DNA from: Octopus vulgaris
Taxonomy: Eukaryota
Reading direction: 5' to 3'
DNA: 64,000 nt
Assembly (NCBI GenBank): GCA_951406725.2
Contig: OX597815.1
Span: 95,914,001-95,978,000, forward strand
In this document: piece after piece, positions 1 to 64,000 of the stretch
Layout: the number at the start of each line of letters is the position of its first letter
Numbering within the stretch: position 1 is the first letter of the stretch
Program-made: the position numbers and the translations under genes
The notes under the pieces: model-generated
Seen by the model: the letters and a program-made list of their open reading frames with translations, nothing else
What the model was told of the DNA's origin: nothing
Databases searched by the model: none

Positions 1-1065
1 GGGACAAAGGTATTTCGGTTTTTTCTTATATTATACCAGTATGTAGTTTGAGGTTTAAATTGATATACATATATTAGGGTCGTGTCTTGTATTTTCTTGT
101 ATCTCACTTCGTCATTTACGTTCAAAAAGAATATCACAGTATGTGATTGACTCTGAGAGAAGTATTACCATTGTGAATCTCGTCTCTGATCTATAACAGT
201 GGGGCCCCGACATTAGAAATTTAATTTCTTCCGTATATCCGTGCATCTGTAATATCTGTGCATATATATACTAAAGTATGTATCTATATATCTCCATTAT
301 CTTATATCAATATGTCAACACACCTATACATCTATCTATGTGCATCTTCAACATTTATATGTGATTATATATATATATATATATATATATACATGCATAT
401 AAATAAAACAAATGTATGCGCTTCTATGAGTGTACTTATTTGCCTCTACATGTTTGTGAGAGTGCGCGCACGCTTTTGTGTGCACATTTTCTACAACATG
501 TATATTACTTGAATTATAATGTCTTAAAATGGCATTGTATATATCACATCCACATTTTTCGAACGCGATATGAAGTGTAGTAAACATATTTGAGAAAAAG
601 TTGGAGGAACTGTCATAGTCTTCAAAGTGGTTGGGAAAATTTGAATTCTTATAGTGAGGATTTTCCTTAAGATGAAAGGTCGTTGCATATTTCAACGAAA
701 TTATCGCAACTAAATTTCATCAAGTTTTCGTTTTCTTGTTTTCAATGTCTTGGCGTGCAGTAAAGAAAACGTTAACATATTGCGCATTTTTACACACGCG
801 ATTATGTTTCACTATTTTGTCATCACCGTGAACAAATAATTAAGGAGTAAGGAATTGCAAACTTCAAAATAATACTCAAATTTAATTTTCTACATCTAAT
901 CAGTTGTTTATAAACATATTTTGCCCTGTCGCTCACTGTGTAGCTTGGTACATACGTCGTTGTAGGATACATTCCAGGAGAAGAATTTTACCTGTGTTAT
1001 AAGTCTAGTTACAAATTCGCTAATATATTGCATGTATTCTATTGAAGGAAATAATCCAATGCACG

Positions 1066-1119
<54 letters not shown>

Positions 1120-1550
1120 CTTTTAAATTGGTTTAAAGGAAACATTTTTGAGCTCCTGTCATTATATCGAGTAGAACTTAGTGTTAGAGATTTGAAAGTC
1201 CTGTGGAGTTGTACTGAAGTTTTACGAAATAGTTTTATGACGTAGTACTGGGCTATGTCGATATAATTTAGGATAGTTATAGTAATAGCAATAATAATCC
1301 ACAGCTGGAATCTATAAATGTTTTAATGTATCGCCATGCGTCTTACCACACATGACAAGGTTATTACGATCATAGTCATTAATCCTGAAGTGATTACAGT
1401 ATATTCCATAGTAACCATGGACATAGGATAGATCATAGTTCATGTGTTCATTTCATCGGCGGATGCATAAGCAAATACATATAAACGTATATACATTACT
1501 TATGTATATATATATTCACTCGCCCAAATAAACAGACACACGACATTTAC

Positions 1551-1606
<56 letters not shown>

Positions 1607-1612
<6 letters not shown>

Positions 1613-1995
1613 TAAATATTAGGGAATAAATCCAAATTTACAGGGAAAAAAATCAGATTTAGGATTAAATCCAATTTTATAGTAAAATATTATAAAATAT
1701 TATTAGAGACAAAACCACTATTTTGCAAAACAAACAAGGAAAGACTTAATCAATACATAAAATTTTAATAAATAGTCAAAAAACCGCCACTACAATCGTT
1801 TCTTGTCTTGATCGACAATCTTCAGGTGGACTTCAATAAGTCAGTTTCAAATTATGAAGTATTTGAAACTGACTTATTGAAGTCCACCTGAAGATTGTCG
1901 ATCAATGGCGTTTTTTTGACTATTTATTAAAATTTTATGTATTGATTAAGTCTTTCCTTGTTTGTTTTGCAAAATAGTGGTTTTGTCTCTAATAA

Positions 1996-2000
<5 letters not shown>
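1607..2000. mobile_element. Palindromic (fold-back) pLTR/retrozyme-like element between (TA)n tracts
   Basis: Arm 1695-1852 is the reverse complement of 1861-2000, with 8-nt spacer TATGAAGT; the right arm lacks about 18 nt. (TA)n at 1552-1606 and 2001-2046. The left arm carries an HHR. Confidence 0.8.
1787..1829 (-). ncRNA. Minimal type I hammerhead ribozyme
   Basis: Minus strand reads CCAC-CUGAAGA-UUGUC(GAUCAA)GACAA-GAAAC-GAUU-GUA^GUGG: complete core, 4-bp stem I, 5-bp stem II, 2-bp stem III, GUA cleavage triplet. Confidence 0.75.
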
Positions 2001-2048
<48 letters not shown>

Positions 2049-2442
2049 GTGTGTATGTATGTGCGTTTGTGCGTTTATACCTGCATGCGTGTATGTCTGT
2101 ATAACTGTGTGTATACCTGTGTATGACTGTGTGTGCGTTAGTGTGTAAATTTTCTTTGATACAAAGGCACAACAAAAACCGCATAACAATTACGCACAAA
2201 ACAGGACACTAATTTCTAGAAAAATCTGTCAGTACTGTGTACTTGTCACTGAGGTCATAACTGTCATGTCTTTGCCTGCAGGGAGAAACAAAAAATAAAA
2301 TATGTTGGGAAATATATGCTGGCTTTGTTATTCAAGAACATGGGAACATTTAATCTGCCGATAGAAATCCCATGTAACGAATAGACAATACAGTAAAACG
2401 CGACAAATTTTTTATTACCGTTCCCTTCATTCCCTTCCAGAA

Positions 2443-3002
2443 TTTATCTCTGGTTAGTGGTTTGAATTTTTAACTGTTCTTTCTAGCACAAGGCTCTCCT
2501 ATGATGGAAGCCTCTTAATGGGTTTTAATGTACATGATATTTTATATGAAGAATATATAGTCTATTTACTAATTTGTTTTTTGTGCTAGGCCATTGATAA
2601 TAAAAAAAATCTATAATTCTTATTACTCTAATATTATTTGTTACGTTTAAATGATTTTTGCTAAATTTGTTCGAAGTTTTACCGGCATCCTCTCTGTTGC
2701 CGAAAATAGACTGCGATTGCGCAGTGAATTTTAAAAGTGAGAATATACAAACAATGAGTTTACATGCGGAATCGATCTCGTTGTGTATTTTAAATCTAAG
2801 GCTACCCACTGATGAAGACGGCCTCAGTAAACGGTTTTTTTACAGAAATAAGTTAGAAACCATGGTCTAGGAATTAAATTAGATGGTAAATGTTTTTAAA
2901 TTGCATTCCCTTTGAGATTTTATCTATTGGTTATAATTTTTAACTGCTCTTTCTAGCCTTCCTATGATAGAAGCCTCTTAATATGTTTTAATGTACACGA
3001 TA
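2443..3002 (+). mobile_element. Terminally redundant monomer (about 463 nt) with an HHR motif (retrozyme/pLTR-like)
   Basis: Diverged direct repeats at about 2443-2538 and 2919-3001 (TAACTG.TCTTTCTAGC...CCTATGAT.GAAGCCTCTTAAT..GTTTTAATGTACA.GAT); AAGCCTCTTAAT starts at 2508 and 2971. Confidence 0.6.
2805..2871 (+). ncRNA. Type I hammerhead motif with degraded stem II
   Basis: CCCA-CUGAUGA-(40 nt)-GAAAC-CAUG-GUC^UAGG; stem III region ACCAUGGU is self-complementary; stem I pairs 3 of 4. Confidence 0.5.
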
Positions 3003-3600
3003 ATAGGGATTCAGATAGAATCAGGTTATTGAAATGTAAGCATCATGTAGGGTTGGGTAACCCTGTTGTCACCACCTATGACTGATAAATATGGAATAGG
3101 ATATTCCGGCTGTCTACAGAGAGAAAACCAACCCTATGAGTATTTAGCAACTAGGGGCTAGTCCAAAGCAAGCGTTACGTTCATTGTATGTTGTTGATAC
3201 TCTCCAGGCTGTAGGACGTGTTGCAAATCCCTATGGTCTAACATAATCAAATGAATAACAGACGATGGAGAAATGTTAGCGCATTACAACTGTTTCTTAG
3301 GCATTTTTTTAAAAATAGAAGAATTAGAACATTAATTCATTGCAAAAACCGTAATTATCAAGTGAAATATAATTTCAAAAACAAAATAATATCCCAAGAA
3401 TACAGTAGGGTTGTGGCTGAAGTCTATCAACGCTTAGTATGTAATGGAGAAGTGACCAACAAAATTGGCAGCTATGGTTATAAATATTTTGTGACGTTTT
3501 GCAGATTTAATAAAACAAAGCATAGTACTCTACCTTGGGTATTCGAGTAATATATTTTCACCCTGTTTGCATTCATGTATTACTCGTGTGTATATATATA

Positions 3601-3720
3601 CCACCGTGATCACCGTAACCGACAGGCTATCAAATGTTGCTACACATCGATGGTCACAATGCGCTTCGCACTGCTTTTGCCTTCAAATGACGCCACACCG
3701 CAGGCTACGCGAGCAGGCCA
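3601..3720 (-). mobile_element. SINE 3' fragment between (TA)n tracts
   Basis: GC-richer island (minus strand TGGCCTGCTCGCGTAGCC...GCGAAGCGCATTGTGACC...) resembling an octopus SINE tail as I recall it. Confidence 0.4.
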
Positions 3721-4394
3721 GTGTATATATATATATATATATATATATACAAATGAAAGACAGAAGGTTCAATATGCGAGAATGTATTATTAATCACAAC
3801 AATTGTTTCCACACATCTAGTATCGATTCCTCCTGGGTGAGACACTCAACAACTGGTTCACGAGCATCCGGTGGTGCAGATCTGTCTTGACGGGTGATAA
3901 ATAAATAAAAAACAAATCGTTAAAATGACTGTTACACAATGTAAATTTCCGTTTCGTAGAGAGAATATCACCCAGATGGAGGAAAAATTTTCATAAATAT
4001 AGAATAACAAACATAAAATTGCAGATGACAAAGAGAGAAAGGAACATGTAATCCAGCCAGAAAAGTATTGAAAATAACCGTTAACACATATGGATGTATA
4101 AACGCCCTCGGGCAAGTTGCATGCCACGAGTACACACGCAGATACAAGCATCAGCAAAAATGTGAGCATACCCGCACACGAGGTTTGGTGCACTCATGAT
4201 AAAAAAGCGAGTTAGTTATTTACTTGGTGTTTATAAGGATGGGGTGGTTAAAAGTAAAATTAAGTCATCCATACTTAAAGTAAATTAAATTTGAGTAAGT
4301 TAACCGTTACTCAAAATTCATTATCACTGCACTGTGCAAAAGTACATTCATATGCGTGTAGGAGTAACTATCTAATAGAACTGTATATTTGATT

Positions 4395-4970
4395 GTTATT
4401 ACTCTCGGTACATGTTTTGGGGACACGGCAAGCCAACGGTTGTTCTATGCGCTCACCATCTGACCCTGGCAGAAATCATTCTCGTCTGAGAAAACCTAAA
4501 GCATGTTCGGTTGTAGGCGATGCTTGAGGTTATTCAAAAGATTCGTAGCCTGGTTTTTCTTCTTTTCTTTCATGGCTTGGGATAAAAATCGGACCTTTCT
4601 CATCTTGTGTGATGAAGGCCGAATGTCTTCATATACTACATGCCTGATAAGAAACTCAAACACACCATGTCACTGGAGATGGATCTAATTGACCTGGAGG
4701 GATCGCTGTCAATCATGGCCTGGATCTCACCAACAAATTCAGGAGTTCTTTCCTTACCAGAACGATCACAGTAAATTTTCCTAGCTGCCGTACTTCGTAA
4801 TCACCTTTAGACTCATGGAACACACCCAAATCCCCTGCATTGTCCACACTTTAATACCCACACACTCTGAAATGTTCGTACAGCATGTCGTTTCCAAATT
4901 TCTGGCAGAGTGAATTGTGTCATGGAGCTCTTTTTCTCACAGGCGGTGCCCAACAGAACCTACAATACTA
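4395..4970 (-). pseudogene. Tc1/mariner-superfamily (DD37D/maT-like) transposase 5' half, decayed
   Basis: Minus-strand translation across breaks gives MTQFTLPEIWKRHA...RTPEFVGEIQAMIDSDPSRSIRSI...VYEDIR...FLSQAMKEK...VFSDENDFCQGQMVSA*NNRWLA, matching the FSDEK..NNRW motif of this group. Confidence 0.7.
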
Positions 4971-5025
4971 TGGCATATATATCTATATATTTATGTATAA
5001 ATATATATGCTTATATGTATATATC

Positions 5026-5091
<66 letters not shown>

Positions 5092-5739
5092 CATACACAT
5101 ATATCTACACATACACACACATTTATATGTATATACTCATACATAAAAATGCGTGATTGTGCATGAGTAGCTGCACGCATTATGCTTTTCAGAAGGCACT
5201 AATGTGACTCAGGGTAATAGGTTTAATGTATAGAACTGCCATGTTTATGATACGTGCAAACTCTGTTCGCTGAAATAATAATATACGGCTTACAATCTAG
5301 ACAACCAGAAATTGAATTCAATGATTCTTTATTATATGTCCATATACTTAATTGCTTTGCTATGAAAAATGACTTCGTATAATCGCCATGTTCATCATTT
5401 AGTCCTTATGGAATTAAGTTATTATTTGTTCAAATTATGTCTAATAACTGTATTCGTTAAGATCCAATATATATATATACGAGTGTGTGTGTATATGTAA
5501 GTGTGTGTGTGAGTCAGAGTGAGCGTGTGTGCATGTCTCTCTCTCTCTCTATATATATATGCATATACACACACGCGCATATATATATATATATACATAT
5601 ATATGTATATAATGTATATATACACGCCGCACATATGTGTGCGTGTATATATGTATGCGTGTGTACACTCACGCACATTTGTAATTTACTCTATACTCTA
5701 TATATCTCGCTAAATTTCATCACCTGTTGTTAGATTAAT

Positions 5740-5868
5740 AGTATTTGTAGTAGTAGTAGTTGTTGTAGTAGCAATACCAGCAGCAATAATAGTGGTAGGA
5801 GGAGCAGTATTAGTTGTAGTAGTAATAGTATTGGTAGTAGTAGTAGTAGCAGTAGTAGTTTTAGTAAT
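5740..5868. repeat. Degenerate (TAG/CAG/TAA)n trinucleotide microsatellite
   Basis: Runs of AGT/AGC repeats; explains the poly-Leu stretch of ORF 5730..6032. Confidence 0.85.
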
Positions 5869-6079
5869 ATGGCCTTATGCGGTAGAACAGCGCGTCTCTG
5901 CAACCACCGTGTGTTGATTTGCAAACTCAGGCGACAACCCACAAACCCATGGCTAAGTCCATATCCAACCTCTTTCTGTCCTCTTTCACAGTATCCAAAG
6001 GAAATGTTGGGCGTATTCACTGATAGTTTCACCTCCTACTTAAGACACTACTATATCAGCATCTGTTTCGATAATTTTG

Positions 6080-7150
6080 AAATTGGAAGACTTTCACAGA
6101 AGGCCTGAGTTTATTTCAAACTTCTTAGATAGAAAGCCGGTAATTGAATTATCACTTCACGATTCTTTGACAGGAGAAAATGATTCATGTACATGGAGCT
6201 ACATTGTCGAGTCCCATATAATTAAAAGTATATATTTAACTTTACTTTGGTTTCAGCAGTACAAGGAAGCTGAAAATATTTGGCCTCAAACTATAAACCT
6301 CGTGTAGCTATTCATATAAAAACTTGTGAATCTGTATTAGGAAGACTCATGGACATCTAAATTCTCTTATGTCAATGCCAAAAAAACAGAAAGCTTAAAT
6401 TGAAAATGACTCTTGTAAGCCTATATTGTTGCGTGTGGTACATAATCGAAAAACGTAAATTTATGTCGCCTGCAGAATTGCATTTTAGCAAAAAAATAAG
6501 ACTCTTTTTTGATCTTTGAATTCTGATTGATCTTCCTTTTTTCACTAGGAATAACAGAGTCATCAATACTGTGCAGCCAGAAATTCCTAGTATCAACAAC
6601 TTGTACCTTGGTTTAATGTATAGATTCCTTCAGGAACAATTTTTCTTTACTTATTCAAGGTAAGTAATAGCAGCATATTTGCTCTTGGCGCTGCAAACAC
6701 CGTCAGTAACTTTAGAAAGAGCAAAAATAAGATTCCATTTATCCCATTTAGCCGAAACAATATTATTTAGAAAAAGCATTAGCATAAGAAACTGCACCTT
6801 TTACTTTCTGCAAATCTACATTGAAACAGTGAACTTTTGTTTGACTGAGTAGTAGGTTTATCGTTACGTTACCTCCAATTAGATCGTGGCAGCGTATAAT
6901 CCCAAGAGGAGTTCCATTTTAAGCTTCATTTCAAACCTAGGAAACCGCAATGTACAATGGTGTAATGGAATACTCACTTGAAGAGACTTGGGCTGTTTTT
7001 ATATTTATTGTAATGTAACGTTTCACTTCTTGATTATCTTCTTTAATTGTTTCTTTTTGAAATATTGTTGGATTTTCCCCATACATCAAACTTTTGTAGA
7101 ACATCTCTGTTGTAAAGTTCAACGCAATTAATCCCTATTTGATATCCTTT
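6080..7150 (-). pseudogene. pogo/Tigger-like (CENP-B, DDE_1) transposase remnant, heavily decayed
   Basis: Minus-strand pieces IVPEGIYTLNQ...FW..., CNSAGDINLRFSIMYH and ..SKYAAITY resemble Tigger EGGYLPEQVFNVDETGLFW / GNASGDFKLKPLLVYH. Many stops; boundaries approximate. Confidence 0.5.
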
Positions 7151-7567
7151 CTCCTAATGCCATCTCATGAGATGAATAGTCGTTTAGGCTAATTATGAAT
7201 AACTAACTATACATTACTAGTAAATTTAAAAGTCATTTGCTAGACCAAGAACCCAGTGGAATATAATAAAAATTAATAAGGAGAGAATTAAGTAAATCCT
7301 AGCAATTTTATCCATATCTATGAAAAATAAAAATCTATTGAATCGTAACCCGCACAATCAAAGTTGGAGCAGATGGAATGTACATGTGCTGGCAAAGTGA
7401 ATAAAATACATTTCCCATTTCAAGCTTTTACATAATTGAAATTAATGTGAATCTCCAGTAGGACGCATTTCGAGCCGAGATTCGCAGAAATATTTTGAAG
7501 TTTCTCTTCAACAACTATTTGTTGGTGTTAGAAAAAATTAAACGGAAAACTGATACTGAAAATTGTA

Positions 7568-8355
7568 CAGGAAGCCCACCACACACCAAAAAAAACAAAA
7601 AATAGAACCCATAAAATTTTCATTAAATCGTACAAAGATCCAGCAAATTCTTGAACTTTGCTGGACTTAAACTTCCGTCTGTGTACGATGATTTCCTGTG
7701 CATAAAACGCATCTAATTTTCAAAATATGCTCCGAATGGCCTCCGCAGCGTTGGAGACACACTTTCATATGTCGCACAAAATTACACATTTCTCTTAGGG
7801 GATTTCCCTGATTTCTGCTGTGATTGCTGCCTTCAGTTCACCAATTTTCGAGGGTTGTTCTGGTAAGCAATATAGTGAGATACCACCACAGCTAAAATTC
7901 TGAGGGGGTGAATGCGTTTCCCACTCAACGGCACACTTCCTGCTGATCAGTCTCTCCTGAAATCGCTCTCTCCAGCAGGCTATGAAGTCATATGATCATA
8001 TGATGCATAGAGGTGGTCCCGTCTTGCTGGAACCACTGTTCATCTCGATGTATATCTCTGCATCGTCCCAATAATACCCAACACTTCCTCAGCACTGCCA
8101 CATAGCGCTCCATATTCTCCGCGATTAAACTGTCTCTGAATATTTGCTTGCAATGCCGTGTATGATTTGTTGGGGAAATAGCCCTCCATGCAAAATGTCT
8201 TTTCTTTGGTTGACCAAGACATGTTGGGGTAGACAATTGTTCCAATCTTTCATGCAAAAATTTGACTTGCATACGCTGAAGAAGAAAAGAGGAAAGATTA
8301 AAATTAGCAGTTTTATTCAAATATTTGTGGGTTCTGTCTTTTTGTGGCCACCCTG
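7568..8355 (-). mobile_element. Internally deleted Tc1/mariner-superfamily DNA transposon (DUF4817-type N-terminus)
   Basis: Flanked by TA (7566-67, 8356-57); imperfect TIRs CAGG..GCC.AC...AGAACCCA.AAA at both ends; ORF pieces MSWSTKEKTFCMEGYF..KSYTALQANIQRQFN and WFQQDGTT. Confidence 0.75.
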
Positions 8356-9975
8356 TACATAGGAAAATTTTAATTTTATTGGCAAGTTGTTTTGAAAATG
8401 CAACAAATATATCCGTCCTTCTTTTTTTCGTCCATCATTGTTTTTCTTTATTAAATCTTTCGTGAGTGGCTCAATTATTCAGAGGCATAGGAATATATAT
8501 TGCAAATGTTTATCAAAATCAAGTGAGCAATTTAATGAAAGCAGAAAGCGCTCTGTTAACCAAGCATTCAATAACAAGATATTTGCAAATATTGACAAAT
8601 ATACAAACGAGTTAGAAGATATGTCGTCGGTATGAAACATTTATGTACAGACCTTAAAGTGTATTTATTGTCTTTTGAGTGGCAGAGTGGCACCAGAATA
8701 AAGTGACACATACATCAACAATACAAAACACGTTGATTTTTCCATTTAAAATGATATTAAATACGTTTCCTTTTCTACTCCAGATATTTAGGAATTACCA
8801 TATATGCCACGAAAACATTCTGTAATATATGAGATTTATATATCTGCGTTTTATAAAGTATAGCATAGTTCTACACAGTACTTTGCTTGATCATATTTGA
8901 AGAAATATTACACTAGACGTATATAGTACAAGCTATCAAATGCCATAATTTGTAAATTGTATCATTTACAGTCAGCGCAGAAAGATCCTATTTATATATT
9001 CCATTGAAGACTGCAAAATTAGCTCGTACCTATAATTAAATTTTCATTCTTATGCTAATTGAATTCTTCGAGCTTTCACGCATAATGGTCCCGAAAATAG
9101 TATTTTAATTATGACGATGTAAAAGCTGTGCAATACGCTTTATTATTTCGTCACTATGTCAATAATTTAGTCTCCTAATAAAGCTTTTGTTCATATATTC
9201 ATAAGATGGTTGCAGTTAAGCATCTAAGCTACATAATATGTTCCAAAGAAATGTACCAAGAATATTACACTTTTATCTTCTCAAGAAATGAATACGAACA
9301 AATGAAACGCGACTTTTGCAAAACTTAAACTATGTTAGTTAGGGGATACACTGGTGAATAGGAAATTAATTGCAATAGATTGTGTTTTAGGGCAAACATG
9401 TATCAATAAATTTCATTATGGAGTCCCAGAAATTGGAGACCTAGATACTTGGAAGATTCTTCGTGAGAACCGAAAAATACTTCATTTCTCATTATTTGCA
9501 GAGGGCGGGTTTTTGACATGCTTTAGTTCTGGGTTAATATATATCAACGGCGTTTATTACAAACGCGAAACCTAAATATAACAGCAAAACACAACATCCT
9601 CTTGCTTACCAAGCTATTTCGTTCACCATCCCTTAAAATATTAAGAAAGTATATTTGTTTTACTGAACTGTTTGTTGTTTGTATTAGAAGAGAGTGCACG
9701 ACTATACTATGCTTTCTTATGATATCTCAGGCATTAAAGATCATATCATGCTTTTCGCAAAATACCACACTAATGTTGTAGTCACGGATTTGTAATGTTT
9801 TGTGGTACAAACTTATTATCAACGAGACAATAGTCCTTACATCTGCCGTTTACATTAACTTAGTACAACATACATTCATTAGCCGCATAACAGCATAAAA
9901 CTTATTCTTCAGATTCTCATTTGGACAGATGCGATGGAGATATAAATCTTTGAGATATCAACCATATTCGCAATT

Positions 9976-10040
<65 letters not shown>

Positions 10041-12092
10041 CGATGTATTCATGGGATTTATTCTGCTCCTCTAAAAATACATTATAGACAAAACTATTTT
10101 TGTTTTGTGTAAATCTTTTGTCTGCTGATGGAGGGAATGAGGTGAAAACAATGCGTAAATAAATGAGTTAATAATATTTACGAGGGTTTATTGCCAGCAA
10201 AATATAAGAATATTTTCGATGGAAAATAAAACAACAAAAAACTTACTCGTCGCTAGAAGGGGACTTAACTCCTGTTTGCAAATATTGGTGATTTTCCCGA
10301 CTTGAAAATTGTTAAAAGTTTTGGTTGAAAATTTATTTTTACTGCTATTCGCTGGTGCCTCTGGTAAGAATACGTTGACGAAAATAGAGCTAGCGTCATG
10401 AAGAATGTTGTAAAATTGGAGCGACATGCGTGCAAGTTTGTGGACGTGCATAAATTACATCCGTGTACACACACACACATACACACATCCTGCCTTTTAT
10501 ATATGCAGATATTTTGTGACATATGATAATTTGACCCCTGTGGTAATACTATTAATGAGTTCTGCTCTAACACTGCATGTAGTCATATATCGGCAGTCAA
10601 GTATACTGTGCCAGTAAGTGATGACAACTTGAATTCAACATTTAGGGATGAAAGGATCACTTGCGCTCTGTGAAATTTAACGCAGACGTATAGTGCTAGA
10701 TCAAATACCACACGGTTTTTAACTTTTACAATATAAGTATTCTACAACTAGAATGAAACATATACGAAATATTTTTTTCTAAAGCCTAATTTTGAAAAAA
10801 GCGTCTTACACTATTGAATCAAACATCAGTAACTGGCTGCTATTTCTTTTTGTCGATACTATTTAACTCCGTGTCAGCTCCCGTCAAACAGTCAAGTGGT
10901 AATATGCGGTGCTAATGAGCTTATTCCGTATTTCTTTCACGCAGACATATCACTGTAATCTGTAATGTTTTAAAATAGTACGATGTAATTTGAATCAAAT
11001 ATGAGCATGATTTCCAGTGGATCCATTGATGGTTTTATTATGCTGGAAACCATGAAAATCGAGGTAGAATCACTGGATTTTGTAGAGAGAATATTAAAGG
11101 ACGAAACTAAAGTCTGTGCGACACTGTTCAAATTACTATTATTGTCTCCATTTGAAATCCTTTCTGCACATATCAATTAATGAAAATTACTGAAGACTGA
11201 AGTGCGTCGTCCTTAATAGATTTATCGAAACTGGAGAAACTTCAATACTTGATATTCTAATCTCTACGATAACAAAACTAATAAAACTGATTAAATATTA
11301 ACTGGCGTCGAACGAATCGAGATTATCTTGGGGAGAAAATTTCATTTCTGAATATGTTATAAAATGTTCAGTAAAGATATTATGTGCTTAAATGTCAATA
11401 ATATATGGAAAAGAAATGAACAAAAGACATACATCCCAACTCTCTATTAATTATATTATGAAATCTCATAAAAGTTCTCGAACGATTGCAATTACAGACC
11501 TAATTATAATCGAAATAAAACGGTTGGCGATCTATGTTTAGATTTAATTGTAATTTAGGCTCCACATTCTTACTAATCCGTCAAATCTTGCCCTGTTATC
11601 ATTTTCAATAATTTGGTTAGCGGCCAAAATTCTTTTAATCAATTCATGGCATCGCTAAGAAAGTTTGAGAGAATACTGATATTCAAGTTGCTGTACGGAA
11701 ACAGAAAAATAAAATGGAAAGTGATAAGACATGCAAATGTACTCTAATTAAATCAATTAATATATAATTTAATAAATATATTTCAATTAAATTCAACTCA
11801 AAATAGAATAATGCAAAGGAGATTTGCCCTGCAAAACATTTTGTTCATCATCTACACACGTACTGATTGTCACTTTACTTAATTTTCATTCATTATATTT
11901 TTACAAGAAGCTAGACTTATGCGATATGAATATTTTAAATGTAGCCCAATTTCTCAACAGTGAATAGCTATTATATTGTGTCACTTGGTGTATTGTGCCT
12001 GTGGAATGACGTACAAATTATAAAATAGTGTAATGAAGCTAAAAAGAAAGCAGTTCATTAACGTATTTTATTGAATTATACTATATTCTATG

Positions 12093-12193
<101 letters not shown>

Positions 12194-12201
12194 CAAACAC
12201 A

Positions 12202-12930
12202 TAGTTTATATTCGTGTAAAAGAAAAAATGAAAATGGGGATAAATTAATCATCTCCACTTACAGTTGTTTTAATTAATAGTCAGTAAATATTAAATTAAT
12301 ATCTATATGACTGCAGTATAATATCTTTAGAGGAAAAACATATACTCTTGGATGTTTTATATGTGTTTGTGGAATCATTATAGCAGCCTAATGAATTCAA
12401 TCCATGAATACATATACAACATCAAAGGCTATATAAATGCATATACAGCATATACACATACATAAATACATATATAACATATATAAATACATATACAACA
12501 GCCAAGGTTATAGATTCTGTAAACCGTGTTATTGATCGGAGGTTTTATTTTACAAGCACATTTCCAACTTTCAAGTCACTTCAAAAACCCTCGATCCAAT
12601 AACACGGTTTACAAACTCTATGCTTGGAATGACCAATTTTAAATACTGTTGGAACTTACAAACAAGATACAGGAAACTTATAATTATACCATTCTGCTTA
12701 AATAATAGAACTGCAGATACAATATCCCTGCATATCTCACGTCTGTTTCCATTCCTCCACTTCACTCTCTATTTCATATCTTCTCTAAAATACCTATTGC
12801 TTAACCATTTTCTCACACTGTCTCCGAAGACGTGATATATAAAATATCCCGGAAACAGCTGTAAGACCTCTTTATAAATGTTCTGAAATCTTTCACAGCC
12901 TTGGATTTTTATATCACTCTGTTATTTATA
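12202..12930. mobile_element. Aged pLTR-like element with a central inverted repeat and an HHR relic on each strand
   Basis: IR 12511-12546 / 12583-12620; HHR relics at 12255-12333 (-) and 12820-12867 (+); flanked by (TAGA)n and (TA)n. Confidence 0.55.
12820..12867 (+). ncRNA. Type I hammerhead motif with a U4C core substitution
   Basis: GUCU-CCGAAGA-CGUGAUAU(AUAAA)AUAUCCCG-GAAAC-AGCU-GUA^AGAC; stem I 4 bp, stem II 7 of 8 bp, self-complementary ACAGCUGU. Confidence 0.6.
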
Positions 12931-13144
12931 TATATATATATATGCATGCTAGTATATAACGTACGTTGGACTCCTCGTTCGCATAATCACCGAACCTGGA
13001 GCTTAACTATAGTATATACATAACATTTACTCTGCATTACTAGACACCTTTGGGTCTTTTTCACACCATCACCTCTCATAGCCTATGATTGATTGATTGA
13101 TTCTAGTTTCAGCTTATGAGCTGTGGCCATGCTGGGGCACCGCC

Positions 13145-13181
13145 ATATATACATATTTGTATGTACATATATATATATTTG

Positions 13182-13219
<38 letters not shown>

Positions 13220-13224
13220 CTGTA

Positions 13225-13286
<62 letters not shown>

Positions 13287-13292
13287 TTTGTA

Positions 13293-13363
<71 letters not shown>

Positions 13364-13420
13364 GCAAACATACATATATACATACTTACAATCATACATA
13401 CATTACATACACACACACAT
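13145..13420. repeat. (TA)n compound microsatellite with three copies of an AT(T/C)TGTATGTACAT interruption
   Basis: Read directly; preceded by a SINE-end fragment GGCCATGCTGGGGCACCGCC (13125-13144). Confidence 0.9.
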
Positions 13421-13675
13421 TAATCAAGGAAATTCCAACTTGGTCTGATTTCCATGTTTTATTATTTGCAATTGTTTAAAATTTTACATTTTACAACATT
13501 AAAGTAAAGAAGTGAACAGTTGTCAATTGTGGAACACGACTGTCACTAAATAAACCTTATGAGTCCGTAACACAGAAAGGTACTAGTTTATTTCAATAAT
13601 GTAAATTTGTAAAATTTTTAAAATTGCAAATAATAAAACGTGACAATCCGACTAAGTTGGAATGTCTTTGATTAA
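13420..13675. mobile_element. Diverged inverted-repeat element with a decayed HHR in the spacer
   Basis: Arms about 13420-13500 and 13596-13675; spacer holds AAATAAAC-CTTATGA...GAAAG-GTA-CTA-GTTTATTT (8-bp stem I). Confidence 0.55.
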
Positions 13676-14910
13676 TATATTGTTCTATTCACACTTATGC
13701 AAGTTCAGATGTTGACTGAAACTATTGAGAGAACAAAAGAATATAATATATAATTTGTTCACCCTCTTAACTCACGGATTGAAATGGAAAATTAAAACAT
13801 TAGATTCTTCCTATTAAAACCCTGTGAAAATTTTCATCAATCGGAATTTAAAAGGTTCTTACAATCTCAGCGCATGATTCGATGAAAATATGTGAAAACC
13901 ATTTCCATTCTTATACTAGCGGAACTTTTGTATCCGACTGAGGATAAATCTATATTTAATTTTTTGTTGGATCAATACAATAGACACACCAAAATATATA
14001 ACAGTCTGATAATCTTGAATATTACTTTGATAGTTTAAAAAACGGTAGATGTTATAATAGATTACCTTGCTCTATTGTGTTAGACTCTGTAAAATCTCCG
14101 TGGAATTTCCCTTTAAGTCAAGCTTACATTTTATGTGGTTCTTTTGTATGAGTGATAACGCGCAGTAAGGAAGTATACGTTAATTTTAATTGCTGTTTGG
14201 TTACAGGTCTACTATAACTGAAATTTTACTTCGTTATCTGGTGAGTGCATTTTCCGCTGAGTAGGGCACAATATATGCTTTATCTGAAATATAGCAATTT
14301 GTAAAATGACCTTTACCATTTCAGTCGTCCATAGTTTAAGCTGTACATCCATATAGCATTATTTGATATTTTTTTTATATAATGTCAAGTTACTTAAAGT
14401 GATAAATATATACAAAATACAAAGATACTTAACCTTCTGCTTGGAATTTATAGTAAATGGGTGATTCATACTTATGAATATATGTTTTAATTGCATTGCC
14501 TAAGAATCCATTGAATCCATTGCGCGAAATTAATTGTTTTATTATATTATAAATGAAGATGCCGATATGAGTCATTATAAACGATCTGTGAAATAAATGA
14601 TGACTTTCTATTAATTGAAATATAAATGGATTAACGTTCTTATAAGCTTCGTATGTAACATGAATATGCATCAAAGACGATGCCTCATACTCTAAGCTCT
14701 GACGATGTTTTGCGATATCACTATCAAATTAAACATATATTTTAGATTTCTAATAACACTCACATACACGTGTGTGCGTGTATTTGTATGTATGCGTATG
14801 TGTGTGTGTATGTGTGCATGCATGTACAGCTAATCTCACAGACACATAAGTACATAAGAAATACAAATATATTCGTATTCACTTGCACATCTACACATAT
14901 ACATACATGC

Positions 14911-14923
14911 ATCTATCTATCTA

Positions 14924-14966
<43 letters not shown>

Positions 14967-14974
14967 ATACTATA

Positions 14975-15041
<67 letters not shown>
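14911..15041. repeat. Compound microsatellite (TCTA)n-(TA)n
   Basis: Read directly from the sequence. Confidence 0.95.
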
Positions 15042-15044
<3 letters not shown>

Positions 15045-15699
15045 ATGTGCACCTGCATATACACTCCCGCGTAGGCTGGCATATTCATATAATCTTATAT
15101 ATCTTGTATACACATGCACAAATACACACACACATACACATTTGTGCGCGTATGCGCTCATATTTATAACCATAGATATATTGTCACGACACCCGTTCCT
15201 ACTGCCGCTCCAACAACGCAATTGATATCCTCTCCACCACACGGTCGATTTCCAAATAAATGCTGTCTGTCACTGAAATATCAACATCAAACTGCGATAC
15301 CGCCTGAGCTTTCTTGCCCAATTGCAGCCCATCTAGTGGTAATAACATATATGATTTTCTCCAAGTAATATCGCATTCAAAGCTCCAATAGCTGAGGATA
15401 GGCATCACGCTTTGAAAATTTAAGTTCGAAGGAATGTAATTGAAACTACTTTGATCCATACACGTAAATCTCAATAAATGTGTTGAGTATTATTCTGTTG
15501 GTTGTTCACTCACTCGTACACACACACGCACACACACATACACACACATACACACACATTCGTGTATATGTGCGTGTGCGCGCGTGCAATTAAGCGTGTG
15601 TATTTTCATATATCTCTTTTATCCTTTTCACTGAGACATGTGTTTCGAATATATTGATGGTTATATAGAATATATAACTGCTTGTTTCTCGACCGAATA

Positions 15700-16560
15700 G
15701 TTCCTGTGTAGGGGTACCACCTTTGCGTACTATAGAGGGCTGATTGAAGGCAAGTGTGATGACGCCCTGGAGGAGACTCTGGGTTTCGATGAAGTCAGCT
15801 TGCCAACCGGCATCGAAGAACTTTCGGCCCGTGAACTATGGGCAGCATCCAGATGTCGCTGGCTTGGGATAAACTCGCGAGGCACAATGTCATGTTTGTG
15901 CCTACGTGCCCACGTTGCAGGCATAGAAATGAAACTGTTTTATATGCGATCGTACAGTGTCCGAGTCTCTCGGACCTGTGGGTTTCTAACGAACGGGTAC
16001 TGTCACAGCTGGGGAGAATACAGCTGCCAGCCGAGTCGATTATTAAGATTGTTCTGCCGTCTCCTCTAAACGGAGAAGAGAAATACTGCTTTCTAGCCGT
16101 AATAGCTATAGCAAAAAATGTGATATGGAAGCCGCGTGGAAGAGGTAACGCATCAGACACCTTCGTCTCCGGGCATACATTTTTTAACCTGTTTTAATTT
16201 TACCTAGGAGGGAAAGCACGTCTGCAGAAGAAATTCCTGACGACAAAAAAGGATGGAGGAAAGTAAGCCGGATGTTGGGTATATAAGTGCCTAATTAAGC
16301 GGAGTAAAAAAATAAAAGGACGAAGTAAATGGTTGAATGCAGGAATGTGGTTGGTGGGTTCAAGGCCGTTCCGCGTCCATTCATTCTTTCATCTTCATCG
16401 GAAATTATATTGTATTTATTGATATATGTCCCCGACCCATCTTCGTCCCGTATATTGTTCCCTCTTTGTTTAACCCTTTTGGTTTGAATAAAATCATCGT
16501 GCCAGTTCCACAGCTCATGTGTTGATAGTTCAAAGTTAGAGTACAACATTTACAGTTCGA
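15700..16560 (+). mobile_element. L1/Tx1-clade LINE, 5'-truncated: ORF2 C-terminal zinc-binding (zf-RVT) region plus 3' UTR
   Basis: ORF 15838..16197 has DKLARH...TCPRCRHRNETVLYAIVQCPSLSDLW...IAKNVIWKPR, typical of Tx1/L1 ORF2 C-termini; pyrimidine-rich 3' UTR with AATAAA at about 16487. Boundaries approximate. Confidence 0.75.
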
Positions 16561-19088
16561 GTTAACTTGTTAGATTGTTGGTTCTGAAAAGATTGCAGTT
16601 ACGTTACATATGGTTACTGCCGTTTATTTCAATTATATTGTTATTATACTGTTAACAGTGTATTCGTTTGTCCATAAGGATATAACAATATACTGAGGTG
16701 CATACACTCACATAATAACCATTACATAACTATAAAGAGAATTAAACGTGTCCATATCTCTTCAAAGTGCCTGTACACAAGCAACAAAATTATTTATATA
16801 ACAATAATATTACTCTGGGAAAATTAAAATTTCATAATACGTCAACAGAAAAATACGATTGAATCACGTAGGAGACAGAAGTATCAAGAGAGTTGGTAAT
16901 AAGAATCGGTTGAAAGAAGAGAAAAAGTGAACAAGAATGGAAGAGGTTAAGAATTATCGTAGGCGTTGTGAGTGGGCATTATGGTAATGATTAATGGAGT
17001 ATGGGAGAAGAAAATAGAAACAATATTAATGCGAACATTTAGAGACTTAGTTGTCAGCGTTGAAATGATGAGGCAGTAATATCGAGCGATAGGTATCTGC
17101 TTCGGGGGTATGCTATGGCTATGAATGTATGTTTTAAAATTTTTTCCTCATTTCATAACATTTATATGGTAAATGTTGGAATATGATTGATATATAGGAG
17201 AAAGAAAACGGAAATTGGAGATTATGGATGAAGGAAAACAATGAAATAGATGAAAAATGAAAAGCATATGGAAAATGGAATGATGAATGAAAATATATTG
17301 CTATGGAAGCTTATTAATGTTTAATAATATTAAAAAAACAAGCCAGCTCAGAATTTCACCAAGATTCATTTACACACAAGCATGCGTATATGTATGCCTT
17401 CAAGCATCTCTACATGTCTATAAAAAATGCCGTATAGGAATGCAGATATGCTTAAGCGCGCGCGAGAGAGAATAGACAGATGGAGAGTGAGGGAGAGAAT
17501 GAAAGAAAGATAGAAAAAGCGACAAATAGAGAGAGAGAGAGAGAGAAAGATATATATATAGAGAAAAATAGAGATAGAAAGAGTTAGCGACAGAGAGAAA
17601 GAAAAGTAAAGTGAAAGAGACAGATCGATAGTCACTCAGCTCAATTTTGTCTTCGCACACCGTTTCCATAATTAGTGATTTCAGTAAAAGCAAATAAAAG
17701 AATTATTATCTATATTCTAAACATGATTCTCTTGCCTTATACAATCTATGGGTATAGTTGACTATTTAACGAATTGGAATCCTTTTTCTCAGAATAGGCA
17801 GGAGACTTGAGTAATTGTGTGGTTAGAAATGAATCTTTCTTCCTTTGGAGAGTGCAAAACATCGTCTGAGTCTAAAAACGTTTTGTACATTCATGAAATT
17901 AAATTCAAAACAGTAAGCTAGCAAAACTGTACAATTGTTCTTAAGATAGTTGATAGTTGGAAATACTCCCATTATTTCAGTGCCGGCAATACAATACTAA
18001 TCAAATACACATTGATTTGTTCACTTCACAATTAAATGTAAATCACTAATTAAAACAACATGTGATTAATTATATATGTGTTGAGAGTATAATTCATCAT
18101 AGAATTCTCATATCAGAGGACATTTTGAATTGTAAATGATTTGTACTGTATACGTGCTCCACATTTCTACTTTTAGCGTGTTGAGTTGTTGTATTTAACA
18201 ATATGGTTGTGTTAAAAGCACGGAGGATTTCTCCATAATAAATCCAAAATCAATAGGTCTCCACATACATAATAAAGTGAATCGAAAGTTTTTAAGCATC
18301 TGAGTTTAAGGAATTAGTGCAAAATTATACATTGTTACAATCGTTAAACGAAAAGTAAATTGGAAACAACTAACGAAATGTAACTCAAACATCATTTAAA
18401 AAAATATGGATCATGTATTCTTCTCGTGTGCATGGTACTTCAAGTGACATCAAGCTTAGTCTTATTCTTGTATACCGAGTGACATGTTTTCATTCGTCGA
18501 AATGAAAAGAATAATAACCTGAGAGCCGAAATGCCCAAACATTTTGTTCGAGTATTCTTTCTAAGAGTATTGTGGCCGCACCCATGTGCATTCAACCAAA
18601 CTGACATTGGTAATATCAGTGAAGTTCATATGGAAAACGGTGAATTATATAAATGAGTATACAACCAAATAAAGAATTTTGCAGTATTTTCTACAATAGT
18701 GAATCAATAAGGAAGTAAATTGATTACTGAATTTTAATGGAAAAGAGCATCATTTATTTATATTAATATCATTCAGATGGAATAGATAAAATATTAATAA
18801 CCTAAATAATTTTAGTCTCAAGTAGATGAGTATCAAGACTTAAATCTAACTTTGAAAGTTATAGCATTTATGCAGTTATTAAAAGCTGAATGCTATGTGC
18901 AAGTAATGTCATAATTTCAAAATATAGAATGACTTTATAAATAGAGATACATAATGATATCGTTTAGATAATATATAAATACACACATTCACAGATCTAC
19001 AAATATATATATACATATACATACACACATATATATATATGTGTGTGTGTAAATATATACATATATATATATGTGTGTATATATATAT

Positions 19089-19141
<53 letters not shown>

Positions 19142-19385
19142 CATAAATGCGTGTGTGTGTGTGTGCATAAATTGAGGATATAATCATTAAAATGATTATA
19201 TCAGTGGCCAACGTATAAAAAACACCATATCAGTAAAATTAATATATAAGTATATCTTATAAATATATAATAATAATTAAGGGCGCTGCAGGGACACTCG
19301 ACATCTGCTCCTAGCATATTGGCGTTGAACTTCCAGTGGCCTTAATTGTGATTATATATTCATAATTATATATACTTAAATGCGT

Positions 19386-19412
<27 letters not shown>

Positions 19413-19416
<4 letters not shown>

Positions 19417-20762
19417 CCTCGACTGTCTCCTTGCTCCTATTGGCTTCCTTCCCCTCCTAAATCCACGACACTAACCCTGCTCTCTGTCTCTTTAATTCTT
19501 TCTCCTTCTCTCCTGGCCCCTCTAAACTACTCTTCACTCTTGGTATCAAGAGTCTATGTTTCGTGATCCCCCACAACAAAGGACTCCTTGCACTCAAACA
19601 CTTCCTAGAGCTTCGACCCAACTCCTGACCTGACACCTCCACACCTCTTCGTCAGGCCGAATTTGTTGTACCCCACTATTGCTTCAAGTTCACCGGGAAT
19701 TTTTACCAACAAGTCTCGGGAGTGGCCATGGGCCCGAGAATGGCTCCCAACTATGCGAAACTCTACTTTAGCTATGTTGAGGCCTAAATATGCGAACGAC
19801 TGGCCCCACTCCCGAACTATACGGTAGTTATACTGACGACTCTATCGGTGCACCCTCACACTCCCGCGAACAACAAGACTCCGTCCTCTCTTTTGTCTAC
19901 TCCTTTCACACTGCCCTCGAATTCTCTTGCACTCTATCCTACACTTCCGTCGCATTTCTCGACATTTCTGCCAAAATACACCACTCCGCTCTCACTACCT
20001 CCATTCACTACAAACACACCGACACACACCCTTACCTTAACTTCTCCTCCAACCTTACCAACACCAGGCTCTCCAACCCCTACTCCCAATTCCTCAGTCT
20101 GCGCAGGCTCTGCAGCGACAACCATAACTTTGTGATTTGGTCTCATCTCATTGCTCGCCACTTCAACCTTCGTGGATATCCCATTACCACTAACCACACA
20201 GCCCTTGCCAGAGCACGATCCGTGGAGCGTGCTCTGCTTTCTCTCGCCGTACCGGCCGTTGTCCCTTTCCCGTTTCACGTCACCTACCAACCTTCATCCC
20301 CACCCCTCCAATGCACCATTCTCCGAACCTTCCGGCGACTCCAGTCCGACCCCTCTACCTCGTACTTATTTTGCAACCTACCCCTTAATTCCTTCAAGTG
20401 AGCCCATAACCTGCGTGACCTGTAGGCCCACAGTTTCTTCCCTAAGCCCACCTCACAGTCTGGCTCGTTACGCTGATCACGCTCACGCTTACGCACTTGC
20501 CCCTACCACTCCAACATGATTCTTAAAGACACCCATCATCGTCCCTTTCATATCACCGACATCTTTACCTGCACTTCTAGCAACGTCATTCACTGCATCC
20601 CCCGCTCTATCTGCCCTTCTTTGTACATCGGTCCAAATGAGACGCCGCGTAGCTAACCGATTCCCGGAGCACCTCCAAGGCATTAGACTCAGTAATGACA
20701 TTCCCGTCACGCACCATATCTGCTTCACTGGTCATTCACTACAGAACCTGTCTCTGTTCGGA
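19413..20762 (+). mobile_element. Penelope-like retroelement (probably Neptune group), RT plus GIY-YIG pseudogene, inserted in (TA)n
   Basis: Translation across stops and frameshifts: IPHNKGLLAL, FYQQVSGVAMGPRMAPNYA, SYTDDSIG, VAFLDIS, IHYKHTDTHPYLNFSS, PYSQFLSLRRLCSD, RGYP, NLRDL, FTCTSSNVIHCI...LYIG...RRVANRFPEHL. (TA)n on both sides. Confidence 0.9.
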
Positions 20763-20791
20763 TTGTATATATTTATATATATGTATATATG

Positions 20792-20847
<56 letters not shown>

Positions 20848-23181
20848 TATAGAAAGAGAGAGAGAGAGATCAATAGGTAGGTAGACAGATAGATAGATAC
20901 ATACATACATACATACAAACACACGCATATGTATACACCAAATAAAACATACTTACAGTTTGTATACATACACATATGGTCCCTTACCGGCTATGTAGTT
21001 AATAGACTGTAAGTTCTTTCAAAGACAGTCAAAAAGCAAAACAGCTTCCTGTCCTGTCCCTCGGTCCAAGCAATTCTTTTTAATGCAGTTGGTATCACTG
21101 GAATATCGATGTCACTTCAAAAAGCACCATGATACCCGTCTAGATGAATAGCACTCAGATTCCAATAGCCATATCAGTCTTCTTGCAATCTTTCCATGAC
21201 TGAATCCGACCTGCCAGGTTTCTCTAATAAGCAATACTGAATTTTAACTTCAATGAGGCTAAATCAAACTGTTTTATATAATAATAGATATAACTCCTAC
21301 TAATTGTGTTGAGAGCCTTTTTCTCTCGTTTGTCTGCTCTAACCATACATATACATACACACACACACATGCACACAGATACGCACACACATGCGCACGC
21401 ACATATAAACGCATATACAGATGTAAAGAAGAGAGATAGTATGTGGCAGATTGAGATAATGAAGAAGAGGATGCAGGGAGAGTGACTAATGACTGTGGTG
21501 GAGATATGATCAATTCTCAAGTTATTAAATTCTTCGCATTAATAATAAGGAGTACGTTTGAAGTAAATGTCATTATGATAAGAGTCATAATGATAGAATG
21601 GGAGTAGAAGGAATTTATTGTTTGAGACAAGGTCAGCGTTTTTCTGGCTGACATTTATAAAAGGTATTCCATCAGTGAACATGCAATATTGCTTCCTGTG
21701 TGAAGGGTGTCTATGAAAAGTATTTTCGAAGAGTCCTTTCCAATACATTTGGAGTGTTAGAAATTAAATTTAGCTGATAATGTTTAGCAAAGTAAGAGTG
21801 AATATGTGCTTGAAAAGGTGTAATTATACAGCGATGTGTTACACAGTTAAAAATTTATGTATCAATATTTGATACACAAGAATGTGTGTTTATGCACGTT
21901 TTCAATAGTCTTTCAGATGAGGGTGTGATTTGAATTCTAGAAACATACGTGAATGTATATGCATAAAATTGCGCAGTCTTTAAGACAGAATGGCAAAGAA
22001 CTTCCACTACTGGTTTAATGAACACCTTACATCGGTTATATAAGAATGTTGAAATGAAATTTGATGTGAACTGAAACTTTTACGACAGACAGAATTATGT
22101 GTATCCGTTTGTAATCATGATAAATAGTTCCATATTTCCCCGCTCGTGTCGTATCTTTCCGAGTTGTATCCTTTTTGAACGTTTCTTTCCAACGCTTAGA
22201 CAAATATTTATTGAACATTTTTGAGCTGACACTTAATTAGTCAACAGATTTAAAGAGGTTCGTATGCATTGGGTTTCTCATGCGCATTTAGTAAATTTAT
22301 TCTATTGCTATAATCATTTTTGTCTTTCAAGTCCCTCTAAGATCGTATTTTCGGTATTACTATATAAATTACGTAGATAAAGATTTTGCCCTCTCATGCT
22401 AAATACAGTACTGAGTTTACTCTCTGTCCAAACAAAAAACAATATTTCGCCAGATCCGTTTTTATGTACCCGTGGTAAATATATGTTTGAAATATTTTGA
22501 TATTGAATTTAGCATCAACATATACGTATAATGTTTATGCTCATTATTTATATTGGTTTAACTGAATGTGTTCTCCACATCAATCAGATTCAAATCTTTA
22601 CAAGTCAAAGAGTTATTCATATATTTTTGCATGTACAGTTAATCTCAGCAATTTTATTTGCATTGCTAGTGATTAAATATTTCATGGTGGTCATAAAAAT
22701 GAAGTCCAGTTTTAAGTATTTGTAGTTGATTTATTTTTTGCAAGGTGACTGAGGTTAAAAAGTTTATTTCACCTGTAGAATAATTGCTTTTTTCTATAAT
22801 ACATAATAATTAAATGTGAAGGACAAGTCATGATACGGAGTATTTTCTTGGCAATATGTAGCAAGCGTTTGTGGTTATAAATACTTTTGTCTCTATAATT
22901 AAAGGATCAGCTCGTTATTGGCCTATGTCAGTGGTATGTGTTTCGAATATAAGCATGTAATATATTCTTGTGCTGCCTAAGGATTCCATAATGATATAGA
23001 AGTAAGACTTAGGATCTGATTTATATCGAATGTTGGCAGAAAAATACCTAAGAATGTAAAAGTTTCCTAATATCAACATCATTGCTATCCATACTACCTT
23101 AGTAAATGTTTGAGTGGCAAAGTGAATAAAAACAGGAAGTAGCGTGTTAAGTAGGTTTGCCATGAGATTAATCGTTATAAT

Positions 23182-23569
23182 GGTGGAGGCGCAATGGCCC
23201 AGTGGTTAGGGCAGCGGACTCGCGGTCATAGGATTGCGGTTTCGATTCCCAGACCGGGCGTTGTGAGTGTTTATTGAGCAAAAACACCTAAAGCTCCACG
23301 AGGCTCCGGCAGGGGATGGCGGTGGTCCCTGCTGTACTCTTTCACCACAACTTTCTCTCACTCTTACTTCCTGTTTCTGTTGTACCTGTATTTCAAAGGG
23401 CCGGCCTTGTCACTCTCTGTGTCACGCTGAATATCCCCGAGAACTACGTTAAGGGTACGCGTGTCTGTGGAGTGCTCGGCCACTTACACGTTAATTTCAC
23501 GAGCAGGCTGTTCCGTTGATTCGGATCAACCGGAACCCTCGTCGTCGTAACCGACGGAGTGCTTCCATA
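23182..23569 (+). mobile_element. Full-length tRNA-derived SINE (tRNA-Arg-like head) with a 12-bp TSD
   Basis: A box TGGCCCAGTGG, B box GTTTCGATTCC, CTCGCGG at the anticodon-loop position; perfect TSD AATCGTTATAAT at 23170-23181 and 23570-23581. Confidence 0.9.
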
Positions 23570-26056
23570 AATCGTTATAATATTTTGTAGTATGTACGGT
23601 AGCGAGCTGATAGAATAATTATCACGCCTGCTAAAAATGCTCAACAGCTTTCCGCGAATCCTTGCGTTTTGAATTCAAATTCTGGTGCCTATTGAACAAA
23701 TAGCAATTGACCATGCATTGGGCTCGGTGCAATCTACTTATGCCATTCGAAATCAATATATTTGAAGTAGTTAATTTTGGTACTGCCATTAATTATTTCA
23801 TGGGAGGTAGTTACCATCTTAATGTTGTTTATGACCTGTATTTATATTTTCAAAAAATCCTTATCGTGAAAAAAAAACGTTATTCTTTATTGGCATGGTT
23901 GATAACTCTTCCTTTTATATTAAGAGTGACATCGGCATTATGCTAGATATTTCAACATTTAGATTGCAGAAAATGGTTATATTTTTTATTCTTCTTGAAT
24001 TGATGCGAATTTCATCCGCGAAACTGCTACTCATTTCATGTCTCAACACATTAAAACATGTTGGTTAAACATTAATTAAATATTAAATCTCATGCTAATT
24101 CAATCAATTTTGCTGAAGCTTTTTTTGTTTATCTCTCGTGAAGAGTTCAACACATTTCAAGGAAAGCCAGATAAAGTTCATAAACATTACGCCTGTAAGG
24201 TAGAAAGTATGTGAATTCAGAAAACAAAAGCGTACTTAATTAACAATTATACCTTTAGGATCATTGAAATATGGAATTTAATAATTTTGTACAATCCTGT
24301 CAGGACTTTGAAAGGAGGCTGTGGACTTATTTTTAATGGATGTCGTTCAAAAGATTTCAACCATAGACATTAGGTAAGAAAAAATACAGTTGAAAGATCC
24401 TAATATTTGGAAGCCCCAATATTTCTGTGTTCCGTTGACACAGCAAACCTTAAAACTTGGTGAAACATTTACTGAAGATTAAGAAAATTACACTATCAGT
24501 GTTTGGATTGACGAATACAAGTTTTTGTCTGATACGTACTGAAACTTTCGCACGATTTTTCCTTTAGAATTTTACATTAAATATTACAATGTGAATTTCA
24601 TCTTTCGTGTATACAATGACACATGCAGAAGTCCGGAGTATTATTTTCCAGCGCTTGCTAGTATACAAACAGTATATAACATGCTGTAGTTTTCATTAAT
24701 GTGTTCGATACGCTTTCTTGTAAATCGTAAGAATGCTGCCATATTTCCATTCTGGAGATATCGAGTTCCAAAAGGATAATACAGTGATTAATCTGTAGAT
24801 GTTTTAAGATTTCATAATTTTTCTTGTATTGTCTGGAAATCTGACATTCGTTCGCGAATAGACTGACACTATAAATTCTGAATCAAATTTTGTTTGATAC
24901 AGCAATGTTCGTTATTACGCTCACTGGGAAGTTGCTAAAAATTATCAATTGATCTCTTCAATAGTCTCAAACAACTTCCTTTTCGTCAGCTGATTTTTGG
25001 GTGATTATATTCTTATTCTGGTATCCCAGATGCTATCTCGTACTTCTTGTCGCTATCACTCTTTGCTCGGTCTGATTATTATTATTATTGTTTTTTTTAT
25101 CATTATTGATTATTATTATTGTTCAGTAAAATGCGTTTCATTTCATCTCCTTTAGATTCACATTAAGCATTGTTAGTAGTATCGTGCTTACTATTTGACA
25201 TTTTACAAATATTTCGTTGTAGGTGCAATAGATTTGGTCAACAACCAACTTTATCTCCTTAAACTTCAAGTTGCCTCTTTTGTCTACTAGAATGGCAGCG
25301 GTGTCTTTATTGGTCAGTTTAATAATTCCCAGTACATTGGACTTCTGACATTTGCTAATTAGCACTTCTATAATCTAATAGATTATAACGAATTATTGCT
25401 CCTTCGCCCCCCCCCCCCCCCCCCAATACGTATACGAGAGTGTAATTCAATGCAGTCCAAACAAGAATATTGACAAAATCAATAATTATCCATTATTTAG
25501 AGCGAGCATGCTTACAAGTTATCTGTATTGCCACTTGTGTTTGTTCATATTTTGCGTCATTGCAGAGTGAAATATTTATACGCAATTGTCGATCACTATT
25601 ACTTTTACAAGAAGGACATTTGTTAGGCGCTACGAATGTACGCGTTATCTTGTAAATTCCCGTTCCATTATTGAACATTCACATTTGTAGGAGGTTATTA
25701 GTGCAAGCGAGGTAGTATAAGGCATTTGTCGACAGTGTTTGTAAGATTAATTATCGTCATTGTGTTATGCCTTATCAAGCTAATACTTCGTACTCCGATT
25801 CAGGTTTGTCATTCCAAATGGATGCCTTTCAATAGGGGTGCAGCATCTATTAGGCAGAAAACACGTTAAGATCTTCGTATCCCAGCTATATCAATGTATA
25901 TATACATCCCAAATAACCATTTACCGGCCGACTAATTAGAAGCGGACATCAATAGAGCCGGCGTGTATGTTAATGGCTTCTTATTAATTTACTCACCCTC
26001 ATCTCAGTTGTAACGAGTATGTAACTGGAACTACATTCCCCTCTTACTCATACTTT

Positions 26057-26123
<67 letters not shown>

Positions 26124-26176
26124 ATTAATATATGTATGTATGTATATATGCATGCATACATTGATACGGGCATGTA

Positions 26177-27458
26177 TCAGGTCTTCCCATAAGTTCTGTC
26201 CGATTTTACCTTTTTTTTAAATTGAAAGAACTTTAATAGTATTTTAGAATGTCTAATAAAATTTAGAATTATTTTTATGGATTTGTGTACATTTAAACTA
26301 ATTCAAAAACTATTTTACAGAATAGAATTAAAATTTCTTTGATTTACATCCTTTCTAACTTGGAAGTATCCTAAGAGTATCTAAGGCACATACTGCTTTA
26401 TTAGTGCAAAAACGGAAACTCTGCAACCGAAGCGACTTGAAACATATACTCAGTTTATGGGAAAGAATACTTGAATGAAAGAACTTGCAGAAGATGGTTT
26501 GCAAAATTCAGAAATGGAGATTTCACCCTTGGAGATGAAGATTGAACAGGACATCAAGTTGAGTTTGATGATAAGCTCCGTGAGGCATTACTTGAAAACA
26601 ATCCTGCATTATCAGTTGCAAAATTGACAATAAAGCTTAGTTCAAATCATTAACTGTTCATCGCCATCTTCAATAACTTGGAAATTTCCATAAATTTGTA
26701 AAATGGGTGCGTCATGAATTGTCCGAAAGCAACCACAAATCCTGAGTTGATATCTGCTCTTCTCTCCATTCTCGCTAGCTCATTTCACCCTTTTTGAATA
26801 GACTTGTGACTGGTGACGGAAAATGAATGTTCTATCGAAATGTTAAACATTGCAAACAGTGGCTTGGTAAAAGGGAAAAAGCTCAACCACAACTGAGTAC
26901 GGGACTTCATAGAAAAAAAATTTCTTCTCTTTACCTGGTGAGATTGCAAAACGTAATTCACTTTGAATTGTTTCTACCTAATGCAACAATCAATATTCAA
27001 GTCTAATGTGAGCAATTAGGGCGTTTGAACCAAACTTTTAGGAAAATCAACCGCTTTAATGAATCGAAAAGGAGTGATGTTTCATCAGGACAATGCGCGA
27101 CACCACACTGCAAAGATCACATCACAGAAGAGCAAAGAGCTTGGTTGGGAAAAAATTCTTCATCCACCTTATTCTTCCGTCTTTGCTCCTTCAGAATACC
27201 ATTTGTTTCATAGTTTACAGAATCATTTGGGAGACATAATTTTTGCAAGCCAGGAGGTCAAAACTGACATTTCAGAGTTCTTTGCTTTGAAACCAAAACA
27301 GATTTACATTGATGGGATTAAAAAGCTTGCAAATAGATGGATGGAAGTCATAGATAATCAGGGAAAGTACATTGATGATTAAATTTCAATTAAATATAAA
27401 AATTTGATCCCTTGTTTCCTTTATTCAAAATTCGGACAGAACTTATGGGATGACCTGA
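26177..27458 (+). mobile_element. Full-length mariner (DD34D) transposon, inactive
   Basis: TIRs TCAGGTCTTCCCATAAGTTCTGTCCGA / TCGGACAGAACTTATGGGATGACCTGA, TA on both sides, 1282 bp; motifs WVRHEL, LVTGDGK*, FHQDNARHH, HPPYSSVFAPSEYHLF; several stops and frameshifts. Confidence 0.95.
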
Positions 27459-30098
27459 TATATGGATCTCCCACGTGCACGGGATATATAAGTACACATA
27501 TAATATCATAATCTGCATAAATATTTAGATAAATCCTACTTCAGTTGTAGTCTTTAAAATTGTAGCAATCCTTGGTTTCTGGTATCGAAATGTCTTTACA
27601 TGTTCCAGAATAAGGACACTATATTGCATCAACATTTAATTCCATATTTTTCATAATTTGTTCTCGAAATTTGTAGCTCACATATTTGAAAAATATATAG
27701 TTGCCTAGAGCTGTTATATAATATAACTTCACTCTAAATTCCGTTACGGTTACTAATAAGAATATTATATATCATTATAATTACCATAGCTATAATAAAA
27801 TGTCAAATATTCGATTGAAGCTAATATTGTCAGTGGCATGATGTAAGATATGTTGGATTTATTACTGATAAATTGTATAATACCTATTCCAAAAGGACGT
27901 AATTAATGAAGGGAATTATTGGTAATAGAGAATAGAGGCCAAAGCTGGATTTACGACTTATACTACAATAATGCATTTGAAAGAATATGAGCTGATGAAG
28001 TAGCTTCTATCTATTGAATTGACTTGTCCTGTCCTTTTATAATTGTCAAATTCCCTCCAGCTGAACTATCATTTCCAGCTTATTTTTGTAATGATTATTT
28101 GTAGGACCTATGCTAAATATTTATCATTCATCAAAGCAAAGCTAATTAAAGAATTTAAAAGCAACTGAATTCGATTGGTTAAGCAAATATGAATGCTTTG
28201 AATATATGACATATGATATAATAGTCCGTGATTTTGTTTTGATACACAGGAACGAAAAACAGCTTAGCACCAGAAACGCTTTTCTTATTTCATTATTTCC
28301 CATGATCATTTGGTTTGAAAGCATGCCTCCTTGACGCTGTGCTTGTCAACCCAACAATTGATAAAATAAATGTTTAGGTAGGGATATCTTTAAATATAAT
28401 CTTAAATTTCTAAAAATGCATGGCTTTGTGTATAATAAATTTATATATATGAACTTAGATGAATATTTTCATCAGTGCTGTTTAAAACAGATGAATACAA
28501 TGCTTAAATAAAAGACGCTAATACATGCAGCAGGAGATAAGAACTCCGCTCTCCCCACTTGACAATCCTTTACGTATAAGTCGAAAGGTATGCAGAGAGA
28601 GTTATATAAAAAGAGCACTTTATACGTTTAGAATAGTATATTTAAAACATACATATAGTCATCTATATTATACTAAAAAGGGAGAGATATTCATATTAAG
28701 TATAAATCGTTTATAAGACATTAATATCAAAATAACCCTCAGAAGTTTTAATGTAAATAATACCTTTTCTTTATATATAAATCCATTTCTGTGAAAATAT
28801 TGTGTGATGTATGAAAAAGTATATCGCAGAAATAATGATTTTTTCCCCTCTGAAACATTATGCCACGCTTGCAGAATGCATACATATATATAGAGATAAA
28901 TATACATACGCATAAACAGACAAAACACACACATATACATATGTTTAAATTGTATGACTATATATGTATAATTTATCTTTGCTTCATGTAAGATAAATTA
29001 TACATATATAATTTATCTTTATAAATTATATATGCATTACATATAGTAGTTGTGTTAACAATATGATTTATTGCATCGTTCATCAAATGAAATAAAAAAT
29101 GAAACTATGATTTTCTTGTATTACATATTGAATGGAAAAATGTTATATTTACACACACACACGCACACTCACATACACACATGCACACATGCACACACAC
29201 ACGAACAAGCACACGCAAATACTCACATGTATATATATTCATACACACACATATACATGTATATTGTACACATACAAACACGCACATACACACACAAATA
29301 TACATACATTGTATTAAAACCAAATTCATACATAAAATGTTTTGTATTCGAATTTAAATCATAATTATATTTACGTTACAGAACGGAAGTTCTTAAATGG
29401 ATCAAGATAGGAACTTTAATTTGTTTTTGATATTTAATTTTGCTACACACACATACATACACACACAGTCACATTACACTAATATATATACAGACACACA
29501 GACAGACACACCCACACACACATATACATACATAGATACTTACATATATATGCATATATATATACATATAGCAAAACCCATTAGTATTGTGAACTAATAT
29601 GCTACATTTACAGCTGGAAGACAAGCAAAACACTCTCAATATAAATATGAAGTAAAAACTTTATTCGTCAACTTGTTACATCAACACATACGCGAAACCC
29701 GATAAACTGTAATGCATTTAATTTTATTCCTTAAAAAACAAACAATACACATCATTTTACTGTATAGGGATTGTGTTCTGTTAAAGTCGTATTCTTTTAA
29801 GTTAATATTTGAATTGACTTATACATTGATTGTCAAAACACTTCTAGATAATGCATTCCTTTGCTATTATTCAGTTCTAAATATAATGCAAAGTTAAGCA
29901 AACTAAGATCTTTATATATATTGGAAAAAATAATGTCTGATTACTTCACGTATTCCGAATTGTATGCAATAAAAATTTCTATACAAGGTATATCGAATTA
30001 GGGTAAGCTAATTCTACACGAGATTCGAGTCGATCAACTGTGGGTCAATTTGGTAGATCGAAACTGCATGGAAACCCGTTGGATATATATGTGGGTGC

Positions 30099-30142
<44 letters not shown>

Positions 30143-30909
30143 ATGGCATTATTAAAATACCATCACAAGTGGCAAGCGAATTGTCAGCCGTACAGGCAAA
30201 TTAATAAAATATATACATACAATATTAGATATGTACATATATACACAAGGGTACTGCATGTGTACCTGTATCGCTAATGATAGAAGTTAAAAAATACTTC
30301 TGTACCACTGAATAGTCACAAATCTATTACAGACAAGATAGGAAAAATATCAGTGAGCAATAATAATGTCTCACCTTAAATGGGTCAGAAAAAGTAAATG
30401 CTGGTCAACTCGGTACCGGTTTCGAAATTTAGCACCACCTAGGCGCGTGATTTCTCACATATGTATATGCTTTATATATATATATTTAAAACATATATAT
30501 GTGTGTGCGCATGTGTGTGCATGCGCATGCGCTCGCATTAAGTTGTGTAGTCTATATTACATGGTTTTATATTCCTAGTCCAGCGAGCATTGCGATCTGA
30601 AAAAATGTACTTCATTTCATGCAGTTCCAGTTCACTCAGCTGTAAAAAGGTGAGCCTGTGGCAGTCACGTATTCTCAGTATTTTGATCTTACCTTTGTTC
30701 AGACAAAACTATACATCTTATACTGACACATATAGATAATCTGTTTTCAATTTATAGCAGTATATCCTACAGACAGTATATCCTAACAGACCTGTACCTA
30801 AATTTTGAAATTTTAGCCCGTTGTTTGGAAAACGTCTATAAATCTACTAAAAAAAATGCTTAAAAATAATCGGAATTCAAGTACCACTGTTATGAAAATA
30901 TTGGTTTTA

Positions 30910-31117
30910 TATTTTGACTCAAGGCCAGAAAATACGTGGGAGGGGATCAGTGGATTACATTGACCCCAGTATGCAACTGGTACCTCTTTTATCGACTTCG
31001 GAAGTATGAAAGTCAGAGACGATCTTGGAGAAATATGGTTTCAGAACATAAAGACGAACGAAATAGCGCTAAGAATTTTGTCTTGCGTCCTAATGATCCT
31101 GTTAGCTCGCCGCCTTA
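30910..31117 (-). mobile_element. tRNA-derived SINE, decayed (same family as 62260-62445)
   Basis: Minus strand AAGGCGGCGAGCTAACAGGATC...CTTTCATACTTCCGAAGTCGATAAAAGAGGTACCAGTTGCATACTGGGGTCAATG; the central core resembles the Meta-domain SINE core as I recall it. Confidence 0.65.
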
Positions 31118-31972
31118 ACGTTATCTGATTATTGATTTAATGTTTTGGCACAAGGCCAACCGTTTTCAGAATATTAACCAATTCTTTCCATTGCAAAAAA
31201 AAAAGTATACTGACTGACATTTGACGTCAGAAAAATACTAATTATGTTTCTCAAGTACATAAAGTTTGTAAACGTAAAGATATTTGATCAAATGTTTTGG
31301 GAGAAAAACGGAACTAGCAAATTAAGTATTGATGTCATCAAAAGTTCGCTTAACAATTTGCTCTGGGGAATATTGAATATTGCTTGACGACCATGTAGAC
31401 TTCAGGGACAAATCAACCAATTAATTTCGCAAAATATTTACCGACGTCGAAGGTGTACTGACTCATCGCGTTTATCCAGTCCTGATAAAACATTACTCTT
31501 TTAGAGTAGTGTTACATGAAGAGCAACCGCATATTGCCCCTATTTCCCTAAATTTGAAATCACTAGAAATGTGAAAGCACAATATCAAATTACTTTTAGT
31601 TGTCTCTAAACTAAAACATACCTGTAGATTCTTTTAAAACAGGAAAGTATTCGTAATATTGTAAAATAAAATATTGTAAAGTTGTAAAATTAAAAAAACA
31701 AAATTCGAAAAGCGTAGTGAAACTGAATGTACTTGACTAATGTATCATTCTGCACACAATTTGCAATCTGTAATCTATATGTATACGTGCATGTATGCAT
31801 ATATATATGTGTGTGTGTTCGTGCGTGTGCATACGTGTATTTATATGTATATGTATATATAACATTTTATAATTATGAGTATAATTATAATTAGGTTCAG
31901 TAAAAATTTGCCGAAATTTTAAAAAAGTAGTTAAAACGTACTATTTCACTACTATAAGAAAATCTCCTAGAT

Positions 31973-32029
<57 letters not shown>

Positions 32030-32958
32030 GAAAGAGAGAGAGAGAGAAAAAGAGTTTAGGGCACGTATACATACACACACATTTATGTTTTCAGAGAGAA
32101 TGCTTCGTATATCATAACATTAAATTTCTCTCCAAGGTGTATCAAAGACAGAACGTACACATGGACAAGAGCGGCGGCAATATTTCTCAGTGATTGATTA
32201 TATCGATATGAATACCTATTTTCTTCCGTGCACCACTTGCGATTCTCTTGTTTGTAAATTGTATGTGATTGTCGTTGAGCATGTTATGAAATGAATAATT
32301 TATTACGATTCTATCTCTAGCACCGAATATAAACAGGCAGTCAAGAATAAAAGCAGCGTTTTACTTTTTAATGAAGACCTACTAAGCGTCTTATAATATG
32401 AAGTAGATTCCATTGTAAAGTAACATAGAAAGACGATTATCATAATAGTGCTACTTCTTTTATTGTTGTGTCATAACAATGCGACAGAAAGTTTTCCTAA
32501 CTCTTTAAGTAGTTATTTGCATTTAAACTTCTTCAGAAGAATATATATTGTGAGAGCATCGAGCATTTCATATTGATATCTCTTCATCTTCGAATATGTT
32601 GCCGTTTGGTCTCTTGAAGATAAAAGACCATTTCCTTGTTTGTAAAATTGTCTGAAACTTTTGAAAGTGAAATATGAAAATTAGAAGAGCAATACGCTAA
32701 TCATGCTTAATTCGGTAACAACTCCCAGTTATTTTTTAATGTGCACTTTACATTACATTAGCAGCAAAATGAATTATTACCTGTTTCCAGAGCTGTTACG
32801 GAAGATTCACATCAATCAATAGCAATAAAGCAGTTAATATTGGCTGCAAGTCTGACTTTAATTGATGACCGTTTTCTTTGATGTAACATCTTAAGAGCCG
32901 AAAATATATGTCACACTCGATTTCCCGGCACATATCATGGAATATCATCTTATCAATG

Positions 32959-32990
<32 letters not shown>

Positions 32991-33692
32991 CGAGGAAACA
33001 CATAGGAAACCTAATTACATATTTACTGAGTAACATTACACTGTTTATAGTTCGTATAATTTATGTAGCATCATGGGTGGGAGAACCATTCAATACATAT
33101 CTGAAACAAATTTAGTTGCTGGTTTAATTTGTAAACGTGTTACTAACTCAATGCGCTATAGACGTTAGCATAACTGCAGTGAAAATATTTTACGGCGATT
33201 TCCATTCACTTCTGGGTGAAACAGTTTCAACTCTGAAGTATTTATATAAATCAGCAACTATACTACGTGTGAAAAATAGTTTTGTGTCTTCAATATTATT
33301 ATGCCAGTTCATAGAAGAAATGTTATAGAAAAACTAAAGTAGCAAGAATCATTTTTTCTTCTAAAGAATTGTATCTTAAAATCTACATAAAATTAATATA
33401 TGGTAACAAGATACCGGTTTCCACTGAAGATTACATAGAACAATTGCAGAGATTTTCTCATATATTCTTCCACATTTTATCTTATGCTGATGAAAGTGTT
33501 TCCTCTGCAGTGAGAAACAGTTAGCCCTGATAACAAATGTATTACTATACTATTCTAAAATTTAAAGACATGCAACTTATCACTGTGTAGGGTGAATAGA
33601 CATGTAGATGTGAATCTACAATGACATAACTTTAAGATAGATTCTTCTAAATTTGTTTGAAAGAAGAACGCGAGTAAAATGAGAAACGCGAC

Positions 33693-34662
33693 CATAAAAT
33701 CAATGGCATGGAAAACATTTTTTCGAACAACGAAAGAAACAAATAGAGAAAAGAAACAGGCAACATAAAGAACATTCCCTTCATCAGTTGTCCCCTGTTT
33801 TATCCACTCCGCTTTTCGAAGGTAGGGACAAGTCACGACGTAGTTAAAACTGTCCTACCCGCAAAGCAATTAAATAAAATTTGGAATGTTTTCAGGAGGG
33901 TTAAAGTGGTAACAAAAACCGGACAGTAAGAATAAAACAATGATAACGAACGATGAGGGCTCTTAAGCCATAACGAGGTGATGTAGTGGACGCTGAAAAT
34001 GAGCTACCTGAAGAGACAGGCAAAAACACGTCTTATGTTTTGGAAGGAATTGGAAGTAAGAAAGATAGATAGCCGTTGGTCACGTATGAGCAACGAGAAT
34101 CAATGAGAAAGAGAGTCAAGGTTAAACTTTCCAAGTAAGTTTTATCATAATTCCGATGCGCACTCTTATTCTTCTTCCTTTCTCATTATCTCTCCCATCC
34201 TTTCTCTAAATCTTCTCCGCTCCCCTTCACCGTTCCCTCGCTTTCTCCCTCTCTCACTCTTTTACCTTGATTCTCTCGTTGCTCATACGTGATCAACGGC
34301 TATCTATCTTCCTTTCTTCCACTTCCTTCCTAAACACAAGATTTATTTTTTCCCGTCTCTTCTCAAAGCAGGTTTTTCCAGCGTTCACCACTTCACCTCG
34401 TTACGGGTTAACAACCCTCATTGTTTGTTTTTAATGTTTTGTTCTTACTGTCCGGTTTTTGTTACCACTTTAATCCCCCGCAAAAAATCACTAATTTTAT
34501 TTAATTTCCTTTACGGGAAGGACTGTTTTAACGAAGTCATGACTTGTTCCTCCATGCATCCATTTCCAAGTAAGTTGTATCTATTATCATGATTGTCTCG
34601 TTTCTCTATTTGTTTATTTTATCGTTCGAAAAAGTTTGTTTTCCATGCATTTGAATTTTATG
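33693..34662. repeat. Long diverged inverted repeat (arms of about 430 and 400 bp)
   Basis: 33693-34126 vs 34260-34662; e.g. TTAAAGTGGTAACAAAAACCGGACAGTAAGAA / TTCTTACTGTCCGGTTTTTGTTACCACTTTAA and AAGATAGATAGCCGTTG.TCACGTATGAGCAACGAGA with its reverse complement. Ends at (TA)n. Confidence 0.85.
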
Positions 34663-34676
34663 TAGGCATGTACATG

Positions 34677-34738
<62 letters not shown>

Positions 34739-34820
34739 TATATGTATATATAATTTATATTATTATAGGATCGAACACCATGCATCCATTTCCAAGTAAG
34801 TTGTATCTATAAATATATAA

Positions 34821-35230
34821 TTTCCTAGACTGCCATGTTAGCTTGGCGATAACTATTAATATCTAGTACTGCTGTCGTGGTCTCCTTTAGAGATATTTAG
34901 GAATATTAATATTTCAAAATTTGAAAACCTGTGGATATGTCCAGTGAATATAGGTAAATAAACGTCCGAACAGACAGTCAGGATAGCTAGAGGTCTACTG
35001 GCCACATTGAACCTATCAATCGCAGAAACGTCCTATTGTTGAACCAGCAAGGGGGAGTTGCTACACTCCCCTGTTCGAAGGTTGTAAAGGACACATAGAT
35101 AGCTAGAGGTTATGGCCTATTGAACCTATCAACTGCAGAAGTCGTCCTATTTTCCTGGACTGCCATGTTAGCTTGGCGATAACTATTAATATCCGGTACT
35201 GCTGCCGTTGTCTCCTGTAGAGAGATTAAG

Positions 35231-35236
<6 letters not shown>
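34821..35236 (+). repeat. Terminally redundant 330-bp unit running into (TA)n
   Basis: Direct repeats of about 85 bp at 34821-34906 and 35151-35236, plus an internal repeat of about 55 bp at 34982 and 35098. Confidence 0.8.
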
Positions 35237-35294
<58 letters not shown>

Positions 35295-35298
<4 letters not shown>

Positions 35299-35915
35299 GA
35301 AGGAAGAAATTTGCACCAACTTTACATACTTTTAATATATTTTATAATATATTTCATTTTGTTTTTCGACTGCTTACGCTTTCGCTAATCATGACATAGA
35401 AATTATTGTAATTTAATATTTTCTTAAGAAGATTTTAGTCTATGTTTTGTGTGGAGAAGTTTATAAATGAATCATTAAACGAATAGAAAAATCGAAGGCG
35501 AGGTAATTGGTGATCATTATTGTTGGGGACAGGAGCGGTAATTGCTCATGTGTCGTGAGGGTAATTGTTCATCTTACACCAAAAAATGAGCAATTACCTC
35601 CACAGTTCCCAATAATAACGATCACGAATTTCCTCTCCTTAGATTATTCTACTTGTTGAATCATTCATTCTTAAACCTCTGCACACACAACATGGGCTAA
35701 CATATTCTTAAGAAAATGCCATATTGCAATACTTTGAACGTCATTATTAGCGAAAACGAATCCGTTCGCCAAACACAATATGAAATATATTTAAAAATAT
35801 ATTGAATTTATGTAAAGTCTGAGCATTTTCCTTCTATTTTATATATACATCTTTTTGCATTACATATCCCCAGGTAGGGATAAACGAAATTCCTCCATTT
35901 GTGTTTATATCTATA

Positions 35916-35998
<83 letters not shown>

Positions 35999-36108
35999 AA
36001 ATATATATATATAAAAACGCAAAGGGACGAATTTGGATTATCCCCACCCGGGGAAATGTAATGCAAAAATGTATATTTAAAATAAAAGAAGGAAAATGCT
36101 CAGACTTT
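35295..36108. repeat. Two interlocked inverted repeats
   Basis: IR1 35295-35550 / 35586-35840; IR2 35814-35908 / 36008-36108 around a (TCTA)n tract; 35814-35840 is shared. Confidence 0.8.
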
Positions 36109-36212
36109 CAGAAAATTGAGAATTCTCAGATTAACAAACACATCGATTGAAACACATTTATAGCTTATTTTCTAATGCAAAGCATGACAAAACAAATAGG
36201 TGACATAACATA

Positions 36213-36325
36213 TCTTACGGTTGTTTCCGATAAGTTGTCAAGGTGCAGTCTCTAAGGAAATGCGTGAATAACGATCTCCATTTTCATAGATAATTCGAAT
36301 TAAGACACGAAGCTTCATCAGAGTA
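36213..36325 (-). ncRNA. Type I hammerhead relic with a long stem II insertion
   Basis: Minus strand UACU-CUGAUGA-(87 nt)-GAAAC-AACC-GUA^AGAU; core intact, stems I and II pair poorly. Confidence 0.4.
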
Positions 36326-37504
36326 AAAAGAAAATAGAGTATACAATATAAACAAAAGGTGGAAGGAAAAGGAAAACAAACATGGCCTAGATAAAAAGTA
36401 TATACGGAAAATACTAATGTGATTATCAAACGTTATAACCTGCGTGAAAGAAGTGTGAAGAGAGGAAGTGTCCACAGTTTATGGTTAAGGGGACGCAACA
36501 AGTACTGGTAATTCACCGATTCCGTTAGGGCTACTAGGAAATGAAATTGGGCTTAACCTAATATATAGCGAATTGTGGTAATAATTTGTTGTATACAGGT
36601 ACGGAAGAAAGATCCATCTGATACGTACAATAAAACACATCTACCCTTATATCTCCACATACAGCCCCAGAAAAAAGAGGCATTTAACACAATCGCGCGT
36701 AGACTACAATAAAAAGGCACTTACAATTAGGTGGTCAATATTTAAGGCTAAATCATATGTTGAATATTATCAAATAATGAAACTCCCTACTTTCCACAGT
36801 ATATTAAGTATTAAAAGTATATAGTTCCTATTATTGTAAAATAATTTAAAAGAGTATATTGGTACTATGTGGGTACAGTTAATGCCGGATCCTCAGGCAG
36901 ATTAGTACTATGAGGAAAGGTACCTTAAATCAAACAATTTACTAAACATACTTAAAAAGCAATAACAAATACCCTAAGATAAGAATGAAATACTAATTAA
37001 ATCTAAACGTTAAAATTATAAACAAACGTATATTAACTCCAAGTGGGTGCAAAAAGGACTATTACAATCAACAGTCTGTGGGTATATTACAATGCCCGCA
37101 ACATAGATATTGCTATCAATAAAATCTAATAATTCAAAGATAATAGTTAAAAGATATATTAACTCTCAGTGGGTGCAGCTATACAATTACAATCAATGGG
37201 CAACATATACCGCTCTACATAGTGCAACAAAATTATACAATATATCCTGGAAAGGCAAGCCAACATACTTCTACAAACAGACAGACACATACAATGTAAG
37301 GTGTACAATGAAATAAAGAAAAAAATAACATATAATAAAAATAAAATGAAAAAGATGAATAAATCAAACATGGGAGAAATATTGTTCGTATATTTTATCC
37401 TTTATCCCTTAGGCGGTTATTATAACCGCTAACGCTGTTTACAATATATATATATATACAGCATATAAGTTATAACTGAAGGAAACATTGTACGTCTCTC
37501 ATTC

Positions 37505-37726
37505 TCTTTTATCTTTACTTGTATCATTTTAGAGAGTGCGGCCATGCTGGAGCACCGCCATTAGTGGAGAAAATTTGTTTTTGGAAGCCTATAGGGCTCT
37601 TTCGCCGAACCGCTAAGTACGGGTACGTAAACACACGACCATCGGTTGTCAAGCGATGTTGGGGGACAAACATAGACACACAAAAATATACACACACACA
37701 TACGTACATACATACATACATACATA

Positions 37727-37778
<52 letters not shown>

Positions 37779-37934
37779 TACCTTTATATACATATATACG
37801 ACGGGCGTCTTTCAGTTTCCGTCCACCAAACAAGGCTTTGGTCGTCCTGAGGCTATAGTAGAGGACCTTTACCCAAGGTGTCGCCACGCAGTGAAAATGT
37901 ACACGGAACCATGTGGTTGGTAAGAAAGCTACTT
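37505..37934 (-). mobile_element. tRNA-derived SINE body with internal (TA)n; its 5' end is displaced to 40271-40306 by an insertion
   Basis: GGCCATGCTGGAGCACCGCC...CCGCTAAGTACGGG...TCAGTTTCCGTC...CCCAAGGTG..GCCACGCAGTG...GGAACCATGTGGTTGGTAAG continues as AGCAAGCTACTTACCACACAGCCACTCCTGTGCCTA at 40271-40306; an uninterrupted homologue lies at 54678-55158. Confidence 0.85.
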
Positions 37935-40270
37935 TATTTCATAACATTTGCCATAAAGGCAGTACATAGAGTAAGTTAGCTTTGCGGGCTGCACGAGGAC
38001 ATTAATGAAATGAATGATAATGAAAGAAAGATGATGTGGATGGGAGAAGACAAGAAGTGCCCGCCGACTTCTGCTTCTCTAAAACATTGTTCTTTTAAAA
38101 ACAAACACAAAACGAGGTATCAAACCTCTTCCAATTTTTACAAATTTTCAATTTTTGGACTTAACAGTCCATTACTAATAACAACATAGTTCAATAATTA
38201 CATATATAAATACAATACACAAAGCCCCTCCTCCCAGACCTGGCTTACACTTCCCTTAGGAATGCGCCAGCTCTAGGTCCGGGCCCCTCAAGTTGTATCA
38301 CAATTTGACTCGTCCTCGAAATAACTTGTGCCCGCACCCTCCACCATCCACCACGCCTCCCTCATAACGTAATCGAGTTCCGAGTTAGCGTCGCCCGGGA
38401 CCAAGCTATAATCCTCATTGAGCTCCTTCAGCCCAAGCGTCACGTCGAACGCCACGGCCTCCACAGCTACCTGCGGAGGCCATTCGGGGTCCTGTGTGAA
38501 GGCTAAAGGTGCTCCCTTGTGGTGCTTTTCCATCACCTTTTCAATCTCTCCGCCTCTATGGAAGAGGATCAATACCTCGTTTTTGCTCGGGTGCGGGATA
38601 TTCAATTCTTTCGTTGGCGGCACAGTTCCCGCCAACGGTATTTCTTCTCCTGTCGGTGGCACAACCCCAACCGACGTAGTTCCGGGACATTCCGGTGCTA
38701 TGGCACCGACAGCCGGTAATGTCCCGTTTCTTTTCCTCTTTTTCTTTTTTTTCTTTTCAGCTGAGGGAAGGTGCGTCTCCTCCGTGGCCGGAAGATTCGC
38801 CTTTCCCTCCTCATCCCTAGTATCCTTTGGTGAGCACCCATTGTTGCTCACCTTCCTCTTTCGGCCTCTGTTTGAGGAGTCCTCCGCTTCCTCGGCCGTT
38901 TTCATTCCCCCTTCTACAGGGGTTTCACTTAACTGTTCCGGGATCCTATTTTGTTCCCGGGGACAGTTCTTCTTTATATGGCCGCACTCCAAGCACCGAT
39001 GACACTTAGGGGGGCGACCCTCAAGCATCACCGGGTACCTGCACCCGGCCATTTTCAAAAATCTGGAAGAACCAGATTGGCTGATTGGGTCCAAAGGGTC
39101 AAAATTGCTTTTGACCCAACCCAAGCAGCCGCAGGTAGAACTTTCACATTAAGGAGCTTAGTTTCGCTGCCACCCAGACCCCGGCGAATAGTCTCCTCTA
39201 TCCGCTCGGGTTTTATCCCGGGTGGCAGCCCGCAAATCCAAGCTTTCGTCAGTCTCTGTTTTTGGTACGTGGGCAGGAATAAAATTTCCTTACCCTCCAG
39301 GGGTTTGCTAGCAAATTTGCAAGCCTCTTCAGGGGTGTCAAATAGCAACCACACCGTTGCATATTTGACACGCCTGGAAATGAATTTAATTGTTGGCAAA
39401 TACTCTGCCAACTCCTTTTCAATTGCCGTCTTTTCGAATAGGGCGTTGATGTCGAGTGCCTTGGAGTAGGTTCTCAACACCACCGTCCTATCTTCACGGT
39501 CTTTTAACCACTTTTTAGGCGCTATGATCTCTCATTCCAAAATTTTGTCGTTTTTCATTGCCATGTTTTTTTGTTTTTTTTAAATATATTCAAATTAAAC
39601 TTAAAAAGCGAGAAGAAAAAAGTTCAAAAGTCCAAATAAAGTTTGATAGATTTTTGAAAAAACAAAAAGGAGAAAGCACAACAGAAGGGAAGAAATCAAC
39701 GGAAAGTCGCAATAAACAAAAAAAAACAAAAGGGGGAGTTAAATGAAGTTCAAAAGAAAGTTAATAAACAGAAAAAACACAGCAAAAATCTTCTGGCCTT
39801 ACGGTACTCCCGGCCTGAGTTGAACCTGGAACGCCGCAACTGGAACACAACCTCCACAAAAATGGGTCCGAAAGGTAATCCAAAAGTGGCTTATTCTTAT
39901 AATTTTCTTGCGAAGTACTCTGACAAGGGAATAAATTCAACAAACCCAAACACAGCACTGGCTACCGCCAACGGTAATTTTAACAGTAACTGTATTGGGT
40001 TCCGAGGATACGCCCCTCCACTGTTTTTTTTTTCCAATAAACACAAAAACAAAGCAGCCGCCGAGAGCAGGCGAAATTGTCTCAGAGTTGGACACAACTT
40101 ATTGAAATAATAATTAGCACGCAATAAATTGTGCCCAACTCACAATAAACAAAATCACTCACCTCGACAACTTTCTGTTTTTGGTCTTTTTTCTATAATT
40201 GGACGGAGCTGGTTAACTCACGTCCACTCTGGCTCAACAGGAAGCAACTGACTAACTGCGCATGTGTGTT
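37935..40270 (-). mobile_element. ORF1-only non-LTR retroelement (HAL1-like, probably L1/Tx1-related), about 2.3 kb, with TSD
   Basis: TSD AG(A/C)AAGCTACTT at 37923-37934 and 40271-40282; minus strand ends in AATAAA; about 700-nt 5' UTR, one gag-like ORF, about 350-nt 3' UTR, no RT sequence. Confidence 0.8.
38288..39564 (-). pseudogene. LINE ORF1p-like nucleic-acid-binding protein (RRM-like region plus CCHC zinc knuckle)
   Basis: ATG at 39564 is in frame with ORF 39055..39483 with one TGA at codon 11; a frameshift near 39060 joins LVLPDF to LKMAGCRYPVMLEGRPPK-CHRCLECGHIKKNC (CX2CX4HX4C); basic KKKKKKRKR tract. Confidence 0.8.
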
Positions 40271-41942
40271 AGCAAGCTACTTACCACACAGCCACTCCTG
40301 TGCCTAGGTGTAGACAATATTTAATTCATAATCCAGGTTGTTACTTGGTTATACACTACATACTATATTCGAATATCATGTTACGTACATATTAATTGTA
40401 CAGAATTCTACGTATAGAGAATATATTATTTTACATAACAAGCCATATATTTGTTAAAATAATTACGTCATCGTATGTATTGTTATATTCTTCAGAATGC
40501 TTGCATTACTAGTGCCAATAATTGTTTGCCTTAGTGAGTAGTGTCATGCAACGAGACGGTTGCTTTTCGTATGCCCTCCATGCTCCAATTGATATTTTTA
40601 TACCTTCTTGAAATGCTAACAAACGACCGTCGTAAATTCCCTTATAACAATATTATTTTCATGCGTGGGTAAACAGCACCCAGATTCCAAAACAAAGCAG
40701 TTGAAGAATATTTGATATGGATATGTTTGTTTGATCCTACATCCATAATTTACATGAATAAAAAACGTATTGTAGTATACAAAGAACATATTACAAATAT
40801 TATAAAATGAATACTTGTCCCTAATGCACAAGCTTCAAAATATTTGCATGGTTTCTTCACTGCATTTTCACGGCTAGTATTAGCCGCTTGCGTGTATATA
40901 AATATTGCTTATAATAGTAGCCGAACTAATTTATCACAAACGTGAGGTAAACAATATACCTTCAAGTTAGAAAAATAACGCTATTTGTGTATTCTTTTGT
41001 ACAACCATTTCTATCGTTTTTATTAAAACGAAAATGATCATCAGCATCAATATTCAAGACACCGTTTACCAATTTATTTATAGTGATAACAAGTATTGTG
41101 CTTTAGTAAATTCGTTTCTCAGCAAAATTATATAAAATTCTCCAGAGAAAATGCCATTGGCTAGATAAAATATAATTACATTCGAATTTACATTACAAAT
41201 GTAGGGTGTTCATATTTTGTTGTGTGCCAATTTGTTTGTAGAGCTGTGATTTAAAAACATTCGAATATTTTGTTAGCTACTGTCATTCTTGAAATCAATA
41301 TCTGATAAAAAGTTGATGGAAAGACTTCAAAATTCTCATTAAATAGTTTTAGATATTCTTATATTCACTGTAGGTAATTTAATTAAATAATGAAAGCTGA
41401 GTAAAAGAGAAGTTTATAATAGTGTTGATACTGTGATATGGACGATTACATACACAAGTATGTTCTATTGAATAGCTTGATAGCTAATATTTGCCAATTT
41501 CACAAACATCTGTACCGTGATTTATGAGAAAAGTAATTTAAGTAAATTGGTCGTGCATATTTCATTTCACATTAGTGCTTCGGATGGCGAAGTCTTAAAA
41601 TGAGAAGGTTATATATTATGATTATAAAATGTTATATCAAACAGTTACGATCATTCTGAGACCTCTCGATTCACTTTAATTTCTAGTGCAAGCAGTGATG
41701 TTATTCGTGCACAAATAACCCACATGATAGCGCAAATAATCATAACTCCTTGCAATTATATTCCCTTTTGAGTCATAAATTTACATTTCTGCGTAAAAGG
41801 GACATATCATTCACGCAAGAACATTCAAGTTTATGCCGAACATGTAGAATCGTCATCAATCTTTTCTGATTCAATGCTTAGTAGACTTAACAATTTCGTT
41901 TTGATGGATGAGAAAATATTCTCTGGAAATTTCAAACAATTC

Positions 41943-41944
41943 TA

Positions 41945-42001
<57 letters not shown>

Positions 42002-42092
42002 GTTGTTGTTGTTATTGTTGTTGTTGTTGTTGTTGTTGTTGTTATTATTGTAGTTGCTGTTGTGGTTGTTTTTATTGTTATTATTATTATTA

Positions 42093-42159
<67 letters not shown>

Positions 42160-42176
42160 CATCATTATTATTATTA

Positions 42177-42214
<38 letters not shown>

Positions 42215-42270
42215 GCCGTTGTTATTGTTGTTGTTGTAGCAGTTGTGGTAGTTGTTATTATTATTATTAC
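41943..42270. repeat. Long compound (TTA)n/(TTG)n/(TCA)n microsatellite
   Basis: Read directly; explains the poly-Y/I/L ORFs. Confidence 0.95.
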
Positions 42271-42970
42271 TATTTTATTGTCATTGCACAGCTTCTAACG
42301 TTGGAGATGCGCTCCAGTATCAGCTGTTCACTACCAGTGAACTAAGGTAACAGACGTTATTTTTCGAGCACTATCATGAGTATTCGAGCAGTTCCCAGCA
42401 GTGCTGTTTTCTGCAGGTTCTCCACCCTTATTGCAGCCCCTATTTATTCCATGTATTTCTCAAGAGCTTTTACTCACTGTTCCCAGGACTCCGACAGTTA
42501 TTGGTAGAGCTACCTCCTTTTTTATCGACCATAACTGCTTAACTTACCCAACTAACCTGTTATATCTATCGATGTTTCTTTCTTCCTTATCACATACCTT
42601 GTTGTCAGCTGGGCATCCTATATCTATGATCCAGCATCATTTGCTTTCTTTCTCAATTAACAATCTGTCTGGTTTCCTCTTCTCTATCTCCTGGTCGCAC
42701 TGAAACATAAAATTCCATAGGGTCTTTGCATTATCATTTTCGATAATGACTTCAGGTTTATGCTCCGACCACGTATTTGATTTGTCAAGTCCGTACTTGC
42801 TGCAAAGTGTTCATTGGACAATTCTTGCTATGTTGTCATGAAGTCTCTTATATTCTTTCTGGGCTAGTGGTGTACATTGACTGTTGATATGTCATGAAGT
42901 TTCATTATCTTGTCCATAAATTCTGCACTTATCACTTTCTGATTTGTTGTCTATTCTGTATTTGATGTTA
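42271..42970 (-). mobile_element. R4/Dong-type LINE 3' fragment (CCHC plus restriction-like endonuclease) ending in (TAA)n
   Basis: Minus strand KCRIYGQDNETS*HINSQCTPLAQKEYKRLHDNIARIV...KTLWNF...RKPD...CWIIDIGCPAD...PITVGVLGTV; short (TAA)n also at the 5' junction (about 42970-42990). Confidence 0.85.
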
Positions 42971-45900
42971 ATTATTATTATCATTATTATTTGCTGAATG
43001 TTCTTCGCTTTGGCTTTTAAAAGCATGTTTTCGTTGCAAATATGTTGTTCATTCTAATTTCCTTTCGACAATTTGTTGAATAAAAGTCCCTAGTTCACAG
43101 TGTGGTGTGTAGGACAATAAGAGTGGACCCACTCATAACCTTTAGTGTCTAAAATTGTGGTGACACAAACTGTAGCACCTACTGTACTGCATGAAATGTA
43201 GGGGGGGGGAATGGTTCTTCTCAGACAATGGATATGAGCGACTCCTGTTATCTTAACTCAAACATCTCACAAGTTTGACTACCGTGGGCAACAGTGAGAG
43301 TTGAATTCGAGTAAAATAATAAAAAAAGCAGCTCTAACGAAAGCTGCAACAAAAGCAACAGCATCAATAACAGCAGACGCCACAGAAATACCAACATCTA
43401 CAAGCATAACAATAGTGATATTTTCAACAATACTAACTATGATGAGCAGCAACTCTATCAACAAGAACGACAGTGAAAAGCAACGATATCGGGTAATATC
43501 AATAACAGCAGGAGACGGAAGTATATGAATAATAGCTGTGACGGCAAAGCAATGAAATATTTCTCGTCCACCCTAAACAGACGGAGTAATGCCTGACATG
43601 CAAAGCACAAGTTGTAATTACAGGTGACATTTTATTATCAACTATCCGGAAAGCGGTGCTGCTTCAATGAGTGTCGACAATGCCCGACGTCTAGAAGCTG
43701 TACCACACAATCAAGTGCAAATAACTCTCAAAGTACCAGATGGAATACAGAATATGCAACGAGTGTAAGGCAGTATGGAAGCGTGGACATCCGTCTCAAA
43801 AGCAGAGCGCTTCTGATAAGATCCTCCATATTTCACATGTACAACGGGAAAAATGTTCTTCACGCAGCGCATTTAGGAAGAAGGACGTATCGTGTTAAAC
43901 CGCACTGAGTTCCACGTGTGTTGGACGACAGGGGGATATTAACTTATGTTGTGATGGATAACAGTAATTCACTCTTCAAATAAAATCAATGGAGAAAACT
44001 TTTGATTTTGCAGCACACTGGAAACCCTCCTTGCATTCAAATCTCAGAATATGGAAAAGATTCGGAGAAACCTCACTTTTCGATAGAGAAAATAAGAAAA
44101 AAATAATGTTTCAAATGAATATATAGAAAAATATGCACCCCTTCTAAACAAACCTTTTAAATGTACTACACAATAACGATAGCACCATGTGCTTAGTAGC
44201 ACGAAGAAATACTAAAAAACAATCACCTTCAACATTTCCCTCCTAAAAATATCAGAAGTACCCGCAAAGACAAGCACAAACTGAGCATGAACACAACACA
44301 GCCACCAAAAATGTTATACAGATACGAAGCATGAATAGAGAAATTATTCCCTTAAAAAAAATGAAACACAGGACTTCAGAAACAGCAAATTGAAGGTTTC
44401 ACTAAACATGTAAAGAAGAAGAATGGACATCCAGACATCAAACGGCAATGGTTTTACTTTTCTCACTGATTTGAGATGCTTCATCGCAATAGAGAGATGT
44501 TTGATTTTAACCGAATTCCCAAAGCTACATAGAGACCGATTCAGCCAGTTTCAGCGTCCACAAATTAGCAACATGATTTATTTAATTTTTTCTCTGCATT
44601 TCTTTTGTTAATATGTCAACTCTGGCATTGGAGTAAATATATATACAAGTGTTGGGCTCACAATGGAAATACATTTGCCAGTCAATGAACACGTCACCAG
44701 CTTTGGAGGTGATAGCCATCGGCGAGAACAAACCGTATTGCACAAGCGTCTTACCATACATTTTCAGTGAACGGGGCCCTTCGTATTTTTCACTTCGCCT
44801 GTATGGGGAAGAAGTGTAGATGCTCCTTGAGATAAGACTAGGCTTTCAGAACCTTCCTATCTCCTAGGCATGGATGGTGAGAATGTGTTCCTGGACAGAA
44901 ATATTAGCAAAATCGTTGCATTTAGACCAGTCGACATGTATGCATAAATGAGGACACAGTTACCCGATTTTTTCAGGTGCTTGTAAATTCTCCTGGGAAC
45001 CAGTTTTTTTAGTGCTGATAGGAAAAACGTGTGTAACAATCTTACAAGCCTCACCAGCATTTATAACGTGGCTGACATATGTCGACTAGATTATTCCGAT
45101 TCCACCAGTGTTGACAATTCAATTGTAAAATAAATATACGCATATGCTATAGGCAATGAGAAGGTTGCTGGACACTGAATGCGTCTTTCTCTACGGATTA
45201 TTACATTTGTTAACTGGAATTTGAGAGGAGAAAGCATCAAAAACCAATCTTGCGTAGCCCTATACAATGGCTATTATAGCAGGGTCGATAAGATTTTGTG
45301 AAAATTTAAGGATAGATATTTCTACACTAGAGCAACAGGAAGTTAAAAATCTAGAAGAGGCGCTGCAGAAAGGCGTACTGGGCGAGAGATAACTCTTGGC
45401 CAAATAACAGTGAATGATAGAGTACGGTCTTAACATGGTAGGAAATTTTAAAGTTATATAGTCCTGGAGAAATAAACAAACAAGATGATCAATACTGGAA
45501 TGAATCTGAACATAGGTCTGCTCGAGCAGTAAATTAACTGTTGTTGAATAAGAAAGTATTGAAGAGATATGTAATTGTAGTTATTATCGATAATTAACTA
45601 TTGAGGTTTGGGTATTTCGTTTGGTAATATCTATTCGGGCTGAACTGAAGGGATAGTAATTTGAAGATGGGGTTGATATGTTCAGTATATTTGTATACAT
45701 TCTTCTATTTTTGGAAGTAATTTCCTCAGTCTGTTGCAATTGTCGTAAGAAAAGATTTGCTTTTAGCATAAACCTTGAAATTTTTATATATTTTTTACTA
45801 CTTCTCATACAATAGAATAGGTATATGCTGGCATTGCTGTTGAACATAAAACCTGCTGCAATGGGCTAATTGAATAGAAACGGTTAAAACGAGATTAGAT

Positions 45901-47987
45901 CTAAAATTGGGTCTGTGTATGTATAAACACATGCAGTACCCATGTTGGTGAATGGTACTCAAAGGACTCACTGCGTTTGAGAGGAAAGAATTCCATCGGT
46001 GTTTAACATAATTTTCCCAATCCTGATATTTGTAAAAGAATTACTTCTATCATCATACATATTTGTGTCGTTTGTTTAGAATTATAGCAACGACAAATAC
46101 AACAATATAGGCAGAATTTCCTGATATTTCAAGGCACATTTTTCAGTAGAATACTACCATCCAATTTTATCGAAACTAAGCAATTTCCGAGTGCATATCT
46201 TCAAGAATCATAATAAATTTCAAACATCGATATAAGTCTATCTTATGTAAACTTAAGATTATTCTTCTATGTAATTATTGCGAAAATTGTGATTGATTCA
46301 TATTGTTAATGTGCATGCAGTAAATCCCATCCAGAGCAGATCAAAACGAAAATTATCACCGCGATTAACAGTTAATTCACTCTGCTTTCATAATGAAACA
46401 CGTATCAAGAAAATTTGCTCTAAAACATGTTTCAAAATAACTAGTTATAGGGACAGTAAATGTCGTATATTTAAGAGTTAGGCTTTGCAACTTCGTGCCT
46501 CTTATTGCGTGACACACCGGGTAAATTTATTTTAGTTTAATATCAGTATTGCCCTTGCCTTATCAGTAAAATTCAGTTGGCGGTACATACAAAGAAATGC
46601 GTTGTATATTTACTTATACGCATAGTCATGTTTATGTTGTATCCTCCTATGTGATTGAGCGTTTCCACAAAAGACTCCAATATATATTTAGTTGGGATAT
46701 AAGCATGCAAGTAAAGCACCTGATCTTAGTATCTCAGCGTGGATTAACAACTGAAGTCAGGGGGAAATTAAATTGGTAAAAGAATCCAATACTCGAATAA
46801 TCAAATTAAACTATACTATCCTGAAATCTGATGTGGGATATGTTATTAGAAAGACATTGCTCGACTGAATGCTTTAAGTGAAGCATGATTAAAGGCCGAC
46901 ATTTCTTTGTCGCTGGTCTCCTTAGCTAAACTGACCACTACCAAAGTAAAACTATACAATCACATATTTACAAGAACATTAAGTGTTTGAATTAAACGGA
47001 AACACAGTATTGTTTGTAAATTCTGATTAATCTTTTGTTTTCAGCGAAACAAAATCCATCTATCGTTGCGGCTAAGTATATGCTTTATTTGATCAAAGTC
47101 TTCAAGATTCAAATGCAGAAACACTTTCCTCCACAAACGCCACTCACCATTTCTGTCTTAGGGACTCATGTTGCCGCACGTTAGCATAAACACCCGATCA
47201 ATTCCTGTAAAAGCGACCCAGCACAACATCAAACCGAAGAGGGCTAGAGGGAGACAGCTACATCTCTTTAACGTTTGTTTAAACATTTTTTGTCTTTTTT
47301 ACGTGAGCTTCGCGTACGTTTTCGAAACAGAAGTATAAAGTATATGAACACATTTCTGTAACGAATCATGAAGCCCTGGTTTTTCAACCATAAATCTGAA
47401 TGATTAGTTACTTATAGCTATAATTAAAAACACTATTAATATCTACTACATGTGGGAAGGTGCAATAGCTATTCAGCTCAAAAATGTGTTTAAATTAACG
47501 GGAATATTAAGTTGTCAAACAATTGTAGGGCGGTGCCTCGTTTATGGGATGTCATTTTAAAGCTACATGTGACATATCATCCGATGAAAGAGAAAACATA
47601 TTAACTTAGTACAGGAGATTATTTTAATTAAACAAAACCTATCTTGCTTACTGCTTTAATATCTAAGAGTTATTAAACTACCCTTTCGTACATATACCAC
47701 AACAGGAATTACTCTGTTCAATGCTTTTTGTGATGATGGTTAGTTTTTTATTCGATTTTTTTTTTTCAATTGGAGCTCTCATTTACAGAACTAATGCATC
47801 ATATTCTACAACAATGGGACACTGAAATTTAGGCCAAAATTTCGTGAGTTCTGAGATTGTTGCTGAGTACTGCTATTTAAGTGGTAAAAATATATGCGTG
47901 TATCATTATTATTCTTATATTCATATTTTACCCGCACCAAAGCATAAAGATACAAACATATGAATATTTACATGAGTATGTGAGTGC

Positions 47988-48056
<69 letters not shown>

Positions 48057-48279
48057 ATCAATATAGGGTGGCAAAAAAAATTTTGTAGAATTCTTTTGCC
48101 ACCAGCGGCCTAGTAGGAAAAAATTAAATAGTCATAGACCATTTTTAAGTTTAACATCAACAATCAAGGAACGGCCATAATAGGCCATTCACCCACTAGA
48201 AATAACAGCCAAAGCTTCAACCGCAAATAAAAGTTAATTCTGTAAACCAGGAGAAAATTTAAAAAACATTTACCCTGTA

Positions 48280-48386
48280 ATTTCTTATACGATATACCGT
48301 TTCATCTGCTGATTAATGGTAAACTAACCTGATTAAATTAAATCAAGCCAATCTTCCACAGGCCCTCAGATTCATCAGTAAGAAAT
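48280..48386 (-). ncRNA. Intact type I hammerhead ribozyme (extended stem II)
   Basis: Reverse complement of 48851-48957; predicted cleavage between 48288 and 48287. Confidence 0.88.
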
Positions 48387-48850
48387 AGCCCAAGTCGGAA
48401 CAGATATTTTCACGAGGCATTTCCGACCTTGCCAAGTTTATATCTGACCTAAAATTTTCAAATCGTCGCACTCGCGCCAAATTTATCGGCAGCAAATAAA
48501 TATAAGCCGTCGATTCCATTACGGAATTAACCAGAAAATTCATAATTAATCAATATAGGGTGGCAAAAAAAATTTTGTAGAATTCTTTTGCCACCAGCGG
48601 TCTAAAAATGGTCTATGACTATTTAATTTTTTCCTACTAGGCCGCTGGTGGCAAAAGAATTCTACAAAATTTTTTGGCCAATATTGATTAATTATGAATT
48701 TTCTGGTTAATTCCGTAATGGAATCGACGGCTTATATTTATTTGCTGCCGATAAATTTGGCGCGAGTGCGACGATTTGAAAATTTTAGGTCAGATATAAA
48801 CTTGGCAAGGTCGGAAATGCCTCGTGAAAATATCTGTTCCGACTTGGGCT

Positions 48851-48957
48851 ATTTCTTACTGATGAATCTGAGGGCCTGTGGAAGATTGGCTTGATTTAAT
48901 TTAATCAGGTTAGTTTACCATTAATCAGCAGATGAAACGGTATATCGTATAAGAAAT
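48851..48957 (+). ncRNA. Intact type I hammerhead ribozyme (extended stem II)
   Basis: AUUUCUUA-CUGAUGA-AUCUG(58 nt including hairpin GAUUGGCUUGAUU/AAUCAGGUUAGUU)CAGAU-GAAAC-GGUAUAUC-GUA^UAAGAAAU; perfect 8-bp stem I, 5-bp stem II base, 4-bp stem III; cleavage after 48949. Confidence 0.88.
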
Positions 48958-49073
48958 TACAGGGTAAATGTTTTTAAATTTTCTCCTGGTTTACAGAATT
49001 AACTTTTATTTGCGGTTGAAGCTTTGGCTGTTATTTCTAGTGGTGAATGCCTATTATGGCGTTCCTTGATTGT

Positions 49074-49077
<4 letters not shown>

Positions 49078-49114
<37 letters not shown>

Positions 49115-49124
49115 TATATAACAT

Positions 49125-49188
<64 letters not shown>

Positions 49189-49272
49189 CATATATACATA
49201 TGTACATATATATACACATATATATATATGTATATATATATACATATATATATATACACATATATATATGTA

Positions 49273-49306
<34 letters not shown>

Positions 49307-49450
49307 CATATTTATATATGTATGTATGCATATCTATATGCATACATACATACACACACACATGTATATGTATATATATGTGTGCATATATATATATATA
49401 TATATGTATATGTATGTATGTATATGTATGTATGTATATGTATATGTTTA
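49078..49450. repeat. Long interrupted (TA)n/(CA)n/(TG)n microsatellite
   Basis: Read directly from the sequence. Confidence 0.95.
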
Positions 49451-52400
49451 TATGCTTATAACATATTTTTTGCATTTTGTGGCTGGCTGCCAATACGAAA
49501 AGAGGTACCAGCGGAAAATCTCCTAAAATGTGATGAAATAATCTATTCAAGGTCCATTTCAACCAATTTGAGTATCGGCAATTTTTTACTTTATTTTTAG
49601 GCATTTATGCATAAAATTATGTCTTCCAGCAAATATGTTTATAGGACATATAGCTCTAAATTACTAGAAAACACCCAGTGTAACATATCAATCTGCCTTA
49701 AGCGAAATTGTGCCATATTATCTCATAATATTTATTGAACGAGCTGTTCAGTTAATTGGGCAATATCATACCATGCATTACCATTATTCGTGCAGCAGGT
49801 ATTGTAATGATTCTATAATTCTTACACTGCGAGGTTAATACGAAGCTGAGAAAATAACGGCAGCGTGTAGTGTGGCCGTCATAATCAGGAATTGTTTGCA
49901 TTAGTTTGTGTCTTTAGCGAAAGTGAGAATCACGTCAAGTCCATCTCTAAATAGGTTTCTCCTCCGTCTACACATCAGAAAACGCATAGTTGAAAATAAA
50001 ACTGCTGTAACATGATACACAAAGTATTCGTAGTTATAAGAAACCTTTAAAATACAAAGGACTAACACCTACCACTGATACATAGACACACGCACACACA
50101 CATAGATACACATATACACACCATACATACACACACATACATACATGCATACATACATGCTCACAGATTCAAGCCATCACTGGAAATGTAAATATCTGTA
50201 ACACTTTCCAGAAGTTTGTCATTTAAATATATATGAGGATATCTAGATATACAAGTATATGCATAAAATGTACATCAAACTAAAAACACAAATCTGCGCA
50301 TATACATACATACATATATACATACATACATTCAAAAATACTCTGATGATATTCTTGAAATCTCAATGAAAGAGACTGGTATCTAGGTTTGAAACCGACT
50401 ATTTCTTTAATGGTAAGATATCTTAAAATAAAATTGAAGAAAGGCATACATACGTTCATTCATACATTCATGCATAAAATCAATGCTTATTACAAATGAA
50501 GTACATTTCCTTTTCTAAATTCAATACACCTTACACAAATAATTTAATTTGTACTTCAGAAGGTGACAACCTTAATGGCCAAGGCATTATGATAACCCGA
50601 ATCCCTAAAATTGCACATATACAGATATATGTTGTACGGTATTTAGGCATATTCACTTTTGGTGGCTTCCCTCATTTTGTTATCTGTTTACTTTTTTATA
50701 GTATAACATTTTCTTTGAATTATCTGTGTGAAAACTGTCTAGTAACTTAAGAGCAGGTAAGCACGAAGGTATTCGACTGAAAGGCTTTGTCTCATCCTTT
50801 TGTTTGTCAAACTTTGATTAAAGAATGACCTTATACGAATATAAGGTTTTGTGGGTCGGGTGTCGCCTCTTGCAAAGAGAAAGAACAAAAACTTCACAAC
50901 TTTAAATTCTGCTTCAACTCTTGATATGACAATCTAATGCTACAGCTTCAAGCAACAGTACTGTCAAGAAAGAATGGCGCTATTCTTTCTTTTGAAGATA
51001 AGTCACACTAAACTAACTCCTGGTACATGGTGTTCCTCTCTAATATTTGGATATTCAGTTCTTCATTTCTCAAGGTGATGTAACTGTTGCAGTTAATTGA
51101 ATCATTTAATTTAAATGTAGTCGCATAACTTCAATCAATCTTTGCTGCAATGTGTGTATATGTGCCTCTTGCCACTTACCACACGCAAAATTTCATTCTT
51201 TCGTTAGTATCATGTACATTGAGAAGATGGATGAATCGTTTGATGGAACTTTTCTAAAATGCAATGGACTCTTGATTTTTCAAATTCCTATCTGACCAGA
51301 GATGTTCGTGAACAATTGGAATACTTTCTACTAACCGTTCTTGCTTTGAAGGTCCATTGATACCAGCAGTCTTCCTGACGTTCTGAACACTTCCATCTGT
51401 TTCAAATATTTTAACTGTCACATGGACATTTCTGTTAACGTAAAATAAACGACAACCTACCTCAAGTACCATCGCCCTTCCTGGCTCCTGGGTATGATTA
51501 AATGATTACTTTTGTTGAAATAATATGCTTTAAGATTTTAGTCGGGTAGAACCGTCGTTACTTTACTTGTTTGTATAAATGAAAATAGTGTGGGCGTTGA
51601 CCACCCTCCCTTGATTATGGTAATATACAAAGACAACGTTGAATTTTAGATACCTATGGTAACGGCGACATATTATCTATAAGCAAGACTTTTCATAACA
51701 CTATTCTGATAGATGTATTGATAACACTGGTTCTGATAGCTGCATTGACGTCGAAAATCAATTTAATATTTTACTGATGTATAATGAAAAACGTGTAGCC
51801 ATTAGTATTTTATAGTCGGGTTTTGTCTCAAGAATATTATATAGTTTTCTATATTATGAATATGGAAACTTATATTATTTTCTATATTATTTTCTAGGTG
51901 ACAGTGATAGTTATCAGTTTCACTAACTACCAAAATCAAAGGTAGCTGTTAAATTATAGCAGTTACGTGGAATAGAAATCTGGTTTCTTTCAACGCAACA
52001 TCTTTTGCAAATAGCATTTCACAATTAAAGAATGAGAATTTGTATTTCGTTCCCATCAAATGTCATGGATTGATGCCTGGTTGGTAGCGTCCTTGAGCAA
52101 GGCACACGATTTCACGTTCTGCCAACCTATGGAGCTGAAAATGAGTTAAAATCTCCTGTCGGTACCAGATTATCCCACTCAACGTTTTCCATCTTCAATG
52201 TTGTGCTATGTCAAACGTCGGAGAACTGAGGACGTCTTTTGTCTGTTATTGTATAGATAGGCAACTTAGCAGTAAATAATATCCTGGTAGCTGCTATCGA
52301 GCCATATCTCATTGTAAGCGACGGCTGTTGCATTCTGCAAAATAAACATTATTAAGTTTTGTGAAGTATGTGGTTTTACAGTTACCGAAGAAAAGGTTTT

Positions 52401-53505
52401 CCGATTACTCATCACAAATTACAACAGTTAATGTTTTCCAATAATTTTGACAACATGCCCAATCTACCATTTTTCTACATCTTATCATAGTGTAGAAAAA
52501 TAAAACACTCGATCCTAATACTGAAACAAATTATTAAATAATCATAACAGCTTGCAATAAAAACAAAATTAAAACAAAAATGGCAGTCTAATGTCTGCTT
52601 TTACACTTATAAAAAGTTAACAATTTCCAACATATTGTTGTAAAACTTTTATTTCTTTCTAAATGTTATCAAGGGTTTATGATACAATAAATGACCAAAT
52701 ACTGTTCAGATGAAAAAAAAAAAGATTATAGAAAGGACATATATAACATGTTAATTCTATACTTTCGTATGGTTCAGGAAATTTGATTAAATTTAAAGTG
52801 CTTAAGAATAAGAATATTTAATGCTAAAAATGTATATACTTTTGAAGCCTAACTCGTATAGGAAAATATTCAGTTACATTAAATCTCATAAAGTTTGAAT
52901 GCTAGTATTTTGCTGTGTGTGTGTTTTTTTCATTAGTTATTTAATATGTCTAACGCATATCTTTGCACTGTTGGTCTCAGATTTTCCAGTGTTTACTGTC
53001 CACTGTGGTAATAATTTTGATAATCAAAAGTATGATAATTAGACGCTCCACATGAAATCGATGCCGTATGACCGTCATTCTGCCTTAAACGATAACATCA
53101 AATAAAGTTAAATAACGTTTTCCAAAGTATAATATGAGAAACAAGGAGGGTGAAACTACTGGATTATATTTGGTTATTCGAATGACCGATTGAGCTTTGT
53201 AAGCCATAATTCTTCATTATTCAATTCTAAATTTACCTATACTGAAAAATGTCCATTAAAATGACACTCAAAATTTTATAGCTGAATGAATGTACTGAAA
53301 AGGATGTGTTTCAAAGATTTTATGTCCACATACATGGATTATGTGAATGAGGGAAATACCGCGCAAAAGTATATTGTTTTTATTAAAAAAATTATTTTCC
53401 GTTACAAGATGAACAGGCAGAACACATGGTACGCAAGAAAAAATTGCTTAGTGGCGTTTCATCTGTCCTTACGTTCTCATTTAATATATATGTATGTATA
53501 CATAT

Positions 53506-53509
<4 letters not shown>

Positions 53510-53567
<58 letters not shown>

Positions 53568-53612
53568 ATATATATATATGTATTTATGTATACATACACA
53601 CACACGCATATA

Positions 53613-53650
<38 letters not shown>

Positions 53651-53780
53651 TGTGTGTGTATGTATACATAAATACATATATATATATGTATTTATGTATA
53701 CATACACACACACGCATATATATATGTATATATATATATATATATATACATGCACATATACATATACACATACACATATG
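53510..53780. repeat. (TA)n tract with forward, inverted and forward copies of a unit of about 30 nt
   Basis: TGTATTTATGTATACATACACACACACGCA at about 53579, its reverse complement at about 53647, and forward again at about 53687. Confidence 0.9.
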
Positions 53781-54677
53781 TGTACACATACACCATGTAT
53801 TTATAGCTATGTACACAGGTGTATGCTTGTGCGTATTCGTATTTATCATACTGCATAACAACAGGTATAATACATTTAGGTTCTCATAATATAAGGTCTT
53901 ATGAAAAATAACTGATATAGTAACTTAATTGAAAGAATAACTACTACTCTCGATTTGATCTACTTAATAAACTTTTGAAGATTGAGCCCAAGTATATCCT
54001 AAGCGAAATGATTCCAGAATCTAAAACAATGAAATAATGTTTCCTCTATTTATATCATTTTAATATGAGTGTATTCTCGAGAAGACCTCCCGACATACTG
54101 TTCGCGAGGATTATTTATGTAGGATTTTCGCTATTTACCACGATTGTGTACTTATATACATTGCAATCTAGTTATGTATCTAATGCAGTATCATTTTCAG
54201 TAATGCTTCTATTTAAACATGTAGTTAATAGATTTACGTTTCTTACAAGAATGAAACCAGGCTTTCCTTATTTGTTGATTAACTAATACTGGTATAAAAA
54301 ATATATTTGTTTATACGCATTTTTACAGTGGTGATAAAATGTAGAGCAAAGAGTATATGTATGCAAGATCCTATATGTTACGTTGACGCTTTTGGAATTG
54401 TTGCGTGTAAATACCAGAAATTAGTTTGGCAACTTATGATTACTAGCGACTGCAAAATTTACAACATAGGAGTATTAAAATCGATTGCATCAAGTACGTT
54501 TATCACGATCTCAAAGGTGATGAAATGGAGAGTTAATTTCGGTGGCATTCTAAAGAATATGAAGTTGCATGACAAAATATTAAATGATATTTTGCTTTCC
54601 GCTTTTCTCGTTTTTAGCAAGTTGAGGAAATAATATGTGAACAAACGGTCAACGTTTCGTACGATTATTGCGCATTT

Positions 54678-55158
<481 letters not shown>

Positions 55159-55769
55159 AATGTAATTACTAAAGATTAGGAGAACGGAGATTTACACATC
55201 CGAATTGTATCATACAATTATTTGCAGCATTCACCGTTGGATTTTCGCACGTTCCAGTTTGCATCCGCTGCACACTGTTAAATGTGCATCTTTGTCTTAA
55301 TTATTGGAAGAAAGTTATGAGACTTATGAATCGTTCAGGAGGTGTTGCTCATACTAGAAATAGGTATATTTCCTTGTTATCTGAAGATTACCTCGGCTAC
55401 TTAGGTATTTATTGCTGTGATTGTTCTTAAAATAGTTCAAGGGTAAAGATTCCTGTGGATTCCTTAGTATTATAGTCCAGCTTACAATTTTGTTAATTAT
55501 GTAGCGTATTCTCATTTTATTGAGGTATTCAATTACATTTCTGGTTTAACCTTTGTTTTTATCATTATTAATATATAGGTTCATAATTTTCTTGTTACCT
55601 ATTAAATTAAATATTCTGCTGAGAGTTATGTTTATTAAACGCAATTTAATTCTTCAACACGTTAAATTTTTCAACTTTTAAATTTTTTTAGAGGTGTTCA
55701 CCTAATTCAAGTTCATTGTTTGTCTTTTAATTTACTTAAATCTTATTCTAATTCTAGTGGCTTGTCTAA

Positions 55770-57990
55770 TGCGTGTACTTAAGCTTTTTAAATGTATATT
55801 TAGACGTATGACACCTCTTCAACCGCATTCTTCCCTATGTTTTGTCGGATTAAATTTTGAGGTAAAAATTTTGTATAACTCCTGAACCCAGAATTCACAG
55901 CGTTTGCTTCTGCAACAATACGGTTTAACTCTAATAATTATGTCCTAGCTAATTGTGTATGTTCTATTAACATCTTTAAGCGACAAAATTAATATACTTT
56001 AACTCGTATTAGTCTTCATATTTATGTCCCTAAACTGTTGTTTTTCATTACCTATTCTACGTTTTATAAATCTAGAACTAGCACCTATGTAGAATATTAG
56101 TTTGCAACTGTAAACCACATCTTTAATTTTGACATTTAATTTTAACCGGAATAATTTTCGTTTTGCGCAATCACAATTATTTCCTCTACCTATTCCTCTA
56201 TTATCCCCTATTTTTACTTGGTTATTTTCTTTCTATGGTTTATTTTCCTATGTACTTTTATTTACACAGTTATGATATATTACATTCTGGATACCGTTTT
56301 CCATTTTAGTCTTTGAGTTAGCACTTGTTATTTCCCTTGTATCAATTCCCTTGTATCTATGACTTGATCATTAGCCCTGTTTTCATCATTTACTTTCCCA
56401 GTACTGCACGTTCTAACGTTTTTCTCTTCCCGCCCAAGTCCCGCCTCAGAATTATTACCAGTCGCTTCCCTTGTGTTGGTTCCTTTATTGCAGCTTTTTC
56501 TCATGTTACTATATCTATTAATAACGCTTATTTCAATGTAGTTTGAAATAAAATTACTATTTACATTCTGGTTGTTATTGATACCATTCTCATAGAAATT
56601 ATTCAATCTCTTCGCGTTGTGCGCTGCAGTGATTTGTGCCAGGTTTCTACTATTGGAAGCTGTTATTCTAATCTTGTGTTTGTTAAAAATACGATAATAT
56701 TTATCTGTTTTTAGAAAATTGATTTCTGCAACCGATTAGAATAATTTTGGGATGTTGGGAATAATTTGCTTACCGTAGGGAATAATATACGATTCCATAT
56801 TATCGGATATCTTATTCCTAGAGAAATTTTTCACGTTCTTATTAAAAGTATTTATGCTATTTCTCTGGTTTTTATATGTGTTCTGCTTTTATTAATATTT
56901 GGTGTTTATTTGTGTATTTTTAATAGACAGGTTTACATATTTATTATCTGCTCCGTTAGTGTGCTTCCTACTAAAGTTTCTTTTACAATCAGTATTTCTA
57001 TTCGTTTATATGACTCCATTTTCTTAAAATCATTACTATTCCTCGCTGTAATTGTATTCTATAGGTAGTGTCTAGTTTTTCAATTTTCCCCTCTTTATTT
57101 ATCCTCGCATTACTATTTTTGCAATTACCATTTTTAATTCCACCGATTAGTATATTACCATTGCTGCAATTATTGTTTTTCTTCTTATTTTTTTCCAAGA
57201 TCTATATCTTTGATGTTAAATTTTAATTTTTGCTTTGAAATTTAGCTGATAGACTCGAAATATGTCTAGACACGCTTTCAGCTATTTTCTAGGTTATACA
57301 TCAAGGATGATTATTGTTTCTATTTATGTATCAGATTCTTCTTTTAGGCTTATGCTAAGGTTTATAAGTTTCTGTGGTTAGATCTAAAGTGATATCAAGA
57401 AAGTTGGCGGTGTTGTGTTCTTTTTCTATAGAGATGGATAGTCCTAGGTTCTTAAAAAATTGTAAAAAAATCTCGTCTAGTATTCCTATATCTAGGTGAA
57501 AAGTACATCATGCATGTATAGATACCCTCCCAAATCAGTGAATTATTTGCTTAACCTAAACACTAAATATATCCATACTAAGTCACTAACTTGAGCGGGG
57601 TCTGTCGATCCTATATCAATATCAAAGCTTCCCTGTATATCTTTCCTAACTCACTATTTATCTTCCACTTTCGTAATATATTTTTTAGTGCATAAAATCA
57701 CGTTAGATTTTCCTAGTTAGTTCGGAGTTTATTCTAGCCAATATGAATTATTTCTTTAATAGGAGAGGTCTTATAGTTGAGTAATAGATCTTGATGTCAA
57801 TTTTTTTTCTATTTTTGTTATCGAGTTAATTAAATCAGTTGATAACCTTATATGAACTAGAACACAGTTTTAGTTTTGTGATACTCCTTAGTGCTGGGAT
57901 ATTGTTATGCAGATTTAGGTTACTTAACATACCTAAATCTGATTTAGAGGGAAAATACGGCTCATATTGTAGTTAGTTTTCAAGTTATTT
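55770..57990 (-). mobile_element. Penelope-like retroelement (Naiad-like motifs), decayed RT plus GIY-YIG
   Basis: Minus-strand pieces PSKSDLGMLS, DIKIYYSTI, GSFDIDIGSTDPAQVSDLVWIY (compare FDVTMGSYDGAEVCELVG; 57573-57633), ANFLDITLDL..TYKP*HKP...YINRNNNHP, YYRIFNKHKIRIT...AAHN, CDC, DVVYSCKL..YIG, VKPYCCRSKRCEF. Many stops; boundaries approximate. Confidence 0.8.
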
Positions 57991-60900
57991 ATATATGGTC
58001 AAATATCTCAAAAAAAAGTTGATCGCAGTCATATGCCGCGGCACTGAAACTGGCTAATACTAGTATTTACTATTACCACATGAAAATGGGCTTAATATAT
58101 AATATGTCTAATAAGATAACCAGAATGGAGTTACTCTCATAAATGAGGAATACAGGTGAAGGTGAACGTAAGATTATTATATGAGAAATATATTCTTTTC
58201 ATTTGAAGAGTAATTATATATATTTAGAGAAGATTATGGTTTAAATTTCTTTCGGAAGTAATTCTTTTGCAGTCTTTTTGTTGTTAAACGTTGGTCACTC
58301 CTAGCAGAGAGCTGTAATCAAAGATATACAGTAAACATCAAATACATCTGAGATCACAGAATACCAGCTTTTTGCTATAGAGGCATATATTATTCTATGA
58401 GTTGTTTAGTTCTTAAGATGATGGTGTGTGATTTGGGTTTTCTTTTCAATTTCTATTCGTAATAGGCCACACAGCTATATATATTCAGCTTTAGGATACT
58501 TGAATGATGAAGTGCTATGTTTTTGATAAGGTGAGATTTCAGCTCCTTTGTTGAATTTTTGATCCATGAATATTGCAGCTCTTGCAATCTAATTTCCTCT
58601 TGTTATCATTTTGATTGATCACCGACCTTCCAACGTGTCATTTCCATTGAAGACCACCAAGTATTAATGATTTATTACAACATTTATAAAGGAAAGAAAG
58701 ATATCAAGATTTATAAGGATCCCAACACTGGTTTAAACTAAAATTGAAACTGAACACTTCTAGCACTAAGAATTCACATTTGCCTGCTTCATTCACTTCT
58801 TAAGACAACCATACTAAATTTTGACAAACAAGCTTTTTGGGGAAAAAAGGTTTTTATAAATTGATAGCGTAATGCCAGTGATCGCTCTGCATTGCGATTA
58901 AGAACGATTCACAAATACGAGTCTTGACATATATGATGCATCGGTCCTCCTGTAGTGTATCGTATGAATTACAGTCTTACAGTGAAAGAAAAAAATTATA
59001 TATTTCAAAATATTTCTGGTGGCAGGTATTCTATGTATTTCCCGTTTATCACTATAATGTGTAGACGATTGCTGCGAGAACAAAGTGCGACTCACAAAAT
59101 ATGACATGAGCAATCAGGTTTAATGCACGCACACACACATACACACACAAATACACGCGCGCATATATACTTACACTCACAGACAGACATACATGTTGAA
59201 TTGATTTCCACGTCCATACAATTCCGTGAGAATAATACTAAAAAAATGTCGCTAAAGTGATAGGAAAATCATAACATGGAGTGCCAATAGAAATACCACA
59301 GGAAACACATAAATTTCACGGTATCTTAAGGACGTTTCCTACAGTAATCTAAAAAAAGAGATAATTAGAAAGTATGCCAAAGCATCGATATTTTCATCGA
59401 TTATGTCATGTGGGCTTGAAGCTTACGCCTATAACCACGAGAGGTCAAGCCAGAACCTGTAAAGTGGATACTATCTCCAAAAACTGATTGCAAATCCAGG
59501 TTGAACATCTTTTGTGGGAAACACCACCATGCATCTGAAGAATATAACATTCCCTGAAATGAAAAAACATGCTACCACATACATTCTGTGAAGAATATTG
59601 ATGAAAGATTACCTGAGCTGTTGAAGAGACAAAAGTCAATGTAATTGACCTAGAACTAGTTGCACTTATTTTAACCTATCTTCAAAGGAAGTAATAAATT
59701 ATCTCATACCAGACATTTAACTTGAGATGGTAAAGAATATAACTCAATGCTGTAAAACACGTTGTTCAGTGCAAAACTAGATCTCCTAGCAAAATTTATT
59801 CTCCTCTCAGAAATTAAGATCGCTAATATTTTTATATCGTGTACAAGAAAGAGTGAGATGTGTCAACTGGGCAAATATACTTTTCAGTTGTCAAACATTA
59901 ATTCATATTTGAGTCATACAATTATGTTCTTTTTGTAATATAGTTTCTTTCTCGATCTCATAGCTAACAACAGTTCCATTAGAAATGGTTATTGATTTCT
60001 TTGATATTGCAACGAACTCATATAACTGCATTATTTTCCACCCACTTAACTAAATTGATATCCTTAGTTTATAAGCTAAGTATACTAACTATACTAAATA
60101 TAATGATAATTAATGTGACAACTAAGTTATAAAAATATATTTACTTCCTCCTTTGTCTGCCTATAATGTGATTTGCTTCTGTTTTATGTAAACGGTGTTC
60201 ATTATTCATGCTTTATGTCATTAATAAAGAACGGAACAATGATTACGTGAAACGAATACCGATATACGGCATTTACACTATGTATTGATTCAATTCTCGA
60301 AAAAGTTCCCATTGTCACCCTCTATAAAGCATTTCTATCTCTATTTTCAGTTTAATGACATAAAAATTTGCATAAGTCTTAGTAAGTTTTTCTTGGTGTC
60401 AAATAATATTAACAAATTATAATCTTGTATTTCAATGCAGGATGAATCGAAAGTTTCTTAAACAAATTCTCAGAATAGTACAGATATCAGACGGAAAATG
60501 TATTTGCTTTTATCCCATGAGATGGAAAACATGATTTGACGAGGATATTGATGAAATTCAAAACAATGGACTTAATTCAAATCATATTGAGGTTTTATCA
60601 CCAAATTTAGAATATGATTTCTGAATATCAAGATGAAAAATATACTAAGTGCATTAGATGTTTCAGAGTGACATAGTTAGCAAATATTTATCAATGAAGC
60701 AAAATATTTTTCTAGGACATATGCAAATATATGCAAATGAATAATGTTAATGCGAATTATATAATGTTGATGCATTTTTATCAAATCAATGTCAACAACA
60801 TTTCAGGCAAGGGCACTCGAAAATATTCTAACTGTTGTGACTTATTTTCCATTAATTATAGGATGAAAGCCTCAACCTACCCTTCACCAGTTTTCGGACC

Positions 60901-62259
60901 CACTTAGAAATTTCCAAGCAACGGTGGTCTATTTATTTACCAATTTCAAATGCTGTGTTTTTGTGGCCTTCCTCAGTTTTGTTTTCCTTTCTTTTTTTCT
61001 ATATTTTTTTTACGATCCAGAATGATTTGCCAAAGTTCTAATATTTTTCACTGCATAATTTCATTTTATCACATTTAGAGTTACAGTAATATTCTTTAAA
61101 ATTCTATATTTATTTACCCATCAGTTCCCACTTCTGTCACAATCTCTTTCTCTCATTACATAATATATCAGAGTTTTTGTTCATAAATTCCGTTCTCAAT
61201 GATGAAATTTATATATAAATGAAACAAAAGACCCACAAAACAAGCAGTACATTTACCTAAATATTATATACTTACCAATGCTTAAATGATTCTTCTAGTT
61301 TACAAAGATTATTTAAATAATCAATTTTATAATCAAAATCAACGAACAGTTAAGTATCGTAATATATCTAATCTATCTAACCTTATACGTATGCTATTGT
61401 TACCTTGGTGAGAAATGCATATTCTTCCATTGCTGTTTTGAAAATGCATACTTGATTAATGTTAACAAGCGTATGAACGATGAATACATTTTGACATTTT
61501 GCTTTCAAAATTTAATTGATTTCCTCCAAATGATTTTATTTCTTTATTCTAAGCGTTTTGTTTTCAATTCATTCTCCGGGGCATTCTCTAATATAAATTA
61601 CAGATATTAATTATGTAATATGTTTTCGTAGCAAATCAATCGAAGTGTTATGTAATTGATAAACAAAGGTTTCAAGTAACACACATGTATACCTGTTCTT
61701 ACAGACATTCTAAAATTAATTTCTTTTTGGCCTTCAAAAGTAATTATACACATTGAGCACGCTAAAGTTGTGTAAATATTTCTCATTCCAGAATTCTTCA
61801 GATACGTACGTGTACTCTCGATAATACAGCGTCATTGACTAAATTAAGGCGAATTTATTTGAAAAGGGAAACGACTTGGACGTGGCGTCTAATGGTTTAC
61901 AAAATATTACTAGTTAGATATGTTTTGTATATTGTAGGTAGAGAATTGTCTATTGCAGCAAAAATGTGTCAGTATATTTCTTCCCAAATTCAACAAAAAT
62001 ACATTGTGACGTAATTTGCTTTAATCTGAATGAATTGTGTAAATCATAATGAAAAGTGTATCTCAGGTTCAAATTGATATGGGCATATCAATATTTATTT
62101 TAGAAGTTAATAATAAAACAAAACCAAGAGAGTTAACACAACTTTAGTCAGTATCATAAATTTTTGTTAAGCACGGTGTAACCAACTCACAGTATAAAAT
62201 GTGTAATCTAACATTAATATAGGATGTGAGACGGATATAGATTTTATTTTTAAGAATTC

Positions 62260-62445
62260 CATTAGAAGCAAACTGGACAAAATGCCCTGTTACATTTCGT
62301 CCTCCTTTACGTTCTGAGTTCAACTACCCCTGCGGTCGACTTTACCTTTCATCCTAGCGGGGTCCATGTAGTATGTAGCAGTGAAGTACATTCCCTCTGT
62401 CTGAAAATACACTTGGTCCGGCGCCAAAGTTAGAGACCATTATTA
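62260..62445 (+). mobile_element. tRNA-derived SINE, decayed
   Basis: TTTACGTTCTGAGTTCAA...GGTCGACTTTACCTTTCATCCTAGCGGGGTC; homologous to 30910-31117. Confidence 0.6.
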
Positions 62446-62675
62446 AGAGGTCGATAGCCCACGGAAAATCAAACCGCTGACTAGTTACGAGGTTAGAAGA
62501 TATATATATATATATGCATTGTTCAATTAAATGGAGTTACATGAAACGATCGTACTGCATTACCTCTGGATATCCTTGTTGCTTATTTTCATTTTAATCA
62601 CATTATTTTGAAATTTTAGGGATAATACAGTACTAAATTCTGGCGCCTCAACTTATGTACCATATTCATCTGAGT

Positions 62676-62729
<54 letters not shown>

Positions 62730-62801
62730 GTAAGATAATTATTTCAAATACCGACCTTATCAGGTGGCCAGCATGGGTATAAAGACCTCAGAAGGTAATA
62801 T

Positions 62802-62843
62802 TAACAACAATAATAATAATAATAATAATAATTGTTATTATTA

Positions 62844-62929
<86 letters not shown>

Positions 62930-62945
62930 AGTATTATCATTATTC
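62802..62945. repeat. (AAT)n switching to (TTA)n microsatellite
   Basis: Read directly; orientation flips at about 62831. Confidence 0.95.
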
Positions 62946-64000
62946 AGTAGTTTTATTTTTATAGTGTGCTTTCACTTCACTACCGTGCGCAGCTCTGTGT
63001 GCCTTGGGTATGTGCTGTGATTTGTTGTGATGCTCTGATGGTTATTGTATGGAAACTGTTCTGCGTAGGATATAGTGCAATTTTCTGTATGTTATATGTG
63101 TTTGTAAGTCCTGGTGTTTTTGTCATGTATTTGTCTGAATATTTTTTTATCATGCCTAATGCAACTACTATGATAGGAATTGTTTCTGTTTTTAGATTCC
63201 ACATTCTGGTTACCTCCATTTCCAGGTCTTTGTATTTTGAAAGTTTCTCCATTTCTTTTCGAGACACGTTGTCATCTGCCGGTATTGATGCATCAATTAG
63301 AACGCAATTATTTTTCTTCATGATCTCTGACAACTATATCTGGTCTGTTGGCCTTCATTTCTCTATATGTGTGTATCGGCATATCCCAAATTATGGTTGC
63401 TTTCTCGTTTTCTGTGACCTTTTCTGGTGTGTGCCTATACCATCTTTTTTCTGTTGTTATTCCATAATGTTGGCATAGCTCCAGTGTATGTAGGTTCCAA
63501 CTCTGCCATGTCTGTGAATATATTCCTTCTTAGCCAGGACTGGGCAGCCAGAGATAATATGATTTATTGTTTCTTGTCCATCTCCACATATTCTGCAGTT
63601 ACTTGTTATATTTCTTTTCATTACATGTTTTTAGTAATTTCTGGTGAGGAGGCTTTGGTCTTGTGCTGCAATTAAAAATCCCTCTGTCTCTGCTTTGAGT
63701 CCTGAGCTTCTCAACCATTGCTGAGATTTTTCTTTGGCTATCTCTTTTGCATTTAGTTTAGTCCAGTATTTACCATGAAGGGGCTTTCCTTGCCATCGTT
63801 TTATCATGGTTCTTTGCTGTTCTAGTTTTAGTTTGGATTTCATTTGTTTTATAGCTTTTGTTGTTTCTTCATCTTCTTCTTCTTCTTCTTCTTTATATTT
63901 GTTAGGTGGTATGATTTCTTTTTTGTATTTGTCCGCTTCCTTAAATACTGAGAACAGTTTTTTTGTTTTGCTCGTGTTTTGCCGCTATTTGTATCAGTTT
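62946..64000 (-). mobile_element. R4/Dong-type LINE, 3' part (runs off the window), ending in (TAA)n
   Basis: WQGKPLHGKY...QQWLRSSGLKAETEGFLIAAQDQSLLTRNY, CRICGDGQETINHIISGCPVLAKKEYIHRH, PDIVV, CVLIDASIPADDNVSRKEMEKLSKYKDL...PIIVVALG: CCHC plus PD-(D/E)xK restriction-like endonuclease, with frameshifts. Confidence 0.9.

Follow-up and report, generated by a model that had tools for sequence, protein, structure and literature searches.

A two-armed hammerhead retrozyme in the octopus genome, probably primed at two fixed sites by a Penelope-type reverse transcriptase

A palindromic insert and its non-coding family

The window analyzed here, a 64,000-nucleotide stretch of Octopus vulgaris DNA, carries a palindromic insert of about 1 kb within (TA)n, composed of two inverted arms of one 492-nt monomer with low G+C content (35%). 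Its features are as follows, in window coordinates.

47988..48053, no strand: (AT)n target on the left, from flank composition
48054..48600, minus strand: arm A, whose outer end is family site A and whose ribozyme is read from the minus strand; length 547 nt (1.11 monomers)
48054..48155, minus strand: tail bounded by start sites A and B, of 102 nt in this copy
48280..48386, minus strand: copy 1 of the type I hammerhead, its cut predicted between 48288 and 48287
48546..48600, minus strand: start of a second turn, the terminal redundancy, stopping at the variable inner break
48601..48604, no strand: inversion junction, read as 2 additional nt or as an overlap of 2 nt that contains one mismatch
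48603..49077, plus strand: arm B, whose outer end is family site B and whose ribozyme is read from the plus strand; length 475 nt (0.97 monomer)
48851..48957, plus strand: copy 2 of the type I hammerhead, its cut predicted after 48949
49076..49453, no strand: (AT)-rich target on the right, from flank composition

The left arm (48054-48600) contains one 492-nt monomer plus 55 nt, a redundancy of 59 nt if a C>T change at 48601 and the 2-nt overlap are allowed. The right arm (48603-49077) is inverted and 97.9% identical to the left; it begins at the equivalent of 48147, passes the monomer junction, and, 8 nt before a full turn would be complete, stops at the equivalent of 48156. With monomer phase 1 set at window position 48156, the left arm starts at phase 391 and extends over 547 nt, and the inverted right arm starts at phase 484 and reaches phase 1 after 475 nt. 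The initial annotation had described this palindrome of a 492-nt monomer in (TA)n, with these arm limits and with both arms ending away from the cut site, and all of this was reproduced. The right arm has a few deletions of 1 to 4 nt, mainly within short runs, which may be consensus errors. In copy 1, the predicted cut lies (in the RNA sense) 132 nt upstream of B and 234 nt upstream of A. The tail contains a hairpin kept in three sister families, and its ends vary by a few nucleotides across the family.

Because each strand carries a single sense-strand hammerhead, the window copy should itself be unable to free a monomer. Two tandem hammerheads are expected of an active copy (2026 preprint); the window copy lacks them, whereas many family loci have at least two. 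The window copy is typical in that its arms start at the fixed sites of the family, and it is probably an ordinary, inert member.

Across the 2.8-Gb genome, a query with the left arm returned 1,205 first-look candidates, the best 40 of which were scored and gave 189 matches at 93-100% identity. A 24-mer ending at the predicted cut had 2,257 exact matches, followed by T in 1,616, by G in 627, and by A or C in 14; matches followed by G belong to a subfamily of 92% identity whose triplet is GUC. Three further sister families share the layout, and the identity of 66-82% across the four spans the whole monomer, beyond the part between hammerhead and A. One of these non-coding families, the fourth, was found with a degenerate hammerhead pattern that covered 6 of the 16 stem III letter pairs. 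No open reading frame (ORF) was attached to the monomer in the scanned matches of the first family (40), family 3 (30), or family 4 (30 of 201 pattern matches), and the reverse transcriptase (RT) plus GIY-YIG ORF expected of an autonomous Penelope-like element (PLE) was missing from all family loci examined. The family is young, non-coding, and spread genome-wide over several hundred loci, and it has the form expected of a retrozyme, a dispersed non-coding tandem repeat with a monomer a few hundred bp long.

Other hammerhead-like sequences were also observed. At window positions 2809-2990 (plus strand) lies an older motif, with a GUC triplet, whose CUGAUGA core is at 2809 and whose GAAAC is at 2856; next to it come 27 nt that match what follows the cut site in the 492-nt family, and it is probably a decayed distant relative. 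Another, at about 1780-1830 (minus strand), resembles a motif in a 390-nt palindrome elsewhere (L287:1102-1488). An unrelated 480-bp tandem with a compact hammerhead occurs at L270:1-892 and L234:7389, and the genome contains several independent hammerhead repeat families. Two open frames at 38291-39531 (minus strand; 286 and 158 aa) belong to a dispersed repeat, also present at L055, with no Pfam match.

Hammerhead structure and arm stops at the predicted cut

A type I hammerhead in each arm had been described, with an 8-bp stem I, a GUA triplet, and a long stem II, and the core, the stems, and covariation across the sister families bear this out. Both copies have a CUGAUGA/GAAA core, an 8-bp stem I, a 68-nt stem II, and a 4-bp stem III with a UAUA loop, the GUA triplet of copy 2 ending at 48949. 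In isolation the motif folds with z = -4.7, and the canonical hammerhead lies 1.9 kcal/mol above the minimum-energy fold. An Rfam search, suggested by the initial annotation as a check, returned no hammerhead at the gathering cut-off in the window and none even at E <= 10 in 47900-49200, where the matches were to hairpin-driven miRNA models only; the 68-nt stem II probably caused this miss. Across 15 sequences from three families and the GUC subfamily (related rows, with shuffle counts that are not probabilities), 94% of the cells in stems I and III were paired, compared with 34-45% in slid controls; changes on both sides were seen in 9 of the 12 pairs, and the core was unchanged. Stem II, 60-68 nt long in the retrozyme families, is closed in every family by different pairs. 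Core variants were observed at one locus of the first family (CUGAAGA, L068) and in part of family 4 (CCGAUGA at L318, L319, L322, and L333).

Read-through of the insert had been expected to yield a long hairpin RNA with a self-cleavage site in its second arm. The hammerhead there would be wholly taken up, with 107 of its 107 nt paired to the other arm in a transcript of either strand.

Arm ends coincided exactly with the predicted cut 12 times, against about 1.6 expected, and with a single control position two bases off 4 times, against 2.1 expected, where the expectations take 51 arms per first 100 24-mer matches, counted by hand, and suppose letter shares of 0.5 and 0.65. In other words, 12 of the 14 24-mer matches followed by A or C, from 13 loci, were true arm ends or jumps at the cut, versus 4 of 8 at the control (direct comparison, P = 0.011). 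About 1% of arms or passages halted precisely there; at locus L300 both arms did (134 and 234 nt), and 4 of the 12 cut-stopped arms had first passed one or two earlier cut sites. These stops are indirect evidence, drawn from genomic copies, that the predicted cut may be cleaved in vivo. The 234-nt segment from the cut through B to A adopts a like fold in three families, with 38 pairs of which 3 have changed on both sides, and the monomer folded as a circle scored z = -5.6 against 40 shuffles.

Outer ends, inner junctions, and template haplotypes

We compared arm ends at 78 loci, 40 chosen by best left-arm match and 38 by the GUC pattern, with the site windows set at phases 385-398 for A and 488-9 for B. 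The outer ends are fixed across the family at A (48054 in the window) and B (the equivalent of 48156), about 104 nt apart, and 53 of the 55 classifiable two-ended loci paired A with B, with an inversion between them (P = 4e-14 against free pairing). The two exceptions, one A/A and one B/B, are palindromes that take in flanking DNA; the other loci were one-armed (n = 17), had one atypical end (n = 5), or were clipped at the edge of the retrieved sequence (n = 1). A sample picked solely by a 25-mer (14 of 34 further C1 loci, with 10-mer and 7-mer arrays among the other 20) held six plain A+B loci and no A/A or B/B locus, the others being one-armed or complex. A stub of the complementary end, 5-19 nt long, was present in 7 of 23 one-armed loci. 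The arms had been taken for free circular permutations of the monomer, but only the inner junction is variable.

Among 47 simple two-arm loci, the two flanks were (AT)-rich in 46 and 47, so that the family loci show the microsatellite target expected of PLEs; target-site duplications are unreadable within (AT)n. Junctions ranged from -9 to +21 nt and were chiefly overlaps of 1-5 nt. Inner ends were scattered over the monomer, and 84 of the 94 arms passed at least one cut site, in samples biased toward such arms. This spread is at odds with classical twin priming, in which arm A stops where arm B starts.

A tabulation of copy ends had been proposed earlier, with fixed ends as the mark of a plain MITE. 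The ends did prove fixed, but the plain MITE did not follow, being at odds with unlike ends and varying lengths: the terminal inverted repeats and uniform length of such elements are absent, the two ends differing by the tail and the arms spanning 0.1-9 monomers. A MITE-like DNA element, a satellite homogenized by gene conversion, and a fold-back assembly artefact can be considered together. The fixed outer ends would suit this group, as would palindromes such as L038 and L043 that include flanking DNA, the small right-arm deletions, and the fact that the window locus's own junction is not among the joints listed in sequencing-run contigs. Yet the outer ends are different sequences, length and center differ from locus to locus, the ribozyme covaries, the same grammar holds across four sister families, and (AT)n joins at A and B recur in contigs of other runs (X1, X3, and X9). 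These readings are largely refuted and we regard them as exceedingly improbable. At L038 and L043 themselves, palindromes around a family copy reach into the flanks and could be secondary inverted duplications or fold-back artefacts.

The inversion could also have arisen from one priming followed by a strand switch or fold-back of the RT on its own cDNA, the second fixed end being a termination or resolution site. The initial annotation had invoked such a strand switch, and the tail was formerly ascribed to endonuclease resolution (PMC8557442). There is a mild surplus of near-mirror inner ends, which lay within 40 nt in phase at 14 of the 47 loci against an expectation of 7.7 (post hoc P = 0.016), hinting that some events involved fold-back. 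However, inner ends are mostly unrelated in phase, arm B is at least as long as arm A at 12 of the 47 loci, either arm is sometimes very short, and both tail ends correspond to RT start sites in vitro (PMC11167929). Single priming is therefore improbable, and two primings, one on each target strand, explain the inversion better than a strand switch does.

Monomer copies differed, on average, at 0.0021 of sites within a locus, 0.0020 between its two arms, and 0.0125 between loci (102 homopolymer-adjacent positions masked; the poorly aligned L035 and L045 left out). The GUC set gave 0.0073 within and 0.0273 between loci, in the same direction, figures that are raised by L178 (two neighboring insertions) and L193 (of the other subfamily). 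The 38 loci held 26 haplotypes; 82 variants were fixed across their locus, 16 of them private and 12 of these present in both arms, compared with 9 multi-monomer variants that were only partial within their locus. Both arms of a locus thus derive, as read from these copies, from one template haplotype, and arrays often go through a single monomer; gene conversion could contribute to the sameness within loci. Partial variants occurred at a spacing of 5 monomers in L037 and L039 and at the matching monomer of both arms in L048 and L058, and two alleles were mixed in L060; these five loci fit a multimeric template better than a monomer circle.

The same two-site priming could usually have used a linear multimeric transcript, uncleaved or partly cleaved, with circles rare or absent. 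Beyond the partial variants at matched or periodic positions (L037, L039, L048, and L058), this reading can draw on the 4 of 12 cut-stopped arms that had read through earlier cut sites, as a partly cleaved multimer would allow, and on in vitro work in which unprocessed RNA was the main PLE RT substrate (PMC11167929). In the same work the PLE ribozyme was dispensable for insertion, which counts against the circle-based account favored below. But copying of a linear template can only reduce array length, and new mutations would be handed down as partial variants, whereas fixed variants far outnumber partial ones; this excess and the many haplotypes imply frequent passage through a single monomer followed by re-expansion. 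We consider a linear template unlikely, though still an appreciable possibility, and a circle the somewhat better supported usual template.

The monomer stretch was present in 20 of 24 sequencing runs, under six organism labels, and no run was recorded as RNA. Contigs of four runs, RNA by guess, were compared with the monomer and covered it; in run X9 (organism B), one 472-nt contig spans the monomer junction, being strandless and compatible with a circle or a tandem. In an X3 contig the ribozyme strand is connected, at a GT (48964) located 15 nt past the cut, to C27 sequence that follows an acceptor-like pyrimidine tract and CAG (L242:1500-1530). No family copy lies within 190 kb upstream in the assembly and the GT is missing from family 2, which leaves splicing as no more than a possibility.

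Candidate mechanism and relation to known systems

The monomer might instead be the pseudo-LTR (pLTR) end of a coding PLE, the loci being truncated copies. Its anatomy is like that of the pLTRs of coding Hydra-like PLEs in this genome, and low-copy coding parents could escape a search in which the top candidates alone were scored. Against this stand the head-to-tail arrays of up to 9 monomers without an ORF, the lack of an attached ORF in the scanned loci of the first, third, and fourth families, and the conservation of the whole monomer at 66-82% identity over four sister families, which leave the pLTR reading very improbable. Five monomer baits shared no sequence with a coding partner among 92 PLE loci from sampled families (32 of a young RVT_1 plus GIY-YIG family and 60 Hydra-like); the matches found were separate (AT)n-bounded retrozyme insertions and one 19-nt AT-rich match.

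The coding Hydra-like PLEs carry RWR/RWL, DKT, CxCX5C, CxxC, and CxH motifs, hammerheads with a long stem II, (AT)n ends, and two end sites separated by about 150-175 nt, with a different end site for each arm in all three loci at which two arms are visible (L221, L355, and L350). Past the cut, the ends lie at 185-205 and 340-384 nt in one such family (12 loci) and at 66-68 and 217 nt in a second (2 loci), compared with about 130 and about 234 nt in the retrozyme families. Judged from the sequences, long tails are common to the retrozyme families and the Hydra-like PLEs of this genome, and on anatomy the partner enzyme is probably a Hydra-clade PLE. Young coding Hydra-like loci with long tails include L345-L362, L221, and L224, the published tail being 30-40 bp. 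The window itself holds a broken RT plus GIY-YIG Penelope-like copy (19437-20765, plus strand), unrelated to the monomer; the relatives of this broken copy are abundant and constitute a very young family, in which open frames reach 1,211 aa.

The initial annotation had proposed a non-autonomous hammerhead retrozyme copied in trans by a Penelope-type RT from circular or multimeric RNA, and the missing ORFs, the arrays of 0.1 to 9 monomers, and the clonal loci agree with it. That the insert is a PLE-mobilized non-LTR retrozyme is highly probable. Two-site priming on one RNA molecule is nearly as strongly favored. The outer ends are fixed and unequal, the inversion point is variable, and each locus has a single haplotype across its arms. 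Taken whole, a non-coding hammerhead retrozyme primed at A and B by a Penelope-type RT on one RNA, plausibly a circle, is the account we moderately favor. Multimeric transcripts of arrays with at least two hammerheads would be cut into monomers and ligated into circles. A Penelope-type RT-endonuclease, probably of the Hydra clade, would nick both strands of a (TA)n tract, and two cDNAs would be primed on one RNA (probably the 492-nt circle), one at A and one at B. The RT would circle the template and stop at random, or at the cut where the ribozyme had opened the RNA; the cDNA 3' ends would be joined at short overlaps, and host fill-in would leave a palindrome whose RNA 3' sides face outward. 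The window copy would be a dead-end insertion.

More tentatively, these insertions may record a PLE enzyme circling one hammerhead RNA circle from two structured start sites simultaneously, one for each nicked strand, while in about 1% of cases the ribozyme opens the template. The lineage would be SINE-like (at least four sister families at 66-82% identity) and would retain a 234-nt fold recognized by a Hydra-clade enzyme with a tail of 100-175 nt rather than 30-40.

Circle copying of animal retrozymes by PLE enzymes has been proposed from co-occurrence and pLTR kinship (PMC7229834, PMC4209133, bioRxiv 10.64898/2026.07.22.740005), and the origin of inverted, tailed PLE insertions was called open (PMC8557442). 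Per-locus haplotypes in this young family leave footprints bearing on both, in the same RNA in both arms, the strict A+B pairing, and the stops at the cut, and the family supplies a 234-nt RNA and candidate coding enzymes for bench tests. Outside subscription journals and repeat databases, our literature search found no two-armed retrozyme insertions or tails near 100 nt, although the supplements of PMC8557442 could include such families or longer tails.

Animal retrozymes have monomers of 170-400 nt (PMC7229834) or 51-972 bp (bioRxiv 10.64898/2026.07.22.740005); their circular RNAs have been shown, and PLE RT copying was proposed in the same two sources. The present family resembles animal non-LTR retrozymes (Cervera and de la Pena 2020, PMC7229834; Li, Clavereau, and Pollet, preprint) in its dispersed, non-coding, low-G+C tandem monomers with one type I hammerhead each. 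It differs in its 492-nt monomer and its 60-68-nt stem II, and the circle is inferred here but shown there. Two-armed inverted insertions with two fixed starts are undescribed in the portions of those sources covered, and the word "inverted" occurs 0 times in the main text of PMC7229834.

Insertions of PLEs include inverted truncated copies, a tail, and (TA)n targets (PMC8557442); in vitro, a PLE RT used two internal starts downstream of the hammerhead, bounding a 30-40-bp tail, and both target strands were extended (PMC11167929). Like the EN+ PLEs (Craig et al. 2021, PMC8557442; Frangieh et al. 2024, PMC11167929), the family targets (TA)n, forms partial tandems and an inverted copy truncated on its 5' side, has a tail at one of its ends, and places its hammerhead upstream of two starts, but it has no ORF, its tail is about 104 nt rather than the 30-40 published, and its A+B pairing is nearly exceptionless. 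With the Hydra clade (PMC8557442) it has (TA)n targeting and canonical hammerheads in common; the coding Hydra-like elements here, assigned by motifs, also share its long stem II and long tails, but their ends do not match the monomer. Non-autonomous Chlamys elements such as MRC1 (PMC8557442) are likewise PLE derivatives with pLTRs and head-to-tail insertions, but they are green algal, mostly lack canonical hammerheads, and resemble their coding partners at the 3' end. Finally, Schistosoma also has two PLE-related hammerheads on opposite strands, spaced 100-700 bp apart (Cervera and de la Pena 2014, PMC4209133); their ends and mechanism are unanalyzed in the portion of that paper covered, those hammerheads are minimal ones, and circles were proposed as templates of more-than-unit copying.
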